From assembly GCA_037968875.1 (NCBI GenBank), contig JBBKWI010000085.1, positions 1,072-65,071 of the forward strand: a stretch of DNA of 64,000 nucleotides. Reading direction: 5' to 3'. Under the pieces are notes generated by a model. That model saw only the letters and a program-made list of their open reading frames with translations, did not search any database and was not told the DNA's origin. This document shows positions 1-64,000 of the stretch, in pieces. How positions within the stretch are numbered: the first letter of the stretch is position 1; each line of letters opens with the position of its first letter. Made by a program: the position numbers and the translations under genes. The DNA comes from Candidatus Sericytochromatia bacterium (GTDB lineage: Bacteria > Cyanobacteriota > Sericytochromatia > UBA7694).

Positions 1-210
1 TTCCCGGTGCAACTTGAATTCTTAAGTTTTGAGAGCCTCAGTCATGAGAGCAGCCAGCTCACGATGCAGATTGTCTATAAGTCAGTTTTTGACAGAGACC
101 AAATGCTAAACTTGCCTTTTGCAAAGGGCTTAAATTGGGCCCATAATAGATTAGAAAGTGTGCTCAGTGCTTATGTCACAGCGAAATGAAATTAAGGAAG
201 GCAAATCAAG

Positions 211-798
211 ATGCATAAGCATAATCCAGAAGTGGATTGGTTTTTTGAGAAACCCAGAAAGTGGCAGCCAGCTTATAAACTACTGAGAGAGATTTTGCTG
301 GACTGCGGCCTGAGTGAAAATTTAAAGTGGGGGAAGCCGACTTATGGCATTGAGGACAATAATTTCTTATTGATGCATGGCTTCAAAAATTACTGTGCCC
401 TGCTCTTTTTTAAAGGGGTCTTGCTCAACGATCCAGAGGGGATCCTGGTGGCGCAAACCGAAAACGTACAGTCAGCTCGACAGATTCGTTTTACTAAGCC
501 GCAAGAGATCAACGATCTGGAGGATAGCTTGAAAGCCTATGTACAGAACGCGATTGAGATCGAGCAATCTGGCCAGCAAGTTGAATTTAAAAAAACCAGT
601 GAATTTGCCATGCCAGCAGAGTTTCAAACGAAGCTCGATTTGAATCCTGAGCTTAAGACAGCCTTTGAGTCTTTGACTCCAGGCAGGCAGCGAGCGTATC
701 TATTGTATTTTGGGGCAGCCAAGCAATCCAAAACACGCACAGCCAGAGTGGAGAAATACACGATTCAGATTCTCAAGCGCAAAGGCCTCAAGGATTAA
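211..798 (+). CDS. DUF1801 (YdhG-like) N-terminal domain fused to a YdeI/OmpD-associated C-terminal domain
   Basis: ORF of 195 aa. The N-terminal half resembles DUF1801 and the C-terminal 'TPGRQRAYLLYFGAAKQSKTRTARVEKY' resembles the YdeI family. A good SD (AAGGAAG) precedes the ATG. Confidence 0.5.
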   Translation: MHKHNPEVDWFFEKPRKWQPAYKLLREILLDCGLSENLKWGKPTYGIEDNNFLLMHGFKNYCALLFFKGVLLNDPEGILVAQTENVQSARQIRFTKPQEINDLEDSLKAYVQNAIEIEQSGQQVEFKKTSEFAMPAEFQTKLDLNPELKTAFESLTPGRQRAYLLYFGAAKQSKTRTARVEKYTIQILKRKGLKD

Positions 799-849
799 TT
801 CCTGATAGGCTTTAGGGCATCAAAAAATAGGGACGAGGACAAATACTTT

Positions 850-1215
850 ATGACGGCTTCCAAATTCGATTCAATAGAGAGCTATTTAGATTCATTAGAT
901 CATCCGATCAAAGCAAAAACACTGCAAGCCGTGATGGATTCTATACTGAGCCAATTTCCTGACTTGGAGTCTAAAATCTCCTGGAATGTGCCTCAGATCC
1001 ATCGCCAGGGAAAGTATGTCTTTGGCCTGGCCGCCTTGAAGAACCATTTGACTTTGGCGCCCTGGAGTCCCCAGCTGATCATTGACTTTCAAGAGCGATT
1101 GTCGGCCTATGTGGTCAAGAAAAATTGCTTTCAGATCCCGATCGACTGGGAAATCGATCCCAAATTACTCAGGGATCTGGTTAACGCCAGACTCGCTGAA
1201 CTGGACAAAAAGTAA
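850..1215 (+). CDS. DUF1801-domain protein, a paralog of the upstream gene
   Basis: ORF of 121 aa in tandem with the gene at 211–798, with a similar fold-family pattern. Confidence 0.4.
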   Translation: MTASKFDSIESYLDSLDHPIKAKTLQAVMDSILSQFPDLESKISWNVPQIHRQGKYVFGLAALKNHLTLAPWSPQLIIDFQERLSAYVVKKNCFQIPIDWEIDPKLLRDLVNARLAELDKK

Positions 1216-1853
1216 TGACGCTTGCCAGTGAAATCTATTTTACGCTTTTTGAGCGGCTGCGGGCTTTCTACTTTGACGATATCTTACAAAGCTTAGATCA
1301 CCAATTGGCCGTTTTGTGCCTTACCAGTTTTCATGGCTGTTATCGCTTTAGCATTGAGCAAGCCGGTGCAGATTGTTTTTATGTCGCTGAGCAGGTCGAG
1401 GCACCTTATGATTGGTTTATACGGGTTTTGAAGTTTAAGTATAGCCTCTCAGAATCTAGCCAAACGCAAGATCCTTTTCTGCTGCCTGAGTTTGAGTTGG
1501 ATGACTTTGAATATGCCCTGGAGCGCATTCAGGCGCCAGCGGGCACTTACGATACTTACTTATCTTTCGTGGCTGATCTCGAATTTACGCGACCGACAGA
1601 ACCCGCTCAGGGGCGAGATGGCGCCACATTTTTGCTCAGCAAACGTCAGTCTGCTCGCTTAGACTGCTTTTATCTGCGCACCTCGGAAGTTGATGACGTC
1701 GAGCAGATTGCCGGTATCAAGACATTTTTACTCGCTTTTCAGGGGCTGGGCCTCTCAGCCGAATCCGAGCAAGCGCTGATCAATAGCTTGTCATATCTTA
1801 ACGAAAAAGACTTTGACAGCTCAAACCATAAAAAAAACAAACGGTCGCGTTGA
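1215..1853 (+). CDS. Hypothetical protein
   Basis: ORF of 212 aa. Its start overlaps the upstream stop (TAATG). I recognise no domain. Confidence 0.4.
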   Translation: MTLASEIYFTLFERLRAFYFDDILQSLDHQLAVLCLTSFHGCYRFSIEQAGADCFYVAEQVEAPYDWFIRVLKFKYSLSESSQTQDPFLLPEFELDDFEYALERIQAPAGTYDTYLSFVADLEFTRPTEPAQGRDGATFLLSKRQSARLDCFYLRTSEVDDVEQIAGIKTFLLAFQGLGLSAESEQALINSLSYLNEKDFDSSNHKKNKRSR

Positions 1854-1913
1854 CCTGCTGAGTTAATATGACGATGCCGCCTATTAAACCTATCTCTATG
1901 AAAGTCAAAGTCA

Positions 1914-2321
1914 ATGCTGAATAAATTTACTGTCGCTGATTTGCCCGTTCACCAGTTAGTTTCAAAACATGGAGCTGAGCATTACAGTGCAAGCCAATCC
2001 CTGAGTGATGCCGCAGAGCTAACGCAATTGCTGGTGCATCGTGAAGTGATTTTGCCGGGGCAGCGGGCTTCTGCACCCCATCGACATAGTCACAAAGAAG
2101 AATTGTTTTGGGTGCTTTCGGGTATCGCCACGCTCTATTGTGGCCAGCATAACATAGCCGTTTCTGAGGGTGAGTTTATCGGTATCAAGCCTGGCCGAGA
2201 ATATCACTTTATTGCCAATCAAGGGACTGAAGCATTAATTATTTTGAGTGTAGGCAGTCACAATCAGGCTGATGTCACTGAGTTTGCTCCTCTTGAGATG
2301 CCTGCTGAGAGCGCAGAGTAA
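1914..2321 (+). CDS. Cupin-domain protein
   Basis: ORF of 135 aa with the cupin-like motifs 'HRHSHKEELFWVLSG' and 'GREYHF'. Confidence 0.5.
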   Translation: MLNKFTVADLPVHQLVSKHGAEHYSASQSLSDAAELTQLLVHREVILPGQRASAPHRHSHKEELFWVLSGIATLYCGQHNIAVSEGEFIGIKPGREYHFIANQGTEALIILSVGSHNQADVTEFAPLEMPAESAE

Positions 2322-2937
2322 ACGGTGATTTGCTGAAATGAAGCAATTTTCCGTGGTCGCTTGATCCCAATAATTCATATTGAATGACCTGATTGTTTTT
2401 GAGCTGAGGGGCGTATATGATCCGCCAGGCATTTGCGTTGGCTGCTTGCTGATGCGTTTGTTGATCGACAGTAAACTGACGGGTATCTGGATCTCCAGGG
2501 GCTTGCAGCGGGGGGCTGAAAAAGGCGGTAATACGCTTTTCGAGAGCTTGTGCATTATTTGGGTAAGCGATTCCTGCGGTGTTGTCAGCTTGCAGCATCT
2601 GATGCACTTCTCGCATATTTTGTCTCAATAAGAGATTATGAGGGCGATTGACCATATAGGCATTGCTGGGAACAATCAAAGCCAATCCTATCAGGCAGAT
2701 CAGGCTGACCGAAAAGACCGTTTTGACAGGTTTCAAAAAAGGGGCAAACTGTTGTTGGTAGATTAGCCAGGCTGTGGCCATTGTGCCGACGAGCGTCCAG
2801 ATCATGACAAAGGCATAGACCGGGAAAATAAACAGATTGACCAGATTATAAAGCAGAAACCCGATCAAAATACCTGAAAAGAGTGAACTCAGGAAGCTGA
2901 TGAGCAGCGAGAAAAACGGTTTGAGGCGTGACAACAT
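2275..2937 (-). CDS. Hypothetical membrane protein
   Basis: ORF of 220 aa with several hydrophobic segments. It overlaps the 3' end of the cupin gene. Confidence 0.35.
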   Translation of the reverse strand: MLSRLKPFFSLLISFLSSLFSGILIGFLLYNLVNLFIFPVYAFVMIWTLVGTMATAWLIYQQQFAPFLKPVKTVFSVSLICLIGLALIVPSNAYMVNRPHNLLLRQNMREVHQMLQADNTAGIAYPNNAQALEKRITAFFSPPLQAPGDPDTRQFTVDQQTHQQAANANAWRIIYAPQLKNNQVIQYELLGSSDHGKLLHFSKSPFTLRSQQASQEEQTQ

Positions 2938-3127
2938 TTGCTGGCGACCTTTGTATGTGGCTTTATTCTCGTCTAGAAAACGCTCTGAATTTTACGTTAG
3001 CATATGTTAAGTTGTCTGGCTAGGCATCGTTTTAATGAGCGCGTTGATATAGCTGCGCAGGCAGTTTTTTTACAATGCAAGGCATAAACACTGGAGTCAG
3101 CCACCCGATTTCTGCGATACTGCCTCC

Positions 3128-4354
3128 ATGAAAAGTCTGCAGCTTTTACGGGATACGCACTACCGCCGCTATTGGTTGTCCTTGTTGATTAGCAATCTGG
3201 GCAATTGGATGCAAAGTGCGGCGATGGGCTGGTTGGTGCTGAAAATTTCGGGCTCTGCTGAAGCTTTGGGTTGGGTTGTTGGCTTGCGATTTTTGCCTTC
3301 GCTCTTGTTTTCATTACATGCCGGGGCCTTAGCAGATCGTTTTTCGCGACAGCGGATCGTGCTGGTGTGCCAAAGTTTGATGATGGGCCTGGCCTTTGTG
3401 ACTGCCGCTCTGGTCACCTGGGGAGCGCTCGATTATTGGCATTTATTGGTGCTCTCTTTTGCCCAGGGCACTATACTGGCGCTCGACATGCCTGCCCGTC
3501 AGGCCCTGGTGGTAGAAATGGTCACCAAGAGTCGCTATCCCGAAGCGATGTCCCTGAATTCATTTACCTTTAATCTATCTCGTTTGCTAGGGCCTGCTCT
3601 GGCTGGGATCTGTATTGCCTCCTGGGGCATGTCGTGGGCCTTTTGGATCAATGCCATCACTTTTACTCCCCTGGTATTGACGCTGCTTTACTTGCCTATT
3701 TTGCCAGGCCAGATTCAGCAAGCGACTCAGGCTTCTGGGGCCAGGCTATTGGCTGGGGTGCATTATGTATTGGGTGATCTATTGATCCGGCGCCTCTTTT
3801 TTATGCTGGGTTGGGTTTCGATCTTTGGCGTTAATTTTTCGACTTTGATTCCTGCTTATGCCCGTCTGGAACTGGGTTTAGATGCTCAGGGTTATGGGTT
3901 TTTGTTATCGGCTTTGGGCCTGGGTGCATTGATTGGCTCGCTCTGGCAAGTCTGGTCGCCAGCAGCACGACCTGGACGCATGCTGAAGGCTGCACTGGCA
4001 CTCGCTGGCCTGCATCTCTTGCTGGGGCTGCGACTGGAGATCTGGGGGGTAGCCGCTATCTGGGTGGGCTGTGGTTTTGCGATGGTGACGATGATGATCA
4101 ATACCAATACGTCTTTGCAGACCCTGGCGCCGGATCATTTGCGAGGGCGGATCATGGCTTTGTATTCGATGGTTTTATTGGGCACGGCCCCGCTGGGATC
4201 CTGGCTAAGCGGGTATTTGTTTGATACGCTCGGGGGCCGCCAGGCTGCGGTCTGTATGGGCCTATTGACTTTTATGGGGCTGCTGCCCTTCTTCAAGGGT
4301 GCACTGCCACAAGAAATCTTAAATGAACTTAGATCACCCGCCCCTGCAGATTAA
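3128..4354 (+). CDS. MFS transporter
   Basis: ORF of 408 aa with about 12 predicted transmembrane segments, including MFS-like 'GALADRFSRQRI' (loop 2–3 motif). Confidence 0.7.
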   Translation: MKSLQLLRDTHYRRYWLSLLISNLGNWMQSAAMGWLVLKISGSAEALGWVVGLRFLPSLLFSLHAGALADRFSRQRIVLVCQSLMMGLAFVTAALVTWGALDYWHLLVLSFAQGTILALDMPARQALVVEMVTKSRYPEAMSLNSFTFNLSRLLGPALAGICIASWGMSWAFWINAITFTPLVLTLLYLPILPGQIQQATQASGARLLAGVHYVLGDLLIRRLFFMLGWVSIFGVNFSTLIPAYARLELGLDAQGYGFLLSALGLGALIGSLWQVWSPAARPGRMLKAALALAGLHLLLGLRLEIWGVAAIWVGCGFAMVTMMINTNTSLQTLAPDHLRGRIMALYSMVLLGTAPLGSWLSGYLFDTLGGRQAAVCMGLLTFMGLLPFFKGALPQEILNELRSPAPAD

Positions 4355-4366
4355 ATTGGCTGAAGC

Positions 4367-6334
4367 CTACTCAACTTCGCTCGTGATCTCTTCATAGACC
4401 TTGCTCTCTTTGAAGACCTGATACAAATCTGCGTCTAACATGCCGTCTTTGACTTCATAACCCAGGATATCCAGTGCCCGTTGTACAGGCAAGGCTTTTT
4501 TGTAAGGGCGATCAGAAGCGGTCAGGGCATCATATATATCTGCAATTGTCATCATGCGGGCCTGTACCGGGATCTCTACTGCGGGTAAGCCCAGAGGGTA
4601 GCCTCGGCCATTCAGTTTTTCGTGGTGGGCATAAGCAATTTGCGGGACATTTCTGAGTTCGCGGGTCCAGGGGATCTGGCTCAGAAAGTGAAAAGTATGG
4701 GTGACATGAGACTCAATCTCAAGCCGCTCTTCGGGGGCCAGTGTGCCTTTTTTGATTGATAAACGTGAGAGCTCGTAAGGATTTAAGAGCGTGATTTGCT
4801 CTTGATCCACATCAAAGTGTTTTTGCTCCAGCAATTTAAGATGCTCAGAGACTTCTTCATCCAGAATAGAGGGGCGATTGGCCTGAATAATCATCTGGAA
4901 ATCAAGATCGAGACTTTGCAATTGCTCTTGATAAAACCCATCGATCTCAGCAATTTCAGCTTGTCCAGCTTCGGGGCCCTGTTTGAGCAGGATATTGAGT
5001 TTATTGACATGCATCTGATTCTCTAAGCTTTTGCGGATCAAACGAAAGCGGTGTTTGATTTCATCAAATTCGTGAGTATAGAGCTTATCTGCTTTGACCA
5101 GGACATGCTCACGCACGCCGATTTTACCAAAATCATGCAGCAATGAAGCGTATTTGATTTCTTTGAGATCATTGCGCGAAAACTTGATATCAGCATAGGG
5201 CCCATCAGAAACACTGTCGATTTTTTTAGCCAGACCGACGGTTAATATGGCAACCCGTTCCGAGTGACCTGAGGTGGTTGGATCGCGTGACTCGATCGCT
5301 TGGACTGAGGCTTTGATAAAGCCCTCAAACAGAGATTGAATCGAGGTGTAGAGTCGCGCATTTTCGATCGCAACGGCTGCCTGGCTGGCCAGAGAAACCA
5401 AGAGTTCTTCGTCTTCATGTGTGAAGCTCTGAATCTGGGCTTCTAATACGGAGCTATCATTTAATGAGAGGGGCTGTTCAGGATCAATGTTTTTGTTGAT
5501 CATCTGCAGGATCCCGATCACGTCGCCTTTGGGGTTCTTCATCGGTACGGTGAGCATCGATTTGGAGCGGTAGCCAGTATTCTGGTCAAAACTTTTGTTA
5601 AATCCGTAAGGCAAGCCCGGATCCATTTCATAGACATCCTGAATGTTTAAGGGCTTCCCTTGCAGGGCGACGGCACCAGCGATACTTTGCTCATTGAGAT
5701 CAATTGTAAACTCAGAGAAATCGATCTCCAGGCTCATATTGCGTGCCCATTTGAAACGCAAATAGCGGCTTTCGAGGCCTTCTTCTTCGCGGGTCTCGAC
5801 CAGATAGAGGCTCCCAGAATCAGAGCAGGTGATGTCTGTGCTGCTGGTTAGAATTTTGTCTAATAAATGATCCAGATTGCGCTCATTGGAAAGTGCAGTC
5901 CCTATTTGATTGAGCTCATGTAAACGATCCCGCTGTACGTCCAATTGGTGTTTCAGGTTTTTGAGTTGAAAGGCTTGCAATAATTGGCTGTAAGTTCGGT
6001 TGAGTGAAAAGGTCAGACGTTCAGCGCTCGGCAGGCCATGGCTGTAATCGAGCAGATTGCTTTGGTTGAGCCAGCTTTCTGAGAGCGGGGTGTTTTCTTC
6101 GAGGTACAGAAAGCAATAAAAGGGCGCGCCGGGGAAGTGCTCTTGCAAATAGGTTAATGTGCTCTGGTCGCACAAAAATATCCAGGGAGCTTCTGCTTGA
6201 TCCAGCAATTGAGATAAATCGTTGAGATGATAGCCTTGCAAGTCAAAGCGCTCGCCAAGGAAGGGCTTTAATTTTTCGCACAGACTATCAAATATTGGCT
6301 GTAAATAGAATAACGGAAGAAGTTTCATGCGCAA
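4367..6334 (-). CDS. HD-GYP phosphodiesterase with an N-terminal domain and a GAF-like sensor region
   Basis: ORF of 655 aa. It has an HD motif ('LLHDFGKIG') and a GYP motif ('HHEKLNGRGYPLGL') at the C-terminus, with a GAF-like middle region. Confidence 0.7.
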   Translation of the reverse strand: MRMKLLPLFYLQPIFDSLCEKLKPFLGERFDLQGYHLNDLSQLLDQAEAPWIFLCDQSTLTYLQEHFPGAPFYCFLYLEENTPLSESWLNQSNLLDYSHGLPSAERLTFSLNRTYSQLLQAFQLKNLKHQLDVQRDRLHELNQIGTALSNERNLDHLLDKILTSSTDITCSDSGSLYLVETREEEGLESRYLRFKWARNMSLEIDFSEFTIDLNEQSIAGAVALQGKPLNIQDVYEMDPGLPYGFNKSFDQNTGYRSKSMLTVPMKNPKGDVIGILQMINKNIDPEQPLSLNDSSVLEAQIQSFTHEDEELLVSLASQAAVAIENARLYTSIQSLFEGFIKASVQAIESRDPTTSGHSERVAILTVGLAKKIDSVSDGPYADIKFSRNDLKEIKYASLLHDFGKIGVREHVLVKADKLYTHEFDEIKHRFRLIRKSLENQMHVNKLNILLKQGPEAGQAEIAEIDGFYQEQLQSLDLDFQMIIQANRPSILDEEVSEHLKLLEQKHFDVDQEQITLLNPYELSRLSIKKGTLAPEERLEIESHVTHTFHFLSQIPWTRELRNVPQIAYAHHEKLNGRGYPLGLPAVEIPVQARMMTIADIYDALTASDRPYKKALPVQRALDILGYEVKDGMLDADLYQVFKESKVYEEITSEVE

Positions 6335-6346
6335 GCTCTTTTTTCA

Positions 6347-7915
6347 ATGACAAGGATACGCCTATTATACCAAAAGCGAGCCCACACGGAGCAGACCTCT
6401 CAGGGGTATACTGATGGCATGGCAGCCCTACACTTTTCTGACTTGCAAGCCCTGCTTCCCGAATTGCAGAGCTTGCTTCAACAACGTCTGCAAAAAATCA
6501 AAGCGCTGGAGCTACAGTCAGGCGTAGCGGTGAAACAAAGTCCGATACTGCTCAGTTTTGAACGCCAATCGTGTCTATTGGATCTTAAAAACAGTCAGAT
6601 ATTTTTGCTGCCCAAAGACCTTGCCAGTTCGCGTTTTTCAGAGCTGCTAGTTCAGCCTGAGCAAGCGCAACAGAGTTCGCCTCCGGCCTGGGTGATGTTG
6701 TGCCGTAAGTACTTGCAGGGACACCGACTACAAAGCTTAGAGCTTGTCGCGCACGACCGTATTATTATCGGCGTCTGGGCCTCGGGCGCTCAAATGGTGA
6801 TAGAGCTTTCTGGACGCCATGCCAATGCCTTTGTACTGGACTCAGCAGCAAATCTTCTGGGTGGTTGGCGTCCGGATGCTTCCCAACGGAAGCTGACCGT
6901 GGGGCAGCCTTACCAGCAGCCTGCCCCGCACGCATTTAAGGCTGAAACCTCAGCGTTGACAAGACTTCCGTCAGATGGCGCCCGTTCAGTGGCTCTGGCT
7001 AACCAGTACTTAAGCGATCAGCTTCGGTTTGAGCAAGCTGGTTTAGTTCAATCGGCTCTCAAACAAGCCCGTAAAACCACCCAACGACAGACGCATATTT
7101 TGCAGCAATTACAACAAGACATCGATCGACTGGATCGGGCAGAGCATTGGCAGCAAATCGGGGATCTCTTACAGAGTGCCCCTGATAAAAGTCGGCGAGG
7201 TCAAACTGAAATACAAGTGCAGGATTATTATGCCTTACAGCCGAATCTGCGTACGATTCCCCTTGATCCGCGCTATAGCCTGGCAGAGCAGATAAGCAAA
7301 GCCTACAAACTTGCCAAAAAGATCGAACGCGCTGCTGAACGGGCGCTTTTGCTTTGGGAAAGTCAAAGCGAAAGCTGTCAGCAATCCCAGGCTGACTTAG
7401 CGCGTATTGAGTTGCTTTGGCAACGACATCAGGCAGGTGAAAGCTTAAGTGACACTGAGCTTGGGGAGTTCTCAAGTGAGCTTCCACGTCCTAAATTGCC
7501 ACAGACCAAAAACCTGAGCTCGGGTGCTTCTGAACCGCGACAGTTTTGCTCAAGTTCGGGTCTTACTATCTGGGTCGGCAAAAATGATCGCAGCAACCAC
7601 CACTTAAGCACACGCCTGGCCAAAGGCAATGACTATTGGTTCCATCTGCAAGATTTGCCTGGCTCCCATGTAGTCTTACGCACATCAGGCCAGCAAGTAT
7701 CTGAGCAGGATTTACTTGATGCAGCCACCCTGGCTGTTTATTATTCCAAATGGCGTGCTGAACCCCGAGTGGCTGTGAGCTATACACAGGTCAAAAATGT
7801 CAAAAGTCTCAAAGGCGGCCGTCCTGGTCAGGTGCAGTTAAAAGCTTATAAAACAATTTTGCTTGTCACGGAGCCCGAACGCTTGCAGCGCCTCAAAAAT
7901 AGCCGTAACCCGTAG
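6347..7915 (+). CDS. rqcH: RqcH/NFACT-family ribosome quality-control protein (fibronectin-binding-protein-A-like)
   Basis: ORF of 522 aa. The C-terminal NFACT-R/DUF814 signature is 'TIWVGKNDRSNHHLSTRLAKGNDYWFHLQDLPGSHVVLR...AATLAVYYSKW'. The N-terminus is NFACT-N-like, and the true start may be the ATG at ~6419. Confidence 0.6.
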   Translation: MTRIRLLYQKRAHTEQTSQGYTDGMAALHFSDLQALLPELQSLLQQRLQKIKALELQSGVAVKQSPILLSFERQSCLLDLKNSQIFLLPKDLASSRFSELLVQPEQAQQSSPPAWVMLCRKYLQGHRLQSLELVAHDRIIIGVWASGAQMVIELSGRHANAFVLDSAANLLGGWRPDASQRKLTVGQPYQQPAPHAFKAETSALTRLPSDGARSVALANQYLSDQLRFEQAGLVQSALKQARKTTQRQTHILQQLQQDIDRLDRAEHWQQIGDLLQSAPDKSRRGQTEIQVQDYYALQPNLRTIPLDPRYSLAEQISKAYKLAKKIERAAERALLLWESQSESCQQSQADLARIELLWQRHQAGESLSDTELGEFSSELPRPKLPQTKNLSSGASEPRQFCSSSGLTIWVGKNDRSNHHLSTRLAKGNDYWFHLQDLPGSHVVLRTSGQQVSEQDLLDAATLAVYYSKWRAEPRVAVSYTQVKNVKSLKGGRPGQVQLKAYKTILLVTEPERLQRLKNSRNP

Positions 7916-7937
7916 CGAAAAGGGGCCTGGCTAGCGT

Positions 7938-8774
7938 ATGGTGATGCACATGCAAATGGATATATCAAAAGATTGGACCCTCGGCGAAGCGATTGCTTTT
8001 GAAGGACATGGTCTTCACACAGGACGCCCTTCACAGGTCTTGATCAAGCCAATAGCAAAAGCTGGATTTTGGCTGCAAACCCCTCAGGGCCGCCTGTTGC
8101 TGGATACGGATCGGGTTGAACGAACGGATTGGTCTACCACAGTTGCTGGCATCCAAACGATTGAGCATGTCTTGGCTGCTGCTTACGGGCTGGGATTATC
8201 AGCGCTTTGCTTTGAGATTGACGGCCCGGAATGCCCGATTCTGGACGGCTCAGCTAAGCTTTGGGGGGAAGCAATGCTGGCGGCTGGGATTCGTCCGCTC
8301 GAGAGTAAGCGGCGTTGGCTCAAGGCTCCGGCCTGGCAAGCAGAGTGGGGGGCCGTGCGCCTGGAGCTTGAGCCAGCGGATGAGCTCTTGATCCGTTATA
8401 CGATTGATTACCGCCAACATGATCGCGATTTATATCAAAGCTATGATTATCGCTGGAGCCCAGAGAGTTTTATGGCGCAAATTGCCCCGGCCCGAACCTT
8501 TACCTTTGCTGCTGATGTTGCGCGTTTGCAAGCAGCGGGTCTGGCCCTGGGTGGCCGTCTTGAAAACGCCCTGGTTCTGGATGAGCAGGGGCAAGCGGAT
8601 GCCTCTCAAACCTTGCGTTTTGAGAACGAACCGGTGCGTCATAAGATTCTCGATTTATTGGGAGATCTGGCCTTGTCTGGGGCTCGTTTATTAGGACGGA
8701 TCACGATTTCCGGGGGCGGGCATCAGAGCCATGTTAAAATGATTCGCAGTTTAGGACAACAGGCCAGCTTATGA
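7938..8774 (+). CDS. lpxC: UDP-3-O-acyl-N-acetylglucosamine deacetylase
   Basis: ORF of 278 aa with an LpxC-like sequence throughout. It is coupled to fabZ by an ATGA overlap. Confidence 0.85.
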   Translation: MVMHMQMDISKDWTLGEAIAFEGHGLHTGRPSQVLIKPIAKAGFWLQTPQGRLLLDTDRVERTDWSTTVAGIQTIEHVLAAAYGLGLSALCFEIDGPECPILDGSAKLWGEAMLAAGIRPLESKRRWLKAPAWQAEWGAVRLELEPADELLIRYTIDYRQHDRDLYQSYDYRWSPESFMAQIAPARTFTFAADVARLQAAGLALGGRLENALVLDEQGQADASQTLRFENEPVRHKILDLLGDLALSGARLLGRITISGGGHQSHVKMIRSLGQQASL

Positions 8775-9250
8775 ATCAGAAAATGCCCCTCGATATTGCT
8801 GATATTCAGCAGATTTTACCCCATCGTTTCCCCTTTTTATTACTCGACCGGATTCTGGAATTAGAACCCGGTAAATTCGCCAAAGCTTTAAAAAACGTAA
8901 CCATTTCTGAGCCCTTCTTTCAAGGGCATTTCCCGTCTCAGGCGATCATGCCAGGAGTACTGATCATCGAAGCGATGGCGCAATTGGGAGGTGTTTTGCT
9001 TTTGCAGCAAGAGCAGGCGGCACAATTTGCCGATGGCAATCAGCATCAGACGCCGCAGTTGGCTCTCTTGACCGGGGTCGATAAAGCCCGTTTTCGTAAG
9101 CAAGTTGTGCCAGGTGATCAGTTGATTTTGGTCGCTGAGATTAAAAAAATACGGGGAAAAATGGGTAAGTTAAGCGCCAGTGCCAGTGTGGATCAGCAAC
9201 GCATTGCTGAAGCTGAACTGATGTTTTGTTTGGTGGATAGTAATGCCTGA
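8771..9250 (+). CDS. fabZ: 3-hydroxyacyl-ACP dehydratase
   Basis: ORF of 159 aa with 'HFPSQAIMPGVLIIEAMAQ' and the hot-dog fold. It sits between lpxC and lpxA. Confidence 0.85.
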   Translation: MNQKMPLDIADIQQILPHRFPFLLLDRILELEPGKFAKALKNVTISEPFFQGHFPSQAIMPGVLIIEAMAQLGGVLLLQQEQAAQFADGNQHQTPQLALLTGVDKARFRKQVVPGDQLILVAEIKKIRGKMGKLSASASVDQQRIAEAELMFCLVDSNA

Positions 9251-10055
9251 AGCACGGATTCATCCCAGTGCCAGGATCCATCCCAGTGCTGTGATTTCAG
9301 AGAATGCTGAGATTGGGGCTGACGTTCAGATTGGCCCTTATGTGGTCGTCGGTGAGCAAAGCCGTATCGCCGAAAATTGTCAGATAGGCCCTTATTCTCA
9401 GATTGGGGATTTAACTGAAATTGGCCCTGCTTGTCGAATCTCAGCCCATGCCGTTGTGGGCTCCTCTTCTCAGGATCTCAAGCACCAACAAGGGGTGGTT
9501 AGCTGGCTTAAAATCGGCGCTCGCAATCGTATTCGTGAGTTTGTGACGATCAATCGTGCCACCGATCTGGGTGACGTGACCCGCCTGGGCGATGATAATT
9601 TATTGATGGCCTATGCCCATGTAGCCCATGATTGTCAGCTAGGCAATCGGGTCGTGCTGGCCAATGGTGCGACTTTAGGTGGGCATGTGCAATTAGCTGA
9701 TGATGTCATTATCGGGGCCATGACCGGGGTGCACCAATTTGTCCAGATAGGTCGTCTGGCGATGATTGGCGCGATGTCGCGGGTCTGTAATGATGTGCCG
9801 CCCTTTATGCTCTGTTCTGGTTCGCCGCCAAAACTCTATGGTCTGAATACGGTTGGTTTACGACGCGCAGGTTTTCGGGCCAGTGTCAGGCATGAGCTCA
9901 AAAACGCATATCAGACGCTGTATCGTCAACAGCTGAGTTTGGATCAGGCTCTGTCGGCGCTCGAAAGCATGTCTAGTCAAGAAGTGATTGAATTGTTGCG
10001 CTTTTGCCAGCAAAGTCAACGGGGACTGGTCGGTTATAAGCAGAGCATTTTTTAA
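9243..10055 (+). CDS. lpxA: UDP-N-acetylglucosamine O-acyltransferase
   Basis: ORF of 270 aa with left-handed beta-helix hexapeptide repeats. It aligns with E. coli LpxA along its whole length. Confidence 0.85.
   Translation: MPEARIHPSARIHPSAVISENAEIGADVQIGPYVVVGEQSRIAENCQIGPYSQIGDLTEIGPACRISAHAVVGSSSQDLKHQQGVVSWLKIGARNRIREFVTINRATDLGDVTRLGDDNLLMAYAHVAHDCQLGNRVVLANGATLGGHVQLADDVIIGAMTGVHQFVQIGRLAMIGAMSRVCNDVPPFMLCSGSPPKLYGLNTVGLRRAGFRASVRHELKNAYQTLYRQQLSLDQALSALESMSSQEVIELLRFCQQSQRGLVGYKQSIF
9251..9286 (+). repeat. Imperfect 18-bp tandem duplication inside the lpxA 5' end
   Basis: gcacggattcatcccagt / gccaggatccatcccagt (15 of 18 identical). It encodes ARIHPS-ARIHPS, whereas canonical LpxA has a single I-H-P-[ST]-A. 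Confidence 0.6.
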
Positions 10056-10480
10056 AGGGTATAACCCAATTGCTTGAGCAAGGGGATCACCGTATGGTAG
10101 TCCATAATATAGCCCAATTTGAGCAGTTTTAAGGGTTCAACCCAGGCAAATTGACTACTTTCACGCGGGCTTAAACGCACGGGTTTAAGTGAAACTAAAT
10201 CGCATCTAAAATAGTAGCATTGCGCACTATTTAAAACCAAATCACGAATCTTGACCTCTAAGGCAGACTCCTCAAAAACTTCGCGTATGCAGGCGGCTTC
10301 GGGGCTTTCCTGGGCATTAATTCGTCCACCGGGTAGACACCATTGGCCAGGACGACTGGTATAAGCACTGCGTTGTAAAAACAGCAATTGCTGCCGATGT
10401 TCAATGAGAGCCAAAGCAGCAGCCATGGCTAGTCGCCTCCATAGATTAATAAGCGTTGCATTAGTTTGAAGCCAGACCAA
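10052..10480 (-). CDS. NUDIX hydrolase
   Basis: ORF of 142 aa with the Nudix box 'GGRINAQESPEAACIREVFEESALEV'. Confidence 0.6.
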   Translation of the reverse strand: MVWLQTNATLINLWRRLAMAAALALIEHRQQLLFLQRSAYTSRPGQWCLPGGRINAQESPEAACIREVFEESALEVKIRDLVLNSAQCYYFRCDLVSLKPVRLSPRESSQFAWVEPLKLLKLGYIMDYHTVIPLLKQLGYTL

Positions 10481-12035
10481 GGGTTACCCAGAGTGTATTT
10501 TCACCTTGCTCAATCGAGTGTTGCTGATGTATACCCAGCCCAATTTTATTCCAGTCTGATAGGGTTAAAATTTCCAGCTGTTTTTGGAGTTTGCGGATGC
10601 AATCTTCTAAATTATTGGCGCTTAAAATCAGGGTGCTCATTTTTTGGTAATAGCCCCCATTTTTTTGATAGCGTTGAGAAAAGTCCAGGCCTTCAACAGA
10701 ATATTGCAAGAGGTCTTGCCTGGCCATCAGCCGGGAATGGATCAGGGCTTGCTGTGCAAATAAATTTTCATCAATCAAACCAGGGGTGTTATCCTGGGCG
10801 CGCCAGCGATTGATTTGCTCAATGATATCCTGGCGGACTTTGGCTATATTTTGAGGGGGTTGCTTGGTTTGGAACATTTGGGTAATGTAAAATTGTTGGC
10901 CATTAAAATAAACGCCCATGCCAATGTGGGTAAAGTCGCGCTGCAATATATTTGCCCGATGGCCGGGACTTTTCATGAGTTGGTTAAAAGCGTTAGAAAT
11001 AGAAACATCAAAGGCGATATTCTCCCCGACCTGACCATAGCCGCCTTGTTTACGAAAGCGTTGATTGGGATCATCCCGATCGGGATTAACATGGGCAAAA
11101 TAATTTCGTTTAGACATATCTTCGCTATGTTTAAAAGCGACGAAATTCAGGCGTTTATCACTTGCCAGGGCCGAAAGCCCGTGCTCTTGGCGCACTTTAT
11201 TCACACGTTGCAATAAGAATTCCACTGCCTGTCCAGTATCTTCAAAGCGATTGACCTGATTGGACTTGAGCTCACCTTTTAAAGGGTATGGCTGCCCGAC
11301 AAATAGAGGTAAAATTGTTGCTACACGTGGTCCCTGACGTGCTTGATTGACCAAAAGCTCAACTGTATATTCACCCGTTCGCGTAAAAGGAATAGCGAAA
11401 GTATATTGATTCCCCTGATGGCTCTGTGGTTTAAAAGTCGTCACATGACCATCAGGGAAAGTCACTGGCATGCGAGGTGTTTTAAAACCGGGTCTGAGCT
11501 GGGTATTGACTTTGAGGGTTTGAGCGCGAGGCAACGTACGCGGTAAGCTTTTGATTTCAGCGAGATATTCGAGCAGGATCACCGTTGCCCAGAGGGCTTT
11601 GCCAGATTTGGGATGATTCCCTGTTTTGAGACCGATAGCAATATGGGTTGCTTCTTTAGAAATGAGAGCAGGATTGCTTTTTAATTGATCAAAGATATCT
11701 TGTGGCGTATAACCGATGGCGATAAAGCGGTGCTGGGCGCGGCCAGAGACGCGGGCGTAACCCAGTTGATAGTCCAGACTACCGCGTTGAGGAGAGTCTA
11801 AATCAAAGAATTGATTTTTCTCCATGTCCTGGCTATGTTGCCTGGCCACTTGCTGTGCGGCTGAGTCCAATTGCAAAGTGGCTATGTTTTGGCTGCGACG
11901 GTAACGATTAACGAGATTAATCAATTGAAATTCAAGAGTTTGATTCTCAATTTGCGCACTGGCGGGCAGTGCAAAACATAATATAAGTAATAGTGGCAGG
12001 AAAATTCGCATCAGACCGGTTATTCGCTCCAGCAA
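10461..12035 (-). CDS. Secreted protein with three CAP (SCP/PR-1/YkwD-like) domains
   Basis: ORF of 524 aa with a signal peptide. CAP-like modules recur three times; the clearest is 'HSEDMSKRNYFAHVNP...GENIA...SPGHRANIL...FTHIGMG'. Confidence 0.6.
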   Translation of the reverse strand: MLERITGLMRIFLPLLLILCFALPASAQIENQTLEFQLINLVNRYRRSQNIATLQLDSAAQQVARQHSQDMEKNQFFDLDSPQRGSLDYQLGYARVSGRAQHRFIAIGYTPQDIFDQLKSNPALISKEATHIAIGLKTGNHPKSGKALWATVILLEYLAEIKSLPRTLPRAQTLKVNTQLRPGFKTPRMPVTFPDGHVTTFKPQSHQGNQYTFAIPFTRTGEYTVELLVNQARQGPRVATILPLFVGQPYPLKGELKSNQVNRFEDTGQAVEFLLQRVNKVRQEHGLSALASDKRLNFVAFKHSEDMSKRNYFAHVNPDRDDPNQRFRKQGGYGQVGENIAFDVSISNAFNQLMKSPGHRANILQRDFTHIGMGVYFNGQQFYITQMFQTKQPPQNIAKVRQDIIEQINRWRAQDNTPGLIDENLFAQQALIHSRLMARQDLLQYSVEGLDFSQRYQKNGGYYQKMSTLILSANNLEDCIRKLQKQLEILTLSDWNKIGLGIHQQHSIEQGENTLWVTLGLASN

Positions 12036-12142
12036 AACAGCGTTACTAGGCCGATTATATCAGACCTTCAACCCTCGATAAAAGATAGATAGGGGGTTTT
12101 TTAGAAGGGCTGTCCAAAGATAAGATAGTTTAAGAGTCCAAA

Positions 12143-12763
12143 TTGATGCAAAAGGAAGAGCTTTTAATGAAACAAATTCAATGGCAGCGAATTGCCCCGA
12201 TTTCACTTGCGGGAGGAGTGCTTGCCGGGATCTGGTTTTATAAGTCTAGCCGGGCGCGTGCCCAGCAGGAGTCTCAAGAAATTGTTGACCACGTTGATTT
12301 GCGACGCCTGATGGGAACCTGGTATGAAATTGCACGTTTCCCGAATCTATTTCAAAAAGAGGACTGGGTCGGGGCAACAGATAATTATTATCCCCAGGAG
12401 AACGGAGAGATTGAAGTGATCTACCGTTACCATGAAAAACAGTTTGATGCCCCGCTAAAAGAAATCAAAGCAAAAATGTGGCGTGAGCCCAAAGATGCGC
12501 CAAGTGGCAAATTTAAGTATCAGGCTTTGTGGCCCTTTACTGTAGATTATTGGGTGATTGAATTGGGTACGGAATATGAGTATCTGGTGATTGGCTATCC
12601 CAACCACAATATGCTATGGATTATGTCTCGCACTCCGAGTCTGGACGAAGGCACTTACCGAGGCATTTTAGAGCGTGTAGCTAATCAAGGCTATGATGTG
12701 TCTAAACTGATCAAAGTCCCCCAGCCCAGTCATGCCAGAGCGATTTTAGCTCCTACGCCTTAG
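12143..12763 (+). CDS. blc: Bacterial lipocalin (Blc-like)
   Basis: ORF of 206 aa with 'LRRLMGTWYEIARFPN', the structurally conserved lipocalin region. Confidence 0.7.
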   Translation: MMQKEELLMKQIQWQRIAPISLAGGVLAGIWFYKSSRARAQQESQEIVDHVDLRRLMGTWYEIARFPNLFQKEDWVGATDNYYPQENGEIEVIYRYHEKQFDAPLKEIKAKMWREPKDAPSGKFKYQALWPFTVDYWVIELGTEYEYLVIGYPNHNMLWIMSRTPSLDEGTYRGILERVANQGYDVSKLIKVPQPSHARAILAPTP

Positions 12764-13809
12764 TAACGCAGGATCTGTAAATTGAGTAAACGCTGGTAAT
12801 AGGCATCTTGCTCTGGCGGGCTCAATAAAAGCACTGTTGAGATCGCGTCTGCCTGCGTCGCCGTCGGCGCAATCACCGTTATCTGATTTGCTGGATTGGC
12901 AGGGTAACCGGTTCGGGGATCGATAATATGACCATAGACCTGGCCTGCTATTTCAAAAGATTGTTCTACTTGGTTGGAGCTTGAGATGGCCTGATTCTGG
13001 AGCCAGAAAATTTTGTCTATAGTCTCAAGTTCCCTGGCGGGATTGTCAGGGGAAACTCTGAGACGAACGGGCCAACCCTGATTTGATATTGAACGGTTTA
13101 ACTGGGGTGGAGAGCCCCAAAATATCTGAGTAGATCCGCCAGCGTCAATGGCGGCATATGCCACTCCCTGCGCTTTGATCCAGTGCATGGCAGCATCGAG
13201 AGCAAGGCCTTTGCCAATCGCTCCAAAGTCCAGCCGTGTTCCTGAACGCAATAAGCGAAACTGGCAGGGTTGGCTTTTGTTGGTAAGCAAAGGGGCTCGC
13301 AGTTCAAAGGGGCTGGGGTGGATTTTTTGCAAAGCTTGTTTAATTTCTGCTGATGTCGGGAGCCGGTAGTCACGGCTTTTAAATCCCCAAATTTGCATCA
13401 GCGGTTCCAGGCCAATATTAAAGGCTCCTGCTGAAACATGTTGATAATATCTAGATTCAATCAGGGCCTGACACAGGATCGGCGAGATTGCTACGGATTG
13501 CTGAGGATCATCAGCAATGGTTTCAGCCTTTGCCAGCACGCGATTGAGTTCACTTGTCTCTAGATAATCGCTGAGCGCCTGATCATAAGCCCGCAAACGC
13601 TCAAAAACAGTGGTGAAGAGATTGCTATTGGCAGCTGGCAGCTGTACCGTAAACAGGGTTCCCATAATATACTCTGCCCGTTGTAGCGGTCTGGCTGGGG
13701 GTTCTGGCATGGCAAAAGCCGCCGAGCTAGAGCAAATAAACAGGCAATAGTATAGCCAAAGCTTAATGGGAGTAGGCAGGTATTTGATCAATGGTATAGA
13801 GATTTTCAA
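12760..13809 (-). CDS. apbE: FAD:protein FMN transferase (ApbE family)
   Basis: ORF of 349 aa with a signal peptide or lipobox. The ApbE-like core includes 'DFGAIGKG' and 'AIDAGGS'. Confidence 0.65.
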   Translation of the reverse strand: MKISIPLIKYLPTPIKLWLYYCLFICSSSAAFAMPEPPARPLQRAEYIMGTLFTVQLPAANSNLFTTVFERLRAYDQALSDYLETSELNRVLAKAETIADDPQQSVAISPILCQALIESRYYQHVSAGAFNIGLEPLMQIWGFKSRDYRLPTSAEIKQALQKIHPSPFELRAPLLTNKSQPCQFRLLRSGTRLDFGAIGKGLALDAAMHWIKAQGVAYAAIDAGGSTQIFWGSPPQLNRSISNQGWPVRLRVSPDNPARELETIDKIFWLQNQAISSSNQVEQSFEIAGQVYGHIIDPRTGYPANPANQITVIAPTATQADAISTVLLLSPPEQDAYYQRLLNLQILRY

Positions 13810-15202
13810 TTTTGATACAGTCGAATTCGGCCTGATAAACGCGTTCCAATAAAGACACGATCATTTGATGGCTAATGCCTTGTTCCTGAGGATGCAAAAA
13901 ACGGCAGTGCCAGCGATCGGTGCGCCGGGTTTCAGCAAAGCCATTTGGCCAGACAATGACACCCAGATTGGTTATCAATTTCAAGCGCAATTCTGTATCA
14001 GAAAGTTCTAGCATACTGGCAGCCAGGGCCTCAGCATCTTCTGAACGCCAATCAAAAAAGAGATCGACTCCCACCAATTCTTTTTCGACCTGAGGGATTT
14101 GATACTGAAATGGCTGTTGTTTATGGGCATTGGAACCCTTTGGGTAGGTGACGAGGGCTAAGCATTGTGGGTTTTGCCCCAGGCGTTCAATGACCGCATT
14201 GGCAAAAGCCTGAGTACCGACCCGTTGCTGTGAAAGCCCTTCTCGGTAGACGTCTACAGTATGGTAGCCCTCTTCTAAGGTTCTTAAGAGGGCGTTATGC
14301 ACCTTCTGAGCGATGGTACCCTGACCAATCTGAACCAACATCATCACAGCGGCTAAAAGTAAGCCACTGGGGTTAGCCAGATCCTGTTCAGCTAAACCGG
14401 GTGCTGAGCCATGAATCGCTTCAAACATGACACCCCGATCTCCAAAATTTGCAGCTCCCCCCAGGCCTTTTGAACCGGTGGTAATCTGGGCCACGACATC
14501 AGATAAAATATCGCCATAGAGATTGGGAATCACAATCACATCGTAATCTTGAGGTCTTTCTGTTAAGCGAGCTGTGCCGGTATCCAAACTCTGATGTTCA
14601 CAGTCGATCTCCGGATAGTCCTGAGCAATTTCACGAAAAATTTGATGAAAAAAACCATCGGTGAATTCCATCACCTTGTCTTTGGTAAAGGCCGAGACTT
14701 TTTTGCGATTATTGTGTCGGGCGTATTCAAAAGCATAGCGGATGATTTTTTCGCAGCCAGGGCGTGAGATCAGTTTTAGACATTGCACGACGTCTGTGGT
14801 CTGGCGATGCTCAATGCCCCCGTAGAGATCTTCTTCATTCTCCCGGATAATCACGACATCCAGGTGGGGATGTCGTGAGGGTATATAAGGGTGAAAAGAA
14901 ATACAGGGTCGAATATTGGCGTAGAGGCCCAGAGATTTACGAATCGTGACATTTAGATTCTTATACTGACTGCCCTGGGGTGTAGTCACCGGTGCTTTTA
15001 AGAAGACCTGGGTTCGCCGAATGCTTTCCCAGGCTGCTTCACGAATACCGGCAAGCTCGCCCTCACGATAGATTTTTTCGCCAATTTCGATCACTTCAGG
15101 CTGGAGCGCGGCGCCAGCAGAATCCAGAATGCGCAGGACCGCAGACATGATTTCAGGGCCGATACCGTCTCCATAGGCCACCGTGATGGGCTGTGGCTGC
15201 AT
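13763..15202 (-). CDS. Isocitrate/isopropylmalate dehydrogenase-family protein with a ~130-aa C-terminal extension
   Basis: ORF of 479 aa with 'YGDGIGPEI', 'SLNVTIRK', 'NLYGDILSD' and 'HGSAPGLA'. The canonical fold ends at about residue 345. Confidence 0.65.
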   Translation of the reverse strand: MQPQPITVAYGDGIGPEIMSAVLRILDSAGAALQPEVIEIGEKIYREGELAGIREAAWESIRRTQVFLKAPVTTPQGSQYKNLNVTIRKSLGLYANIRPCISFHPYIPSRHPHLDVVIIRENEEDLYGGIEHRQTTDVVQCLKLISRPGCEKIIRYAFEYARHNNRKKVSAFTKDKVMEFTDGFFHQIFREIAQDYPEIDCEHQSLDTGTARLTERPQDYDVIVIPNLYGDILSDVVAQITTGSKGLGGAANFGDRGVMFEAIHGSAPGLAEQDLANPSGLLLAAVMMLVQIGQGTIAQKVHNALLRTLEEGYHTVDVYREGLSQQRVGTQAFANAVIERLGQNPQCLALVTYPKGSNAHKQQPFQYQIPQVEKELVGVDLFFDWRSEDAEALAASMLELSDTELRLKLITNLGVIVWPNGFAETRRTDRWHCRFLHPQEQGISHQMIVSLLERVYQAEFDCIKIENLYTIDQIPAYSH

Positions 15203-16774
15203 TTATTCTTGTCCTTTAAGTGCAAAGACCGGAATAATGCCCCCTCCAGCACCGACATTAATCACTTTGGACTCAGAGATGCGTCCGAGGCAGCCGACAT
15301 ATTTACCATTAAAGACATAGGGGTTTAAGTTCAGGTTCTTTTTCTCGAGCTTAACCTGACTGTCTTTGATTAATGGAAACTCATACTCTGGAATATCTAC
15401 GGCTTCTTGTACAATCCACCAGGGGCAGCCCATTGCATTTTCAATGACAGAGGCCCATTTGTCTTTTTCGGTAAACTTACCGACATAGACTTCATAGCCG
15501 CCAGCGGCCCAGGTGGGTTTCAGGACCAATTCGTCTTGCTGCTTGACCGCATATTCATGTAGAGAAATATCTTCTCCATCTTTTGAGATCGTAATGGATT
15601 CATCCATTTTACGGGTCCAGGGCAAATGATCCCGCAGGCACTGGGCTTCTTTTTGACTAAAGTAATGGTGGTTTTCTTCGTTGCTTAAAAAGGACAGCAT
15701 TTCTTTTTGTGAGCCCAGGGAGGCTCTGAAATGATTCACAGTACACACGGCTCCATCGGCGAGGGCCTGGTGAAAGTCACGCATTTCACGTGGAAAGCGC
15801 TTAAAGAAAGTGAAGCGCAGGCAGATATTGATAATATCAAAGCTGACATTGCCTGAGTAAAGCTTGCCATTGCGATATTCAAAGTCGCGCGGATCAATAA
15901 AGTTGGCTTCGATCCCATGTTCTATTAAAAAGTCGCGAATGATCTCATTGTCAGAGCCAGCCAATAATTCTTTAAAAGAAACCAGAGCCACACGGGGATT
16001 TTTTTTGGTGCCGCCCCATTCTTTATAGCAATTTAAAAGCGCATCTTTTAAGGCATAAAGCATAGGCCGATCGGGCACTCTGCAATATTTGGCAATCAGA
16101 TCTTTGTACAAAGGTGAATGAATGGCCAGATCTTCAAAGGTATCGACCCAGCCTCGGCCTCCCGGGTTATCAGTATTGAACTCAATAAATTTGAGGTTTT
16201 TACCGTCATAAAGGGCGTCATGGCGGCTGAGTATGGTGGGTTTGCTATATTTGGGGTCCCAGTTGATCCATTCCAGGGGGATATCTGGGTAAGGGAAATA
16301 AGAACGGACATACTCATCTTTAAAATAGAGCTTAATCGCTTTGTCCAGAATCTTATCGAGATCTTCGGCTGCTTTGGCAATGCGATCCAAAGAACTGGCT
16401 TTCAAAAACATCGGTGCCAGGGTGACGGGTAGAATTCCGCCACCACTGCCGTAATGACAGCGGCGTTTTAGCAATTGCGACATAAAGTGCTGGCGATGCT
16501 TCATGACTTCACGGGGGTGTTCGATCATCCAATCTGTCAGGGCTTTTTCGGCAGCTTCAAAATTTTGCTCAATCGTGGGATTGACGGAAGGGGGCTCCAA
16601 AAGCTCTTGTCCAGGCAGTATATCTTTGCTATGACTTGCTGATTGAGCGACTGTTTTAACTTTTTTTGTACTTTTGCTAGTGACTTTACTAACTTTGGCA
16701 GTGGCTGAGGTCTTTTGTTCAGTTTTGACAGACTTTTTTGGCATGCATGCTCTCCTGAAGAATCGTGCTAACAC
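15203..16774 (-). CDS. ATP-grasp-like protein (glutathionylspermidine synthase / circularly permuted ATP-grasp family), K-rich N-terminus
   Basis: ORF of 523 aa that abuts the IDH-like gene. Family membership is uncertain and based on general resemblance. Confidence 0.35.
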   Translation of the reverse strand: MLARFFRRACMPKKSVKTEQKTSATAKVSKVTSKSTKKVKTVAQSASHSKDILPGQELLEPPSVNPTIEQNFEAAEKALTDWMIEHPREVMKHRQHFMSQLLKRRCHYGSGGGILPVTLAPMFLKASSLDRIAKAAEDLDKILDKAIKLYFKDEYVRSYFPYPDIPLEWINWDPKYSKPTILSRHDALYDGKNLKFIEFNTDNPGGRGWVDTFEDLAIHSPLYKDLIAKYCRVPDRPMLYALKDALLNCYKEWGGTKKNPRVALVSFKELLAGSDNEIIRDFLIEHGIEANFIDPRDFEYRNGKLYSGNVSFDIINICLRFTFFKRFPREMRDFHQALADGAVCTVNHFRASLGSQKEMLSFLSNEENHHYFSQKEAQCLRDHLPWTRKMDESITISKDGEDISLHEYAVKQQDELVLKPTWAAGGYEVYVGKFTEKDKWASVIENAMGCPWWIVQEAVDIPEYEFPLIKDSQVKLEKKNLNLNPYVFNGKYVGCLGRISESKVINVGAGGGIIPVFALKGQE

Positions 16775-16907
16775 TTTAGCATGGATCCGACTGAATACAG
16801 AGCCAGATTTGGACTTTAGAATGACGATTTCAGCTCAAGAAAAACTTCTATTGAAAGTAGTGATGGGCACCTGTTTCCACTTAGCTAGTGCTCAGTAAGT
16901 GACTGGA

Positions 16908-17645
16908 CTAGTTTTCTGAACCGGATTGATCTTCTTTGCGCTCTTCAGTAGAGTTATCGACAAAAGGCATATTTGCTTGAACCGGGTTTTCGCGATAAGT
17001 ATAGCTATAATCACTCTCGTTTTCGAGACTTAAATTATCGTCGGCGGGATTGGTTTGAGACCCCTGGCCTGTGGGGTTCGTTTGTGGGTCCTCAGGCGCA
17101 GTTGTGTTTGCTGTGGGATCGACCTGAGGCTCATCTTTTTCTTTTTTTTCGGGGATTTGAAAGCTATTGGGTTCAAAATTCGCGATATTTCGACTTGCAA
17201 CCAGAGTTTTGAAATGATCTTGAGATCCAACGCCCAGAGAATTTATCGAACGCGTGATACCGGCCATCATCCCCGTATTTTCCACGACATTCATAGAAGA
17301 ATTGATGGCATTAAAGAATTGCTTGGCTGCACGTGAGCCAGATTGATCGACGCGTTTGCGAATGACCTGCATTTCTGAGTTTTCTAGCTTATCGTTGTTT
17401 AGAAAGCCTTTGTCAGTAAAGTTGAAGACGCTATCCATTATCTGCCGAACAGCTTCAATATCTTTTTCGGGAAGTCCGCTTTGCTTGAGCCCAGTGAGTA
17501 TGGTTTTATAATCTTCGCGGCTAAACTGATTGTCTTTGGTGAGCGCTTTGACTTGATTAATTAATTCATCACTTAAAGGGTTGCGCGGAGCCGTCTGGCT
17601 GGGCTGCGTTTGTGCTGCTGGGTTCGGAGTTCCTGAAACGTTCAT
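16908..17645 (-). CDS. Hypothetical low-complexity protein rich in Q, P, N and E
   Basis: ORF of 245 aa, probably disordered. It is the last gene of the FHA/HD-GYP operon. Confidence 0.35.
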   Translation of the reverse strand: MNVSGTPNPAAQTQPSQTAPRNPLSDELINQVKALTKDNQFSREDYKTILTGLKQSGLPEKDIEAVRQIMDSVFNFTDKGFLNNDKLENSEMQVIRKRVDQSGSRAAKQFFNAINSSMNVVENTGMMAGITRSINSLGVGSQDHFKTLVASRNIANFEPNSFQIPEKKEKDEPQVDPTANTTAPEDPQTNPTGQGSQTNPADDNLSLENESDYSYTYRENPVQANMPFVDNSTEERKEDQSGSEN

Positions 17646-17706
17646 CGATGATGCCCCTTAGCTAATGATCTCTGTTTATTATACCCAGATTTTGAAATCG
17701 AAAACA

Positions 17707-19068
17707 TCAAAAAAGGTTTTGGGAGATTTGGATGTCTGCTGTGGACTGTAGAAACAAGCTCTGAATGTGATCTGCTGGCAAGGTTAAAAAAGCCTCGACG
17801 ACTTCTGGGTCGTACATTTTACCGCTGTATTTGATAATTTCTTCACGGGCAATTTTATCGGGCAAACCTTTGCGATAAGAGCGGTCCGAAGTCATTGCAT
17901 CATAGGTATCTGCGACGGCTAAAATGCGGCTGCCAATCGGTATGTTTTCGCCTTTGAGGCGGTCTGGGTAGCCATTGCCATCAAATCGTTCATGGTGATG
18001 ACGAACCATAGGTGCATGATCCTCGAGACACTTAACGGATTTCAAAAGGGCTGCAGACATCCCCGGGTGGGCTTTAATTCGATTGTATTCAAGATCGGTC
18101 AGTGGGCCTGGTTTGTCCAGAATGCAGCGCGGAATACCCACTTTGCCTGCATCATGCAAAAAACCAGCGCGTTCGCAGCGATCAGCAACCTCTTCACTAT
18201 AAGACATGGCGCCAGCAATCGCTTTGGCCAAGATGCCGACCCGTAAAGAGTGTCCTTGTGTGTATTTATGCTTGGTATCAATCACGTGTGAAAAAACCTT
18301 CAGAGTGAGATCAAAATAATCGACTTCAACATCCATTAGCATCGCCAGGTCAACGGCGTCGATGCCCAATAAATTCCACTCTTCAGTATTAAAATTACGT
18401 GCGCCCCAGATCTCTGTTTCGGCTAATAATTTGCTAAAAGCGGCTAAGATATCAGGCGAGAAACGCCCTTTTAGGGCTGGCGCCAAACGGCGCTTCATTT
18501 CGTTGCGATCATGATAGATACTGGCGGCAACATCAAAGATATCACAGAGCCCAATGATTTGTGCACCGAGGGGAATATTGTCGCCTTTTAGACCATCTGG
18601 ATAGCCACTGCCGTCCCAGGCTTCGTGGTGCCAACGAATCAGTTGAGCACTGGATTGTAGGGTGGGTAATTGGGCTACAATCGCTGCACCGACTGCCGGG
18701 TGGGGTTTGATAAACGGATCAAATTGCCATTCAAAAAAATCACAATCCTGATTTTCTTTGGGATAGCCAACTTCACCCACGTCATGCAATAAACCAGCAT
18801 AAAAAAGCTCTCTGAGTTCTGGGGGCTTCATACCAATGTATTTACCCAGTTGAACGGCACTCAGGGCAACATTATAGCCATGCTGAGCATCATAACCTTC
18901 GGCTAAATCGATGACCAGGGCGAGCGTCTTGATAATATCTTTGAATTGCCGGCGCTCTTCTCCCTGAATAAACTGAGAAATGATAGCGTTTGAACGGGCC
19001 ATTTTGTGCTCACTTTGACTTCGGAATAAACCCATCTTAACATGTGCCGATTCTATCAATCTATACAA
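17707..19068 (-). CDS. Protein with two tandem HD-GYP domains
   Basis: ORF of 453 aa with two complete HD plus GYP sets: 'LLHDVGEVG...HHEAWDGSGYPDGLKG' and 'FLHDAGKVG...HHERFDGNGYPDRLKG'. Confidence 0.7.
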   Translation of the reverse strand: MYRLIESAHVKMGLFRSQSEHKMARSNAIISQFIQGEERRQFKDIIKTLALVIDLAEGYDAQHGYNVALSAVQLGKYIGMKPPELRELFYAGLLHDVGEVGYPKENQDCDFFEWQFDPFIKPHPAVGAAIVAQLPTLQSSAQLIRWHHEAWDGSGYPDGLKGDNIPLGAQIIGLCDIFDVAASIYHDRNEMKRRLAPALKGRFSPDILAAFSKLLAETEIWGARNFNTEEWNLLGIDAVDLAMLMDVEVDYFDLTLKVFSHVIDTKHKYTQGHSLRVGILAKAIAGAMSYSEEVADRCERAGFLHDAGKVGIPRCILDKPGPLTDLEYNRIKAHPGMSAALLKSVKCLEDHAPMVRHHHERFDGNGYPDRLKGENIPIGSRILAVADTYDAMTSDRSYRKGLPDKIAREEIIKYSGKMYDPEVVEAFLTLPADHIQSLFLQSTADIQISQNLF

Positions 19069-19095
19069 TTCAGCACATGTTATTACAGATAAGAC

Positions 19096-19554
19096 TTAAG
19101 CGTCGTCTGAGTTTGTTTCGGCTTCAACCTGCGATTCTTCTAGTTCTGACTGGGTTTGAGCAGATTCTGAAGCGGGTAATATTTCAAAGCGAAAAAAAGT
19201 TTTCCCCATAATCACTTCATCGCCATCTTTAATTTCGTGGGTTTCGCCAGGGACGAGTCGAGGGCCCCGGTTAATATAGGTGCCATTCAGGCTGCCCATA
19301 TCTTCCAGCATATACGCTTGCTCCACAAATTGGATGCGGGCATGCTTACGCGAAATTTTAGCTTCTATATCGTCATTGGTCAAATCAATTTCGGGGAAAG
19401 CTCCTCCGTCAGGATCCCAACGCCCAATAGACGTGGATTCCGTATCAAGTGTGAAAATTTTACCCTGGGTTCCACCCCGTAGTATGACCAGTTTTCCCTG
19501 GGGTTGTACTGACTTGTCGCTCAAGATTATGTCCTGCCTTCTCAACGTAAACAA
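19096..19554 (-). CDS. FHA-domain protein
   Basis: ORF of 152 aa with the FHA signature 'GR...D..L.....SR.HA.I......Y.L.D.GS.NGT..N'. Confidence 0.7.
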   Translation of the reverse strand: MFTLRRQDIILSDKSVQPQGKLVILRGGTQGKIFTLDTESTSIGRWDPDGGAFPEIDLTNDDIEAKISRKHARIQFVEQAYMLEDMGSLNGTYINRGPRLVPGETHEIKDGDEVIMGKTFFRFEILPASESAQTQSELEESQVEAETNSDDA

Positions 19555-19814
19555 ATTTGACCCATCTATTTTAACACGAAGTATAGGTGGCGTGGCGCAT
19601 GCCTATTGACAAAATTCTAAAATGGTTTTGTGAGCAAGTTAACATCTGCTTGCCGATCTCGACTATTATGTTTTAAACTCGGTTTATATAGCATTAAGGT
19701 TATATTAAATAATCATAATGCTTTTTTAGGGTGTTTGATACATGCTGAACAAGTTCAGGTGTATTAGAACAACCCTCACTAGATTAAAATGTTTACATAA
19801 AGGAGGACAAAAGC

Positions 19815-20546
19815 ATGAAACTAAGAAATCTATTTGTTTGCAGTCTGCTTTTGGCCCACTTAACGGTTTCTGCCAGTGCCAAACCCCAGGCGGTTTTTGG
19901 CTATACTTCGACCCCTCAGCAAGTGAGTCTCACACAAAATGGTTATGACTCTCTCAGCTTTAAGCAAGTTCCGACGAGCTTATCTCCGCTTTTAAGTGCC
20001 GATTTGGCAACCTTGTCTCGTCGTTTAAACCAGCTTCAATCTCAGCGCTTTGAGCCGCAATACCTTCAGCCAGTACTGGTTGCAGGTAAATTGCAGATAC
20101 GCTATCAGGATCAAGTCATGCTTGAGCCTAACCCGGCCTGGGCTCACTATTTTAATAAATCTGAATTAACGACCACCTTACTCTTAAACAATCGCTTGCG
20201 TCGTCACTTTGGGGTGGCTCCGTTACGGACCTACACATTCCTGAGTAATTCAAATGCTGATCAGGTTGGCTTTGCTTCCTGGTATGGTGAATTCTTTCAT
20301 GGGCGTCTAACTGCTAATGGTGAACGCTATGATGTCAATCAATTGACTGCAGCGCACAAACAACTGCCCTTTGGAACCCGAGTATTGGTGACTAACCTGG
20401 TCAGTAAAAAATCAGTTGTGGTTAAAATTAACGATCGTGGCCCCTTTAAAGCCAAACGTATCATTGATTTATCGCCAGCAGCCTTTAAGCAGATTGGTTA
20501 TTTGGGCACAGGGGTGATGCAAGTGAAACTGACGGTTTTATCTTAA
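19815..20546 (+). CDS. rlpA: Septal ring lytic transglycosylase RlpA-family lipoprotein (DPBB domain)
   Basis: ORF of 243 aa with '[18 protein letters not shown]....TAAHK.LPFGT.V.VTNL...[13 protein letters not shown]'. A strong SD (AAGGAGG) precedes the ATG. Confidence 0.75.
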
Positions 20547-20600
20547 ATTAACGAAATAGGGCAACACTTTTTTCAGTTCTCGCTATAATAGTGTCAGAAC

Positions 20601-21173
20601 ATGATTCAGAAAGACGGAACTGTGACCCGATATCGGCCCGTACCTCGAACTTTGTCAGATATAATGAAGCGCTTGCCTCCGCGTCGGCGGAATGCGCCTG
20701 AATTGATTTCTCCTGAAGAGCTAAGGCAAAGCAAGGCCTCGCTGTTGGAGCCTGAAGCATTGTTTAAAAGCGTCACAGCCAGACCTTCTCATTCAGAGCA
20801 GACCCGTCAGGAAATCGGCCAACAAGGGATGCGCCAACCGGGTCAGTTGTTTGGGCCATTACAATTGGCGACGCCAGGCCAAAAATTAAGCAGCCCACAA
20901 GAGCTAGACCTCTTGCCAGGATTATCTTTAGCTAAAGTGGTTTTTGAGCCCTTACCAGAGCCAGCTGAAATTTTTAAAGATTTGCCAACCACAGACAGTC
21001 AAGCAGCTGATCCTAAATCTGAATTAAAACCCAATCAGCCGGCGCTACAGAAACCAATGAAGCGCTCTCCAACCGCCCCTTTGCCCCCTGAGCCGGGCCC
21101 ACGCTACAAACGACGTCCGCCTCCCCCTGGGCCTGAGCGTACTCCTCCCAATAATCAGAGTTCAACCCGTTAG
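20601..21173 (+). CDS. Hypothetical proline-rich protein
   Basis: ORF of 190 aa with low complexity, ending in 'PPPPGPERTPP'. Its stop abuts the start of the HDAC-like gene. Confidence 0.35.
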   Translation: MIQKDGTVTRYRPVPRTLSDIMKRLPPRRRNAPELISPEELRQSKASLLEPEALFKSVTARPSHSEQTRQEIGQQGMRQPGQLFGPLQLATPGQKLSSPQELDLLPGLSLAKVVFEPLPEPAEIFKDLPTTDSQAADPKSELKPNQPALQKPMKRSPTAPLPPEPGPRYKRRPPPPGPERTPPNNQSSTR

Positions 21174-22241
21174 ATGTCTGCGCCATTTATTTTTTATTCG
21201 GCTGATTTTCTCGAACATTTGACTGCGGGTCACCCTGAGTCGCCTTTGCGGCTGAGTCAAATCTTAAAGCAATTGGATCGTGACCGCTTAAGTCAGAAAT
21301 TGCGTTTTTATGAGCCCCGACCTGCAGAGTTGGATTTTATTCAACGGATACATGCTGAGCACTATCTGACTCAGGTCGCAGCATTTTGCCAGACAGCAGG
21401 GACTGGTCGACGGATAGATGAGGACACTGTGGTTTCGGTTGGGACGTTTCCGGCGGCTCGCAAAGCAGCAGGTGCAGCTATTGATATGGTTGAAGCCCTG
21501 ACTCAAGATCGCTGTGACAGTGCTTTTTGTCTGGTACGCCCCCCTGGGCATCATGCTATGCCGCATCATTTGATGGGCTTTTGCTTCTTTAATAATCTGG
21601 CGCTTGCCGCACTTTATGCGATCGAACAGCTTGGCTTAAAACGGGTGGCTATATTGGACTGGGATGCCCATCATGGCAATGGCACAGAAACCATTTTTTA
21701 TCGTGATCCCCGTGTCTTAACGGTTTCCTGGCATCAAGACCCCAATTGGCCGGGTACAGGTAAGATAGAAGACTGGGGCACAGGGGCTGGCTTAGGCTAT
21801 AGTCTGAATATCCCCTTGCCTGCACGTTATGGCGTGTCGGCTTTTCTGGAAACCTATCAACATGTCGTTGCGCCCGCTTTGGAGCGTTTTCAACCCGAAT
21901 TGGTGCTGGTGGCTGCTGGTTATGATGCGCATCACGCTGATATCTTGACCGATATGGGCATGACAGCTACTGGCTTTGCTCAATTGACAGAATTAATTAT
22001 GGGACATCTGGGCAAAATTGGAGTCACTAAAATTGGCTTTAGTTTAGAGGGCGGCTATCATCAAGAGGCCCTTGCAAACTCAGTGTCGGCGACGATTAAA
22101 ACATTGTTAAAACAACAGGCCAAAGCTTATAAAGAGACCTTTGCGGCCCCGCCAGAAGTCGATTTGATGGCTTTACCAACCTTGATTGAGCGCTTAAAAA
22201 GCTTGCATCCTTTATTACAAGCTGACAAAATTATAAGCTGA
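21174..22241 (+). CDS. Histone-deacetylase-family amidohydrolase (AcuC/acetylpolyamine-amidohydrolase-like)
   Basis: ORF of 355 aa with 'RPPGHHA', 'DWDAHHGNGTE' and 'GYDAHHAD'. Confidence 0.7.
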   Translation: MSAPFIFYSADFLEHLTAGHPESPLRLSQILKQLDRDRLSQKLRFYEPRPAELDFIQRIHAEHYLTQVAAFCQTAGTGRRIDEDTVVSVGTFPAARKAAGAAIDMVEALTQDRCDSAFCLVRPPGHHAMPHHLMGFCFFNNLALAALYAIEQLGLKRVAILDWDAHHGNGTETIFYRDPRVLTVSWHQDPNWPGTGKIEDWGTGAGLGYSLNIPLPARYGVSAFLETYQHVVAPALERFQPELVLVAAGYDAHHADILTDMGMTATGFAQLTELIMGHLGKIGVTKIGFSLEGGYHQEALANSVSATIKTLLKQQAKAYKETFAAPPEVDLMALPTLIERLKSLHPLLQADKIIS

Positions 22242-22286
22242 TATTTTAGAAAATAAAATTTGAATCAACCCATACAAGAGGCAGAT

Positions 22287-23309
22287 ATGAAAAAAATCCT
22301 GGTTTTGACAAGTGGCGGCGATGCGCCAGGTATGAATACCGCTTTGCGCGGGGTTGTGCGTGAAGCCCGTTTTCATGATATTCAGGTCTATGCAGCTTAT
22401 GATGGCTTTAAAGGTTTAACAGAAGGCAATATCTTGCCCCTAACCAATCATGATATTGCAGGCACCTTACAATTGGGGGGTACGATTCTGGGGACGGCGC
22501 GTTATCCACAATTTCAAGAAAAGCCCTATAGGATGAAAGCCTTTCGCAATTTAAAACATTGTGAGATCGATGGCATGATCGTGATTGGTGGCAACGGTTC
22601 TTTGACCGGGGGGCACCGACTCTTTGAAGAAACAGGTATGCCGGTGGTCGGGATCCCAGCTTCAATTGATAATGATATCCATGGTACAGACATGTGCATC
22701 GGGGTCGATACGGCCTTAAATACGATTGTCTATAATGTCGATAAAATTCGCGATACCGCTTCATCTCATAGCCGGCTGTTTGTGATTGAAGTGATGGGCC
22801 GAGATTGTGGTTATCTGGCGCTGAATTCGGCCATATCGTGTGGTGCCCTGGCGGTTTTGATTCCTGAATTGCAGGCTGATTTTTCAGCTGATGAATTTGG
22901 CAATTTGATTTACAAGGCATTTTTGCGTTCTAAAAAGCATGCGATCGTGATCAAAGCTGAAGGCTTTACGCGTCATTCGGATCAAGAGATCAAAATGCTT
23001 CTGGGTGATTATTTGTCTGCTCGCGGTATTGAGAAAGTCTCTATGCGCTTTACCAATCTGGGGCATATTCAGCGCGGCGGAGCGCCGACTTCCTTTGATC
23101 GTATTCTGGCTAGTAAATTGGGAATTCATGCGGTGCGTCAACTTTTGTCTGGGCAAACGGACGTGATGGTGGCTCTGGTCAAAAATGTAATCACAGCCTC
23201 TCCACTGGTTGATTGTTCCAAAGGCAAATATGAGCGGGTGATGGCACTCTATCAGGAATATATCCATCAAGAAATTATGATGTCAAAAAAAATGACCCCG
23301 GATTTATAA
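22287..23309 (+). CDS. pfkA: ATP-dependent 6-phosphofructokinase
   Basis: 'MKKILVLTSGGDAPGMNTALRGVV', 'GGNGS' and 'GIPASIDNDI'. The ORF track begins at 22260, but the SD (AAGAGG) supports an ATG start at 22287. Confidence 0.8.
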   Translation: MKKILVLTSGGDAPGMNTALRGVVREARFHDIQVYAAYDGFKGLTEGNILPLTNHDIAGTLQLGGTILGTARYPQFQEKPYRMKAFRNLKHCEIDGMIVIGGNGSLTGGHRLFEETGMPVVGIPASIDNDIHGTDMCIGVDTALNTIVYNVDKIRDTASSHSRLFVIEVMGRDCGYLALNSAISCGALAVLIPELQADFSADEFGNLIYKAFLRSKKHAIVIKAEGFTRHSDQEIKMLLGDYLSARGIEKVSMRFTNLGHIQRGGAPTSFDRILASKLGIHAVRQLLSGQTDVMVALVKNVITASPLVDCSKGKYERVMALYQEYIHQEIMMSKKMTPDL

Positions 23310-23320
23310 GGAGAACTTGG

Positions 23321-23701
23321 ATGAAGCAAATTCTTATTTTAACTAGCCTCTTTTGTTGCTTGGTATTACCGGTAACAGCAGCCAGTGATGCAGAGCTTTG
23401 CAAAGATCCTCAAACCCAGACCGATATGAATATCTGTGCTTCCCAGGCTTATCAACGCGCCGATAAAATCCTCAATCAGCTTTTTCAGCAAATCAAGCGC
23501 AAGTATCGCTCTCAGGATTTTAAAAAACTACAGCAGGTTCAGTTTGACTGGCTTAAGTTCAGAGATAGTCATTGCAAATTCGAAGCCTCGTTTTATGAAG
23601 GCGGAACTTTACAGCCCCTGATTCATGGGAAATGTATGGAAACACTGACTTTAGAGCGCAATCTCCATTTTAAAGCTTTACTGGATGGCCCGCCCTATTA
23701 A
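23321..23701 (+). CDS. DUF1311 / lysozyme-inhibitor-LprI-like periplasmic protein
   Basis: ORF of 126 aa with a signal peptide and a conserved Cys pattern ('NICASQAY...DSHC'). Confidence 0.5.
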   Translation: MKQILILTSLFCCLVLPVTAASDAELCKDPQTQTDMNICASQAYQRADKILNQLFQQIKRKYRSQDFKKLQQVQFDWLKFRDSHCKFEASFYEGGTLQPLIHGKCMETLTLERNLHFKALLDGPPY

Positions 23702-23712
23702 AAAGAGAAGGC

Positions 23713-24351
23713 TCAGCCGATTTTCTCTAAGCGCTGCTCCAGGGCCTCACAAAATGTATCAAAATCTGGTCCAACCAGATCTTTTTGACAGACGTCAACG
23801 GCCAGAAAAGGGATCGTCGTGGGACCACGCTGCAAGCGCTTGAGCCAGGAGCCATAGAGCGTATTGATTTCGGCCAAATAATCCAAATCAATTTTTTGTT
23901 CGTATTCACGCCCACGCTGTTTGATCTGCTCTTGTAAGCGTTCAGTTGTGGCGTGTAAATAGAGAATTAAATCTGGGGGATGCAGCAAGTCAGTCACGGT
24001 AAAAAACAAACGGCGATAGTTTTCGTACTGGCGACTATTGATATAACCCCGCTGGTATTGATGCTGAGTAAAAATATGAAAATCTTCATAGATTGAGCGA
24101 TCGTGAATCACATTGGTGCCGGACTTGATGATCTTTTCGATTTCTTTTTGCTGAGCCACTCTTTGACCCAAAAAATAAACCTGCATCTCAAAACAGATTT
24201 CAGGACCTTTGCCAGCGTAATAATCGGCCAAATAGGGATTGTCATCGAGGTGTTCATAAAAAGCGTGGAAATGGTATTTATCCCCCAGGCGGCGCGTTAA
24301 AGTAGACTTTCCGACCCCGGTGGTACCGGCCAAAACAATATAGAGTGACAT
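23713..24351 (-). CDS. Deoxynucleoside kinase
   Basis: ORF of 212 aa with the P-loop 'LAGTTGVGKSTL' and a dNK-family body. Confidence 0.7.
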   Translation of the reverse strand: MSLYIVLAGTTGVGKSTLTRRLGDKYHFHAFYEHLDDNPYLADYYAGKGPEICFEMQVYFLGQRVAQQKEIEKIIKSGTNVIHDRSIYEDFHIFTQHQYQRGYINSRQYENYRRLFFTVTDLLHPPDLILYLHATTERLQEQIKQRGREYEQKIDLDYLAEINTLYGSWLKRLQRGPTTIPFLAVDVCQKDLVGPDFDTFCEALEQRLEKIG

Positions 24352-24543
24352 GGCATGCTCCTGTGTAGTGGGAGTATCAAAACAAATATTTTTTGACCTG
24401 TCAAGCGCGAGACTTTAAGCGCAAAAATCTGGGTTTAAGTATTTATGTAGACTAAGGAGACTTCAGGTTAAGGCCAAAGCGCAGATGCCCTGCAAGCGCT
24501 TTGCAGAAAGCTGTTTTGCTAGCTACAATACTAGCAACAGACC

Positions 24544-25731
24544 ATGATTGGATACCCTGGAGGGCATAAATCAGCAATGCGCATCATTCTTTACACAGGC
24601 AAAGGCGGCGTCGGCAAAACGACGCTCTCAGCCGCTACTGCCTTAAAATCAGCCCAAATGGGTCACCGTACCCTGGTGATCAGTACTGACCCGGCCCATT
24701 CACTCTCAGATTCTTTTGATCAAGCGATCGAAGCCGAGCCCACGTTATTGGCTCCCAATCTCTGGGGGCAAGAAATCAATGTCTTGAAAGATATTCAGCA
24801 TTATTGGGGCGAATTGCAAACCTCATTGTCGGCCTTACTCGTGACACGGGGGTTTGATAATGTAGTCGCTGACGAATTAGCTGTCATGCCCGGTATGGAA
24901 GAAGTTGCGGCCTTGCTGCATGTCGATGAAAAAGCCGAATCGGGTGACTATGACGTCATCATTTTAGACTGTGCTCCCACGGGAGAAACGATTCGCTTGA
25001 TCAGTATGCCTGATGTGATTGATTGGTATTTGGAGCATTTGTTTAAAATGTCTTTCAAGCAAGCCGGAATTTTTGAACCCGTGATTAAAACGGCCCTGGC
25101 GCTCCCAACCCAGGCGATCTCAAAATCTTTTGAAACGCTCTTTGCTGGAGTCGCGCGCGTCCAAAAACGATTGCAAGACCCAGCCCAAAGCTCGATCAGA
25201 GTGGTGATGACTCCCGAAAAAATGGTGCTCAAAGAAGCTTTGCGGTCTTTTAGCTATTTCTCACTGTTTGGCTATAATGTCGATGCTGTGTTGCTCAATC
25301 GGGTGGTCAAAAATGTAGAAGACTCCCAGTTCCTGCGGACGATGCAAGAAATGCAAAAAGATTATATTGCCCAGGCCCAAACTAGCTTTAGCCCGGTGCC
25401 GATGATAGAATTGCCGTTAATCGCGGGTGAAATTGTCGGCATAGACGATTTAAGAATCGTGGGCAATACCGCTTTTGCTGAGCATGACCCGACCGATATT
25501 TTGTTTGCGGGCCAGGTACAAGAAGTGATTAAGCTCGACAAAGGCTATCTCTTGCGCCGGCGCTTTCCCAAATTCGAAATTGAAAAGTTTGATTTACGCA
25601 AAAAAGGCGACGAGCTGATTCTGACTGTTAATAATGTGCGCCGTTCGATTATTTTGCCCAATACCCTTTCGCAATTGGAGCCCAGTGGAGCCGTTTTTAA
25701 AGATGGAGCACTTGAGATCCGCTTTGAATAA
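24544..25731 (+). CDS. ArsA/Get3-family ATPase (single-domain)
   Basis: ORF of 395 aa with the deviant Walker A 'TGKGGVGKTT' and 'VISTDPAHSL'. The likely true start is the ATG at ~24580. Confidence 0.7.
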   Translation: MIGYPGGHKSAMRIILYTGKGGVGKTTLSAATALKSAQMGHRTLVISTDPAHSLSDSFDQAIEAEPTLLAPNLWGQEINVLKDIQHYWGELQTSLSALLVTRGFDNVVADELAVMPGMEEVAALLHVDEKAESGDYDVIILDCAPTGETIRLISMPDVIDWYLEHLFKMSFKQAGIFEPVIKTALALPTQAISKSFETLFAGVARVQKRLQDPAQSSIRVVMTPEKMVLKEALRSFSYFSLFGYNVDAVLLNRVVKNVEDSQFLRTMQEMQKDYIAQAQTSFSPVPMIELPLIAGEIVGIDDLRIVGNTAFAEHDPTDILFAGQVQEVIKLDKGYLLRRRFPKFEIEKFDLRKKGDELILTVNNVRRSIILPNTLSQLEPSGAVFKDGALEIRFE

Positions 25732-25796
25732 GTGCCAATTGACAGCAACTTGACTCACAGGTTTTGATCTAAGGTAAGAGATTCATCAAAAGGAAA

Positions 25797-26204
25797 ATGC
25801 ATATGCCAGATAAGATTCAAAAATCCGAGCAGGAATGGAAACAAGAACTGAGCCCTGAGCAATTTAAAATATTGCGCGAAAAAGGGACGGAGCAGGCTTT
25901 TACGGGTAAACTCACAGATAACAAAGCCGAAGGCACTTATATCTGCGCCGGCTGTGGACAGTCCTTGTTTGATTCAGAGAGCAAGTATGACTCGGGCTCA
26001 GGTTGGCCCAGCTTTTATCAAGCCAGCAGTGACGAGGCTGTCGCTACCGAGTCTGATAACAGTCTGCTGATGAAGCGTACGGAAGTGCTTTGCTCACAGT
26101 GTAATGGCCACCTGGGGCACGTTTTTCCAGATGGTCCGCAACCCACGGGTCAGCGCTATTGCATCAACTCAGCGTCCCTGGATTTTAAGCCGAAAGCGGA
26201 ATAA
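25797..26204 (+). CDS. msrB: Peptide-methionine (R)-S-oxide reductase
   Basis: ORF of 135 aa with 'CAGCG' and '[12 protein letters not shown]', the zinc CxxC pairs of MsrB, plus the catalytic Cys. Confidence 0.85.
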
Positions 26205-26401
26205 TTCACTTCGCTCGATTTTAAGATTTATCCAGAGTAGTTTTTGCTAGCAAAGACCTCTGGATTGTCTATTTTTTGTACTAATAATTTTAACTAAAAT
26301 CATAAAATTAGAATAAAAACCCTATTAAAAGCCGAATATACCCCTAGCTTTTATAAGCGACTCTCGCCTATGCTAAAAGCATCACAACAAGGGGATTATT
26401 T

Positions 26402-27058
26402 ATGACAACACCAAACTCAGATCAACTAGAGAACCGTCTTTACCGCTGGTATCGTCGTGGCATGTATGGCTTTGGCGTTGTCGTTGGCGCAGCCATTATT
26501 TCAGGCACCTGGCTGGGTTTGCAGATGGTTCAAAAACATGACCAGGTTCACCGACCTCAGACGCAAGTCAAGGTTTCTGAGCGTGGGGAAAATAGCGCTA
26601 ACCCTTTTCAGGAAGCACGTACAGTTGAATTTAAGCTGCCTTATATGCATGGCGCAAATGCCTATACCCTGCGCTATATGAGCCAATTGGCACAAAACCC
26701 TAAAACGACTAATAAAAATGGCTTTGTTGTTGAAGCTGAGTACCGCTCAGGCAGTATCAAACAGAAAATTGATTTAAACTTATCTTGTGAACATGCCCTG
26801 TGTGAAATGAGCTTTAAAATGCCTTCGCGACTGGTGTTGACTCCACGCTATGACGGGCGACGCTTTGTTTATCCCCAACGGGAATTTGAAGTTCATGCCC
26901 AGGATATCGTTTTCGAAGTTGAGAAGTCCAAGCTGGTCGGTATTGCTAAAAATGATGCCAAAGAGATGGCTCTTTTTGATTCTGAGCTCAATTTAAAGCC
27001 CTATTACAAAGAGTTTTACTTTGACCGGGAGGGTAAATGGCTTAAAGCCAAAGGCTAA
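26402..27058 (+). CDS. Hypothetical membrane-anchored protein
   Basis: ORF of 218 aa with one N-terminal transmembrane segment. I recognise no domain. Confidence 0.35.
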   Translation: MTTPNSDQLENRLYRWYRRGMYGFGVVVGAAIISGTWLGLQMVQKHDQVHRPQTQVKVSERGENSANPFQEARTVEFKLPYMHGANAYTLRYMSQLAQNPKTTNKNGFVVEAEYRSGSIKQKIDLNLSCEHALCEMSFKMPSRLVLTPRYDGRRFVYPQREFEVHAQDIVFEVEKSKLVGIAKNDAKEMALFDSELNLKPYYKEFYFDREGKWLKAKG

Positions 27059-27091
27059 GCTTTTTACCTGGAAACACGGGCAAAGCGCAGT

Positions 27092-27862
27092 TTAGGACTG
27101 TGGCTTTGTCCATTCGCTTAAGACGCCTGTTGATTCAAACTTAATCCATTTGCCATAGAAAAAAGTGAGCTCTTCGTAGAGCTTGACCATGCCCACACCC
27201 GGCGCGTACCAATAATAGAGATAGTCTTCTTTGCCGTTAGCATATTGTTTATGGTGCTCGACTTTGATCGTTTCAAAACGTCCAGCGGGAGTCTCCAAAC
27301 TTTCAGGGCCGACGACACGAATCGTCTCTGTGCCGCCCTGAAAAACACGACCTTCCCAGGGTTTACCAGGGTCAAAGGGAGATTTTAAGACCGTGACATA
27401 TCGGTAGTCAGACCCTTCACTCAGGCTTTGATCTTGCTCGAGTCCAAAAGCAGACACGACAGTTTCTTGATAATGAGAGAGTTCAACGCGATCGCCGTAA
27501 CGTCTGACGAGAGTTGGCTTGGGCATGATTGTGGAGTCTGGATAAGAGCGACGCAATACAGCCTGGATGACGGGTCCTTCATTGGGTAACGCTTCGGCCC
27601 GCATTTGCATGCTGCGAAACTTGGTTTTGGGCTCACCATTTTGACGCTGCTCTAAGCTATATGTCCAACTACGCCCAGGCTCTACAGGATAGTAGCTTGC
27701 CAGGAGGTCTGCACTGGAGAGTTGTTGCAGAGCAGGACTCTGAATCGGCTGGCGGGCAGTATTTGACTGATGTTGCTGTTGACAAGCGCTGATGCTTAAC
27801 AGCAGGGCAGTGGCGATTGAGATCTTTAAGCTTTTCATAATTACCTTATCCTTGGTTGCCAT
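27092..27862 (-). CDS. Hypothetical lipoprotein
   Basis: ORF of 256 aa with a signal peptide and the lipobox 'LLLSISAC'. Its start overlaps the 3' end of the upstream oxygenase-like gene. Confidence 0.4.
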   Translation of the reverse strand: MATKDKVIMKSLKISIATALLLSISACQQQHQSNTARQPIQSPALQQLSSADLLASYYPVEPGRSWTYSLEQRQNGEPKTKFRSMQMRAEALPNEGPVIQAVLRRSYPDSTIMPKPTLVRRYGDRVELSHYQETVVSAFGLEQDQSLSEGSDYRYVTVLKSPFDPGKPWEGRVFQGGTETIRVVGPESLETPAGRFETIKVEHHKQYANGKEDYLYYWYAPGVGMVKLYEELTFFYGKWIKFESTGVLSEWTKPQS

Positions 27863-28607
27863 AAACTTCTCGGGCGGGTCTGAACAAGACCCAGGAGGTC
27901 AATATATATTTATCATTTGACAAAGGAATATGTCCTTTGTGGGTATGGGTAAACCCTGAAGGAGCAAAGACCAGGCGACCCCGGTTTGGTTTTAAGAGGC
28001 GCTGCTGATAGTAAAACTCAGTTTCTCCGCCTTCACGCACGTCATTCAGATAGTACATAAACAAGAGTACCCGGTGCAAGGAATCACAATCGGGATCATG
28101 CATCGCAGGGTAATTCTCAGAATGAAAGTGGTGATAGCCCCCCTGGCGGCGATCGTATTTTTGCAGATTGATCGTGCCCAGTCGATAGACTTTTTGCATC
28201 AATTGTTGCAAAGTGCGATCCGGCAAGCTTTGAATCACTGCCTGGGTAATGGGCATTTGCTGACCCGTTTGCGGATCCGGGACCGACATCGCAATCGCGC
28301 CGGTTAATAAATGGGGGTATTCACGGATGTATTTCACCAGCATCTGCTCGGTGAGGTCTGCAATCTTAGCTGCTTCGTTTGCCCAGTCAGAGTCTGATGA
28401 GATATTAATGTCTTGACTGTCTTTGGCGCTGGGGTTGTGACCATGGCCGGTTACGCCTGCTTTTTTTTGGCGACTGCGTTCAAATTTTTTGATCAGCTGC
28501 TTACAGTCTTCTGCTGCTAAAACCTGATCATAAAGCCCAATAAAATCCTGCACCATGACAACCTTTGCCTGAAATCTCTGGGAAGCCTGTCTGAAACAGA
28601 TCCTCAT
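27846..28607 (-). CDS. 2OG-Fe(II)-oxygenase-like protein (tentative)
   Basis: ORF of 253 aa. 'HHFHSE', a distal 'THTHKGH' and 'RGRLVF' resemble the HxD/E...H...R triad of 2OG oxygenases. The start codon overlaps the stop of the radical-SAM gene (ATG/TAA sharing 1 nt). Confidence 0.4.
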   Translation of the reverse strand: MRICFRQASQRFQAKVVMVQDFIGLYDQVLAAEDCKQLIKKFERSRQKKAGVTGHGHNPSAKDSQDINISSDSDWANEAAKIADLTEQMLVKYIREYPHLLTGAIAMSVPDPQTGQQMPITQAVIQSLPDRTLQQLMQKVYRLGTINLQKYDRRQGGYHHFHSENYPAMHDPDCDSLHRVLLFMYYLNDVREGGETEFYYQQRLLKPNRGRLVFAPSGFTHTHKGHIPLSNDKYILTSWVLFRPAREVYGNQG

Positions 28608-30493
28608 TAATTAGACGTATTGTACACCGAAACGACATGATCGTAAGGCAAGCCGCGCCAATCTCTGACCAGATCTCTGGGCCCGTTTTGTAGGGGGACA
28701 TTTTTTTCAAGTAATGCCCCCTGATAGACTTCCCATAAATTTGAATTCACAGTCAAACGAAAATGCTGGTCATCCAACACTGCTTGTTGTATTTTTTTGG
28801 ACAAGAGCAAGCTGTCTTTGAGTATATTTGTGGGCAGACTTTTGTGATTCTGAGCTAAAAGATTTTCAAAAGCCGTTTGTACCTCAGAGAAAAACTGTTG
28901 CCAGGCACCACTTTCTTGTAAGCCAGCGGTCAAAAAGTCCTCGACAGCCATCCACGAAAGTTGCCCTTTAAAAGGAGCGGGGCAAAACTCTGCTTCCCCA
29001 GATTGAATCCGCACGGATTTGTTTTTGATAAATGACTGAATATCTTGGAGCAGGGGTTGAGCTTGGAAATTAGCCCGCATAAAAAACAGAAATATATCTG
29101 TATAAGATATGTTTGCAAATTGTCGAATCAAGACAATCGGTATCTGTAAAAGTTTACGATTGAAGTAAATAAACACTGACCACCAAACGATTTCGCGACA
29201 GAGACTCCAGTCGGATACACTGAGTGTGTCTGTGCTGATGACCATTTCGATACTCTCAGCAATCTCAGATTCTACCGGGCCAAGGGGCTCTATACAAAGG
29301 GTTTGTACCGTTTTTATACCGTGTTCTTTGCGGTATTGGGGTTGTGCCATGGCGGCATTGGGTAGCAAAAAGACATTGTAAAAACGGATCTGATGATGTT
29401 GGCCTTCTTCGATGACCTGATTTATACCTTCACAAAAACTTTTGAAAGTTTCTCCAGGTAAGGCAATCAGAATATCGGTATAGGTCCTGACCTGGTCATT
29501 CCGAAAACGCAGTTGTAATTCTCGATAGCTTTCCAAAGAAATATTATCGCGCAAAATATTTTTAAGAACCACAGGATTAACCGATTGCAGCGAGAGGGTC
29601 ACAGCCCGATTTAAACCAGATTGAGCAAGCTGCGTTTGAATTTGATAGGCTCTTTCGGTCATGTTTTTGGTATTTTGAATATTAAACTCTAACGGAGCAT
29701 GGTGCTCTTTGTTAATCGTGACAATTCGATCTGTAATCTCTAAATCACGCGGTAGCATCCCGAAATTCGCATCACAACAAAATATCTGGTTGATTTTATT
29801 TTTGCCAAACCATTCAATTTCTTGGGTCAGCCGCTCCAGTCCAAAGCGATTCACCTTTGCGGCAATCGCGGAGCCCCAATCACAGTAAGCGCAAGAAAAG
29901 GGACAGCCCCGATTGGTTTCCCAGAGCGCTGACCACTGCGTTCCAGGACGTTTTTTCAAGATCGGTTCAAAAAGACCCAATAAATAAGGGGAGGGAATCT
30001 GGTCTAAATCACGTAGTCGCTGGCGCGGAGCTAGACTTTGAAATTGGCCTTCTAAATCAATCCACGAGACGCCTGCGATTCCCTCTGGTGAGTCTGGCCA
30101 GGCTTCGAGCATTTCCAAAAATGCAACTTCACCTTCACCCTGACAAACCCAGTTGACCCAGGGGTGTTTGCGTAAGAAAGATTCAGCCTGGTCTGGTATC
30201 TGCGGGCCCCCCATGATAATCAAGGTTTCAGGGCGGTTTTTTTTGATTTCCTGAGCTAAACTTAAGGCATAGTTGATGTTCCAGACATAACAGGAAAAAG
30301 CGACGATATCAGCGAGTCGTGTTTGTGGCAAGACTTCAGCTATAGGGTCCCGCTCAAAAATAGTGGGCATAAAGGTAAATTTGGTGCTGTCGATAGCATG
30401 GCGTAAGACATAAGCTTGTAATAGACCAGCAGCATAAGGCAAATAATTTCGTTGTAACAAGGGCTGGTTGATCTGCACCAACTGTACAATCAT
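28607..30493 (-). CDS. B12-binding-domain radical SAM protein with a C-terminal DUF4080-like region
   Basis: ORF of 628 aa with an N-terminal cobalamin-binding Rossmann-like region, the radical-SAM cluster motif 'GCPFSCAYCDW' and a tail of about 250 aa. Confidence 0.7.
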   Translation of the reverse strand: MIVQLVQINQPLLQRNYLPYAAGLLQAYVLRHAIDSTKFTFMPTIFERDPIAEVLPQTRLADIVAFSCYVWNINYALSLAQEIKKNRPETLIIMGGPQIPDQAESFLRKHPWVNWVCQGEGEVAFLEMLEAWPDSPEGIAGVSWIDLEGQFQSLAPRQRLRDLDQIPSPYLLGLFEPILKKRPGTQWSALWETNRGCPFSCAYCDWGSAIAAKVNRFGLERLTQEIEWFGKNKINQIFCCDANFGMLPRDLEITDRIVTINKEHHAPLEFNIQNTKNMTERAYQIQTQLAQSGLNRAVTLSLQSVNPVVLKNILRDNISLESYRELQLRFRNDQVRTYTDILIALPGETFKSFCEGINQVIEEGQHHQIRFYNVFLLPNAAMAQPQYRKEHGIKTVQTLCIEPLGPVESEIAESIEMVISTDTLSVSDWSLCREIVWWSVFIYFNRKLLQIPIVLIRQFANISYTDIFLFFMRANFQAQPLLQDIQSFIKNKSVRIQSGEAEFCPAPFKGQLSWMAVEDFLTAGLQESGAWQQFFSEVQTAFENLLAQNHKSLPTNILKDSLLLSKKIQQAVLDDQHFRLTVNSNLWEVYQGALLEKNVPLQNGPRDLVRDWRGLPYDHVVSVYNTSN

Positions 30494-30715
30494 GGCGAAC
30501 CTTTCTGATACTGGGTTAAGCTCATTGTAATCTTTAGTCTACGATATTCCAAACCCAAAGTCGGCCATTTCATGTGGAATCAAGATAATTCGCTACAAAG
30601 TAATTAAAATAGACTAAGCAATTTGGCTTGAAACTGTATTGGCAATGCTTGAGATCAAGACCGTAACTGTGTTATAGTCAGTTCATTAATTTTGCAAGGA
30701 GAATGATTTTTTAAC

Positions 30716-32047
30716 TTGGACCCTGACAGTAGTGGCCAATTGGGTGGCATCATCGTAACCCTCGTTCTTTCGATTTTTTTCTCAGGCTTAATTTCAGCCT
30801 ATGAAGCAGCTCTTTCTCATTTATCTAGCATTCGACTAGAAAAACGAGCAGATGATGGCGATCAGAAATCAGCCTATTTGCTTGAACTCATTCAATCCCC
30901 CCATCAAACCCTGGTGACCCTGATGATATCAGATTGGTTGGCAGATGTAACCGTCCTGGTTCTGGGCTCCTGGTTGATGTTTCATTATGTCGATGCCTGG
31001 TGGAGTGTGCCCCTGGCAATCCTGATCTTAACGCCCAGCCTCTTGATTATGGGCGAAATTATTCCCAAAACTATCGCCACTCATTTTGGTGAGCGCTTTG
31101 TTTATGCCTGGCTACCGCTGCTTAAACTCTTATTGATGGTCTTTTCTTTGCCTGTGCGCTCGTTGTCTTTTATTACCCGGCCTTTATTGGAATCGGTGGG
31201 CTCAGGTCTGGGGCAGATTGTGCCTGATTTCACCGAAGATGAGATTCTGCAAATGGTCAATATGAGTGGTAATACAGGATTGCTGGATAAAGACGAAACT
31301 GAGTTGGTACAACATGCTTTAACCTTTGATGATACGCCCGCTAGCGCTGTCTTAAGCCCTCGCGTGGATATGGTCTGTGTCGAAGATACGGCCTCTCTCA
31401 AAGATGCCCTTGAAATCATGGCTGGCGTTGAAGGCTATTCACGATTGCCCGTCTACCGTGACAATCTCGATAATATTGTGGGTCTGGTCTATATCAAAGA
31501 TTTGGTGCGGATCCAACAAATGCAGCCGGAGCGTATTTCAGAGCCTGTCAGTGCCCATTTAAGAAAGGTACATCACATCCATGAATACCAATCGATTGAT
31601 GTGGTACTCAAAGAGATGCAAGCGCGTCGTATGTCGCTCTTTATGGTGACGGACGAATATGGTGGCACGGTTGGCTTGATCACGATGGAAGACTTGCTCG
31701 AAGAAATTGTAGGCGAGATCCATGACGAGTTTGATCATGATGAAGAAGAGCCGATCCAAACCATTGACAACCATACTTTATTGGTAGATGCGCGGGTGAC
31801 CGTGACCGAAGTGAATGAATTGCTGGATTTAAATTTACCCAATTCGCAATCAATTGCTGGTTTGGTTTTTAGTACTTTAGGCGAAGCTCCCAAAGCAGAC
31901 CAGATCCTTCAAATTGATCAGGTGCAATTGCATGTGGTTGAAATGGATGGCATTCGAATCATGCGGGTTCGTATTCATAAACTGACCGAAGCTGAGTGCA
32001 AAGCACTGGACCAGGAATTAGATACTAGTCCCCAGAGCTTAAGTTAA
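30716..32047 (+). CDS. CNNM/HlyC-family transporter-associated protein (DUF21 – CBS pair – CorC_HlyC)
   Basis: ORF of 443 aa with N-terminal transmembrane segments, tandem CBS domains and a C-terminal CorC/HlyC domain. The start is a TTG with AAGGAG upstream. Confidence 0.7.
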
Positions 32048-32158
32048 CCCCCCTTTTACTAGTGTTCTAACTTGCCACAATCATTGGCAACGAATGTTTG
32101 AACCCGGAGACTGACTCTGGGTTATACTGCCAGTATTATTAACATTTGAGGTAAGACA

Positions 32159-33076
32159 ATGCAAAAAGGACAAACGGTTTCAATTATCGGTGCGCCTTTA
32201 GATTTGGGCGCAGGCCACCGGGGCGTGGATGCAGGGCCTTCTGCTTTTCGGATTGCCGGTCTCGAGCAAGCGATCACAGCAATGGGTTACCCTGTGATTG
32301 ACGAGGGCAATATTGCGGTCGATATTCCTGAGTCATTGCATGTTGGTGAAAGCAATGCCAAGTTTTTAGAAGAAATTACCAAGGCTTGTGATGCTCAGGC
32401 CAGAAAAGTTGCTGAAGTCCTGGCCCAGGGACATTTCCCTCTGGTACTGGGAGGCGATCACAGTATTGCAATCGGTACGATTGCGGGCATGAGCCAGCAT
32501 TACCGCGAGCAGAACCAGAGCATAGGCGTGATTTGGGTTGATGCCCATGCGGATATGAATACCCCGGATACTACCAAAAGTGGCAATATTCACGGGATGC
32601 CCTTGAGTGTTTGTCTGGGCTATGGGGCAGAATCTCTGATCAATCTGGCGGGATTTACGCCCAAAATTAAAGCCGAAAACGTGGTTTTAATTGGGATCCG
32701 AGATCTGGACCTGGAAGAAAAAAAACTAGTCAAAGAAACGGGTGTGAAAACCTTTACCATGACTGATATCGATGAACTGGGCATGCCTGCCGTGATTAAA
32801 GAAGCGATTGCGATTGCTAACACGGGCACCGCAGGTATTCATTTATCATTTGATTTTGATGGCCTCGATCCTGAGGTCGCCCCCGGCGTAGGAACGCCTG
32901 TTAAAGGGGGGATACGTTATCGCGAAGCCCATTTGATTATGGAGAAAATTGCCTTAACGGGTCGACTGATTGGTTTGGAGATGGTGGAACTCAATCCGAT
33001 CTTGGATGTGCGCAACAAAACCGCAGAATTGGGTGTTGGCTTAATTGAGTCTGCTTTTGGTAAACGTATTCTATAA
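32159..33076 (+). CDS. rocF: Arginase (ureohydrolase family)
   Basis: ORF of 305 aa with 'GGDHSIAIG', 'DAHADMNTP' and 'SFDFDGLDP', which are Mn-binding motifs. Confidence 0.8.
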   Translation: MQKGQTVSIIGAPLDLGAGHRGVDAGPSAFRIAGLEQAITAMGYPVIDEGNIAVDIPESLHVGESNAKFLEEITKACDAQARKVAEVLAQGHFPLVLGGDHSIAIGTIAGMSQHYREQNQSIGVIWVDAHADMNTPDTTKSGNIHGMPLSVCLGYGAESLINLAGFTPKIKAENVVLIGIRDLDLEEKKLVKETGVKTFTMTDIDELGMPAVIKEAIAIANTGTAGIHLSFDFDGLDPEVAPGVGTPVKGGIRYREAHLIMEKIALTGRLIGLEMVELNPILDVRNKTAELGVGLIESAFGKRIL

Positions 33077-33102
33077 GCTTTAAGTGTTTTAGACAAAACA
33101 AA

Positions 33103-33132
33103 GAGGCCCTGACTCAAGTGAGTCAGGGCCTC
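33103..33132. terminator. Bidirectional intrinsic terminator between convergent genes
   Basis: Perfect 12-bp stem GAGGCCCTGACT / AGTCAGGGCCTC with a 6-nt loop. It is T-rich downstream on the minus-strand reading (TTTGTTTTGTCT) and weaker on the plus strand. Confidence 0.5.
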
Positions 33133-33154
33133 TTCAATTATCTGTTATTTAGGT

Positions 33155-33766
33155 TTAAGCTTTAGAGAACTTCAGGGTGGTGCTGCCACGATCCTGTAAT
33201 TCTTGTTGCAGGCTGGGCTGAACGACGTCGACTTCAAAGTAGCCAGAGCTGCCGGCACGCACGGTGAGTTTTTCAACTTCTCCGCCCTTACCCATTTCAA
33301 AGACGGTGGTAGTACCTGACTGAGTATAGGTGCCAATAACTTCTACAGTACGATTATTTTTAAAATCTATTGTTTTGAAGCTAACGCGATTGGCATCAAG
33401 ACGAATGGCTTCGACAATCAGGTGATGAGAAGCAATTGCAAATTCGAGTTTGAAAGCATCTGGGGTGATATTGTGGACCATGCCGTCACCTTTATACCAG
33501 AGGGGGCCTTTGACTTTCAGTTTGTCGCCATTTTTGAAGCCAGAGACTGCAACCAGTGGGGCCGTTGCGCGAGGGGCGTTAAAGGCTTGCAGGGGGCCAG
33601 CAGGGCCACGGTTTGCCAAAATGGGAGTGGACTGACAAGCACTCAATAATAAAGCAGAACCTATAGTGAATAAAGCAAGTGTTTTTGACTGACGCATAAC
33701 GAACCTCTTATCTGAATTTAAACCAATCTTAATCTTTATGTTATCCTTTAGCAGCGCTGTTGTCAA
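33155..33766 (-). CDS. Hypothetical lipoprotein
   Basis: ORF of 203 aa with a signal peptide and the lipobox 'LLLSAC'. Confidence 0.4.
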   Translation of the reverse strand: MTTALLKDNIKIKIGLNSDKRFVMRQSKTLALFTIGSALLLSACQSTPILANRGPAGPLQAFNAPRATAPLVAVSGFKNGDKLKVKGPLWYKGDGMVHNITPDAFKLEFAIASHHLIVEAIRLDANRVSFKTIDFKNNRTVEVIGTYTQSGTTTVFEMGKGGEVEKLTVRAGSSGYFEVDVVQPSLQQELQDRGSTTLKFSKA

Positions 33767-33856
33767 TCCCCGCTCAGGTTATTTTGGCTGTAAATGATCG
33801 AAATTGAACGATAATAGCACTCGAAAATAAGGCTTTAGCCCAGAAAGTGGTCCATC

Positions 33857-35488
33857 ATGAACGATGCTTATCAATATCAGAATGGTTTTCATGTGCTTAA
33901 ATTGCAAGGCTCAGAAACAGAAATGGGCTATCAACATGGCAAACTCTTACGCACAGCGATTCAGGCCGGTGCGATTCCTTATTTTAAAGAATACCTGCCG
34001 CGTGTTTTGCAGCCCAGCCTGGGCAAACAAGGAGCTAAAGCATTACAGCAAATGCTTTATCAAACGACGGGTAAGCGTCTTTTAAAGGCCTTTCCAGACT
34101 ATTTTCGCGAACATATGCGGGCCCTGGCTGAAGGCGCAGATCTCAAAGAGCAAGATGTCGCTCAGGCCTTTGTTTTGCCTGATCTGTTTCTGTGGCTTGT
34201 CTCCAAAAGCAATGGCCGCCATTTAGATTTAGCCCCAACCCTGGGCTGTTCGACAGCTTTTGCTCAGGGAGAAGCTAGCCAGGGCACAATGTTACATGCT
34301 CGTAATCTGGACTATATGGGTGTCGGACATTGGGATGCACAACAGGCGATTCTTTTCCACAAACCCGATCAGGGCATGCCTTTTGTCTCTATTAGTAGTG
34401 CCGGTGTGCCACTCGGTGGCATTACTTCGATGAATCAGGCCGGTTTGACTTTGGCGGTGCATCAGCATTTGTCTTGCTTAAATATCAAATTGGGGGGGAC
34501 GCCGATTGGGATCGCGGGAGATCAGGTCATGCGCTATGCCAGCACCCTGGCAGAAGCCGTTCAGATTTTAGATCGCTACCCGCCCAATGTTTGCTGGACC
34601 TATCTGATTGCTTCAGCTGAAGAAAATGCCCTGCTGTGTTATGAAACCACAGGCACTGCTTCTCGTTGGTTTATTGAGCGTGGCGAACGCTTTGCCTATA
34701 CCAATTTTTATCTTGATCCCGAATTACAAGCTCAGGAAACCCATCTCTACCCCAGTCAGTGGCGCTCAAATTTGGGGCGTTACCAGACGATTTGCCAGAC
34801 CCTTGAAAGCCAATCCGGTCAGATTGATGCCAATACAATGGCGAGTGTCCTGGCCAGTCCGGGGCACAAAAATTGCCGTCTGGCACAGCCCTTATCGATG
34901 TTATTTACGGTCTCGTCTGTGGTGTTTGAGCCTCAGGCTCGCCGTTTTTATGTGGCAAATGGACCCGCACCGACTTCTCAGCGGCTCTATTGGGGCTTTG
35001 ACCTGGCCACAGAGTCTGCACTCGATCTTCCCGCTCTGACGGGGGGGCTGGCTGACCCAGAAGCGGATCGGGCCTTCTCAGCTTATCGTCAGGCCTATAT
35101 TTATTGGTTTGAGCAGCGTAATAAGGTCCAGGCTCTGCTGGCAATGGAGCAAGCTGCGGAACTGGCACCGCGAGAGTCGATTTATGCTTATATGGCGGGT
35201 TTAATAGCTTTAGATAAACAGTCGCCTGACCTGGCCATTCATTGGCTCAACAAAGCACTTAACCTCGGCCACCCGGATCCCCAACGCTGTAGTGCTTTTC
35301 GTTTGTGGCGGGCCCGCGCTTATGATTTATTGGGCTTGCGCAAACAAGCGCGAGCGGATTATCAGCAGATCAGCGGGCAAACAGCGGATATACGTGTCAG
35401 TAAAGCTGCTCAAAAAGGCCTGGCTCAGGCCTGGCGCTGGCGTGCGCTTAGTATTGAATTTAACTATGCCGACCTGATGGCTGCCTGA
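33857..35488 (+). CDS. C45-family (acyl-CoA:6-APA acyltransferase-like) N-terminal nucleophile hydrolase with C-terminal TPR-like repeats
   Basis: ORF of 543 aa. 'TLGCSTAFAQG' resembles the autoproteolytic Gly-Cys site, and the C-terminal helical repeats look TPR-like. Confidence 0.5.
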   Translation: MNDAYQYQNGFHVLKLQGSETEMGYQHGKLLRTAIQAGAIPYFKEYLPRVLQPSLGKQGAKALQQMLYQTTGKRLLKAFPDYFREHMRALAEGADLKEQDVAQAFVLPDLFLWLVSKSNGRHLDLAPTLGCSTAFAQGEASQGTMLHARNLDYMGVGHWDAQQAILFHKPDQGMPFVSISSAGVPLGGITSMNQAGLTLAVHQHLSCLNIKLGGTPIGIAGDQVMRYASTLAEAVQILDRYPPNVCWTYLIASAEENALLCYETTGTASRWFIERGERFAYTNFYLDPELQAQETHLYPSQWRSNLGRYQTICQTLESQSGQIDANTMASVLASPGHKNCRLAQPLSMLFTVSSVVFEPQARRFYVANGPAPTSQRLYWGFDLATESALDLPALTGGLADPEADRAFSAYRQAYIYWFEQRNKVQALLAMEQAAELAPRESIYAYMAGLIALDKQSPDLAIHWLNKALNLGHPDPQRCSAFRLWRARAYDLLGLRKQARADYQQISGQTADIRVSKAAQKGLAQAWRWRALSIEFNYADLMAA

Positions 35489-35561
35489 TCTGAGTTTAGG
35501 TTTTATAGTATCGTCGCCTCAGACGCGCGTTGATTTCAGTACGCGTCTGAGTGATTGGCTG

Positions 35562-35933
35562 CTAGTTGCCGGTGTCGTAGAAAAACTCTTCACGAACGAT
35601 CTTGCCATTACTAACGGTAAACAGACCCATTTCGTCCATGGTCATTCTGTTTCCTGAAGGCTTGTGCGTGACATCATAATTGAAGCCAACGATGAAATTG
35701 TCTCCATTGGGCCAGGGGCCGGTCACAGAAGCCGAATGAATTTCGTGATTGGCAAACCACCACTCACCTTTTGCTTTGAGGGCAGCGAGTCCTTTGGCTT
35801 CTTGCTCTGCACCAGGCATTGCCATGGCTTCTATACTGATGGCATCTTCCGCATATAGAGTGTTTAATGCTTCATCATTTTTGCCTTGTTGACAAAGTTC
35901 CACCAGTTGTTTTGCAATTTCCATTGTCGTCAT
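35562..35933 (-). CDS. SnoaL/NTF2-like small protein
   Basis: ORF of 123 aa. Its size and pattern are compatible with an NTF2 fold, but this is weak. Confidence 0.4.
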   Translation of the reverse strand: MTTMEIAKQLVELCQQGKNDEALNTLYAEDAISIEAMAMPGAEQEAKGLAALKAKGEWWFANHEIHSASVTGPWPNGDNFIVGFNYDVTHKPSGNRMTMDEMGLFTVSNGKIVREEFFYDTGN

Positions 35934-36085
35934 AAGAATTTCCTCTAGGTATTTATGTATGCAGGCGTATGCCTGACATTCACTTTACAGTACCTGTAAC
36001 GATTCAGCAAGGTCTAAGTTGAAAAGCCAAATAAGATTAGATAAACACGTATTTGCGTCAATAAACCGCCGAATTTTGAGCTGAA

Positions 36086-37780
36086 TTAAGTTTCAAGGGT
36101 GTCGGTGGTTAATTTGGTGTCCATTAAGACATAAATTACGGTGGCGGCGGCTTCGCGCAGATTAATCGTTTTGATGCCCAGGTTCTCAAAGACTTCTCGG
36201 CCCTTGACATCATTGATAACAGAAATCATCTGAATTTCGGGCTTCATGCGTTTTACAATCTGACAAACGCGTAAATTCAACCAATCATCGTCTGAGGTCG
36301 CAATGATTGTGGAAATATGTTGGGCATGATTCAGTTTGGTCTTATAAATATTTTCGTTGCGGGCATCCGCTTTGATAATGTAGACGCCTTCATGAGCCAG
36401 GGGCTGCAATTCTTCAACAGTTTTTTCGTCATTGTCGATCACAATAATGCCTTCGGTTTGGCTGTCTTTGAGTTGGTAAATTAATTTTTTACCGATCGTG
36501 CCCGCGCCTATAATCAAGACTGAGTCGGGGGCGATATCCAATAATTCTGCCATATAACGTGCTCCAGATCCTTGTATTACTACGGTCATTAAAATAGTCA
36601 TGAACACCAGACCGCGAATGGTATTGCTGCCGTCGATACCGAGGGTGTCCATCTCCAGGGCAAAAAAGGTCGCAGCAGACGCGGCGACAATCCCACGTGG
36701 CCCCAAAGAGGCGATGAAGACCCGCTCCCGCCAGGAGATTTTATCAAATAAGGTCGATAAAAAGACGCCGATGGGTCGAATCACGACCATCAATAATAAG
36801 ACGCATATAGCACCATTGATGCCAATACTGGCCAGGTATTTGATATCCAAACTGGCTGAAAGCAATAAGAAGACGACCGTTATCGAAAGGAGAGTCAGAT
36901 CCCCTTTGAATTCTTTGATCGAATGTTTGTGCGGAAAGTCTGTATTGCCAATAATAAAACCGGCGACAGCAACAGCGGCAATGCCGCCTTCATGAACCAG
37001 GAATTCGCCGAGGGTATACGCTGACAGGGTCGTAGCCAAGACCAGTAGGCGGGTGACTTCACCTCGGGGGGAGTAGAGTTTAACAATTTGGCGTGCGCCC
37101 CAGGCACAAATGCCTCCGGATACGCCGCCTTTAACCAGGGCCAATAAGATATTGCCAAAGATATCCATATTGGCGGCATCAAAGTTGGCTTGCTCTGTGG
37201 CGACGACATAATTAAAAATACTGACGGCGACGATCACGCCAATGGCGTCGACCAGAACCGCTTCGGTTTCGAGAATGGCTTTGACTTTTTGTCGGACTTG
37301 AATGCGTCGTAAAATCGGTGAAATAACTGTCGGACCTGTGACCGAAACCAGGCTTGCATAGAGCAGTGAGATTTTCCATTCCACCCCGACAATATGGAAG
37401 GTGACCCAGGCGGTGCCCAGGATGGTTACAAAGACATTGACGGTACCCAGACCTAAGACCGTGACCCAGTTTTGCTTAAAGAGCTTAATATCAATTAATA
37501 AGCCTCCTTCAAAAACAACGATGGCCACGGCCACTGCTATGATCGCCCTGAGCCCGTTGGACCCATAGATATCCGGGTTAATTAAGTTGAGTCCGTATTT
37601 ACCTAGCAAGGAGCCAAACAACAGCAAAAATATAATTGCTGGAATTGAGGTGCGATCCGAAAGGATTTGGGCGACCAGACCCACCATAAATAGGAGCGCT
37701 GTTGTGAGAACCAGAAGCAATGCTGGATAATGATGAAACTTATCGCTGAGCATTTCTCCGATGAGTGTAATGATTTCCAT
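36086..37780 (-). CDS. CPA1-family Na+/H+ (cation/proton) antiporter with a C-terminal TrkA-N (RCK) domain
   Basis: ORF of 564 aa with about 12 transmembrane segments, followed by 'VLIIGAGTIGKKL', a Rossmann NAD-binding RCK domain. Confidence 0.75.
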   Translation of the reverse strand: MEIITLIGEMLSDKFHHYPALLLVLTTALLFMVGLVAQILSDRTSIPAIIFLLLFGSLLGKYGLNLINPDIYGSNGLRAIIAVAVAIVVFEGGLLIDIKLFKQNWVTVLGLGTVNVFVTILGTAWVTFHIVGVEWKISLLYASLVSVTGPTVISPILRRIQVRQKVKAILETEAVLVDAIGVIVAVSIFNYVVATEQANFDAANMDIFGNILLALVKGGVSGGICAWGARQIVKLYSPRGEVTRLLVLATTLSAYTLGEFLVHEGGIAAVAVAGFIIGNTDFPHKHSIKEFKGDLTLLSITVVFLLLSASLDIKYLASIGINGAICVLLLMVVIRPIGVFLSTLFDKISWRERVFIASLGPRGIVAASAATFFALEMDTLGIDGSNTIRGLVFMTILMTVVIQGSGARYMAELLDIAPDSVLIIGAGTIGKKLIYQLKDSQTEGIIVIDNDEKTVEELQPLAHEGVYIIKADARNENIYKTKLNHAQHISTIIATSDDDWLNLRVCQIVKRMKPEIQMISVINDVKGREVFENLGIKTINLREAAATVIYVLMDTKLTTDTLET

Positions 37781-38038
37781 AGGCCTGTTTGTTCAATTTG
37801 ATTAAGTTTGCTAACAGTATTACATGTGAATAGTGCTTGCAGAACAGTTTGGCAGCTATTTTTAGCGAAAATTAAATGTGATCTGTCGTCTGGCTTGGGG
37901 TCAAATTTCTTTTAATATTGTAATTTTGGTTATTGAAGGGTCATCTTCCCTTCATAAAGCTATGTTACAAATAGAATAGACCAGATAGCTACTCAAGGAT
38001 TTATTTAAATCCACTGGTTAGCCCATCAAAACTCTAGC

Positions 38039-38067
38039 AAGGCCCTTGTGGCCTTTTTTCTTTTTTT
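38039..38067 (+). terminator. Plus-strand intrinsic-terminator-like hairpin in a 320-bp intergenic region
   Basis: AAGGCC-CTTGT-GGCCTT followed by TTTTCTTTTTTT. There is no plus-strand ORF upstream. Confidence 0.35.
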
Positions 38068-38099
38068 GGTTTTTTCGCCACGCGCTTGCGTCTGCAAGT

Positions 38100-40049
38100 T
38101 CAGCTTGAGGGCGCTTCTGTGACTGAGACCGGGGCTGCCGCTGAGGCTGCCGGTCGGACCATGGCACGATAGCGCTTGATCTCGCGGTCAGTTACTTTAT
38201 TTCCACGTGAGGCGACAGATTTCAATCTCATTTTCGAAAAATCCACCAATTGCTCATTGACCCTTGCCCGTGCCTTGGGCTCGAAAGTGAGCTTAACCAG
38301 CGGTTCGGCTTCAGTAGAGAAAAACAAGAGTTTGCAGCCTTCAGGAATAAAGCGATAATCTTTGTTGAGAATAAATTTATTGACCACAAAGCGCTTCATA
38401 TAGAGGATATCTTGTTCGTCATAGTAGAGCACAGAGGCTTCTGGCAATGCAGATTGCTTGTCCACTTCTAGTAATTTTTCAGAAACAAAGAGCTTTTCCG
38501 GGATTTCTATGACGCGATAAGCACCGCTTGCTAAAAAGAGCAGTAATTTATCAAAGCTGGAGCAGAGAATCGGCGTCTCGCTGCGAATACTGCTACCTAA
38601 GTATTGGTTCTCAGCATTAAATCCGACTTTGAGATCTTGTACGGCGACTTCTGTCACATCGACGGTGTCAAAGGCTTTAAGCGTCGTACGTCGTGGATAA
38701 AGTGATCCGTATTTTTTGATCAATTGCTTCAGATAGCGCACGGCGTATTCGGTCAACTGATTTAAATGCTTACGCAATTCGTCCATTTGCTCTGACAATT
38801 GCGCCAGTTCAGCCTGGGCTTTTTTGGAGTCAAAGCGAGTCAGGCGCCGAATCGGGATATTGAGAAGTTTGTCCAGGCTGGCATCTGGGATGGGGGTGAA
38901 TTGTTCATCTAGCATCGGCTCCAGCGTCTGAATTAGCATGGCCTTGAGGGATGGTAAATCATCAGCTTCTTCGAGCAATTGATAGATTTTGTTTTCGATA
39001 AAAATCTGAGCCAGCACCAGATCGCGGTACTTGCGCAGCAGTTTTGCGAGCTTCATGTTTAGCTCGTTCTCTAAGGTGGTCTTGAGCTGAATCGTATTGG
39101 CTTCCAGAATCTGGTGCACAGACATTTCGCGCGGTTGCTGCTCAAAAATAACCATTGGGTTGAGCACCATCGAGGTTTCGCAGTCCGTATACAAGAAGAG
39201 TCTGGGCAGAATGTCTTCGGCCTGGGTACCATGGCCCAGCTTTAGCTCGATTTCGACAAATTCGGTGGTGTAATCATTGATCGAGGCAATCTTGAGCTTG
39301 CCTTTGTGGATCGCATTTTCAATCGACGTAATCAGGGTCTCGGTATTGGTTCCATACGGGGTTTCTTGAATCAACAGCGTTTTATTGTCTTTGATCTCGA
39401 TTTGGGCGCGAATCCGCACCCGGCCTTTGCCTTGCTGATAGGTCGAGACGTCCAATTGGCCGCCTTGCAAAAAGTCAGGGAAAATTTCGAAATCCTGGCC
39501 TTTGAGGATCGCGATCTGGGCTTCGAGCAATTCCACGAAATTATGGGGCAAGATCTTAGTGGAGAGCCCAACGGCGATGCCTTCGACACCGGTCATTAAG
39601 AGCAGCGGCAGCTTATTGGGCAAATAGACCGGCTCGCGGTTACGGCCGTCATAAGAATCAACGAACTCTGTAATTTCTGCGTCAAAGAGGGTTTCGCGAG
39701 CCAAGGGGCTCAAACGACACTCAATATATCGGGCCGCAGAGGCCGGGTCGCCGGTCAGAATATTACCGAAATTGCCCTGCTGATCGATTAAGTAGGTTTT
39801 TTGGGCCATATTGACCAGAGCGGATTCAATACTGGCGTCACCGTGAGGGTGGTAGCGCATGGTGTGGCCGACAATATTGGCGACCTTGTGAAACTTGCCG
39901 TCATCGACTTCGTGTAAGGTGTGCAAAATGCGGCGTTGAACCGGTTTCAGTCCGTCTTCGACAAAGGGAATCGCCCGGTCTTTGATAACATACGAGGCGT
40001 ATTCGATAAAATTGGAATCCATGAGTTGTTTAAGTGCGGTTTCAGTCAT
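38100..40049 (-). CDS. parC: Type IIA topoisomerase subunit A (ParC/GyrA-like; short form)
   Basis: ORF of 649 aa with 'DGLKPVQRRIL', 'HPHGD' and the catalytic 'AARYIECRL' region. It lacks the long C-terminal beta-pinwheel of canonical GyrA. Confidence 0.7.
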   Translation of the reverse strand: MTETALKQLMDSNFIEYASYVIKDRAIPFVEDGLKPVQRRILHTLHEVDDGKFHKVANIVGHTMRYHPHGDASIESALVNMAQKTYLIDQQGNFGNILTGDPASAARYIECRLSPLARETLFDAEITEFVDSYDGRNREPVYLPNKLPLLLMTGVEGIAVGLSTKILPHNFVELLEAQIAILKGQDFEIFPDFLQGGQLDVSTYQQGKGRVRIRAQIEIKDNKTLLIQETPYGTNTETLITSIENAIHKGKLKIASINDYTTEFVEIELKLGHGTQAEDILPRLFLYTDCETSMVLNPMVIFEQQPREMSVHQILEANTIQLKTTLENELNMKLAKLLRKYRDLVLAQIFIENKIYQLLEEADDLPSLKAMLIQTLEPMLDEQFTPIPDASLDKLLNIPIRRLTRFDSKKAQAELAQLSEQMDELRKHLNQLTEYAVRYLKQLIKKYGSLYPRRTTLKAFDTVDVTEVAVQDLKVGFNAENQYLGSSIRSETPILCSSFDKLLLFLASGAYRVIEIPEKLFVSEKLLEVDKQSALPEASVLYYDEQDILYMKRFVVNKFILNKDYRFIPEGCKLLFFSTEAEPLVKLTFEPKARARVNEQLVDFSKMRLKSVASRGNKVTDREIKRYRAMVRPAASAAAPVSVTEAPSS

Positions 40050-40304
40050 GCTTTAAATTATACACCATCATACGGTTTGCTTAAAATGAAAGGTCCCCAG
40101 TTCTTTGTTTTAAAGACCAGATAACGAGAACTGAGGACCAATTAGCTTGGCCTATTGTAACTCAGTCAGTGGGCCGACCCCAATGTGATCCAGCAAAATC
40201 GATTTAAATTCGATTGCTTACGCTCTCTGCGCCGAATGTTATACTGTGCTCACGCTTTCAGTCTGAGCGTATCCACCCCATTTATTTTTAATGTGAGCGA
40301 CCCC

Positions 40305-40943
40305 ATGAAAAAGTTTAAGATCACTGCCGAAAAACGAGATATTGAAGATCTACAGCTCAAGGCAATTTTGTCAGATAAAAATCTGCTGCATAATGTCTTA
40401 CTGCGTTATGTACACTTGCCTCTGGGCTTGCTTGTGGCTGCCCTGAGCCTCTTGGCGATTCAATTTGCCTATGGTAGCGTACTTATTCCTGAAACGGTCT
40501 TGTTTTGTTTCCAAAGCATTGCCGGGGTGGCCTTTTTCTATAGCTATAAAAATTACCGTTCCTTTCAGGAGCACCGCCATCAATTGCATGACGTCATCAA
40601 TGGCTTTGTGGGCTTAGGGGTCTTTCCGGTTATGTTTCTGATGCTCTTTCTTTACGTCGCTTTGCCTCTGGGCATGCTCGATATCAGCTTAAGCCTGGCC
40701 TTTGTGTTTTTAACGGTTGTGCATCATCTCAAGGTCAGCCGCCAAAGCCAACATGGCCCGATGGATGCCCTGGCCTATAGCCTCTGCCTAACCATCCTGG
40801 TGAGCCTGCCTTTGTTTGGTCCCAATGCAGTCCTGGCCTGGCCAGGTGCACTGGTGATGGCGATTTCAGGCGTGGGCTTTGCAGCCCTGGCGATGATCTT
40901 TAAAAAAGAGTTGTACTTGAAAGACAATACGCTGCACGCTTAG
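40305..40943 (+). CDS. Hypothetical polytopic membrane protein
   Basis: The ORF track begins at 40185; the ATG at 40305 ('MKKFKI') is the more plausible start. It has about 6 transmembrane segments. Confidence 0.35.
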   Translation: MKKFKITAEKRDIEDLQLKAILSDKNLLHNVLLRYVHLPLGLLVAALSLLAIQFAYGSVLIPETVLFCFQSIAGVAFFYSYKNYRSFQEHRHQLHDVINGFVGLGVFPVMFLMLFLYVALPLGMLDISLSLAFVFLTVVHHLKVSRQSQHGPMDALAYSLCLTILVSLPLFGPNAVLAWPGALVMAISGVGFAALAMIFKKELYLKDNTLHA

Positions 40944-41015
40944 TTAAGCCCGCGATCCAAGCTTGAATGGCTTGTTACAACGCTTCAACTTATAAAAAGA
41001 ATAAGAGATGCGCTT

Positions 41016-41528
41016 ATGAATTCAATCGAAGACACAAAATCATACAAAAGTGCCTGGCAGTCTGTCGGCTGTATAATGGGGCCCTTTTTCTTGATTGGGC
41101 TCTTGTATCTTTTTGTGCAGGTTCGTGATACCTATCAATATATTCAACAGTCTTCAGCGATTGTGGGGACCATCGAAAAATGGGAGCCGCAGATGGTTTT
41201 CGATGAAGATGGGGGTTATCATGTTTACGTTGTCCATGTCAGGTTTCAGGATACTAGTGGCAGTACCCTGACTAAAAAAATGCCTAGCGATTTTGATATG
41301 GATGTTTCAGAGCTACAGGTTGGCCTTCAGCCTGATTTACCGGCGACAGGAACCCAGGTTGATATTCTCTATAATCCCACGAAGAGCCCCCCTGAGATTC
41401 GTTTAAACCATTGGGCATCCATCTGGAAAAGCACTCTGATCGCTGGGGTGCTCCTGTTGATCATCTTAATGGTGGCTGTATGGATGATGAGTCTGGAAAC
41501 CAAAAAATCACAGGCTAAAGCGACTTAA
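41016..41528 (+). CDS. DUF3592-like membrane protein
   Basis: ORF of 170 aa with an N-terminal transmembrane segment, a beta-rich middle and a C-terminal transmembrane segment. Confidence 0.4.
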   Translation: MNSIEDTKSYKSAWQSVGCIMGPFFLIGLLYLFVQVRDTYQYIQQSSAIVGTIEKWEPQMVFDEDGGYHVYVVHVRFQDTSGSTLTKKMPSDFDMDVSELQVGLQPDLPATGTQVDILYNPTKSPPEIRLNHWASIWKSTLIAGVLLLIILMVAVWMMSLETKKSQAKAT

Positions 41529-41567
41529 TTCACTCTGGCTACACTTTCAGGACTTCTATATTGCCCG

Positions 41568-43049
41568 TTATGGTATTGCCACTTCAATCAACTCAGATAT
41601 TTTTGCCAGGGGATTACCTGCTGGATCCAGAACGGTATTGGCGATCTTGAGAGTGATTTTGTCGCCAGCTTGCAGGGTGTTTGCTGACAAATCTTTGAGA
41701 ATGACGATGTGTGGATCGCCAGTAAACAGCGCTTCCCCACCTAAGCTGGCCCAGCTGACGTTTTGCAATTCAGGCACAGGCTGGCCGTTGCGTTGCACGG
41801 AGATACTGTAATTGGCGGCAGCGGCTTGTGGGGTGACTGAGCCATGACCAGCGGGGGCGTGTGCAGCGTTTCCGTTGAGTCCGCCAGCAATTGCCAGAGA
41901 GCGAGTGCGCAGGATCATGGGCTCAGAAAACTGCAAGTGAATCGTTTGGCCGATAAGTTTAGCTTCTGTCAGTTTAGGTGCAATCGTGTCGGGGTGGACT
42001 TGAAATTTAACGCTGGGTTCAAATCTACCGTTAATGACTAACTTAAAATGATCCGCCGCTTGATCGTTCCCTGCCAGGTCTCGCAAAATACCGTCTTTTG
42101 CATGCAGGACAACTTGATAAGTGGGGACATTTTCATGATCTTGATCCGACGGCAATCGCAAACCGGGTTTGAGACTGAGTTGAACCTGGGTTTGCTCAGC
42201 ATTCCAGCTGAAGCTAAAGTCATTTGCTGAAAATATAGGTGTACCCGTCAAATTGTCTGTTGACTCGGAACCCATTAAGGTGAGTTGTTGGGTTGGTTGT
42301 GTCACACTGAGAATTTCTGAAGAAAAGGCTCGGATTTGGATATTGCTTTCAAAACTGTGTTTGATAACGGGTTCAGAAAAGTCAAAGGTGAAATTCGTTT
42401 CGGTAGACACATTTTTTTGGTTGCGGTTGGGTGTCATACGTGTGATTTCAGGTAGAGCAGAGAGGGCAAAAATGTTAGTTCTTCTCTGCTCTACCACATC
42501 TTCTGGGTTAGCACCGATTCGCACCCTGGGTGGGGGAGACCCAAAGTTATAATTATTCAAATCGGGTGGGTATCCCGTTCCTCTTACAACGACTACCCGT
42601 TTACGCGTCGCGTAACCTGGCTTGCTGACTGTAATTTCAATCGGTATGCCAGCAGGCACACTATCTATCTTGAATTTTCCTTCGGCTAACGCGATAAATT
42701 CCTTATCAAAAGGAATCAGCTCATTGAGGGATTTTAAGCGAATCGTGGCGCCATGAAGCCCGCGATAATTTTGATCATAAACCGAGCCGAAAACAGAGTT
42801 TAATTCGATCTGCGAGGCATCAAATTCGGTGGGTGTATAAGAATATACGGGCGAAGGCGACGGGCTAGGAGTCGGAAAGTATGTTGACGATGGAAATGGA
42901 GTTGGCATGATGGCTTGCTCAGTTTGGACAGGTTGGCATGCAAGTAACAGGCTAAGACCCAGTAAATATTTATAGTTTTGCATGACAAACAACCCCCATT
43001 TATATACCTGACGCATAAAATAGGTATCAGGTTCCTTCAAAAAAATCAA
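41568..43049 (-). CDS. Secreted protein with a carboxypeptidase-regulatory-like domain and Ig-like beta domains
   Basis: ORF of 493 aa with a signal peptide and a PSP-rich linker. 'GATIRLKSL...KFKIDSVPAGIPIEITVSKPGYATRKRVVVV' is CarbopepD_reg-like. Confidence 0.4.
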   Translation of the reverse strand: MIFLKEPDTYFMRQVYKWGLFVMQNYKYLLGLSLLLACQPVQTEQAIMPTPFPSSTYFPTPSPSPSPVYSYTPTEFDASQIELNSVFGSVYDQNYRGLHGATIRLKSLNELIPFDKEFIALAEGKFKIDSVPAGIPIEITVSKPGYATRKRVVVVRGTGYPPDLNNYNFGSPPPRVRIGANPEDVVEQRRTNIFALSALPEITRMTPNRNQKNVSTETNFTFDFSEPVIKHSFESNIQIRAFSSEILSVTQPTQQLTLMGSESTDNLTGTPIFSANDFSFSWNAEQTQVQLSLKPGLRLPSDQDHENVPTYQVVLHAKDGILRDLAGNDQAADHFKLVINGRFEPSVKFQVHPDTIAPKLTEAKLIGQTIHLQFSEPMILRTRSLAIAGGLNGNAAHAPAGHGSVTPQAAAANYSISVQRNGQPVPELQNVSWASLGGEALFTGDPHIVILKDLSANTLQAGDKITLKIANTVLDPAGNPLAKISELIEVAIP

Positions 43050-43135
43050 GAACTTAGATAAAAATTAACGCACCGCATACAAAAGGGCTATTGCACCTGT
43101 TAAAATAAGGGCAAGTAAGATTTTCAGAAAGAAGA

Positions 43136-43336
43136 TTGACAATGTGCAATAAAAAAGTATGGATGTATTTTGGTATTGGACTCTCTTTGGGTCTGGGCCT
43201 GGGCTTTGGAATTGGTGTTTTTGAAGCGCCCGACAGTGGTGAACGCACCCGTCGTAAATTTATGAAAAAAGCCGATCGCCTGAAAAATACAATGGCCAAA
43301 TCAATCAAAAAATCCAAAAAAAGTGTTGAAGCTTAA
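43136..43336 (+). CDS. YtxH-like small membrane protein
   Basis: ORF of 66 aa with the Gly-zipper 'GLSLGLGLGFGIG' and 'APDSGERTR', followed by a Lys-rich tail. It is followed by a terminator. Confidence 0.45.
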   Translation: MTMCNKKVWMYFGIGLSLGLGLGFGIGVFEAPDSGERTRRKFMKKADRLKNTMAKSIKKSKKSVEA

Positions 43337-43362
43337 AAGCTGAAGACCTTGATTTACATTAA

Positions 43363-43388
43363 AGAGCCCACTAAGAGGCTCTTTTTTA
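43363..43388 (+). terminator. Intrinsic terminator after the ytxH-like gene
   Basis: Stem AGAGCC/GGCTCT with an 8-nt loop, followed by TTTTTT. Confidence 0.5.
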
Positions 43389-43534
43389 ATGGAAGCTAGG
43401 GCAGATTTGTGAGCATTCAGGCCGGCGCTTAAGCTGGCTGGATTTGCCTTCAAATCACTGCTTGAGCGGGCAGAACAGAAAATATCCTACTTAATCTCTG
43501 CTTAATCTGCTGTCTCTAGCGCCCCGAAAACCGG

Positions 43535-43540
43535 TATAAT
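43535..43540 (+). promoter_or_regulatory. Candidate -10 box (TATAAT) for the miaB operon
   Basis: A perfect TATAAT lies 30 nt upstream of the miaB ATG. The SD GAGGAG sits 12 nt before the ATG. Confidence 0.3.
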
Positions 43541-43569
43541 GCCTGCAGTATCCGAGGAGAAAATTCCTA

Positions 43570-44925
43570 ATGTCAACTGTTTTAGAAACACCCACCCCCA
43601 CCGAAGTCGGCACCCAAACGGTTCATATTGAGACCCTGGGTTGTCAGATGAACAAATCTGACTCCGAGAAAATGATGGGTCTGCTGGCCAAAGATGGCTA
43701 TAGCTGGACCGATGAACTTGAGACTGCTGATTTGATTCTAATCAATTCGTGCAGCATTCGTGAAAACGCCGTTAATCGCTTGATCGGTCATCTGGGCCGT
43801 TTAAAAGGGCTCAAAAAAGCGAGACCCGAATTGATTATTGGTGTTGGCGGCTGTGTGCCCCAACACGAAAAAGAAAACCTGCTCAAGCGCGTACCGCATT
43901 TGGATCTGGTTTTTGGTACCCATACCTTTCACCAATTGCCTGAGCTGGTCAAAGAATTCAAAGAGACCCAGCGTCCGATTGTCTCGATTGTGCGTCAATT
44001 AGAAGATTACCCCGAAGATATCCCCGTGATTCGGGAAGGCAAACATCACGCCTGGATCACCGTGCAACATGGCTGCTCGGCCTTTTGTACTTTTTGCATT
44101 GTGCCCTATACCCGTGGCCAACAGCAAAGCCGTACCATGGAAGCAATCGCAGAAGAAGTTCGCAAAGTAGCCGCCGAGGGTTTTCAGGAGATTACCTTAC
44201 TGGGCCAGAATATCAATACCTACGGTTGGGATCTCGACGAAGCCAGCTCACTGGGTCAATTACTGCATTATATCCATGACATTGATGGCATCAAGCGCAT
44301 TCGTTTCTTGACCTCGCATCCGATCAATATGCGCGATGACCTGATCGACGCAATTGCTGACTTGCCCAAGGTTTGCGAGTTTTTACACTTGCCCTTACAA
44401 GCAGGCCACGATGCTGTTCTCAAACGCATGCGTCGCAATCACACCGTAGAATACTATGCTGAATGGGTCGAGAAAATTCGCGCCAGAATCCCAGACATTG
44501 TGCTGACCTCAGACTTTATCGTCGGTTATCCCGGTGAGACCGAAGAGCAGTTTCAGGGCACGATTGACTGTGTCAAACGCTTTCGCTTTGATACGGCCAT
44601 GACAGCAGCTTATTCTCCGCGTCCCCGCACCCCAGCGGCGATGTTTACGGATCAGGTCCCTGATGAAGATAAAAGTCGCCGTTTGCAAGAGCTGAATGTG
44701 GTTGTTAAAGATATGTCTTTACAACAGAATCGCCGCCACTTGAGTTGCGTTGAAGAAGTCATGGTAGAATCTTATGACCCCAAACGGGAGCGTCTGAAAG
44801 GGCGGACCCGTGGCAATAAAATTGTCCATTTTGAAGGGAATCCCCGTTTGGTGGGTGAATTTCTGGACGTAAAAATTATGGATGCCACCCCGCAAACCCT
44901 GCGCGGTCGCATCATAGTTACTTAA
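43570..44925 (+). CDS. miaB: tRNA-i6A37 methylthiotransferase
   Basis: ORF of 451 aa with the MTTase N-terminus 'ETLGCQMN', the radical-SAM 'CSAFCTFC' and a TRAM domain. Confidence 0.85.
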
Positions 44926-44936
44926 GGAGAAATCAG

Positions 44937-45674
44937 ATGGTTAAACAATCGATTCTTGCAGGAACATTGGCTCTGAGCCTGCTTGCATGTTCAGAGCGCC
45001 AGGAAAATGCTGGCAGCAATAGTACTGAAAATTATTCTGCTACCGAGTCACAGACCGGCAGCAGTTCACATAGCAATGAAGGAAATGTAATTACAATGAC
45101 AGATAAAGTTAAAGAAGTCGTCGTCACCGAAAAAGGTGTTAAAGAAATGTATGCCATGATGGAAACAAGTCTTGGTATGATTAAAATCAAGCTGTATCAC
45201 AAACGTGCGCCCAAAACTGTGGCGAACTTTACGGGCTTGGCTGAAGGCACCAAAGAATATATCGACCCCAAAACTGGTGATAAAACCAAAGGCAAATTTT
45301 ACGACGGTATTATTTTTCACCGCGTGATTCCTGACTTCATGATTCAAGGTGGAGATCCTTTAGGCAAAGGAACTGGCGGCCCTGGCTATCAGTTCGAAGA
45401 TGAGTTCCATAAAGAGCTGAAGCACAGCAAAGCCGGTATTTTATCTATGGCAAACTCTGGCCCCAATACCAATGGCAGCCAGTTCTTTATTACTGATGCC
45501 CCCACACCTCACCTGGATAACCGTCATTCGGTTTTTGGTGAAGTGGTTGAAGGCATGGACGTGGTAAATAAAATTGCCCAGGCCAAAAAAGATTCGATGG
45601 ACAAACCCAAAGAAGAAATCATGATCAAACACCTGACAATCGAACGTGTCATGGACGACGCAACCAAAAAATAA
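44937..45674 (+). CDS. ppiB: Cyclophilin-type peptidyl-prolyl isomerase, lipoprotein
   Basis: ORF of 245 aa with the lipobox 'LLAC' and '[15 protein letters not shown]...[17 protein letters not shown]'. Confidence 0.8.
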
Positions 45675-46291
45675 TGGCAGATCTGGAGCAAGAACACAGA
45701 CTCTGGCAACAGGGCCTGCAGCAGATTGCTGGCGTCGATGAAGTGGGTCGCGGCCCTCTTGCTGGCCCGGTACTCGCTGCTGCTGTTGTTTTTGCTCCAG
45801 ACTTTGATCCGACTCCCTTACAGGGCTTGACGGATTCCAAAAAATTGAGCTCGCGTCAACGGGAACACTTAGCACCGCTAATACAAGCCCACGCCCTGGC
45901 CTATGGGATTGGGATTGTCAGTGCCCCTGTGATTGACCGTATCAATATCTTGCAAGCGACCTTTTTAGCGATGCGCCGAGCGCTGGCGCATTTACCGGCC
46001 CTGGATCATGTGCTGGTGGATGGCAATAAAGCGATTCCCTATTTAGATCTCCCCCAAACCCCTATCATCAAAGGCGATTTGCATTCACTCAGTATTGCCG
46101 CCGCCTCGGTACTAGCCAAAACGGCCCGAGATGCCTTGATGTGTGCCCTGGCTCAGTATTACCCAGACTATGGCCTGGAGCGGCACATGGGTTATCCAAC
46201 GGCGTTTCACCGTGCCCAGGTTCAGCAATTGGGCCTGAGTCCTCAGCACCGACGCAGTTTTTGTCGCAAAATTTTGGAGGTCAGTCTATGA
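45674..46291 (+). CDS. rnhB: Ribonuclease HII
   Basis: ORF of 205 aa with 'GVDEVGRGPLAGPV' and 'DSKKLS'. Confidence 0.8.
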   Translation: MADLEQEHRLWQQGLQQIAGVDEVGRGPLAGPVLAAAVVFAPDFDPTPLQGLTDSKKLSSRQREHLAPLIQAHALAYGIGIVSAPVIDRINILQATFLAMRRALAHLPALDHVLVDGNKAIPYLDLPQTPIIKGDLHSLSIAAASVLAKTARDALMCALAQYYPDYGLERHMGYPTAFHRAQVQQLGLSPQHRRSFCRKILEVSL

Positions 46292-47124
46292 ACCCTCCCT
46301 CAGGTCCCAAACCGGCTCCCAAACCGGGTCCCAAATCCGGCCCCGCAGGCAAACCACGCAAGCGTTTGCCGACTGGCAATATTCCGGCTGAACCCCTCGA
46401 AATTTTTGATCCGCCCCCACGTACGCTTTGGCAGCGCCTGCAGTATCCTTTGCGTTGGTTAGGCATTGCCAGTTTGATCAGTGTTGCGATCTGGGCCTTT
46501 CGTTATTATGGGCTCAATCAATATATTGATCAAGAAGCCCTGCAAGCGATGATCGTCCCGCTCGGCCCCTGGGCACCTGTCGCTTTTATTGCCCTGTTTA
46601 CGGTGGCGATGCTGCTGGTGATCGTGCCTTATTCCTGGTTAGCGATTTTCTCGGCGCTGGTCTTTGGCCCGATCTGGGGCACGCTCTGGACCGTATTGGG
46701 TGGAACCAGCGGAGCTGTTGCTATGTTTTTAATGACTCGCCGTCTGGGTCGAAACATGATGGCCCGCCGGGCTGAGAACCCCCGTTGGAAAAATCTCAAT
46801 CAGCGCCTGGAGCAAGATGGCCTCTATTATTTATTGCTGCTGCGTACGCTCTCGATTGTGCCTTTTAATCTCTTGAATGCTGCTGCCGCCATGACCTCAA
46901 TTCGGCTAAGAGATTTTGTGATTGCCAATCTGGTCGGCATCATCCCATCGGCCTTTTTCTATGGTTATGGCACCAAAATTTTGCTAGACCCCAATGCCTC
47001 TAAATCGACTTTGTTTGCCATAGTCGGGCTGGGTGTCTTGATCCTGGTGACGCCACTGGTGTTTCGGCAGGCCCTCAAAGGCCGCCGCCGTCGGTTACAA
47101 CGGCACGCCCAGAAAACATTTTGA
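46288..47124 (+). CDS. DedA/TVP38-family membrane protein with a Pro-rich N-terminal extension
   Basis: The ATG at 46288 overlaps the rnhB stop (ATGA). The body has multiple transmembrane segments in a DedA-like arrangement. The ORF-track start at 46141 is rejected. Confidence 0.65.
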   Translation: MNPPSGPKPAPKPGPKSGPAGKPRKRLPTGNIPAEPLEIFDPPPRTLWQRLQYPLRWLGIASLISVAIWAFRYYGLNQYIDQEALQAMIVPLGPWAPVAFIALFTVAMLLVIVPYSWLAIFSALVFGPIWGTLWTVLGGTSGAVAMFLMTRRLGRNMMARRAENPRWKNLNQRLEQDGLYYLLLLRTLSIVPFNLLNAAAAMTSIRLRDFVIANLVGIIPSAFFYGYGTKILLDPNASKSTLFAIVGLGVLILVTPLVFRQALKGRRRRLQRHAQKTF

Positions 47125-48347
47125 AAGTCGTTCAAAGTGGGTTACGAGCTTTTATCTCTAGCTGCTTGATCAGCGTGTCTTTGTTGTCGTCTGCTCTCGC
47201 TGAGTCTCAGACTTTCTCAAAGGGAACCTATCAGGAACCGCTACTCAGTTTTGACTGCCCCCAGGATCAACAGGAGTACGGTCTGAGCTATCAGGGGGAT
47301 TATGAAGCTGCCACGCATTATTGTGGTCAGGATGCACCTGCTGGATACTGGGTTTATCAGGCGCCACGCTGGACGATTTACCGTCGTCTGAAACGACGGT
47401 CGGCCCTGGAGCAAGCTCGCATGGGCGGCAAGTACAAGAACCTGGTACTAAAAACGAGTTGTCCGGCTGAATTGGCTTCTGAAAAGCAAAGTCTGGGCTC
47501 TTTTTCGGATTATGGCTGGGAAGGTGTCAGCGAATATTGTGGCAAAAAACAGCCATCTGGCTATTGGGTCTGGGTTGCCCCCAATTGGTTTTTGTGGCGC
47601 GAAAAAGACCTGAAAGCGATTGGCTTTGCGGAGCAAGAGATAACGATCCCACTGAAGCAGCCCCTGAAAGTGCAGATCGAATACCAGCAAGATAACAAAG
47701 TCTGGGCGGATACGACTGTCTTCAATTTCAAGCTGGGGGTGCTGGCGCTGGAGGCCTGGAGCCAGATTCCTTTCCCGGGCCGACGGCCCTATCTGATCGA
47801 AGAACGGCCCCATTTTGAATTGCTGGGCTCAGCTGGACGCCATAAAATGACTCTGGCCTCGCCGCCCCGTGGCACACCCTGGACGCTCTTTCATGAGATG
47901 ATCCACATCTGGAATGTCAATGTCACGCCAAGCTGGTTCAACGAAGGTCAGGCCAATTTCATTTCTTATTTGTTGGTCAAAGATTTTCACTTGCCTTTCG
48001 CTGAGCCTGAAACCTGGCTGGCGTATCAACAGGCCTGGGAAGCCATTCAAGACAGCGATCTGGATTTGCCTTTGCAAGGCAATTATTCTCAATTACCTCA
48101 GGGCAAAGCAATGGCTTTTTGGCGGCTAATGTTTGAGCTCGGCGGACCTGCTTTGATCAAAGAAAGCTTTCGCTATAGCATGCAAAACGATCAGGTTTCA
48201 CTGATGGACTTCCAGGCCATCATGGACAAACACCTGGGCCAGTACCCCTTCAGTTCAGATCAGTTTTTATCTGGTTGGGTGCTGCCCGGCCCGTACTATA
48301 TCAAGCAAGCCAAAGAGTTGGGCCCCGTGCGTTACCCTTTGCCCTGA
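47121..48347 (+). CDS. Secreted gluzincin (M1-like) metallopeptidase-like protein with duplicated N-terminal Cys modules
   Basis: ORF of 408 aa with a signal peptide and an internal repeat ('...YCGQDAPAGYWVYQAPRW' / '...YCGKKQPSGYWVWVAPNW'). 'HEMIHIW...WFNEG' matches the M1 pattern HExxHxW...WxNEG. The start overlaps the dedA stop. Confidence 0.5.
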   Translation: MKVVQSGLRAFISSCLISVSLLSSALAESQTFSKGTYQEPLLSFDCPQDQQEYGLSYQGDYEAATHYCGQDAPAGYWVYQAPRWTIYRRLKRRSALEQARMGGKYKNLVLKTSCPAELASEKQSLGSFSDYGWEGVSEYCGKKQPSGYWVWVAPNWFLWREKDLKAIGFAEQEITIPLKQPLKVQIEYQQDNKVWADTTVFNFKLGVLALEAWSQIPFPGRRPYLIEERPHFELLGSAGRHKMTLASPPRGTPWTLFHEMIHIWNVNVTPSWFNEGQANFISYLLVKDFHLPFAEPETWLAYQQAWEAIQDSDLDLPLQGNYSQLPQGKAMAFWRLMFELGGPALIKESFRYSMQNDQVSLMDFQAIMDKHLGQYPFSSDQFLSGWVLPGPYYIKQAKELGPVRYPLP

Positions 48348-48522
48348 TCAATGAACCCGACCTTGATGTCTAGCTGCATACAAAGCAATGCGAGCTACTT
48401 GGCACTGCTATAAGCAGAAAATCGTGTAGAAACCGGTGATGCACTTCCTGAGTCCATCATCGGTTGCACGCAGGATGAAATTGAATTTAGAACGCTTATC
48501 TCAAGATTCAGCTGCCATTGAC

Positions 48523-50133
48523 TTACAATCTAAGGCCTGTGTAAGCCACTCCAGACAAATGTGCCATTTCGCGATCTAAGGTTCCCAGATCATCCAGACA
48601 AAATTGATTCAGATGATCATGACCACAGGCTCTGGCCATTACTTGCATCAATTCCACGCTGGCTTCAAAAAAGTTTTTAAGGCGCACGGCTGATTTTTGA
48701 ATATCCAGTCGGGCCCGTAAACTTTCTTTTTGAGTGGCAATTCCGACCGGGCAATAATCGGTGTGGCAGGCGCGCATCGCCTGACAGCCAATTGCCTGGA
48801 GTGCAGAGTTCGAGACCGCAATCGCATCGGCACCTAATGCCAGGGCTTTAATGAAGTCCGGGGCCGTGCGTAAGCCGCCGGTGATCACGAGGGTGACGTC
48901 TAAGCGGCCCAGACGATTAAGATGTTGGCGAGCTCTGGCCAAAGCAGCAATCGTAGGGACTGAAATATGGTTTCTAAAAATCAGTGGAGCAGCACCGGTT
49001 CCACCGCCCCGTCCATCGAGAATAAGATAGTCCACACCGATTTCTAAGGCTGCGTCTATATCGGCTTCGATGTGATTGGCTGAGAGTTTAAAGCCAATCG
49101 GGATGCCTCCACTGACAGAACGCACCTCTTCAGCCAGGCCTGTAAAGTCTGCTAACGAATGCATATCCGGGAAGGTTGCCGGTGAAATGGCCGGTTCTCC
49201 AGCAGGAATCCCACGTACTTCTGAGATTCTACCTTTGTTTTTGTGGCCAGGTAAATGACCACCGGTCCCTGTTTTTGCGCCCTGTCCACCTTTGAAGTGG
49301 AAAGCCTGTACCTGCGAGAGTAATTCCATTTTAAAGCCAAAGCGGGCCGAGGCCAATTCATAAAAATAGCGCTTGTTTTCAGCTTGCTCTTCAGGTAACA
49401 TGCCGCCTTCGCCTGAGCAAATACCGGTCCCGGCCATTTCTGCACCCCGGGCCAAAGCGATCTTTGACTCTTCCGACAGCGAGCCAAAGCTCATGTCAGA
49501 GACAAATAAGGGGATTTCAAGTATTAAAGGTTTTTTTGCTTTCGGTCCGATCACGACCTGGGTGCCCACAGGGGCTTCATCTAAGAGCGGGCGGCGCATC
49601 AATTGTGCCGGCAAGATTTGGATACTGTCCCAGGCGGGCAATTCATTGCGCCCCACACCCATGGCGGCGACGGGCCCATGGTGCCCCACTTTGCTTAAGC
49701 CATCTTTGGCTAGAGCCTGAATATCTGCCATTGTGTCTTCTTCAGGGGTCGGGGCGGTGGCTACAAAATTCCCCAGGTATTCGTCGCGCTTGAGCATGTG
49801 CGGATTCGCTTTGGCATATGCCTTGACTTCATCAGCATCGACCCAGACCTGATCCCCGTCTCGACCGGCACTAAATTTGTGCAAGACTTCAGCGTTATTG
49901 TATTGACTGACACCGGTATCCAGGCGATAGTCCCAGTTGTGTACACCACAGATTAGATTGTCACCCTCAACATAGCCATCAGCCATCAATGCACCGCGAT
50001 GTAAGCAGCGACCATAATAGACAGCAATCGTGTCATCAATGCGAAGCACCACCAGATCAATTTGTTGGGCCAGGGCATATGCGGGCTGACGATCTGCGAG
50101 ATCGTTCCAGCTATAAATGTTCTGCTTGTTCAT
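48523..50133 (-). CDS. Rieske [2Fe-2S] domain fused to a glutamate-synthase-like FMN-binding domain
   Basis: ORF of 536 aa. The N-terminus has 'CLH...(17)...CGVH', a Rieske CxH...CxxH motif. The C-terminus is a GltS-central-domain-like TIM barrel ('GEGGMLPEE', 'DGRGGGTGAAP'). Confidence 0.65.
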   Translation of the reverse strand: MNKQNIYSWNDLADRQPAYALAQQIDLVVLRIDDTIAVYYGRCLHRGALMADGYVEGDNLICGVHNWDYRLDTGVSQYNNAEVLHKFSAGRDGDQVWVDADEVKAYAKANPHMLKRDEYLGNFVATAPTPEEDTMADIQALAKDGLSKVGHHGPVAAMGVGRNELPAWDSIQILPAQLMRRPLLDEAPVGTQVVIGPKAKKPLILEIPLFVSDMSFGSLSEESKIALARGAEMAGTGICSGEGGMLPEEQAENKRYFYELASARFGFKMELLSQVQAFHFKGGQGAKTGTGGHLPGHKNKGRISEVRGIPAGEPAISPATFPDMHSLADFTGLAEEVRSVSGGIPIGFKLSANHIEADIDAALEIGVDYLILDGRGGGTGAAPLIFRNHISVPTIAALARARQHLNRLGRLDVTLVITGGLRTAPDFIKALALGADAIAVSNSALQAIGCQAMRACHTDYCPVGIATQKESLRARLDIQKSAVRLKNFFEASVELMQVMARACGHDHLNQFCLDDLGTLDREMAHLSGVAYTGLRL

Positions 50134-50145
50134 GGGTGAAGCTCC

Positions 50146-51009
50146 TTAGTGTGTGTGTACGATGTTTTGGCAGGCACGGGTCGCAGTCCTTAAAAAATGC
50201 TGACTATCTGCGAGTAAGTCAGCATGCTGAACCAGCTCTGAGCTTTTGAGAATAGCCCCAAACCAGCCGTCGGTCCGCCAAAAACCGCCTGCTGGCAATG
50301 CGGGTAGTGTATCAGGATTCAGGTTTTCGAGCTCTGGATGCGGCCAGGGTGTCACGTAAAAATAAGGCTCGTCATAATGACTGTCACCCGGTGAAAACCC
50401 GGCATTGACCTCGCCGGCTTTGACTTCGGGGTATTTTTGTAAGCTGGCCATGTCAAAATGATGAGGCCAACAGACCAATGGGGGCTGATCTGGAAATGAT
50501 TGTTGCACAACAGTTAAGGCTGTATGAGCGAGTTGAAACCATTGCTGCAAACATTTGAGTTTGTCTGGCTCCGGTGTAAAGGCTGCTCCTGCTTGTACTC
50601 CATGCTCAGGCATTTCGTGGGGGATCTCTTTGAGCGGATTCGTCGTTGGATCCGTGAGATTTAATTTTTCAGATAACCAGTTTTGAATCTCCGCCTGGGT
50701 GATGCCCTGGAGCTGGAGCTCTGGCGAATCTGTTTGTCTTGCGTGTGGGCGCAAAACGAAGCGAAATGGCTCAAAATGCAGTTCAAGCTCGCTGTAACCA
50801 TGGGCTGGAAGCGTTTGCAGTGGCTGGGTTTTAAAGCACTGAGACTCGGGATCCCAAGACATGGCATAGTGTAGCCAATCTTCATGAGAGACTCCATAAG
50901 TCAGTCCCCATTGTCCCAGCGCTTGTACTGCCCAATGCACTTGCAAACGGCTATCGATGAGTTGTGTCGTGTCATGATTTTTCAGGGTTTGGATATCTAT
51001 CTGAACCAT
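50146..51009 (-). CDS. Hypothetical protein (first gene of the Rieske-GltS operon)
   Basis: The ORF track extends to a TTG at 51060, but the ATG at ~51009 has a good SD (AAGAGAAAGAGG). I recognise no domain. Confidence 0.35.
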   Translation of the reverse strand: MVQIDIQTLKNHDTTQLIDSRLQVHWAVQALGQWGLTYGVSHEDWLHYAMSWDPESQCFKTQPLQTLPAHGYSELELHFEPFRFVLRPHARQTDSPELQLQGITQAEIQNWLSEKLNLTDPTTNPLKEIPHEMPEHGVQAGAAFTPEPDKLKCLQQWFQLAHTALTVVQQSFPDQPPLVCWPHHFDMASLQKYPEVKAGEVNAGFSPGDSHYDEPYFYVTPWPHPELENLNPDTLPALPAGGFWRTDGWFGAILKSSELVQHADLLADSQHFLRTATRACQNIVHTH

Positions 51010-51070
51010 ATCAGGCCTCTTTCTCTTGTCGATGATAGGTTTATCCTGACATAGGTTCAACTAGAGATGC

Positions 51071-51086
51071 TGTCACCTGCGTGACA
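51071..51086. promoter_or_regulatory. Candidate Crp/Fnr-family operator: TGTCA-CCTGCG-TGACA (perfect dyad)
   Basis: The site lies in the divergent intergenic region about 62 bp upstream of the ATG at 51009. It is one of six copies of this dyad found between 51 and 64 kb. Confidence 0.5.
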
Positions 51087-51128
51087 AAGTGTTTAAGTTA
51101 AATATGCTTAATTCTTAGTAAGCTAGAT

Positions 51129-51224
51129 TTAGTTTAAAAGTGAGGGGGCGGGATTCAGCCGAGTCATTTTGCGTTTTTGCATGCGGATCTTGGCCGGATC
51201 TCTGGGCAAATTGACAAGCTGAAA
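51129..51224 (-). pseudogene. Remnant 3' fragment of a Crp/Fnr-family regulator gene, paralogous to the 63603 gene
   Basis: The minus-strand reading frame gives '...LVNLPRDPAKIRMQKRKMTRLNPAPSLLN*'. The regulator C-terminus is '...LLKRLQDQGKIRMQKRKIIWLSPVSSLLS*'. The two share a ~30-nt core at about 88% identity (TTTTnCGTTTTTGCATGCGrATCTTGsCC), and an in-frame stop lies 32 codons upstream. Confidence 0.55.
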
Positions 51225-51348
51225 TTAATTGTCATTTACCAGACAGAATTCTTTTCCTTTTATGCTCTATACTTCCGCTAAATGCTCAGTTGAAGGGCCG
51301 TCAATGGCTTGCCGTTAGCAAAATCAACCCAAAGAGGACTCAGATTTA

Positions 51349-52854
51349 ATGCATATTGTTGAACCCCGTGATGCCCATAATATCGAATTGTTGAAGCAGG
51401 TGCACCCTGAAAACTGGAAAAACCCCCGACCAGACGGACCTTATAACCTGGTGGTAATTGGCGGCGGAACCGCCGGACTGGTTTCGGCTGCCGGTGCGGC
51501 AGGCCTCGGGGCCAAAGTTGCTTTAATTGAGCGCAGCTTAATGGGCGGAGACTGTCTCAATACAGGTTGCGTACCGTCCAAAGCCCTGATTCGCTCAGGA
51601 CGGGCCGCCCATGATATTCGTGAAGCTGCTCAATTTGGCATTCACAGTGAAATTCAGGAGATTGACTTTGCTGCCGCCATGGGCCGCATGCGCCAGGTGC
51701 GCGCACATATCAGCCATCATGATTCATTTGAGCGTTTTAAAAATCTAGGCATTGATGTTTATATGGGTTCCGCCCAGTTTATCAATGACCGTCAGATTCA
51801 GGTCGGAGACCAGATCCTGGACTTTAAAAAAGCGGTGATCGCCACGGGTGCACGGGCCCGTGTGCCAGATCTCCCCGGCTTGCAAGATGTCGGTTATTTA
51901 ACCAATGAAAATGTCTTTAATTTGACGGAGCTGCCCAAACGTCTGGTTTGTATCGGTGGGGGCCCGATTGGCTGCGAGCTAGCTCAGGCTTTTCATCGCC
52001 TGGGTGCCAAGGTCACGCTGATTCATAACAGTGATCATTTGCTCAACCGCGAAGATCCCGACGCCGCTGCAATTGTGCAGGACCAGTTTATCAATGAGGG
52101 AATTGAACTGATACTCAATGCTGAATTGACTGGCGTGAGTCAGTCGACAGAAGGTAAAGTCATTAATTATACGGTGCAAGGGCAGACCCGTCAGGTCCAT
52201 GCCGATGCTATTTTGCTGGCCACTGGCCGTCAGCCCAATGTCGATAATCTGGGACTCAAAGAAGCTGGGGTGCGCTTTAAGCCCCAGGGTGTGGATGTGA
52301 ACGATTTTTTACAGACCAGCAATCCCCGCATTTTTGCTGCCGGGGATGTCTGTATGCGTTGGCAATTTACCCATGCAGCAGATTTCGCGGCCCGGATTGT
52401 TTTGCAGAATGCTCTGTTTATGGGGCGTAAAAAATTATCGGGCTTGCTAATGCCCTGGTGCACCTATACGGATCCAGAAGTAGCACATGTGGGACTCTAT
52501 GCTCATGAGGCCAAAGCTCAGAATATTGCCGTGGATATTTATCAGAAACCCTTTTCAGAAGTCGATCGGGCGCTGGCGGACGGTGAAACCGAAGGCTTTG
52601 TCAAAGTGATCACAGCCAAAGGCAGCGATCGCATTCTGGGAGCGACCGTGGTGGCCCGTCATGCCGGGGATATGCTGGGCGAACTGACCCTGGCCATGCA
52701 GCACAAGATCGGTCTGGGCAAGATCGCTTCGGTGATTCATCCTTATCCAACTCAGGCAGAAGCAATCCGGCATTTGGGAGATCAATACAACCGCACCCGC
52801 CTGAAGCCCTGGGTCAAAAACCTGTTTAATACCTGGCTGCGTATGCGTCGTTAA
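51349..52854 (+). CDS. FAD-dependent pyridine-nucleotide-disulfide oxidoreductase (glutathione-reductase / dihydrolipoamide-dehydrogenase family)
   Basis: ORF of 501 aa with the redox-active 'GGDCLNTGCVPSK', two Rossmann GxGxxG motifs and a C-terminal dimerisation-domain 'HPYPTQAE'-type His-Pro. Confidence 0.8.
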   Translation: MHIVEPRDAHNIELLKQVHPENWKNPRPDGPYNLVVIGGGTAGLVSAAGAAGLGAKVALIERSLMGGDCLNTGCVPSKALIRSGRAAHDIREAAQFGIHSEIQEIDFAAAMGRMRQVRAHISHHDSFERFKNLGIDVYMGSAQFINDRQIQVGDQILDFKKAVIATGARARVPDLPGLQDVGYLTNENVFNLTELPKRLVCIGGGPIGCELAQAFHRLGAKVTLIHNSDHLLNREDPDAAAIVQDQFINEGIELILNAELTGVSQSTEGKVINYTVQGQTRQVHADAILLATGRQPNVDNLGLKEAGVRFKPQGVDVNDFLQTSNPRIFAAGDVCMRWQFTHAADFAARIVLQNALFMGRKKLSGLLMPWCTYTDPEVAHVGLYAHEAKAQNIAVDIYQKPFSEVDRALADGETEGFVKVITAKGSDRILGATVVARHAGDMLGELTLAMQHKIGLGKIASVIHPYPTQAEAIRHLGDQYNRTRLKPWVKNLFNTWLRMRR

Positions 52855-52879
52855 GCTGATAGCTATCAAAGGAGAACCT

Positions 52880-53239
52880 GTGAAGATCTTTAGCCTGTTT
52901 GAAAAACTCTGGCAGCGGCTACAGCCAGCCGTAAACGCCAGCCGTTTTGCGGGCTTTGATCTGGATAAGCCCCCTACAGAATTGGTGTTATACAAGTTTA
53001 ATAGCTGTATTTTTTGCCAGCGAGTGATGGGCTTTATCGACCAGCACCAGCTGCCGGTGAGCTATCGGGATTTGCGAGAGCATTCAGAGTATCGCCAGGA
53101 ACTGCTGGCTCTCACTGGCCGGAGCCAGGTGCCCTGTTTGTTGATCGACGGCCAGCCTATGCTAGAGTCGGCAGATATTGTGGCCTATCTGCATCATGTT
53201 TTTGTCTCAGGAGGAAAGAGCAATGCCGAAATACTTTAA
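52880..53239 (+). CDS. Glutaredoxin-like thioredoxin-fold protein (CxxC)
   Basis: ORF of 119 aa with 'YKFNSCIFCQRV' as the active site and a Grx-like 'VPCLLIDGQ'. It has a GTG start with AAGGAG 7 nt upstream. Confidence 0.55.
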   Translation: MKIFSLFEKLWQRLQPAVNASRFAGFDLDKPPTELVLYKFNSCIFCQRVMGFIDQHQLPVSYRDLREHSEYRQELLALTGRSQVPCLLIDGQPMLESADIVAYLHHVFVSGGKSNAEIL

Positions 53240-53284
53240 AAGCATGGCTTAAACCCCCACCTTTTTTATAAATGGCAATGTTTT

Positions 53285-53300
53285 TGTTAGCTGGCTGACA
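53285..53300. promoter_or_regulatory. Candidate Crp/Fnr-family operator: TGTTA-GCTGGC-TGACA (1 mismatch)
   Basis: The site lies about 91 bp upstream of the peroxiredoxin-like ATG at 53384. Confidence 0.4.
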
Positions 53301-53383
53301 GAATAGGATAGCCCCTATTGTTTAATCTAAATATACCGGGCAGACCTGATCTGCACGAATCAGTACGAATATAGGAGTGTGAC

Positions 53384-54028
53384 ATGTCTCTCAATACCGA
53401 ACTCAAAGCCTTTAACCAGCAGGGTTTAGCCCAGATGCCCGCCGAGATGGTTGATACGATTCAGCAAGGGCTCAAAGAGCTGCAGGCCAGTAGCCTGGAA
53501 GCGCAAGCGCTAAGACGGGGGCGCTTTCCTGATTTTGACTTACCCAATGCCCTGGGACAAACGATTCGTTTAAGCGACATTTTGCAAAAGGGCCCGGCAG
53601 TCATCAGCTTTTATCGCGGCAGTTGGTGTCCGTACTGCAATATTGAGCTACGAGCGCACCAACAGCTGTTGCCAGAGCTTCAGGCTCTGGGTGCCCAATT
53701 GATAGCTATTTCACCAGAACAACCGGATTACAGCCTGAACCTCAAAGAAAAGAAAAACCTTGCCTTTGAAGTACTCAGTGATACCGACAACCAGCTGGCC
53801 AAACAACTGGGCCTGGTGGCTGATCTGAGCCAGGCACTGGATCAACTCTATCAGAAGGTGCTGCAGGCCAATGTGGCTGAGCGCAACGGCACACCATCCC
53901 CCCAGCTGCCCATCCCCGCAACGTACGTACTCAATAGCGACGGAGAAATTCTGTTGGCCCATGTTCAGGTGGATTATACCCAGCGACTGGAGCCTGCTGA
54001 GATTCTTGAGACGCTCAAGCAAATCTGA
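53384..54028 (+). CDS. Peroxiredoxin-like (AhpC/TSA / redoxin family) protein
   Basis: ORF of 214 aa with 'FYRGSWCPYCN', a thioredoxin-fold CxxC, in a Prx-like context. Confidence 0.55.
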   Translation: MSLNTELKAFNQQGLAQMPAEMVDTIQQGLKELQASSLEAQALRRGRFPDFDLPNALGQTIRLSDILQKGPAVISFYRGSWCPYCNIELRAHQQLLPELQALGAQLIAISPEQPDYSLNLKEKKNLAFEVLSDTDNQLAKQLGLVADLSQALDQLYQKVLQANVAERNGTPSPQLPIPATYVLNSDGEILLAHVQVDYTQRLEPAEILETLKQI

Positions 54029-54089
54029 ATTTTTTTCCACTGTGTTAGGCCATTTGACTGGCCTTGCCCGCCCAGGCGTGACACAATCT

Positions 54090-54512
54090 TCAGTCTTGTA
54101 GGTCTCGTTCTTGTAGACGATTCTGAAACTGGTGCTGCTTGATCTCAATGGCCCGTGAAGCGAAAACAATCAAGAGCACCAGTGCAATTAGCCAGGCTAA
54201 AATACCCAGGCAGAGGCCCCAGCGGCTAAACCCACTGAGATTTTCAAACAGTGAGCTGATCGCAACCAGTAAAAAAGAGCCTGCGCTAGCATAAAGACAG
54301 AACAAGCTTTGGCTTAGCCGCTTAAGTTGCTGTATTTTTTGGCGTGTCAATTGCTGATCCAGCGGATTTTGCTGCAGCAAGGTGTGGATCTCCTGACTTA
54401 AATAAACCGATAGGTTGACCGTTGACATAATCACCAGCCCGACTCCGGGCATCAGGCTGAGAGGCAATATAGCTTGTTCTAAAAGATTCATTGAAAATAG
54501 GCCTGTCTTCAT
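54090..54512 (-). CDS. Small membrane protein (3–4 transmembrane segments)
   Basis: ORF of 140 aa. It is the last gene of the operon containing the Met-rich protein and cytochrome c. The true start may be the second ATG ('MNLLEQ'), just after the hairpin. Confidence 0.4.
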   Translation of the reverse strand: MKTGLFSMNLLEQAILPLSLMPGVGLVIMSTVNLSVYLSQEIHTLLQQNPLDQQLTRQKIQQLKRLSQSLFCLYASAGSFLLVAISSLFENLSGFSRWGLCLGILAWLIALVLLIVFASRAIEIKQHQFQNRLQERDLQD

Positions 54513-54524
54513 TTAGACAGGCCT
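54499..54524 (-). terminator. Strong 10-bp GC-rich hairpin between cytochrome c and the membrane-protein gene
   Basis: AGGCCTGTCT-tcattt-AGACAGGCCT. On the minus-strand mRNA it is followed by AUUUUCA, then an AUG. The annotated first AUG sits in the loop. Confidence 0.35.
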
Positions 54525-54533
54525 AACTCCTTT

Positions 54534-54896
54534 TTATTTCTTTTTCAGGGTGTGTATATAGGCAACAACATCCTGAATTTGCGTATCAGACAGGGTCGTT
54601 CCCCAGGCCGGCATCGCCCCTTTGCCCTTCTTGATAAAGGCCAGCATTCCAGCATCATTTTTGCTGTACTTAAAATCCCCTATCGAAAAATTCCGTGGGG
54701 GTGGCTTCAGGGCTTTGCCCGTTGGGCCGTCCGCCTTGCCGGTTTTGCCATGACAGGCAGAACAGTTTTGGGCATAGATTTTTTTACCCTTGCTGGCATT
54801 GCCTGCCGCAGCTTCAGCGGGTGGGCTGCTTTGCCATAGAGCAGCATAAGACATGCCTCCGCTAACAGCTATAATCAGAGCTAATTTTTTAAACAT
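54534..54896 (-). CDS. Class I c-type cytochrome (c6/c553-like), secreted
   Basis: ORF of 120 aa with a signal peptide, the single heme-binding 'CSACHG' and a distal Met ligand region 'GAMPAWG'. Confidence 0.75.
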   Translation of the reverse strand: MFKKLALIIAVSGGMSYAALWQSSPPAEAAAGNASKGKKIYAQNCSACHGKTGKADGPTGKALKPPPRNFSIGDFKYSKNDAGMLAFIKKGKGAMPAWGTTLSDTQIQDVVAYIHTLKKK

Positions 54897-54918
54897 TTCT
54901 GAACTCCTTTTTTATGAT

Positions 54919-56787
54919 TTACTTTAGTTTGAGGGTAATGCTACTGCGAACCACAGGAGCGGTCCCATACTTGCCCCCGGCAAACATGGGATTAGGTACA
55001 CCATCTTCATCGGTATCACGCATTTCCATCATCATTTTCATGCGTTGGTCTTGCGGCATTGTCATTAACTTTTTCATCTGCAGGGTCATTTTCGCCATTT
55101 CAATTTCGTCCTCGGGAAGATCTTCACCGGATTGCCCCATTTCAGCCAATTGCAGTCCCTGGCCATCTTCGCGTCTAACGGTGTGGTTGAAAAAGAGCGT
55201 CATGTGTTTGACTGCATCAGCCTGCAGCGGTTCTGAAGCCAGGGCCAGGTCGCGCAAAGCACCCAGTGTTGCAGCCACCGTCGCAGGGCTAAAAGTAGTC
55301 TGGTGTTGATCGTTGCGCTGGGCTTTAAACAATTGATTGGATTCAGACCAGAATTGTTGCTTCAGAGCCTGGTACCCTTTGCTAGCTGCACTCAGGTAAC
55401 GGGCATCTTTTGTGGTTTTATAAGCCAGAGTCAGTGTTCTGATGGCCTGGGTCTGGGCTTCCAGGTTAGGGTTAGTCAAATCAGCTTGTTGACGATTCAA
55501 GTCATAACCGTTGGCAAAACTGCCATCTTTTTGTTGCAGCTGATTCAGTACAAAATCAGCTTGCTGGGTTAAAAAATCTCGGGCCATTTTTTGAATCATG
55601 GGCTCATTATGAAAAGCCCGCACACTGTTTTCAAGCGCAACGGCCAGGACGCCCAGTTCAGCGGTGTCGGCGTAAGTGCCTGCTTTACCCGGTTCAGCAC
55701 GGCTGGCCATCACCTGATGCTGTGAGTTTTGATGCATGGCCATCAAATTTTTGAGAATCACCGCCGAAATACCCTTGCTTAACATATGGGGATCTTGAGG
55801 AAAGAGGGCACCTTTGCTTTCGTCGCCAAAGATAGCATCATAGCTGTCTTTGACTGTGGGGTCTGAATAGTGGTAAAACTCACTGCTGGCCCAGAGTAAA
55901 GAAGCCTGATCATAAAGGTGACTGCTTTTATCCAGGACATCAAAGCCAGCCAGCATGGGGGGCATACCTGGCATCATCGACTTCAGTTGGGGTTTGACGG
56001 CGTGTGGAAAATACTTCAGGCCTTGCATGGGATCGTAAGTCATGGGATTGACGGCACCCAGATTTTTCCCATCAAACGCCAGTTGATCTTTAAAGGTCAT
56101 CAGACTGTTGAGTGCCAAAGCGGTCAGGACGCCGCCACGAAAACCATCAAAAGCATCTCTGCCCAGGAGATTGCCGCGATGCGATGAGAAAAAGTCTTCG
56201 GCCCAGAGGATTTGTTTGGTGGCTGTTTGACCGATGGCTGCTGGGGTCAGGGTTTGATCGGCCTGCCCAGGGTCCCAGCGCATGGTGCCAAAGTCAAAGG
56301 GGTTGGGGCTTTGGGTAAATTGGGGATTGCCTTCAGCAAAGGGTAAATAGATCGGGTAGGGATTTTTGGGCATCTCTTGTAGCCCGGAGCGCATCATAAA
56401 TTGCTTCATTTTGTGCATCATAAAATCCTGGGGTTTGGCAAATTTGTCAGGATTCATTTTAGACATTTGCTGTCCCACTGGGCCATTGACCATATGCACA
56501 CCCATGCCGGAGTTCATCACCAGGCTGCCCATATTGTAAACGCTATACCAATAGGCATCTGAATTGATGCTGGAGCCCAGTGATTTATACGGCAGGCCGC
56601 AGGAAAAAATTAGAATTTCTTCATTGGCCAGCTGCATTGCTGCCGCGGTATTAAAGCGCGGGGCCTTGTGCTTGTCAGCCATCATCATGTCCTGTTCAGC
56701 TGCCAGAGCCGAAGTCGGAACCAGCTGCACAAACAACACGGAGGCTGCTGTCAGGTTCAGTATTTTGGACGGTAAGGATAATTTCAT
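54919..56787 (-). CDS. Secreted Met-rich protein of unknown function
   Basis: ORF of 622 aa with a signal peptide. It has Met clusters at both ends ('EQDMMMADKH', 'FMMHKMKQFMMR', 'MKMMMEMR'). It contains no CxxCH motif. Confidence 0.4.
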   Translation of the reverse strand: MKLSLPSKILNLTAASVLFVQLVPTSALAAEQDMMMADKHKAPRFNTAAAMQLANEEILIFSCGLPYKSLGSSINSDAYWYSVYNMGSLVMNSGMGVHMVNGPVGQQMSKMNPDKFAKPQDFMMHKMKQFMMRSGLQEMPKNPYPIYLPFAEGNPQFTQSPNPFDFGTMRWDPGQADQTLTPAAIGQTATKQILWAEDFFSSHRGNLLGRDAFDGFRGGVLTALALNSLMTFKDQLAFDGKNLGAVNPMTYDPMQGLKYFPHAVKPQLKSMMPGMPPMLAGFDVLDKSSHLYDQASLLWASSEFYHYSDPTVKDSYDAIFGDESKGALFPQDPHMLSKGISAVILKNLMAMHQNSQHQVMASRAEPGKAGTYADTAELGVLAVALENSVRAFHNEPMIQKMARDFLTQQADFVLNQLQQKDGSFANGYDLNRQQADLTNPNLEAQTQAIRTLTLAYKTTKDARYLSAASKGYQALKQQFWSESNQLFKAQRNDQHQTTFSPATVAATLGALRDLALASEPLQADAVKHMTLFFNHTVRREDGQGLQLAEMGQSGEDLPEDEIEMAKMTLQMKKLMTMPQDQRMKMMMEMRDTDEDGVPNPMFAGGKYGTAPVVRSSITLKLK

Positions 56788-56849
56788 GGTGCCTCTTCAA
56801 TTTTTTTTCGAGAATAGGTTTAGTATTAAACAAATGAGTCTGGATATAC

Positions 56850-56865
56850 TGTCAGCCAGATGACG
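56850..56865. promoter_or_regulatory. Candidate Crp/Fnr-family operator: TGTCA-GCCAGA-TGACG (1 mismatch)
   Basis: The site lies about 65–80 bp upstream of the Met-rich protein ATG at 56787. Confidence 0.4.
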
Positions 56866-57023
56866 AATTGAATTTTTGCAGCAGAGATACCGCATATTTT
56901 AAACGGAAGACCTGTCTGGCTGCTGGAAAATTGCCACATGGAGTGCTCAGTCCGGGTGAGTGCTCAGCATGGCGGGGAGCCGGCAAAGCATGTATCAGCA
57001 CAGTCAAAAGGACTAAGGAGCTG

Positions 57024-57707
57024 TTAGAGGCAGTGTTGGTAAAATGCTGGCCAAAGCTCCAACCGAATATCCGGGTAAGCTGCAAGTATCTGTTGCAGGG
57101 TTGTCAAATCAGCTGCAAAGGGGTCCAGAAGAGGAGCAAAGGGGTGTAAGGGTTCAGACAGGGGCTTGCTAAAATCATCCCAGTGCACAGCCACAACGCG
57201 CTGAACACCCCGACCCGCAATCAAGGCCTGTGCAAAGGCCTGTTGCTCCGCCAGGCTCAGGCGATGCAGCCCCGGTGTGCTGACAAAGAGAGTCTGCCAT
57301 CGACCCGGCCATTGTGCCATGGCGGGTGTTAGGCGGGTGCCGTGTAGCAAACTATTACCTCGTGGGTGTTGAATCAAAATATTGTATGTTCCTCCTTCGC
57401 GGTAATGAAGCATATGTGCCGGTTGGGTGACAGGTGAGTGGATCTCGCCATCCAGGCCTAGCCAATGGGCCAGCGGACCGAGTGACATATGCTGACCCGG
57501 AGCCATGGTGATCTCAAAATCTCCCAGCTGATAGCGAGCGCCTGGTATCGCTATCATCATTTGGGATTCAGGCAAACCCGCCCCGCAATGTTCAGATAGT
57601 GTTGCGGGCATCCACTGGGCATAGCTGGCCGGATCGGGTGGTTGCAATGCCACACAAGAGCTCAGACTGATCAGCAGCGCGCTGAAAAAAGGCAATAGAC
57701 GAATCAT
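57024..57707 (-). CDS. Hypothetical lipoprotein
   Basis: ORF of 227 aa with a signal peptide and the lipobox 'ISLSSC'. Confidence 0.35.
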   Translation of the reverse strand: MIRLLPFFSALLISLSSCVALQPPDPASYAQWMPATLSEHCGAGLPESQMMIAIPGARYQLGDFEITMAPGQHMSLGPLAHWLGLDGEIHSPVTQPAHMLHYREGGTYNILIQHPRGNSLLHGTRLTPAMAQWPGRWQTLFVSTPGLHRLSLAEQQAFAQALIAGRGVQRVVAVHWDDFSKPLSEPLHPFAPLLDPFAADLTTLQQILAAYPDIRLELWPAFYQHCL

Positions 57708-57741
57708 AATCTTCAGTGTAAAGACAAAAGGATGCTGAAAC

Positions 57742-57757
57742 TGTCAGGGGGATGACA
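57742..57757. promoter_or_regulatory. Candidate Crp/Fnr-family operator: TGTCA-GGGGGA-TGACA (perfect dyad)
   Basis: The site is central in the divergent 57708–57811 intergenic region, 62 bp before the DUF4344 ATG and 42 bp before the minus-strand gene start. Confidence 0.5.
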
Positions 57758-57811
57758 GTCTCAATGCCCTACGAGAGGGTATGCTGAAAGCAAATCAAAA
57801 GAGGGTTCACC

Positions 57812-58555
57812 ATGCGTTTACAATATATGCTTTGGCTCTGCCTGTTGCTCCTGTCAGCCTGTGGCTCGATACACCCGCTGGATCAAGGAGTCCGTGAGAC
57901 CAGCAATCAAGCCTTTCGGATTCAATTGGCTGAAGAGCTCCGTTCGGAGACAATGCGCTTTGCACCTGTTCTGGCACGTTTTGAGCGCACCCTTGAGGCC
58001 TTGCCGCTGGCGCTGCAGCAGCAAATCACCGTTGAGATCCGTAACTGTGCACAGCCCAGCGCTTTTTATCAGCCTGCTGAGCGTTTGATTGTGATGTGTC
58101 CTGGCTTATTGGAGACCCTGATCCAACGTTTTGATGAGACACAAGCTCAGGAGGTTTTTCATTTTGTGATGCTGCATGAATTGTCTCATGCCCTGATTGA
58201 TCAATTGAATTTGCCGATTCTGGGCAGTGAAGAGGATGCTGCCGATGCCATGGCGACTGTGCTTTTGCTGGAGCAGGATCATTCGCCGCTGGGAGCGATT
58301 CTGGCGGGCATTGATTTTTACGAGCAGTTTCGCCGGGGTTTTGCGACCCCCTGGGCCGGGGTGCACGCTATTGGACCTCAACGCATGTTTAATCTTGTCT
58401 GCTGGGCTGTTGGCGGTCAGCCTGAGCTGCTTTCAGACCCCCTCATTCGGCGTCTGCATGGTGAAATGCAGACGCTAAACCGCCACTGTAGCCAGGAGTA
58501 CGACCAGCAATTGCAGGCCGTGAATCACCTGCTGGCACTGGACTCACGAAGATAG
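57812..58555 (+). CDS. DUF4344-like putative secreted zinc metallopeptidase
   Basis: ORF of 247 aa with a signal peptide and 'MLHELSHALID', an HExxH motif. Confidence 0.5.
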   Translation: MRLQYMLWLCLLLLSACGSIHPLDQGVRETSNQAFRIQLAEELRSETMRFAPVLARFERTLEALPLALQQQITVEIRNCAQPSAFYQPAERLIVMCPGLLETLIQRFDETQAQEVFHFVMLHELSHALIDQLNLPILGSEEDAADAMATVLLLEQDHSPLGAILAGIDFYEQFRRGFATPWAGVHAIGPQRMFNLVCWAVGGQPELLSDPLIRRLHGEMQTLNRHCSQEYDQQLQAVNHLLALDSRR

Positions 58556-58594
58556 CGTATTGGATCGTTTTTCTGATGGGTTTGTTTCTCCTAT

Positions 58595-59719
58595 TTACTC
58601 GGCTGAATAGATGCTGCTGTCAGGTCGAAAGACCAACCAGGCAAAGGCAAAATAATCGCCATAAGGCAAAAGCTTCAATTGTTGACCCTGCAACGGGCCT
58701 GTCAGGGCTTGACCCGTTGCGCTCCAGACCGATCCGGTTTGCTGATCACGCACCTGTCCGGCCTGCCATTCAAAGCTTAATACTTTACCCTGCACCACAG
58801 GATCAAAAACCCCTGTAGTGCCCGCCTGCTGTGAGTCAGCAATCTTGCTGGCATCCAGTGCTGAAACGGCACCATCCAGATGAAAAACCACCAAATCCTG
58901 AGTGCCCACCCGATCCTGAATGACGCGCTGCTGCCGGGTCAGACGGTAGGGATATGCTTTGCTCTGATCTGAAAAATGGACACCCAAGACCTTTTCCATG
59001 GGCGGCAGGCGCGGATCGGTTTCACCGTCAAAGCGAAAAGGCCGCTGAGAAATATCGTCGTAACCTCGGTAAGGATTATGGCCATAATCGCGCTCATAAC
59101 CCGTTTCACGTGAGAGAACCTGGCCTTCAGGGTGCTGGGCCTGAAACTGTTCAAAAGAAATAATCTGTGAAGGCCTGACTTTCAGCTGGGCTCCGGTCAG
59201 ATTGCCGACCACAGCTTCACCGGTAAATTGTTGCCAGAGACTCTCAGTTTGCCGGTCATACATGATCATATCTGAATGGCGCAACATGCCCGAAACGCCA
59301 AACTCCAGAGTCTTTGAGCCCACGATGCGTTCAAAAACCAGTGCGCTGTAGCAGAGCGGGCAAAAGGTGATCAGTACCGGTTGGCCTTCAAAGATATCAT
59401 TCACCATTTCATGCCAGATCAGAATTTGCAGCGGATAGGCCCGGGCTTCCTGGCTACCCGCCAGTGCAATTACGGGCTCCTGGGGCTTGAGCCATTGACT
59501 GGCCGCTGCTAAAGTAATAAATCGAGGGTGATCAATGCTAGGAATACCGTCTTTTGGCGGTCCGCCGGGCAAAAGCTCCTGCAGGGGGATACTACTTTTA
59601 CTTAAATCAGTCTCAAATCCACTGATAGGCAATGCGAGTGAAGAACTTGAATCAGACATAATGGCTCCTGTGTGTGTATTTAGTGCAGTGAGTGCGGCAG
59701 AGAGCTGGAACGGCTGCAA
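58595..59719 (-). CDS. DUF3179-family protein
   Basis: ORF of 374 aa with 'HEMVNDIFEG.PVLITFCPLCYSALVF...FGVSGMLRHSDMIMYDRQTESLWQQ'. Confidence 0.45.
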   Translation of the reverse strand: MQPFQLSAALTALNTHTGAIMSDSSSSLALPISGFETDLSKSSIPLQELLPGGPPKDGIPSIDHPRFITLAAASQWLKPQEPVIALAGSQEARAYPLQILIWHEMVNDIFEGQPVLITFCPLCYSALVFERIVGSKTLEFGVSGMLRHSDMIMYDRQTESLWQQFTGEAVVGNLTGAQLKVRPSQIISFEQFQAQHPEGQVLSRETGYERDYGHNPYRGYDDISQRPFRFDGETDPRLPPMEKVLGVHFSDQSKAYPYRLTRQQRVIQDRVGTQDLVVFHLDGAVSALDASKIADSQQAGTTGVFDPVVQGKVLSFEWQAGQVRDQQTGSVWSATGQALTGPLQGQQLKLLPYGDYFAFAWLVFRPDSSIYSAE

Positions 59720-59766
59720 GAATATGCTGCAATAAATTCATACTATAGGAAACAAAATCTTTTGAA

Positions 59767-59782
59767 TGTCAGATAGCTGACA
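59767..59782. promoter_or_regulatory. Candidate Crp/Fnr-family operator: TGTCA-GATAGC-TGACA (perfect dyad)
   Basis: The site lies in the divergent region, 55 bp before the DUF3179 start and about 123 bp before the ALS-like ATG. Confidence 0.5.
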
Positions 59783-59897
59783 TGCGTTAAGATATTCAAA
59801 ATGATATGCTCAAATTCAGAATCATAATTAAAATTCAGATTTTTTCTGCTATTTACTTAAATTTATTTGATTTACTAAGAATAGGATCACACATATC

Positions 59898-61538
59898 ATG
59901 AAGGCATCTGATTTATTTATAAAAGCACTAGAAAACGAAGGCGTTGAGTATATCTTTGGTATTCCGGGTGAAGAGAATCTGGATTTTTTGGATTCATTAA
60001 AGAATTCCTCAATCAAACTGATTTTGACTCGCCATGAGCAGGGAGCCGGTTTTATGGCTGCAACTTATGGTCGCTTAACAGGCAAAGTAGGTGTTTGTCT
60101 TTCAACCTTAGGCCCGGGTGCAACAAATTTAGTCACTCCAGCAGCTTATGCCAATTTAGGGGCCATGCCCATGCTGATGATCACAGGCCAAAAGCCCATT
60201 AAGAAAAGCAAACAAGGACGTTTTCAAATCATCGATACGGTCAATATGATGCGCCCACTCACCAAATACAGCGAGCAGATCGTGAATGGAAACAATATTC
60301 CTGCGATGACCCGAGAGGCGATACGACTGGCAATAGAAGAGCGTCCCGGAGCCGTACATTTAGAGCTTCCTGAAGATATCGCAGCAGAAGCCTGTGAGGA
60401 TCGTGTCTTTGCAGTGGTGGGACATCGTCGACCCGATGCCGATGAACAAGCCATATTAGAAGCTGTCGCCATGATTGAAAAAGCCAAGATGCCGCTGATT
60501 TTAATTGGAGCAGGTGCCAATCGAAAACCCACCAGCAAGGCATTGAATAAACTGATTGAAAAAACCAATATTCCTTTTTTCAATACCCAATTGGGCAAAG
60601 GGGTTGTAGATGAAAGACACCCTCGATTTTTAGGGACAGCAGCCTTATCAGACCATGATTTTCTTCATTGCGCTGTCAATAGAGCCGATCTGATCATTAA
60701 CGTGGGTCACGATGTCATCGAAAAACCGCCCTTTTTTATGGACCAAATCAAAAAAGTCATTCATCTGAACTTTTTCCCTGCTGAGGTTGATGAAGTCTAT
60801 TTCCCTCAGCTCAACGTGGTCGGAGATATCGCGACCTCACTTGAACATATTGCCGATCATATCAAAGAAAAATCTGAAAATTGGGATTTCTCCTATTTTG
60901 AACGGATTAAAACAGAAGTCGAATCCCATTTATCAAAATACGAAAAGGATCAGCGTTTTCCGATACTGCCTCAAAGACTGGTTAAAATAGTGAGAGAGCA
61001 TTTGCCAGAAGATGGCATTGTGACTCTGGATAATGGTGTGTATAAAATTTGGTTTGCTCGAAATTTCCCATCTTATCAACCCAATACCCTTTTATTGGAC
61101 AATGCCCTGGCAACGATGGGGGCTGGACTACCATCAGCTATCGCCGCAAAAATAGTTTTCCCAGAACGCAAAGTTATCTCTGTTTGCGGAGACGGTGGGT
61201 TTATGATGAATTCCCAGGAACTAGAAACAGCCGTTCGTTTGGGCTTGGATTTGGTCGTCATTGTTTTAAATGACCGTTCATATGGCATGATCAAATGGAA
61301 GCAAGAAGCCATGGGCTTTGCTAATTTCGGATTAGAATATCAAAACCCTGATTTTGTTAAATATGCTGAAAGTTATGGGGCCGTCGGGCATCGCCCCCAA
61401 AGCACCCAGGAATTCACTCAAATTTTAGATCAAACGCTTAATGCTAAAGGGATTCACTTGATTGATTTAGCAGTGGATTACAGCCTGAATCATCGTATTT
61501 TAAATGTCTTACTTAAAGAAAAAACCTGTGTTTTATAA
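59898..61538 (+). CDS. Thiamine-pyrophosphate enzyme, acetolactate-synthase (catabolic AlsS)-like
   Basis: ORF of 546 aa with the TPP-binding 'GDGGFMMNSQELETA' and ALS-family N- and middle domains. Confidence 0.75.
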   Translation: MKASDLFIKALENEGVEYIFGIPGEENLDFLDSLKNSSIKLILTRHEQGAGFMAATYGRLTGKVGVCLSTLGPGATNLVTPAAYANLGAMPMLMITGQKPIKKSKQGRFQIIDTVNMMRPLTKYSEQIVNGNNIPAMTREAIRLAIEERPGAVHLELPEDIAAEACEDRVFAVVGHRRPDADEQAILEAVAMIEKAKMPLILIGAGANRKPTSKALNKLIEKTNIPFFNTQLGKGVVDERHPRFLGTAALSDHDFLHCAVNRADLIINVGHDVIEKPPFFMDQIKKVIHLNFFPAEVDEVYFPQLNVVGDIATSLEHIADHIKEKSENWDFSYFERIKTEVESHLSKYEKDQRFPILPQRLVKIVREHLPEDGIVTLDNGVYKIWFARNFPSYQPNTLLLDNALATMGAGLPSAIAAKIVFPERKVISVCGDGGFMMNSQELETAVRLGLDLVVIVLNDRSYGMIKWKQEAMGFANFGLEYQNPDFVKYAESYGAVGHRPQSTQEFTQILDQTLNAKGIHLIDLAVDYSLNHRILNVLLKEKTCVL

Positions 61539-61559
61539 AAACTGAAAGCGGTTCAAACA

Positions 61560-62951
61560 ATGAAAACATTAAATGTATACGCACCCCATGATCAAAGTCT
61601 GATTCAAGAGATTGCTCTGATGGGAGCAGCTGAATTAGAACATATGATTAACAAAGCCCATCAGCTATTTCAAAACCCTGATCAAGCCTTGCCTGCTTAT
61701 GAACGGGTCGATATTTTGGAAAGAGTGGTTCATATTATGAATCAACAAGTCGAACGCCTAACCAAAATAGCCGCAGAAGAAGGGGGGAAACCTTATCAAG
61801 ACTCAAAAGTAGAGGTCCTGAGAGCGATCAATGGGGTGAAATTGGCGATTGAACATATCAGCCAGTTAAAAGGGGAACAAATCCCAATGGGGCACACTCG
61901 CTCTTCAGCTCAACGCCTGGCTTTTACAACCAGAGAACCGATTGGATTGGTCGCCTCTGTTAGCGCTTTTAATCATCCTTTGAATCTGATTATTCATCAA
62001 ACCATACCTGCGATTGCTGTTGGTTCGCCCGTGATTGTGAAACCGGCTGGGACAACCCCGCTTTCTTGCCTGGCTTTCATGGATATATTAAAAGAAGCCG
62101 GCTTGCCTGAAGGGTGGTGTAGCGCCTTTATTGGCAATCGAGAATTGGCTGAGAAATTAGTCACAGATTCTCGGGTGAACTATTTCTCTTTTATTGGCTC
62201 AGGGGGTGTGGGCTGGTCTTTACGTTCAAAACTCTCTCCAGGGACTCGCTGTGCTCTTGAACATGGCGGGGTTGCACCGGTCATTGTAGAGCCTGATGCA
62301 GATATAGAAAGCATGTTGCCGGCTTTACTTAAGGGCGGCTTTTATCATGCGGGTCAGGTCTGTGTCTCTGTGCAACGTATTTATGTACACCAAAAAATTT
62401 GTACACAAGTGGCCCAACAATTGGCCGAAATGGCAGAAAAACTAGTCGTTGGAAACCCTCTGAACGAAGATACAGAAGTGGGACCCTTAATTCTACCCAA
62501 AGAAGTAGACCGGGTCGAAAGCTGGGTCAATGAGGCTATCGAATTGGGTGCGACTGTATTGTGTGGTGGCAAACGTTTGTCTGATACTTACTATGCACCC
62601 ACAGTGCTGCTGAATCCACCTGATACGGCCAAAATTTCTAGCCAAGAAGTTTTTGGCCCCGTCGTTTGTGTTTATAGTTATGCTGACAGAGCTGAAGCCA
62701 TCAAAAGAGCCAATGCTTTACCTTATGCTTTTCAAGCCGCTATTTTCACCAATGATCTCAATGTGAGTTTGGAACTGGTTAAGCAACTCAATGCCACAGC
62801 AGTGATGGTGAATGACCATACTGCCTTCAGAGTCGATTGGATGCCTTTTGGGGGTCGAGATGTTTCAGGTATTGGTATGGGCGGCATTCCCTATTCTATG
62901 CATGAAATGACCCGCACAAAAATGATGGTGATTAAGTATAAAAATGGATAG
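61560..62951 (+). CDS. NAD(P)-dependent aldehyde dehydrogenase
   Basis: ORF of 463 aa with 'ALEHGG' (the catalytic Glu region), 'FYHAGQVCVSVQR' (the catalytic Cys) and 'FIGSGGVG'. Confidence 0.8.
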   Translation: MKTLNVYAPHDQSLIQEIALMGAAELEHMINKAHQLFQNPDQALPAYERVDILERVVHIMNQQVERLTKIAAEEGGKPYQDSKVEVLRAINGVKLAIEHISQLKGEQIPMGHTRSSAQRLAFTTREPIGLVASVSAFNHPLNLIIHQTIPAIAVGSPVIVKPAGTTPLSCLAFMDILKEAGLPEGWCSAFIGNRELAEKLVTDSRVNYFSFIGSGGVGWSLRSKLSPGTRCALEHGGVAPVIVEPDADIESMLPALLKGGFYHAGQVCVSVQRIYVHQKICTQVAQQLAEMAEKLVVGNPLNEDTEVGPLILPKEVDRVESWVNEAIELGATVLCGGKRLSDTYYAPTVLLNPPDTAKISSQEVFGPVVCVYSYADRAEAIKRANALPYAFQAAIFTNDLNVSLELVKQLNATAVMVNDHTAFRVDWMPFGGRDVSGIGMGGIPYSMHEMTRTKMMVIKYKNG

Positions 62952-62968
62952 GGATTTGCGTCAAGGTC

Positions 62969-63427
62969 TTAGTCAGTTTTAGATTTTGGCTCTTTTAATA
63001 CCCATAAAGTATCAAAATCTCTGAGTAAAAAGAGTGAGATGCAAGCGGCAAGCATAGGCCAGGCAGCAAAAAACAAGAGGCTTTTCCAGGGATTTAAGTA
63101 TTGCTTATAAGAACTAAAGGTAGATACACTATGCATCAATAAGATAAGTCCATAAGTATATTTTTTCTTAAATCCAATAACAAAGGCAAAAACCACAGCC
63201 AATTGAAGTGAGGCAATAAGGGACAGAACTTGTGAACTCATATCAGGAAGCGCATAAAAGTTTTTAAAAATCATTGTGGCATGATTGGGATTGATCAATT
63301 TATCCAAACTCCACATAAGCATGACCAAAAATATGCTCAACCGCAATAGAGTTAAGGAAATAGCCAGTTTTTCTTTAAGACTTTTAATTTCAAAATCCTG
63401 CATTTGAGAAGCTGCCTTCAGTTTCAA
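62969..63427 (-). CDS. Small membrane protein (4 transmembrane segments)
   Basis: ORF of 152 aa. It lies downstream of the 63512 dyad. Confidence 0.4.
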   Translation of the reverse strand: MKLKAASQMQDFEIKSLKEKLAISLTLLRLSIFLVMLMWSLDKLINPNHATMIFKNFYALPDMSSQVLSLIASLQLAVVFAFVIGFKKKYTYGLILLMHSVSTFSSYKQYLNPWKSLLFFAAWPMLAACISLFLLRDFDTLWVLKEPKSKTD

Positions 63428-63511
63428 TAAAATTCGTCACTTTTAGATGGACACTAAATTTTAGAGCAAATATACTCTTATAAAAGGTTAACATACGAAA
63501 ATAAATAGAGC

Positions 63512-63527
63512 TGTCATCTACCTGACA
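63512..63527. promoter_or_regulatory. Candidate Crp/Fnr-family operator: TGTCA-TCTACC-TGACA (perfect dyad)
   Basis: The site lies about 85–92 bp upstream of the membrane-protein start at 63427 and about 80 bp past the regulator stop. Confidence 0.5.
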
Positions 63528-63602
63528 TTTTTTCGTCCATACATGCTTAGATTGAGCAGAGTCAAACGAACACAAAATAGAGCTATTTTATAGCATGTGG
63601 GT

Positions 63603-64000
63603 CTAGCTTAAAAGCGAACTGACGGGACTCAACCAGATGATTTTTCGTTTTTGCATGCGAATCTTGCCCTGGTCTTGCAGGCGCTTGAGCAAATCCGTGA
63701 CCGTGGGCCGGGCCAGGTTGGTCAACTCGCCCAGATCCTGATGGGTCAGGGGTAAATTGATCAGCGTACCGTCTGGCAAGGATTCACCGTGCTCTTTGCT
63801 GAGGTATTTTAAGACACTTTCAATCCGCTGCTCAGCAGTTTTAAAGACCAGATCCTGCACGCGGCTTGTGACCTGGCGCAGGCGTAAACCCATTAGCTTG
63901 GTGACTTTGAGATTGAGTTGGGGGTGACTTTCTAAAAAGGATTCAAAGTCATTTTTATGTACGATGCAGAGCAAGGTTTCTTCCAGGGCTTCAGCCATGC
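63603..64000 (-). CDS. Crp/Fnr-family transcriptional regulator (3' part; the gene continues beyond the window end)
   Basis: It shows cNMP-binding-like and HTH_Crp C-terminal regions ('THQDLGELTNLARPTVTDLLKRL'). The N-terminus lies outside the window. Confidence 0.65.
   Translation of the reverse strand, partial: MAEALEETLLCIVHKNDFESFLESHPQLNLKVTKLMGLRLRQVTSRVQDLVFKTAEQRIESVLKYLSKEHGESLPDGTLINLPLTHQDLGELTNLARPTVTDLLKRLQDQGKIRMQKRKIIWLSPVSSLLS

Follow-up and report, generated by a model that had tools for sequence, protein, structure and literature searches.

The stretch of DNA analysed here (the window) covers 64,000 nt of a 68,299-bp contig from a member of the Sericytochromatia, the non-photosynthetic sister group of cyanobacteria, a placement to which protein searches also led. 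Within it, the spacer 51061-51348 separates a DUF5996-like gene on the minus strand from an oxidoreductase gene on the plus strand. The spacer holds a short open frame on the minus strand, flanked on each side by an operator-like palindrome, and a gene of the Crp/Fnr family (crp) stands some 12 kb away. The genes and sites around the frame are as follows.

50146-51009, minus strand: DUF5996-like gene, the first of a DUF5996 / Rieske-GltS pair; downstream of the frame and on the same strand
51071-51086: perfect palindrome TGTCACCTGCGTGACA, 43 nt past the stop codon of the frame and ~61 nt upstream of ATG 51009
51230-51245: operator-like palindrome upstream of the oxidoreductase gene, TGTCATTTACCAGACA, which departs from TGTCA-N6-TGACA at one position; its form in the relative L010 is TGTCATCTACCAGACA
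51268-51273, plus strand: TATACT, a -10-like hexamer, 30.5 nt from the operator centre and kept in L010
51349-52854, plus strand: FAD-containing pyridine-nucleotide-disulfide oxidoreductase, MerA/Lpd-like subfamily (Pfam, NCBIfam)
63512-63527: perfect operator TGTCATCTACCTGACA, 76 nt past the stop codon of the intact crp gene and upstream of the minus-strand gene 62969-63427
63603-64000, minus strand: surviving crp gene, codons 98-228 in the window, running off its end; Pfam matches to HTH_Crp_2 and Crp

The DUF5996-like ORF was listed from TTG 51060, and ATG 51009 is preceded by aagagg. The ATG is the more likely start; it puts the operator ~61 nt upstream of the gene, matching the 67 nt by which the equivalent operator in the relative L096 (TGTCATATAGCTGACA) precedes the DUF5996 orthologue. 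The palindrome at 51071-51086 is part of the DUF5996 promoter block and not of the frame. The second gene of the pair (48523-50133, minus strand) encodes a 536-aa protein with an N-terminal Rieske [2Fe-2S] domain and a glutamate synthase FMN domain, is co-oriented with the DUF5996-like gene and falls under the same operator. On the oxidoreductase side, the operator and TATACT at their spacing of 30.5 nt are compatible with a Crp-dependent promoter of class-II type; our sigma-70 scan, which requires a -35 hexamer, did not report the TATACT at 51268-51273.

With one mismatch allowed, TGTCA-N6-TGACA occurs ten times in the window where 1.9 occurrences are expected, and four of the ten are perfect. 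The pattern scan lists sites at 51071, 51230, 53285, 56850, 57742, 59767 and 63512, and also at 20333, 45086 and 52599. Eight sites, including the two that flank the frame, fall in promoter gaps of the stretch 51071-63527. The 12.5-kb cluster that they mark contains genes for the oxidoreductase, a glutaredoxin (Grx), a peroxiredoxin (Prx), a cytochrome c, DUF4344 and DUF3179 proteins, a TPP enzyme, an aldehyde dehydrogenase and a membrane protein, and the same motif stands before orthologous genes in three relatives (L002, L010 and L096). The cluster gives the impression of a compact regulon under the Crp encoded at 63603, and both operators that flank the frame are now presumably served in trans by that protein. 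The palindrome has the 5-6-5 geometry of a CRP-like site. The classic CRP site is TGTGA-N6-TCACA and the FNR site TTGAT-N4-ATCAA; TGTCA-N6-TGACA resembles the CooA site more than either. A literature search for the motif found no papers.

A minus-strand frame matching the end of crp

The frame is open for 31 codons (51132-51224, minus strand; FQLVNLPRDPAKIRMQKRKMTRLNPAPSLLN), closes with TAA at 51129-51131 and is directly preceded by an in-frame TAA at 51225-51227. The initial annotation, made from the letters of the window, had described such a 31-residue frame and a stop truncating it upstream, and both are present. It had also aligned the whole frame with the last ~30 residues of the regulator at 63603. 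That alignment stands for the last 24 codons, which match the last 24 codons of crp (63603-63998, minus strand) without a gap and with the stop codons in the same register; the first 7-11 residues come instead from crp codons 39-49, as described below. The residue core given as identical, AKIRMQKRK, is so from its second residue on (KIRMQKRK); the fragment has A before it, the regulator G.

A blastn comparison of the spacer 51061-51348 with the 64-kb window returned one non-self match, an ungapped alignment of 72 nt at 76.4% identity (E 1.3e-9) between the frame and the 3′ end of crp; the next best match had an E-value of at least 0.18. The same pairing was found by tblastn within the window (24 aa, 58% identity, E 8e-4). 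Similarity drops to chance level just beyond the stop codon and upstream of ~51203. The figure of ~88% over ~30 nt that had been put forward agrees with our counts, 24/26 in the core of the alignment and 25/30 in its best 30-nt window; the longest perfect core is 14 nt.

The 26-nt core (AAGATYCGCATGCAAAAACGMAAAAT) has exactly two occurrences in the 64 kb, versus 0.00 expected from shuffles. Because one of the two copies is the crp gene itself, and 51000-51400 shows no repeat families, the match does not behave like a dispersed repeat or MITE. Nor did we find within the window any longer repeat shared with unrelated loci, the outcome that the initial annotation had named as adverse to its proposal.

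Two pieces and two implied deletions

Read codon by codon, the sequence indicates that the stump, as we call the frame from here on, is not a contiguous crp 3′ end; it is a two-piece in-frame fusion of crp codons 39-49 with codons 209-228 and the stop, a detail absent from the initial annotation.

51129-51191, minus strand: C-terminal crp piece, codons 209-228 (KIRMQKRKMTRLNPAPSLLN) and the original stop TAA at 51129-51131
51192-51224, minus strand: N-terminal crp piece, codons 39-49 from the cNMP-binding domain, in frame with the C-terminal piece
51219-51229: proposed upstream-deletion junction, with CTGAAA at 51219-51224 and the in-frame TAA at 51225-51227

The N-terminal piece reads FQLVNLPRDPA against FQPVYLPGDPA, a conserved motif (F/YQPVYLPGDPA) of the crp sensor domain. 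For 51192-51224 we looked for the best match without gaps in crp of three relatives, and each time it started at nt 115 in frame 0. The scores were 25/33 for L012 (reached in 0 of 5000 shuffles) and 22/33 for both L010 and L002 (4 of 5000 each); they concern a piece of only 33 nt, and the match to the crp of the closest relative, L010, is the weaker one compared with L012. A gapped local alignment to crp scored as high in 0 of 1000 shuffles. Compared with the organism's own full-length Crp (P0136), 8 of 11 residues are identical over residues 39-49; residues 38-49 of that protein, which was recovered in full through its protein cluster, are KFQPVYLPGDPA.

Two other origins for this part of the stump were tried and rejected. 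Taken as the contiguous upstream part of the C-terminus (VTDLLKRLQDQG), frame residues 1-11 match at 14/33 nt by hand count, versus 25/33 for codons 39-49. Taken as a continuation of the intergenic region found in L010, 51192-51229 matches only in the 7-mer CTGAAAT, as did 174 of 1000 shuffles.

Little remains of the domains of the parent protein. Full-length relatives carry the sensor domain PF00027, of which 11 codons (39-49) are left in the stump. The helix-turn-helix (PF13545 / PF00325) is gone, since the C-terminal piece starts at K209, past the recognition helix (LTHQDLGELTNLARPTVTDLLKRL is missing).

Two deletions are implied by the two-piece structure. The first removed the crp promoter and codons 1-38 together with the half of the intergenic region next to crp, equivalent to ~9917 to 10114 in L010. 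It stopped 5 nt short of the oxidoreductase operator, where a microhomology (TTTCAG/CTGAAA) may have been involved: the CTGAAA at 51219-51224 can be aligned either with a CTGAAA beside the operator in the L010 intergenic region or with crp codons 39-40 (TTTCAG), so that 6 nt of microhomology at the upstream deletion are possible. The second took out codons 50-208 and with them the helix-turn-helix, the dimerisation helix and the greater part of the cNMP-type sensor domain. The junction of codons 39-49 with codons 209-228 can be placed anywhere in 51192-51203. After both events 96 nt remained, codons 39-49 fused to 209-228 and the stop.

The intact gene in relatives and the surviving copy

The initial annotation had proposed looking in relatives for a Crp-family gene that is intact at this syntenic position, and such a gene was found. 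Of the relatives found, L010 (from an ENA assembly labelled Cyanobacteria_JACYMC01) is the closest; its oxidoreductase and Crp are 91.6% and 90.8% identical to the proteins of the window. L011 has the same arrangement. In both, the oxidoreductase gene on the minus strand is followed, after a gap of 323 nt, by an intact crp gene of 228 aa on the plus strand, the two being directly divergent. The correspondence between the window and L010 runs as follows.

Window 51326 onward, L010 9700 downward (descending, the oxidoreductase being on the minus strand there): ribosome-binding site (RBS) and coding sequence
Window 51227-51277, L010 9913-9863: operator, TGTCATCTACCAGACA in L010, and TATACT, with 21/22 identity in the first stretch
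Window 51130-51191, L010 10686-10625: crp 3′ end, 62 nt at 82% identity, E 4e-11

The full blastn match on the oxidoreductase side (window 51327-52000) is at 85% identity. The window retains the oxidoreductase-side half of an L010-type intergenic region and then the crp stump, and by this alignment the position and orientation of the stump are those of the intact crp in the nearest relative. The synteny supports the proposal that a regulator once sat in the redox island and was later deleted or pseudogenised.

L010 and L011 probably count as one lineage, as they share blast statistics, gene order and identical crp 3′ ends; direct divergent adjacency of crp and the oxidoreductase gene was seen in one close lineage only. 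The oxidoreductase is the conserved divergent partner of crp in relatives, followed in the window by the glutaredoxin and peroxiredoxin genes, all on the plus strand. In L002 and in L098/L099/L102, crp stands divergent to a longer operon that includes the oxidoreductase gene (81-aa gene, Trx-like, DsbD, in part YceI, P460 and a 280-aa gene, then the oxidoreductase), and L015 has crp immediately upstream of the oxidoreductase gene and in tandem with it. The parent gene resembles other divergently placed Crp/Fnr regulators in this setting, with its cNMP_binding and HTH_Crp_2 domains and its place opposite an oxidoreductase operon in relatives.

The flank on the other side of the stump varies. 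An acyltransferase gene comes after crp in L010. L096, with the closest DUF5996 protein (73% identical), has a peroxiredoxin gene and an operator before the DUF5996 gene, not crp; relatives therefore differ by rearrangement on the left flank, which lends no direct support. Homologues of the genes that accompany crp elsewhere (81-aa, Trx-like, DsbD, YceI, P460, GlutR-like, acyltransferase and CopZ-like) were not found in the window. Two broader searches gave more distant loci. The Crp search of genome contigs from GTDB representatives returned relatives of at most 63% identity, which offer family context only, and the DUF5996-like search of metagenome contigs returned 80 loci, all at most 42% identical (at most 35% over most of the query) and uninformative for synteny.

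The surviving crp lies ~12.4-12.5 kb from the stump, on the same strand, at the other edge of the operator-rich cluster. The window ends within this gene, and the DNA 5′ of it lies beyond base 64000. The full protein, P0136, is complete at 228 aa and encoded on the same contig; over its C-terminal 131 aa it does not differ from the translation of the window. It scores far below the NCBIfam cut-offs for NtcA, CRP, PtrA and Fnr, and by these profile comparisons the parent regulator ranks as a generic Crp/Fnr protein. The intact gene and the stump share a layout in which the crp end is followed by an operator and then by the next gene, and the regions past the two stop codons have a weak local similarity centred on the operator (6/300 shuffles).

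The age of the duplication can be approached through the 72 nt that the stump shares with both genes. Identity is 54/72 between the stump and the L010 crp, 53/72 between the stump and the intact copy, and 57/72 between the intact copy and L010. Among informative sites, 7 place the stump with L010, 6 place it with the intact copy and 10 place the intact copy with L010, while at 2 all three differ. The three sequences thus appear as a three-way split in which no pair is grouped. The stump has the longest branch, with 10 unique changes and the 2 three-way differences in 72 nt. The intact crp is 86.4% identical to that of L010 at the DNA level, and the oxidoreductase gene 84.9% identical to its orthologue; third-position differences against L010 amount to 27% in crp and 34% in the oxidoreductase gene. 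From the three-way split and these matched divergences it follows that the duplication and the split from the L010 lineage are of roughly equal age. The divergence of the stump since then, ~25%, is comparable to the near-neutral divergence between the two genomes.

The pattern of substitutions may reflect relaxed constraint on the stump. Differences at first, second and third codon positions number 4, 8 and 7 against the intact copy and 4, 6 and 8 against L010. Between the intact copy and the L010 crp they number 10, 8 and 36 over 396 nt, so that 36/54 are at third positions. Three replacements in the stump (P41L, Y43N and G46R) affect positions at which every family member seen has the same residue. 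The signal comes from ~100 nt in all, in which the differences are spread over codon positions but the 26-nt core has no unique change. This core (51166-51191) carries no stump-specific change, versus ~18 in the other ~79 nt, for which simulation gives P about 0.03-0.07. It is a marginal hint that may reflect constraint, an inactivation more recent than the duplication, or chance.

Origin of the stump and competing explanations

We put the probability at about 0.88 that the stump is the non-functional remnant of a Crp/Fnr-family regulator gene at the gene's ancestral position. In the common ancestor with L010, crp was divergent from the oxidoreductase gene across a shared intergenic region with a TGTCA-N6-TGACA operator. 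In this lineage a second copy lies 12.4 kb off at 63603, on the other edge of the same operator-rich cluster, and the original copy was destroyed through the two deletions. Selection would keep the flanking operators and promoters and not the stump, which may persist simply as a spacer between two divergent promoter blocks. The initial annotation had offered two alternatives, loss of a paralogue or a leftover of the duplication by which the regulator moved; these amount to the same, inseparable history.

What is expected of a remnant was found, namely significant homology, an intact syntenic orthologue and disabling deletions. Of what is expected of a functional Crp/Fnr gene, the sensor domain, the helix-turn-helix and a complete ORF with a start codon and RBS are all absent. 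Unlike the Crp/Fnr regulators, the stump is without every functional domain of the family, and it is placed outside the functional family because all the defining domains are missing. That the deletion spared the operator beside the stump to within 5 nt is an argument for assigning the TGTCA-N6-TGACA sites to this Crp.

Of the other explanations, the one that survives best is a tandem duplication of the whole ~12.4-kb unit, from crp through 62969-63427, with decay of the first crp and loss of the second downstream copies. This is a variant of the remnant explanation and changes only the route of relocation, compared with a duplication or transposition of crp alone. The direct orientation and the 12.5-kb spacing would fit it, as would the operator that in both places comes after the crp stop and before the next same-strand gene, and the three-way split suggests a duplication about as old as the L010 split. 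Apart from the operator, however, no similarity was detected downstream of the two stops, and for the other genes of the cluster the window showed neither a second copy nor a remnant. We regard it as a possible route, though an unlikely one.

A stump retained for a function, be it as antisense sequence in the oxidoreductase leader, as a micropeptide of 26-31 aa or as a protein-binding or spacer element, is improbable. The 26-nt core without remnant-specific substitution (P about 0.03-0.07) speaks for it. So does a sigma-70-like site on the plus strand (51081-51108), from which transcription would cross the stump in antisense, but promoter-like sites in the scan are weakly enriched (3 vs 0.9 +/- 1.0 expected). 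The frame is open for 31 codons, which happens by chance in ~23% of cases, (61/64)^31. The stump has neither an ATG nor an RBS, and its sole start-like codon is an internal TTG (51207-51209) without a Shine-Dalgarno sequence. No terminator was found at the stump, it has 0 Rfam matches at E <= 1, and its folds (z-scores of -1.5 and -1.8) are not significant. The stump is most likely inert, with no protein made.

The segments 51153-51171 and 51207-51225 are partly complementary, at ~16/19 in a hand alignment that includes one gap. In the minus-strand fold they pair as a hairpin (-23.4 kcal/mol, z = -1.8). Complementarity of TTCAGCC with GGCTGAA is already present between codons 39-41 and 219-221 of intact crp genes. 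The complementarity between the two pieces of the stump is probably a coincidence, partly inherited from the parent gene.

A more specific form of reuse, which we hold to be decidedly improbable, has the stump serve as antisense within a long oxidoreductase leader, the 26-nt core pairing with the 3′ end of the surviving crp mRNA; in a weaker version the stump would be a spacer of obligatory length between two divergent Crp-controlled promoters. If the antisense version were true, a pseudogene relic would feed back on its functional paralogue.

Integrative elements insert at tRNA genes or at gene 3′ ends, bringing a replacement 3′ end, and the two crp 3′ ends could be seen as attL/attR-like flanks of a 12.4-kb island (51204-63603) integrated in the 3′ end of crp. 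Like attL and attR, they are direct repeats of a gene 3′ end, spaced by 12.5 kb on one strand; the operator-rich cluster lies between the two, and each ends at the crp stop. Unlike such flanks, they are only 76% identical with a perfect core of 14 nt, and the ORFs of at least 90 aa between them contain no integrase, recombinase or transposase by Pfam. The DNA inside the left flank is the oxidoreductase promoter, the native neighbour of the full-length crp in relatives, and duplication of a 3′ end at an att site leaves the N-terminal piece (codons 39-49) inexplicable. An origin by integration is therefore very hard to sustain. Chance or low-complexity resemblance, with no gene ever there, would suit a short match (72 nt) with an A-rich core but has next to no probability given the blastn E-value of 1.3e-9, the 0 core occurrences expected in shuffles, the independent match to the L010 crp (E 4e-11), the stop codons in register and the intact gene at the same position in a relative.

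Degraded gene remnants in bacterial intergenic DNA are known, among them the pseudogene relics of Rickettsia and Mycobacterium leprae. Like these, the stump is short, non-coding, homologous to a functional gene, truncated by deletion and located where relatives have the intact gene, and its substitutions are no longer concentrated at third codon positions. Unlike these, it is not part of a genome-wide reductive decay, and a functional duplicate lies 12 kb away in the same regulon cluster; it is also an in-frame fusion of non-adjacent pieces, made with both neighbouring promoter/operator blocks spared. The stump itself is known from one genome. It is an ordinary gene remnant of the classical kind, documented unusually completely by a positional orthologue, both junctions and a surviving duplicate.

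The stump raises no new biological question, and its value lies in annotation and evolutionary reconstruction. Annotators are warned that the 26-aa ORF starting at the TTG should not be called a gene. On the remnant explanation, the stump marks where the regulator gene originally sat, opposite its oxidoreductase target and divergent to it, and shows a relocation within the regulator's own regulon cluster in this lineage. It is also a small, clean example of how two deletions, one possibly mediated by microhomology, reduce a bacterial gene to an in-frame stump.

Two further disrupted frames came up in the relatives. In L096, the peroxiredoxin homologue at 1-250 has an in-frame TAG where the protein of the window has Tyr; the contig has a coverage of 2.4x, and the TAG could be the mark of a pseudogene or a sequencing error. 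In L010 (8003-8146; 5831-5974 in L011), the oxidoreductase gene is followed by a 47-aa glutaredoxin stump, 66% identical to residues 1-47 of the 119-aa Grx of the window. With this second gene remnant, in another lineage, the locus appears to be prone to deletion.

Follow-up and report, generated by a model that had tools for sequence, protein, structure and literature searches.

A Met-rich six-hairpin barrel protein and its neighbouring cytochrome c as a probable new periplasmic redox module

The 622-residue exported protein encoded on the minus strand of the window (the whole 64,000-nucleotide stretch of Candidatus Sericytochromatia DNA analysed here) is probably the subunit that binds substrate or carries out catalysis in a periplasmic redox module, with the co-transcribed cytochrome c as its dedicated electron partner. 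The family to which it belongs is encoded beside, or fused with, small electron carriers in at least four phyla (Sericytochromatia, Saprospiraceae, Verrucomicrobiota and Planctomycetota loci), and is therefore probably a working part of a new periplasmic redox enzyme. On this evidence, which is computational throughout, we read the predicted barrel and its carrier as a new redox module built on a six-hairpin scaffold; a role in copper or oxidant handling, as first suggested for the operon, is plausible. The features of the locus are as follows.

54090-54491, minus strand: small membrane protein with three transmembrane segments, 133 residues from M8 (listed as an open reading frame of 140 residues, 54090-54512)
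54498-54525, minus strand: intrinsic-terminator-like hairpin, an 11-bp stem followed by UUUU, between the cytochrome c gene and the third gene (terminator scan)
54534-54896, minus strand: monohaem class I cytochrome c, 120 residues (PF13442, PF00034)
54750-54764, minus strand: haem-binding motif C45-S-A-C-H49 of the cytochrome c (translation)
54919-56787, minus strand: 622-residue exported protein ("BIG"), the founding member here of an (α/α)6 six-hairpin family without annotation (open reading frame)
54952-55017, minus strand: C-terminal DxDxDGxPxPxF tail, residues 591-612, conserved in orthologs
55018-55122, minus strand: Met-rich helical hairpin, residues 556-590, with 10 Met, between AEMGxTGE and the DxDxDG tail
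55180-56565, minus strand: twelve-helix (α/α)6 barrel, residues about 75-536, bearing the family-wide conserved residues (model secondary structure)
55948-55986, minus strand: Met-rich loop KSMMPGMPPM, residues 268-280, in the long h4-h5 loop between the conserved H262 and D286
56698-56787, minus strand: Sec-type signal peptide, residues 1-30, ending ...TSALA/AE
56851-56864: operator-type dyad GTCATCTGGCTGAC, of the TGTCA-N6-TGAC[G/A] type, 77 nt 5' of the ATG of the 622-residue protein

Fold, family and Met-rich inserts of the exported protein

All three open reading frames described in the initial annotation are present on the minus strand. The N-terminus of the 622-residue protein has a lone hydrophobic segment (residues 12-30) and no twin arginine, and the signal is therefore Sec-type; a sequence scan found no CxxCH and a single cysteine (C63, which is Leu in P0016, Asn in P0025 and unaligned in P0024), so the description of an exported protein without a haem motif stands. 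The family had not been recognised from the sequence, and neither Pfam nor NCBIfam provides a convincing match, the Pec_lyase and C5-epimerase matches in the Pfam scan being weak. A word index of 5.8e9 proteins returned only 13 matches, and a profile search with the family gathered 568 representatives (clusters at 50% identity).

An AF2 model (pLDDT 90.8, pTM 0.90, with low pLDDT in the signal-peptide region) predicts a twelve-helix (α/α)6 six-hairpin barrel that is nearest to the sugar epimerases and isomerases. Foldseek searches of the PDB with the model returned mannose isomerase, cellobiose 2-epimerase, AGE, YihS and GH76 (best E 8.6e-7), at TM-scores of about 0.55-0.6 of target and 7-12% identity, and a profile search of PDB sequences returned cellobiose 2-epimerase (5e-12), the sequence matches to sugar enzymes being confined to generic hairpin repeats. 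The central domain thus has a known enzyme fold, which counts formally against the metal or redox role initially proposed; the (α/α)6 six-hairpin barrel is not usually associated with metal or redox function. The window protein shares this twelve-helix barrel with the AGE superfamily (cellobiose 2-epimerase, N-acylglucosamine 2-epimerase, mannose isomerase and YihS) and the GH76 mannanases, but falls below all Pfam cutoffs of those families, and differs from them in its Sec signal, extra N-terminal helix, Met-rich inserts and DxDxDG tail, and in its link to electron carriers. Proteins of the Thioredox_DsbH/YyaL/SPATA20 type (e.g. PDB 7TKV), also among the fold and profile matches, join an AGE-like barrel to a redox module; however, they match weakly (E 0.004 by sequence, TM about 0.25), and their redox module is an N-terminal thioredoxin-like fusion rather than a cytochrome c or cupredoxin. 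The earlier comparison with CopC, PcoC and CusF finds no kinship in either fold or sequence.

Alignments of 69 and 161 relatives identify W171, H262, D286, D293, H352, Q445 and R512 as conserved family-wide, with H98, H334, E56 and E303 kept in addition by orthologs. No mapping of this set onto the AGE His/His/Glu/Arg catalytic set was obtained. The conserved His, Asp, Arg, Gln and Trp residues and the fold would also suit an ordinary carbohydrate-active site. The DxDxDG tail is conserved in 21-22 of the 22 orthologs (D593 has one exception, D591 and D595 none) and follows the barrel in many distant relatives too; together with E549 and E555 it probably forms a Ca2+-type acidic loop. The barrel also occurs as a module of giant surface proteins of 2,000-5,700 residues, which retain the same core residues and are nearer relatives than the cytochrome-fused proteins; these adhesin-like giants carry DUF11, SdrD_B and T9SS tails, and most lack cytochromes, with CxxCH in none of the five closest (P0018, P0020-P0022 and P0042) and only in P0129 among the approximately 16 listed.

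The Met clusters are as striking as was first noted, with 44 Met among the 622 residues (7.07%) against 0.8-4.4% (median ~2.5%) in the 31 other window open reading frames of at least 250 residues, among which the protein is an outlier. The motifs quoted earlier are all present, and differ in their conservation: MMMADKH adjoins the signal peptide and is not conserved in relatives, FMMHKMKQFMMR is partially conserved, and the C-terminal block, where residues 560-590 hold 10 Met, is kept in composition and not in sequence. Met-rich inserts recur at two shared positions in the majority of orthologs, and in four phyla. The loop at residues 268-280 is replaced by MTKMMMNMMMP in Saprospiraceae orthologs and by GMMMGMMKMMMKMKG in P0014; the C-terminal hairpin, with helices 561-575 and 579-590 modelled at pLDDT 83-93 and the Met of helix 561-575 clustered on one face (resultant 0.87), has 5-17 Met in most orthologs. 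Some orthologs lack the inserts, the C-terminal hairpin being missing from P0009 and P0016, and Met content ranges from 2.3 to 8.3% among orthologs, so that Met-richness is not a hallmark of the family.

Electron carriers beside and within the barrel family

The downstream gene encodes a monohaem class I cytochrome c, as previously proposed, with one haem motif and matches to PF13442 (67.7 bits against a cutoff of 27, 1.2e-18) and PF00034 (50.4 bits, 5.7e-13). Its best NCBIfam match is to c6 PetJ, but it is not a PetJ ortholog because the score (55.7) is below the cutoff (135).

Wherever the DNA downstream of an ortholog could be read, a cytochrome c, a cupredoxin or multihaem cytochromes are encoded directly 3' of the barrel gene, and the type of carrier follows lineage. 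The Sericytochromatia carrier is a monohaem cytochrome c, encoded directly downstream in all Sericytochromatia-type loci; a cytochrome c is downstream in the window and in L001, L006, L008/L009, L010-L012, L019, L023 and L024. The Verrucomicrobiota carrier is a type-1 cupredoxin. A PF00127 cupredoxin follows the ortholog in L002, L014/L026 and L018. Saprospiraceae use a type-1 cupredoxin and a dihaem cytochrome c: in L013, L015, L016, L017 and L021 the downstream protein has 240-313 residues and an amicyanin-like C-x2-H-x2-M loop, and is followed by a dihaem cytochrome c in L013, L017 and L021 and by a partial CxxCH open reading frame in L016 (the L015 contig ends before this position). In Planctomycetota (L020 and L022), 8-haem and 3-haem cytochromes lie downstream. 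This comparative evidence strengthens the tie to electron transfer well beyond what the window sequence by itself could show.

Paralogs are similarly placed. Their operons contain type-1 cupredoxin-CarboxypepD_reg proteins (PF00127, 9e-5) together with an outer-membrane barrel and a response regulator of the sigma54 type, and CuA-like or T1-like cupredoxins are encoded 3-16 bp downstream in L034, L041, L044 and L036. About 15 of 161 representatives have a CxxCH outside the barrel or inserted into it. In a Pfam scan of 11 CxxCH relatives all but P0016 and P0049, in which the motif is N-terminal, matched a cytochrome c family (PF13442, PF00034 or PSCyt1). The fused domains are at the C-terminal end or inserted in the barrel, and those of P0032, P0034 and P0040 are 34-38% identical to the window cytochrome c. 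The differing positions of CxxCH among relatives suggest several separate fusion events. Taken with the adjacent carriers in all readable ortholog loci, these fusions uphold the coupling to periplasmic electron transfer that had been proposed for the 622-residue protein.

The same operon logic, with a carrier after the catalytic subunit, is seen for methylamine dehydrogenase-amicyanin-cytochrome c551i, for NirK with separate or fused cytochrome c/cupredoxin, and for quinohaemoprotein dehydrogenases. As in the barrel family, where a cupredoxin and then a cytochrome follow in the Saprospiraceae loci, the carrier is swapped by lineage and a cytochrome c is sometimes fused. The 622-residue protein differs from these enzymes in its unrelated fold and in lacking a recognised cofactor motif.

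The two-gene unit and its candidate operator

The dyad noted at 56850 is real, at 56851-56864; when the upstream regions of the window and L009 are aligned, no block other than GTCATCTGGCTGAC is perfectly conserved, the rest having diverged, and six related loci (L009, L010, L011, L019, L024 and L006) carry this dyad at -77 to -85. The window contains 8 copies of GTCA-N6-TGAC where 0.6 would be expected, a count reached in 0 of 100 shuffles. Four further copies lie as follows.

51072-51085: second copy, cTGTCACCTGCGTGACAa, between the DUF5996/Rieske-FMN operon and the Pyr_redox_2-glutaredoxin-AhpC-like genes
57743-57756: third copy, TGTCAGGGGGATGACA, between a 227-residue gene and a DUF4344 gene
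59768-59781: fourth copy, TGTCAGATAGCTGACA, between DUF3179 and TPP-enzyme/aldehyde dehydrogenase genes
63513-63526: fifth copy, TGTCATCTACCTGACA, 5' of a 152-residue gene and adjoining a Crp-family HTH gene

The half-sites agree with the consensus that SELEX gave for Cmr, a CRP/FNR-family regulator of M. tuberculosis (TGTCA-N6-[C/T]GACA; PMC4705688). The window dyad has the same 5-N6-5 palindrome and half-site, and several copies of it precede a set of neighbouring genes; in L010 the dyad is about 21 nt 5' of a -10-like GATAAT, a position that suits a class II activator site. In contrast to Cmr, the candidate regulator here is only a truncated gene, the Crp-family HTH gene at 63603-63998, which is cut by the window end. 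Genes sharing the operator near the 622-residue operon encode peroxiredoxin-like, glutaredoxin, disulfide-reductase and DUF3179 proteins, the last a redox family because it includes selenoprotein members (PMC9312934). The dyad probably marks out thiol-redox and antioxidant genes as a regulon of the CRP/FNR type. The common operator gives indirect support to the earlier idea of oxidant handling.

Of the three-gene operon first described, the 622-residue protein and the cytochrome c form a unit, whereas the membrane protein lies behind the terminator-like hairpin (-23.1 kcal/mol, z = -6.9) and is present only in the closest relative. The equivalent hairpin of L009 (-21.8 kcal/mol, z = -4.6) shows compensatory changes relative to the window. 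The membrane protein itself is real, but has three hydrophobic stretches rather than the possible three to four, and by homology to L009 likely starts at M8 (position 54491); it is 73% identical to the 133-residue L009 protein, matches DUF2721 weakly (17.7 bits against a cutoff of 28.3), and was not found in L001, L006 or other phyla. By its distribution it appears accessory and not core to the module.

Possible activities of the module

Four accounts of what the barrel does were weighed. Ranked first, as a tentative possibility, is a cuprous oxidase or copper-handling protein, the barrel binding Cu(I) delivered from a Met-rich lid, oxidising it to Cu(II) and passing the electron to cytochrome c or cupredoxin and not to O2. 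The Met inserts vary in length and sequence, yet are constantly Met-rich at two fixed sites beside conserved His and Asp in four phyla; Met content reaches 7.1%, whereas no other open reading frame compared in the window exceeds 4.4%, and the Met of helix 561-575 share one face. The multicopper oxidases CueO and PcoA are likewise periplasmic and, within their proteomes, stand out strongly in Met content. In CueO the Met-rich domain acts alike, being dispensable for catalysis and aiding Cu+ recruitment (PMC11494321), and a Met segment that is variable, and dispensable in some members, in both CueO/PcoA and the window protein points to recruitment of Cu(I) close to the active site. In many lineages the carrier is itself a copper protein, the outer-membrane barrel and periplasmic cupredoxin of the paralog operon recall Pco/Cop, L034 has a Fer4_5 polytopic protein and CuA-like proteins further on, and the co-regulated periplasmic thiol-redox set would fit copper-induced disulfide stress. 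In contrast to CueO/PcoA, the window protein lacks cupredoxin domains and HxH copper motifs, has a Sec and not a Tat signal, would use a separate cytochrome c/cupredoxin as acceptor instead of an internal trinuclear centre reducing O2, and has no copper-resistance gene context; its fold is unrelated to known copper proteins. The initial suggestion of copper handling finds no cop or cus genes near the operon: about 50 loci contain no CopA, CusABC, CueO, CopC, CopD, CueR or CopRS, and across all loci no cop, cus or cue genes or copper-sensing regulators were seen, the only related feature being a zf_CopZ-domain protein in Blackallbacteria-type loci. The regulators seen are of Crp/Fnr, LysR and sigma54 response-regulator types, and P0009, P0016, P0025 and the paralogs keep redox partners with ordinary Met.

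Next, and doubtful, is a periplasmic dehydrogenase feeding respiration, in which the barrel would oxidise an organic substrate, which might be a sugar, a uronate or an aromatic compound, and electrons would reach a terminal oxidase through cupredoxin or cytochrome c. The Saprospiraceae chain of barrel, T1 cupredoxin with amicyanin-type loop and dihaem cytochrome c mirrors the MADH chain, the C-terminal cytochrome c fusions resemble quinohaemoproteins, and CCP_MauG-like and RoxA-like dihaem proteins are encoded near P0010, P0012 and P0013. A Sec signal is consistent with a cofactor picked up in the periplasm, the fold and its His/Asp/Arg/Gln/Trp pocket suit sugar binding, and the paralog operon, with a Phenol_MetA_deg-type outer-membrane channel and sigma54 regulator, resembles uptake/catabolic operons. 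However, the protein has no known organic cofactor motif, most loci have no pqq or mau-type maturation genes, and the Sericytochromatia context is of a stress type and not catabolic.

Of nearly equal standing, and likewise doubtful, is a periplasmic oxidant reductase resembling cytochrome c peroxidase, with carrier electrons reducing H2O2, an organic peroxide or an N-oxide such as NO at a metal site in the barrel and the Met acting as a sacrificial shield. Bacterial CcP, NirK and NosZ typically accept electrons from interchangeable cytochrome c/cupredoxin donors, which counts for this activity. It is also favoured by an operator common to AhpC/Prx-like, glutaredoxin, disulfide-reductase, thioredoxin/DsbD, DUF3179 and YceI-cytochrome P460 genes (window, L001, L006, L008, L019 and L024), by the cytochrome P460 adjoining in L006, L008 and L024, and by the Crp/Fnr-family regulators that flank the Saprospiraceae loci. 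Nevertheless, the regulon link is documented only in Sericytochromatia, the protein has no haem motif or known peroxidatic site, and its lone C63 is replaced or unaligned in relatives. An ordinary non-redox six-hairpin protein (a carbohydrate epimerase, lyase, hydrolase or binding module with incidental cytochrome adjacency) would account for the best structure and profile matches to sugar epimerases, isomerases and GH76, the weak Pec_lyase and C5-epimerase matches, the adhesin-like giants mostly without cytochromes, and the GH106 and BNR genes near two loci, but is improbable given the non-orthologous replacement of carriers across four phyla with adjacency in all ortholog loci with readable flanks, the cytochrome c or CxxCH domains before, after or inside the barrel in different relatives, and the 7-12% identity to sugar enzymes through generic hairpin repeats.

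For the favoured redox module, we propose that a CRP/FNR-family regulator would turn on the operon together with the neighbouring thiol-redox and antioxidant genes, the two-gene unit being bounded by the conserved TGTCA-N6-TGACA dyad 5' and the conserved hairpin terminator 3', with the three-transmembrane protein expressed only through terminator read-through. The cofactor would be inserted in the periplasm because the signal is Sec and not Tat, which fits Cu, Ca or a self-made cofactor. H262, D286, D293 and H352, whose clustering is judged from helix and loop topology alone in the model, may form with Q445, R512, W171, E549 and E555 a putative metal/substrate funnel on the long-loop face of the barrel. 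On the same face, the Met loop (268-280) and hairpin (556-590) may constitute a lid that recruits a soft ligand, by analogy with the CueO Met-rich domain most likely Cu(I), or shields the site. If the operon is co-switched with thiol-redox and antioxidant genes, the module would serve a redox, oxidant or metal stress response; and if its substrate were Cu(I), it would be an O2-independent counterpart of CueO for a low-oxygen periplasm.

The minus-strand gene unit and its operator

All three ORFs described in the initial annotation were found on the minus strand of the window:

54919-56787, minus strand: 622-aa protein, Met-rich and exported (the barrel protein)
54534-54896, minus strand: 120-aa monohaem class I cytochrome c (C45SACH49; PF13442/PF00034)
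54090-54512, minus strand: 140-aa protein with three hydrophobic segments

The 622-aa protein is predicted to be Sec-exported, in line with the export proposed for it, since it has a single N-terminal hydrophobic segment ending ALA|AE and no twin arginine. As had been noted, it carries no haem motif (zero CxxCH), and it contains one cysteine. This residue, C63, was rejected as a catalytic or ligand cysteine of the family, being kept only in close orthologs (Leu in the relative P0016, Asn in P0025, and elsewhere missing or variable). Assignment of the second ORF as a monohaem class I cytochrome c is borne out by its C45SACH49 haem motif (CxxCH) and by Pfam matches to PF13442 (67.7 bits, cutoff 27) and PF00034 (50.4 bits, cutoff 21.3); a cytochrome c6 (PetJ) identity was rejected (NCBIfam NF045930, 55.7 bits versus a cutoff of 135). 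The three hydrophobic segments of the 140-aa protein agree with the 3–4 transmembrane segments described for it, and its Pfam match to DUF2721 (PF11026) is sub-threshold (17.7 bits, cutoff 28.3).

The cytochrome c stop codon is followed by an 11-bp-stem hairpin and U-tract (−23.1 kcal/mol, z = −6.9), and the hairpin at this 3' end recurs with compensatory changes in L009, the locus of the closest relative. The third gene starts directly after the hairpin, probably at M8 (54491), and occurs only in that relative. Because of this terminator and this distribution, the core unit is two genes, encoding the barrel protein and the cytochrome c, and the membrane protein is ruled out as a core subunit; of the three-gene operon first proposed, the leading pair therefore stands and the third gene does not.

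The dyad reported upstream of the unit, at 56850, is real. Aligned with the corresponding region of the closest relative, the upstream region keeps a single conserved block, the dyad sequence GTCATCTGGCTGAC at 56851-56864, and a dyad of the TGTCA-N6-TGACA type occurs at −77 to −85 in 7/7 Sericytochromatia-type loci with upstream sequence. It was recovered by this comparative alignment, an inverted-repeat search with a seed of at least 6 having missed its arms of only 4-5 bp. The core pattern GTCA-N6-TGAC occurs eight times in the window versus 0.6 expected (0/100 shuffles reach eight). Five copies have extended arms, all intergenic and all within 51-64 kb; four are perfect TGTCA-N6-TGACA, and the 56851 site has one arm ending TGACG:

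51072-51085: between DUF5996/Rieske-FMN and Pyr_redox_2-glutaredoxin-AhpC-like genes
56851-56864: upstream of the barrel-cytochrome c unit
57743-57756: between a 227-aa gene and DUF4344
59768-59781: between DUF3179 and TPP enzyme-aldehyde dehydrogenase genes
63513-63526: 5' of a 152-aa gene, adjoining a Crp-family HTH gene

These five copies define a probable CRP/FNR-type regulon island at ~48.5-64 kb, whose genes encode the Rieske-FMN (GltS-like) protein, DUF5996, Pyr_redox_2, glutaredoxin, an AhpC-like CPYC protein, DUF4344, DUF3179, a TPP enzyme and an aldehyde dehydrogenase. Related loci carry 3-6 copies each of a relaxed dyad pattern, and the perfect form occurs twice in L006, once in L008 and 4-6 times in L001, L011, L019 and L024; in the related Sericytochromatia loci the dyads precede thioredoxin/DsbD, DUF3179, AhpC-like, barrel and YceI-P460 genes. 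The loci of other phyla contain no dyads with TGTCA/TGACA arms, L002 and L035 having one CGTCA-type match each. The half-site is identical to the consensus that SELEX gave for Cmr, a regulator of the CRP/FNR family (PMC4705688); this identity and the dyad distribution predict that the barrel operon is part of a CRP/FNR-type regulon made up of thiol-redox and antioxidant genes. The Crp-family HTH gene (63603-63998, minus strand), which is cut at the window end and so lacks its sensor domain, is the obvious candidate for the regulator. Homologs of it adjoin the barrel gene in L006 and in Saprospiraceae L015, L017, L027 and L054. Upstream of 56787, the minus strand yielded no sigma70-like promoter call.

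Several neighbouring genes recur. A DUF3179 gene is found no more than a few kb from the barrel gene in the window (58595-59719, minus strand), in L001 (4344-5411) and in the more distant paralog locus L035 (29% identity; 13456-14622), the L035 copy being 51% identical to that of the window. The literature mentions this family only for its selenoprotein members (PMC9312934), which suggest that DUF3179 is a redox Cys/Sec protein. In three loci of the Sericytochromatia type (L006, 7038-7559; L008, 2406-2792; L024, 14103-14618), cytochrome P460 genes are found no more than a few kb from the barrel-cytochrome c pair, hinting at hydroxylamine or NO chemistry in the same neighbourhood. The window also encodes an unusual protein in which a Rieske [2Fe-2S] domain is fused to an FMN domain of the glutamate-synthase type (48523-50133, minus strand), and the Planctomycetota locus L020 has a Glu_synthase-type FMN protein (12712-13815) ~5 kb from its barrel gene; the two are 35% identical, and the link was judged too weak to use.

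Fold, conserved pocket and Met-rich elements of the barrel protein

Used as a single query, the 622-aa protein gave only sub-threshold or partial matches in Pfam, NCBIfam and PDB sequence searches, including short Pec_lyase and C5-epimerase matches at residues 438-528. A pectate lyase identity was rejected, the PF09492 match (24.3 bits, cutoff 22) covering 91/292 positions rather than the full length and TIGR02474 reaching 15 bits (cutoff 189.8). When 5.8 billion proteins were searched by word index, 13 relatives were retrieved, all hypothetical proteins, the named ones from Sericytochromatia and Melainabacteria MAGs; repeating this search with a broad alignment of relatives gave no further ones. 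An exhaustive profile search of 1.84 billion cluster representatives yielded 568 relatives (E ≤ 1e-3), 83 of them with E ≤ 1e-30. The family thus comprises ~570 clusters at 50% identity over several phyla, Sericytochromatia included, and its named members are annotated as 'hypothetical protein', 'uncharacterized protein' or, once, 'cytochrome c domain-containing protein'. It has no Pfam model, NCBIfam model or solved structure, and a literature search turned up no paper on it, the papers retrieved giving only context (Met-rich domains, DUF3179 and the Cmr motif). That the family could not be recognised from the sequence at first reading is consistent with these results.

AlphaFold2 modelling from a 10-sequence alignment gave a poor N-terminal half (pLDDT 66.6); with 35 sequences aligned, the model reached pLDDT 90.8 and pTM 0.90 and comprises an N-terminal helix, twelve barrel helices, a C-terminal helical hairpin and a tail. 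The top Foldseek matches in the PDB are mannose isomerase, cellobiose 2-epimerase, AGE and YihS, and also GH76 (probability 1.00, TM ~0.55-0.6 of the target, identity 7-12%), and a PDB-sequence profile search reaches cellobiose 2-epimerase at 5e-12, via the generic hairpin repeat only. From the confident model and these matches, the protein is predicted to be an (alpha/alpha)6 six-hairpin barrel, remotely akin to the AGE superfamily and outside every described family. Although the (alpha/alpha)6 barrel is common to the model and the AGE/cellobiose 2-epimerase superfamily, the AGE family model PF07221 (GlcNAc_2-epim) does not match the 622-aa protein at E ≤ 1 and is marginal in two distant relatives (P0022, 23.5 bits; P0044, 20.6 bits; cutoff 23.4). 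Sequence-profile alignments to AGE enzymes cover generic hairpin repeats only (residues ~400-500), and they do not place the family-wide H262 and H352 relative to the AGE catalytic His pair, Glu and Arg. The six-hairpin scaffold otherwise belongs to sugar-active enzymes with non-redox sugar chemistry.

The polar residues W171, H262, D286, D293, H352, Q445 and R512, together with E549 and E555, are conserved across 69-161 relatives, giant proteins included; H352 is kept in 60/61. Orthologs also retain H98, H334, E56, E303, D309, D314, D317, a DxDxDG tail and six tyrosines (Y79, Y81, Y84, Y251, Y259 and Y305). Since consecutive barrel helices are antiparallel, the loops following even-numbered helices would share one barrel face. 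Judged from secondary structure, R170/W171, Y251-H262-D286-D293 and H352 would lie on this face, as would D421/G422, Q445, W480 and E549/E555, giving a single putative funnel rich in His and carboxylates. Both Met-rich elements appear to map to the same face: the loop 268-280 lies between H262 and D286, and the hairpin 556-590 directly follows E549 and E555.

The Met enrichment of the 622-aa protein is not ordinary, its content of 7.07% being a clear outlier against 0.8-4.4% among the other 31 ORFs of 250 aa or more in the window. Ten Met fall within residues 560-590, and those of helix 561-575 lie on one helical face. Met-rich inserts occupy the same two sites in orthologs of four phyla with differing sequence and length (e.g. 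MTKMMMNMMMP in Saprospiraceae and GMMMGMMKMMMKMKG in P0014). The C-terminal hairpin of orthologs has 5-17 Met, the relatives P0009 and P0016 are without a C-terminal Met hairpin, and ortholog Met content ranges from 2.3 to 8.3%. The inserts thus appear conserved in position, variable in composition and dispensable, a pattern that keeps the copper idea alive without proving it. The likeness to CopC, PcoC and CusF initially drawn holds for the Met-rich motifs, which are of the MxxM or MxM type in both, but not for the fold: these are small beta-sandwich or OB-fold proteins with a Met/His Cu site, whereas the 622-aa protein is modelled as an all-alpha barrel and has no Pfam match to CopC or CusF. 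Multicopper oxidases of the CueO/PcoA type likewise differ in having three cupredoxin domains, HxH ligands and a Tat signal, in contrast to a Sec-type protein with no cupredoxin or Cu-oxidase Pfam match. None of the loci examined showed cop, cus or cue genes.

Redox carriers and distant relatives

Every Sericytochromatia-/Blackallbacteria-type locus (the window, L001, L006, L008/L009, L010-L012, L019, L023 and L024) has a homologous monohaem cytochrome c ~20-60 bp downstream of the barrel gene. Orthologs in other phyla are 36-43% identical and have a different carrier in the same place. This is a plastocyanin/azurin-family cupredoxin in L002, Verrucomicrobiae L014/L026 and Opitutales L018, and an 8-haem plus a 3-haem cytochrome in Planctomycetota L020 and L022. 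In Saprospiraceae L013, L015, L016, L017 and L021 it is a protein of 240-313 aa that has a type-1 copper loop resembling that of amicyanin (HNVRT...C-D-V-H-G-W-M) and, at its C-terminus, a CarboxypepD_reg domain; next comes a dihaem class I cytochrome c in L013, L017 and L021 and a partial CxxCH ORF in L016 (the L015 contig ends before this position). A small carrier is present downstream in every ortholog locus with readable downstream DNA.

Carriers are also fused to the barrel. CxxCH occurs in 15/161 relatives collected, and 9/11 of those scanned match a Pfam cytochrome c family (PF13442, PF00034 or PSCyt1), the fused domains being either C-terminal or inserted in the barrel and several of them 34-38% identical to the window cytochrome c; P0016 and P0049 have an N-terminal CxxCH and no Pfam cytochrome match. 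Non-orthologous replacement of the carrier and attachment of cytochrome c at differing positions are a classical signature of a functional redox partnership, and argue for one here. The coupling to periplasmic electron transfer proposed at the outset is strengthened by these carriers, which adjoin or fuse with relatives across lineages.

A paralog group, 27-32% identical to the barrel protein, occurs in a conserved operon at ten metagenome loci (L029, L031, L033-L036, L040, L042, L051 and L053). Besides the six-hairpin protein, this operon encodes a sigma54 response regulator and a Phenol_MetA_deg-type outer-membrane barrel, along with one or two proteins that join a T1 cupredoxin (PF00127 at 9e-5) to a CarboxypepD_reg domain, a fusion that does not seem to have been described before. 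CuA-like (CSTTCGYMHPFM) or T1-like cupredoxins lie 3-16 bp downstream in some paralog loci. In L034 (8932-11438; also L041 and L044) three genes directly follow the paralog. They encode a CuA-like cupredoxin anchored in the membrane (CSTTCGYMHPFM), a polytopic Fer4_5 protein of 485 aa that contains 15 Cys, and a second COX2-like protein, and this trio looks like an unusual small copper/iron-sulfur membrane module.

The six-hairpin domain also occurs inside giant proteins of 1,600-5,700 aa (P0018, P0020-P0022, P0042, P0058, P0062 and others). DUF11 is present in 5/5 of those scanned (P0018, P0019, P0020, P0022 and P0036); P0018 also has SdrD_B, GEVED and CarboxypepD_reg repeats, and P0019 a T9SS tail. 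The giants keep H262, D293, H352 and R512, with a haem motif only in P0129. Because these surface-protein relatives keep the core residues and all but P0129 lack CxxCH, the ancestral function of the family may have been binding or non-redox catalysis.

The most distant clade (P0012 and P0013, ~790 aa) has two paralogs in one locus, L003 (8001-10364 and 14653-17160), and occurs also in L007; its neighbours are RoxA-like dihaem cytochromes, a ferritin-like gene and an amine-oxidase-type flavoprotein. CCP_MauG-like and RoxA-like genes near P0010 and P0013 prompted consideration of TTQ/MauG-type cofactor maturation, which is left as a minor possibility because the loci of Sericytochromatia, Verrucomicrobiota and Saprospiraceae have no such genes.

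Proposed function of the barrel-cytochrome c pair

The best-supported reading is that the barrel protein and cytochrome c form a periplasmic redox module, in which the six-hairpin barrel would bind a substrate, and probably a metal too, in its His/Asp funnel and exchange electrons with its dedicated cytochrome c. Three versions may be considered: Cu(I) oxidation, with electrons passing to the cytochrome c or cupredoxin; reduction of an oxidant, as in cytochrome c peroxidase; and dehydrogenation of an organic substrate, as in the MADH-amicyanin chain. That the barrel is a sugar enzyme with no redox role at all is unlikely, because carriers are replaced across lineages and cytochrome c domains are fused to the barrel.

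It is possible, if somewhat doubtful, that the family constitutes a class of metallo-oxidoreductase not recognised before, periplasmic or extracellular, with the six-hairpin (alpha/alpha)6 barrel as its scaffold. Its His/Asp pocket would then hold copper or another metal, would be serviced by blue-copper proteins or c-type cytochromes, and would be gated in some lineages by the Met-rich lid; an O2-independent Cu(I):cytochrome c oxidoreductase would be one example of such chemistry. An enzyme paired with a small carrier is a familiar operon arrangement; neither the catalytic scaffold nor the family has been described.

The analysis yields a testable two-gene module with a defined partner and a candidate set of active-site residues, together with two deletable Met-rich lids and a conserved operator defining a putative thiol-redox/antioxidant regulon. 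Sericytochromatia are a non-photosynthetic sister lineage of Cyanobacteria, and their respiratory and stress physiology is of evolutionary interest. If the barrel protein is a redox enzyme, its catalytic scaffold would be new to the biology of periplasmic electron transfer.
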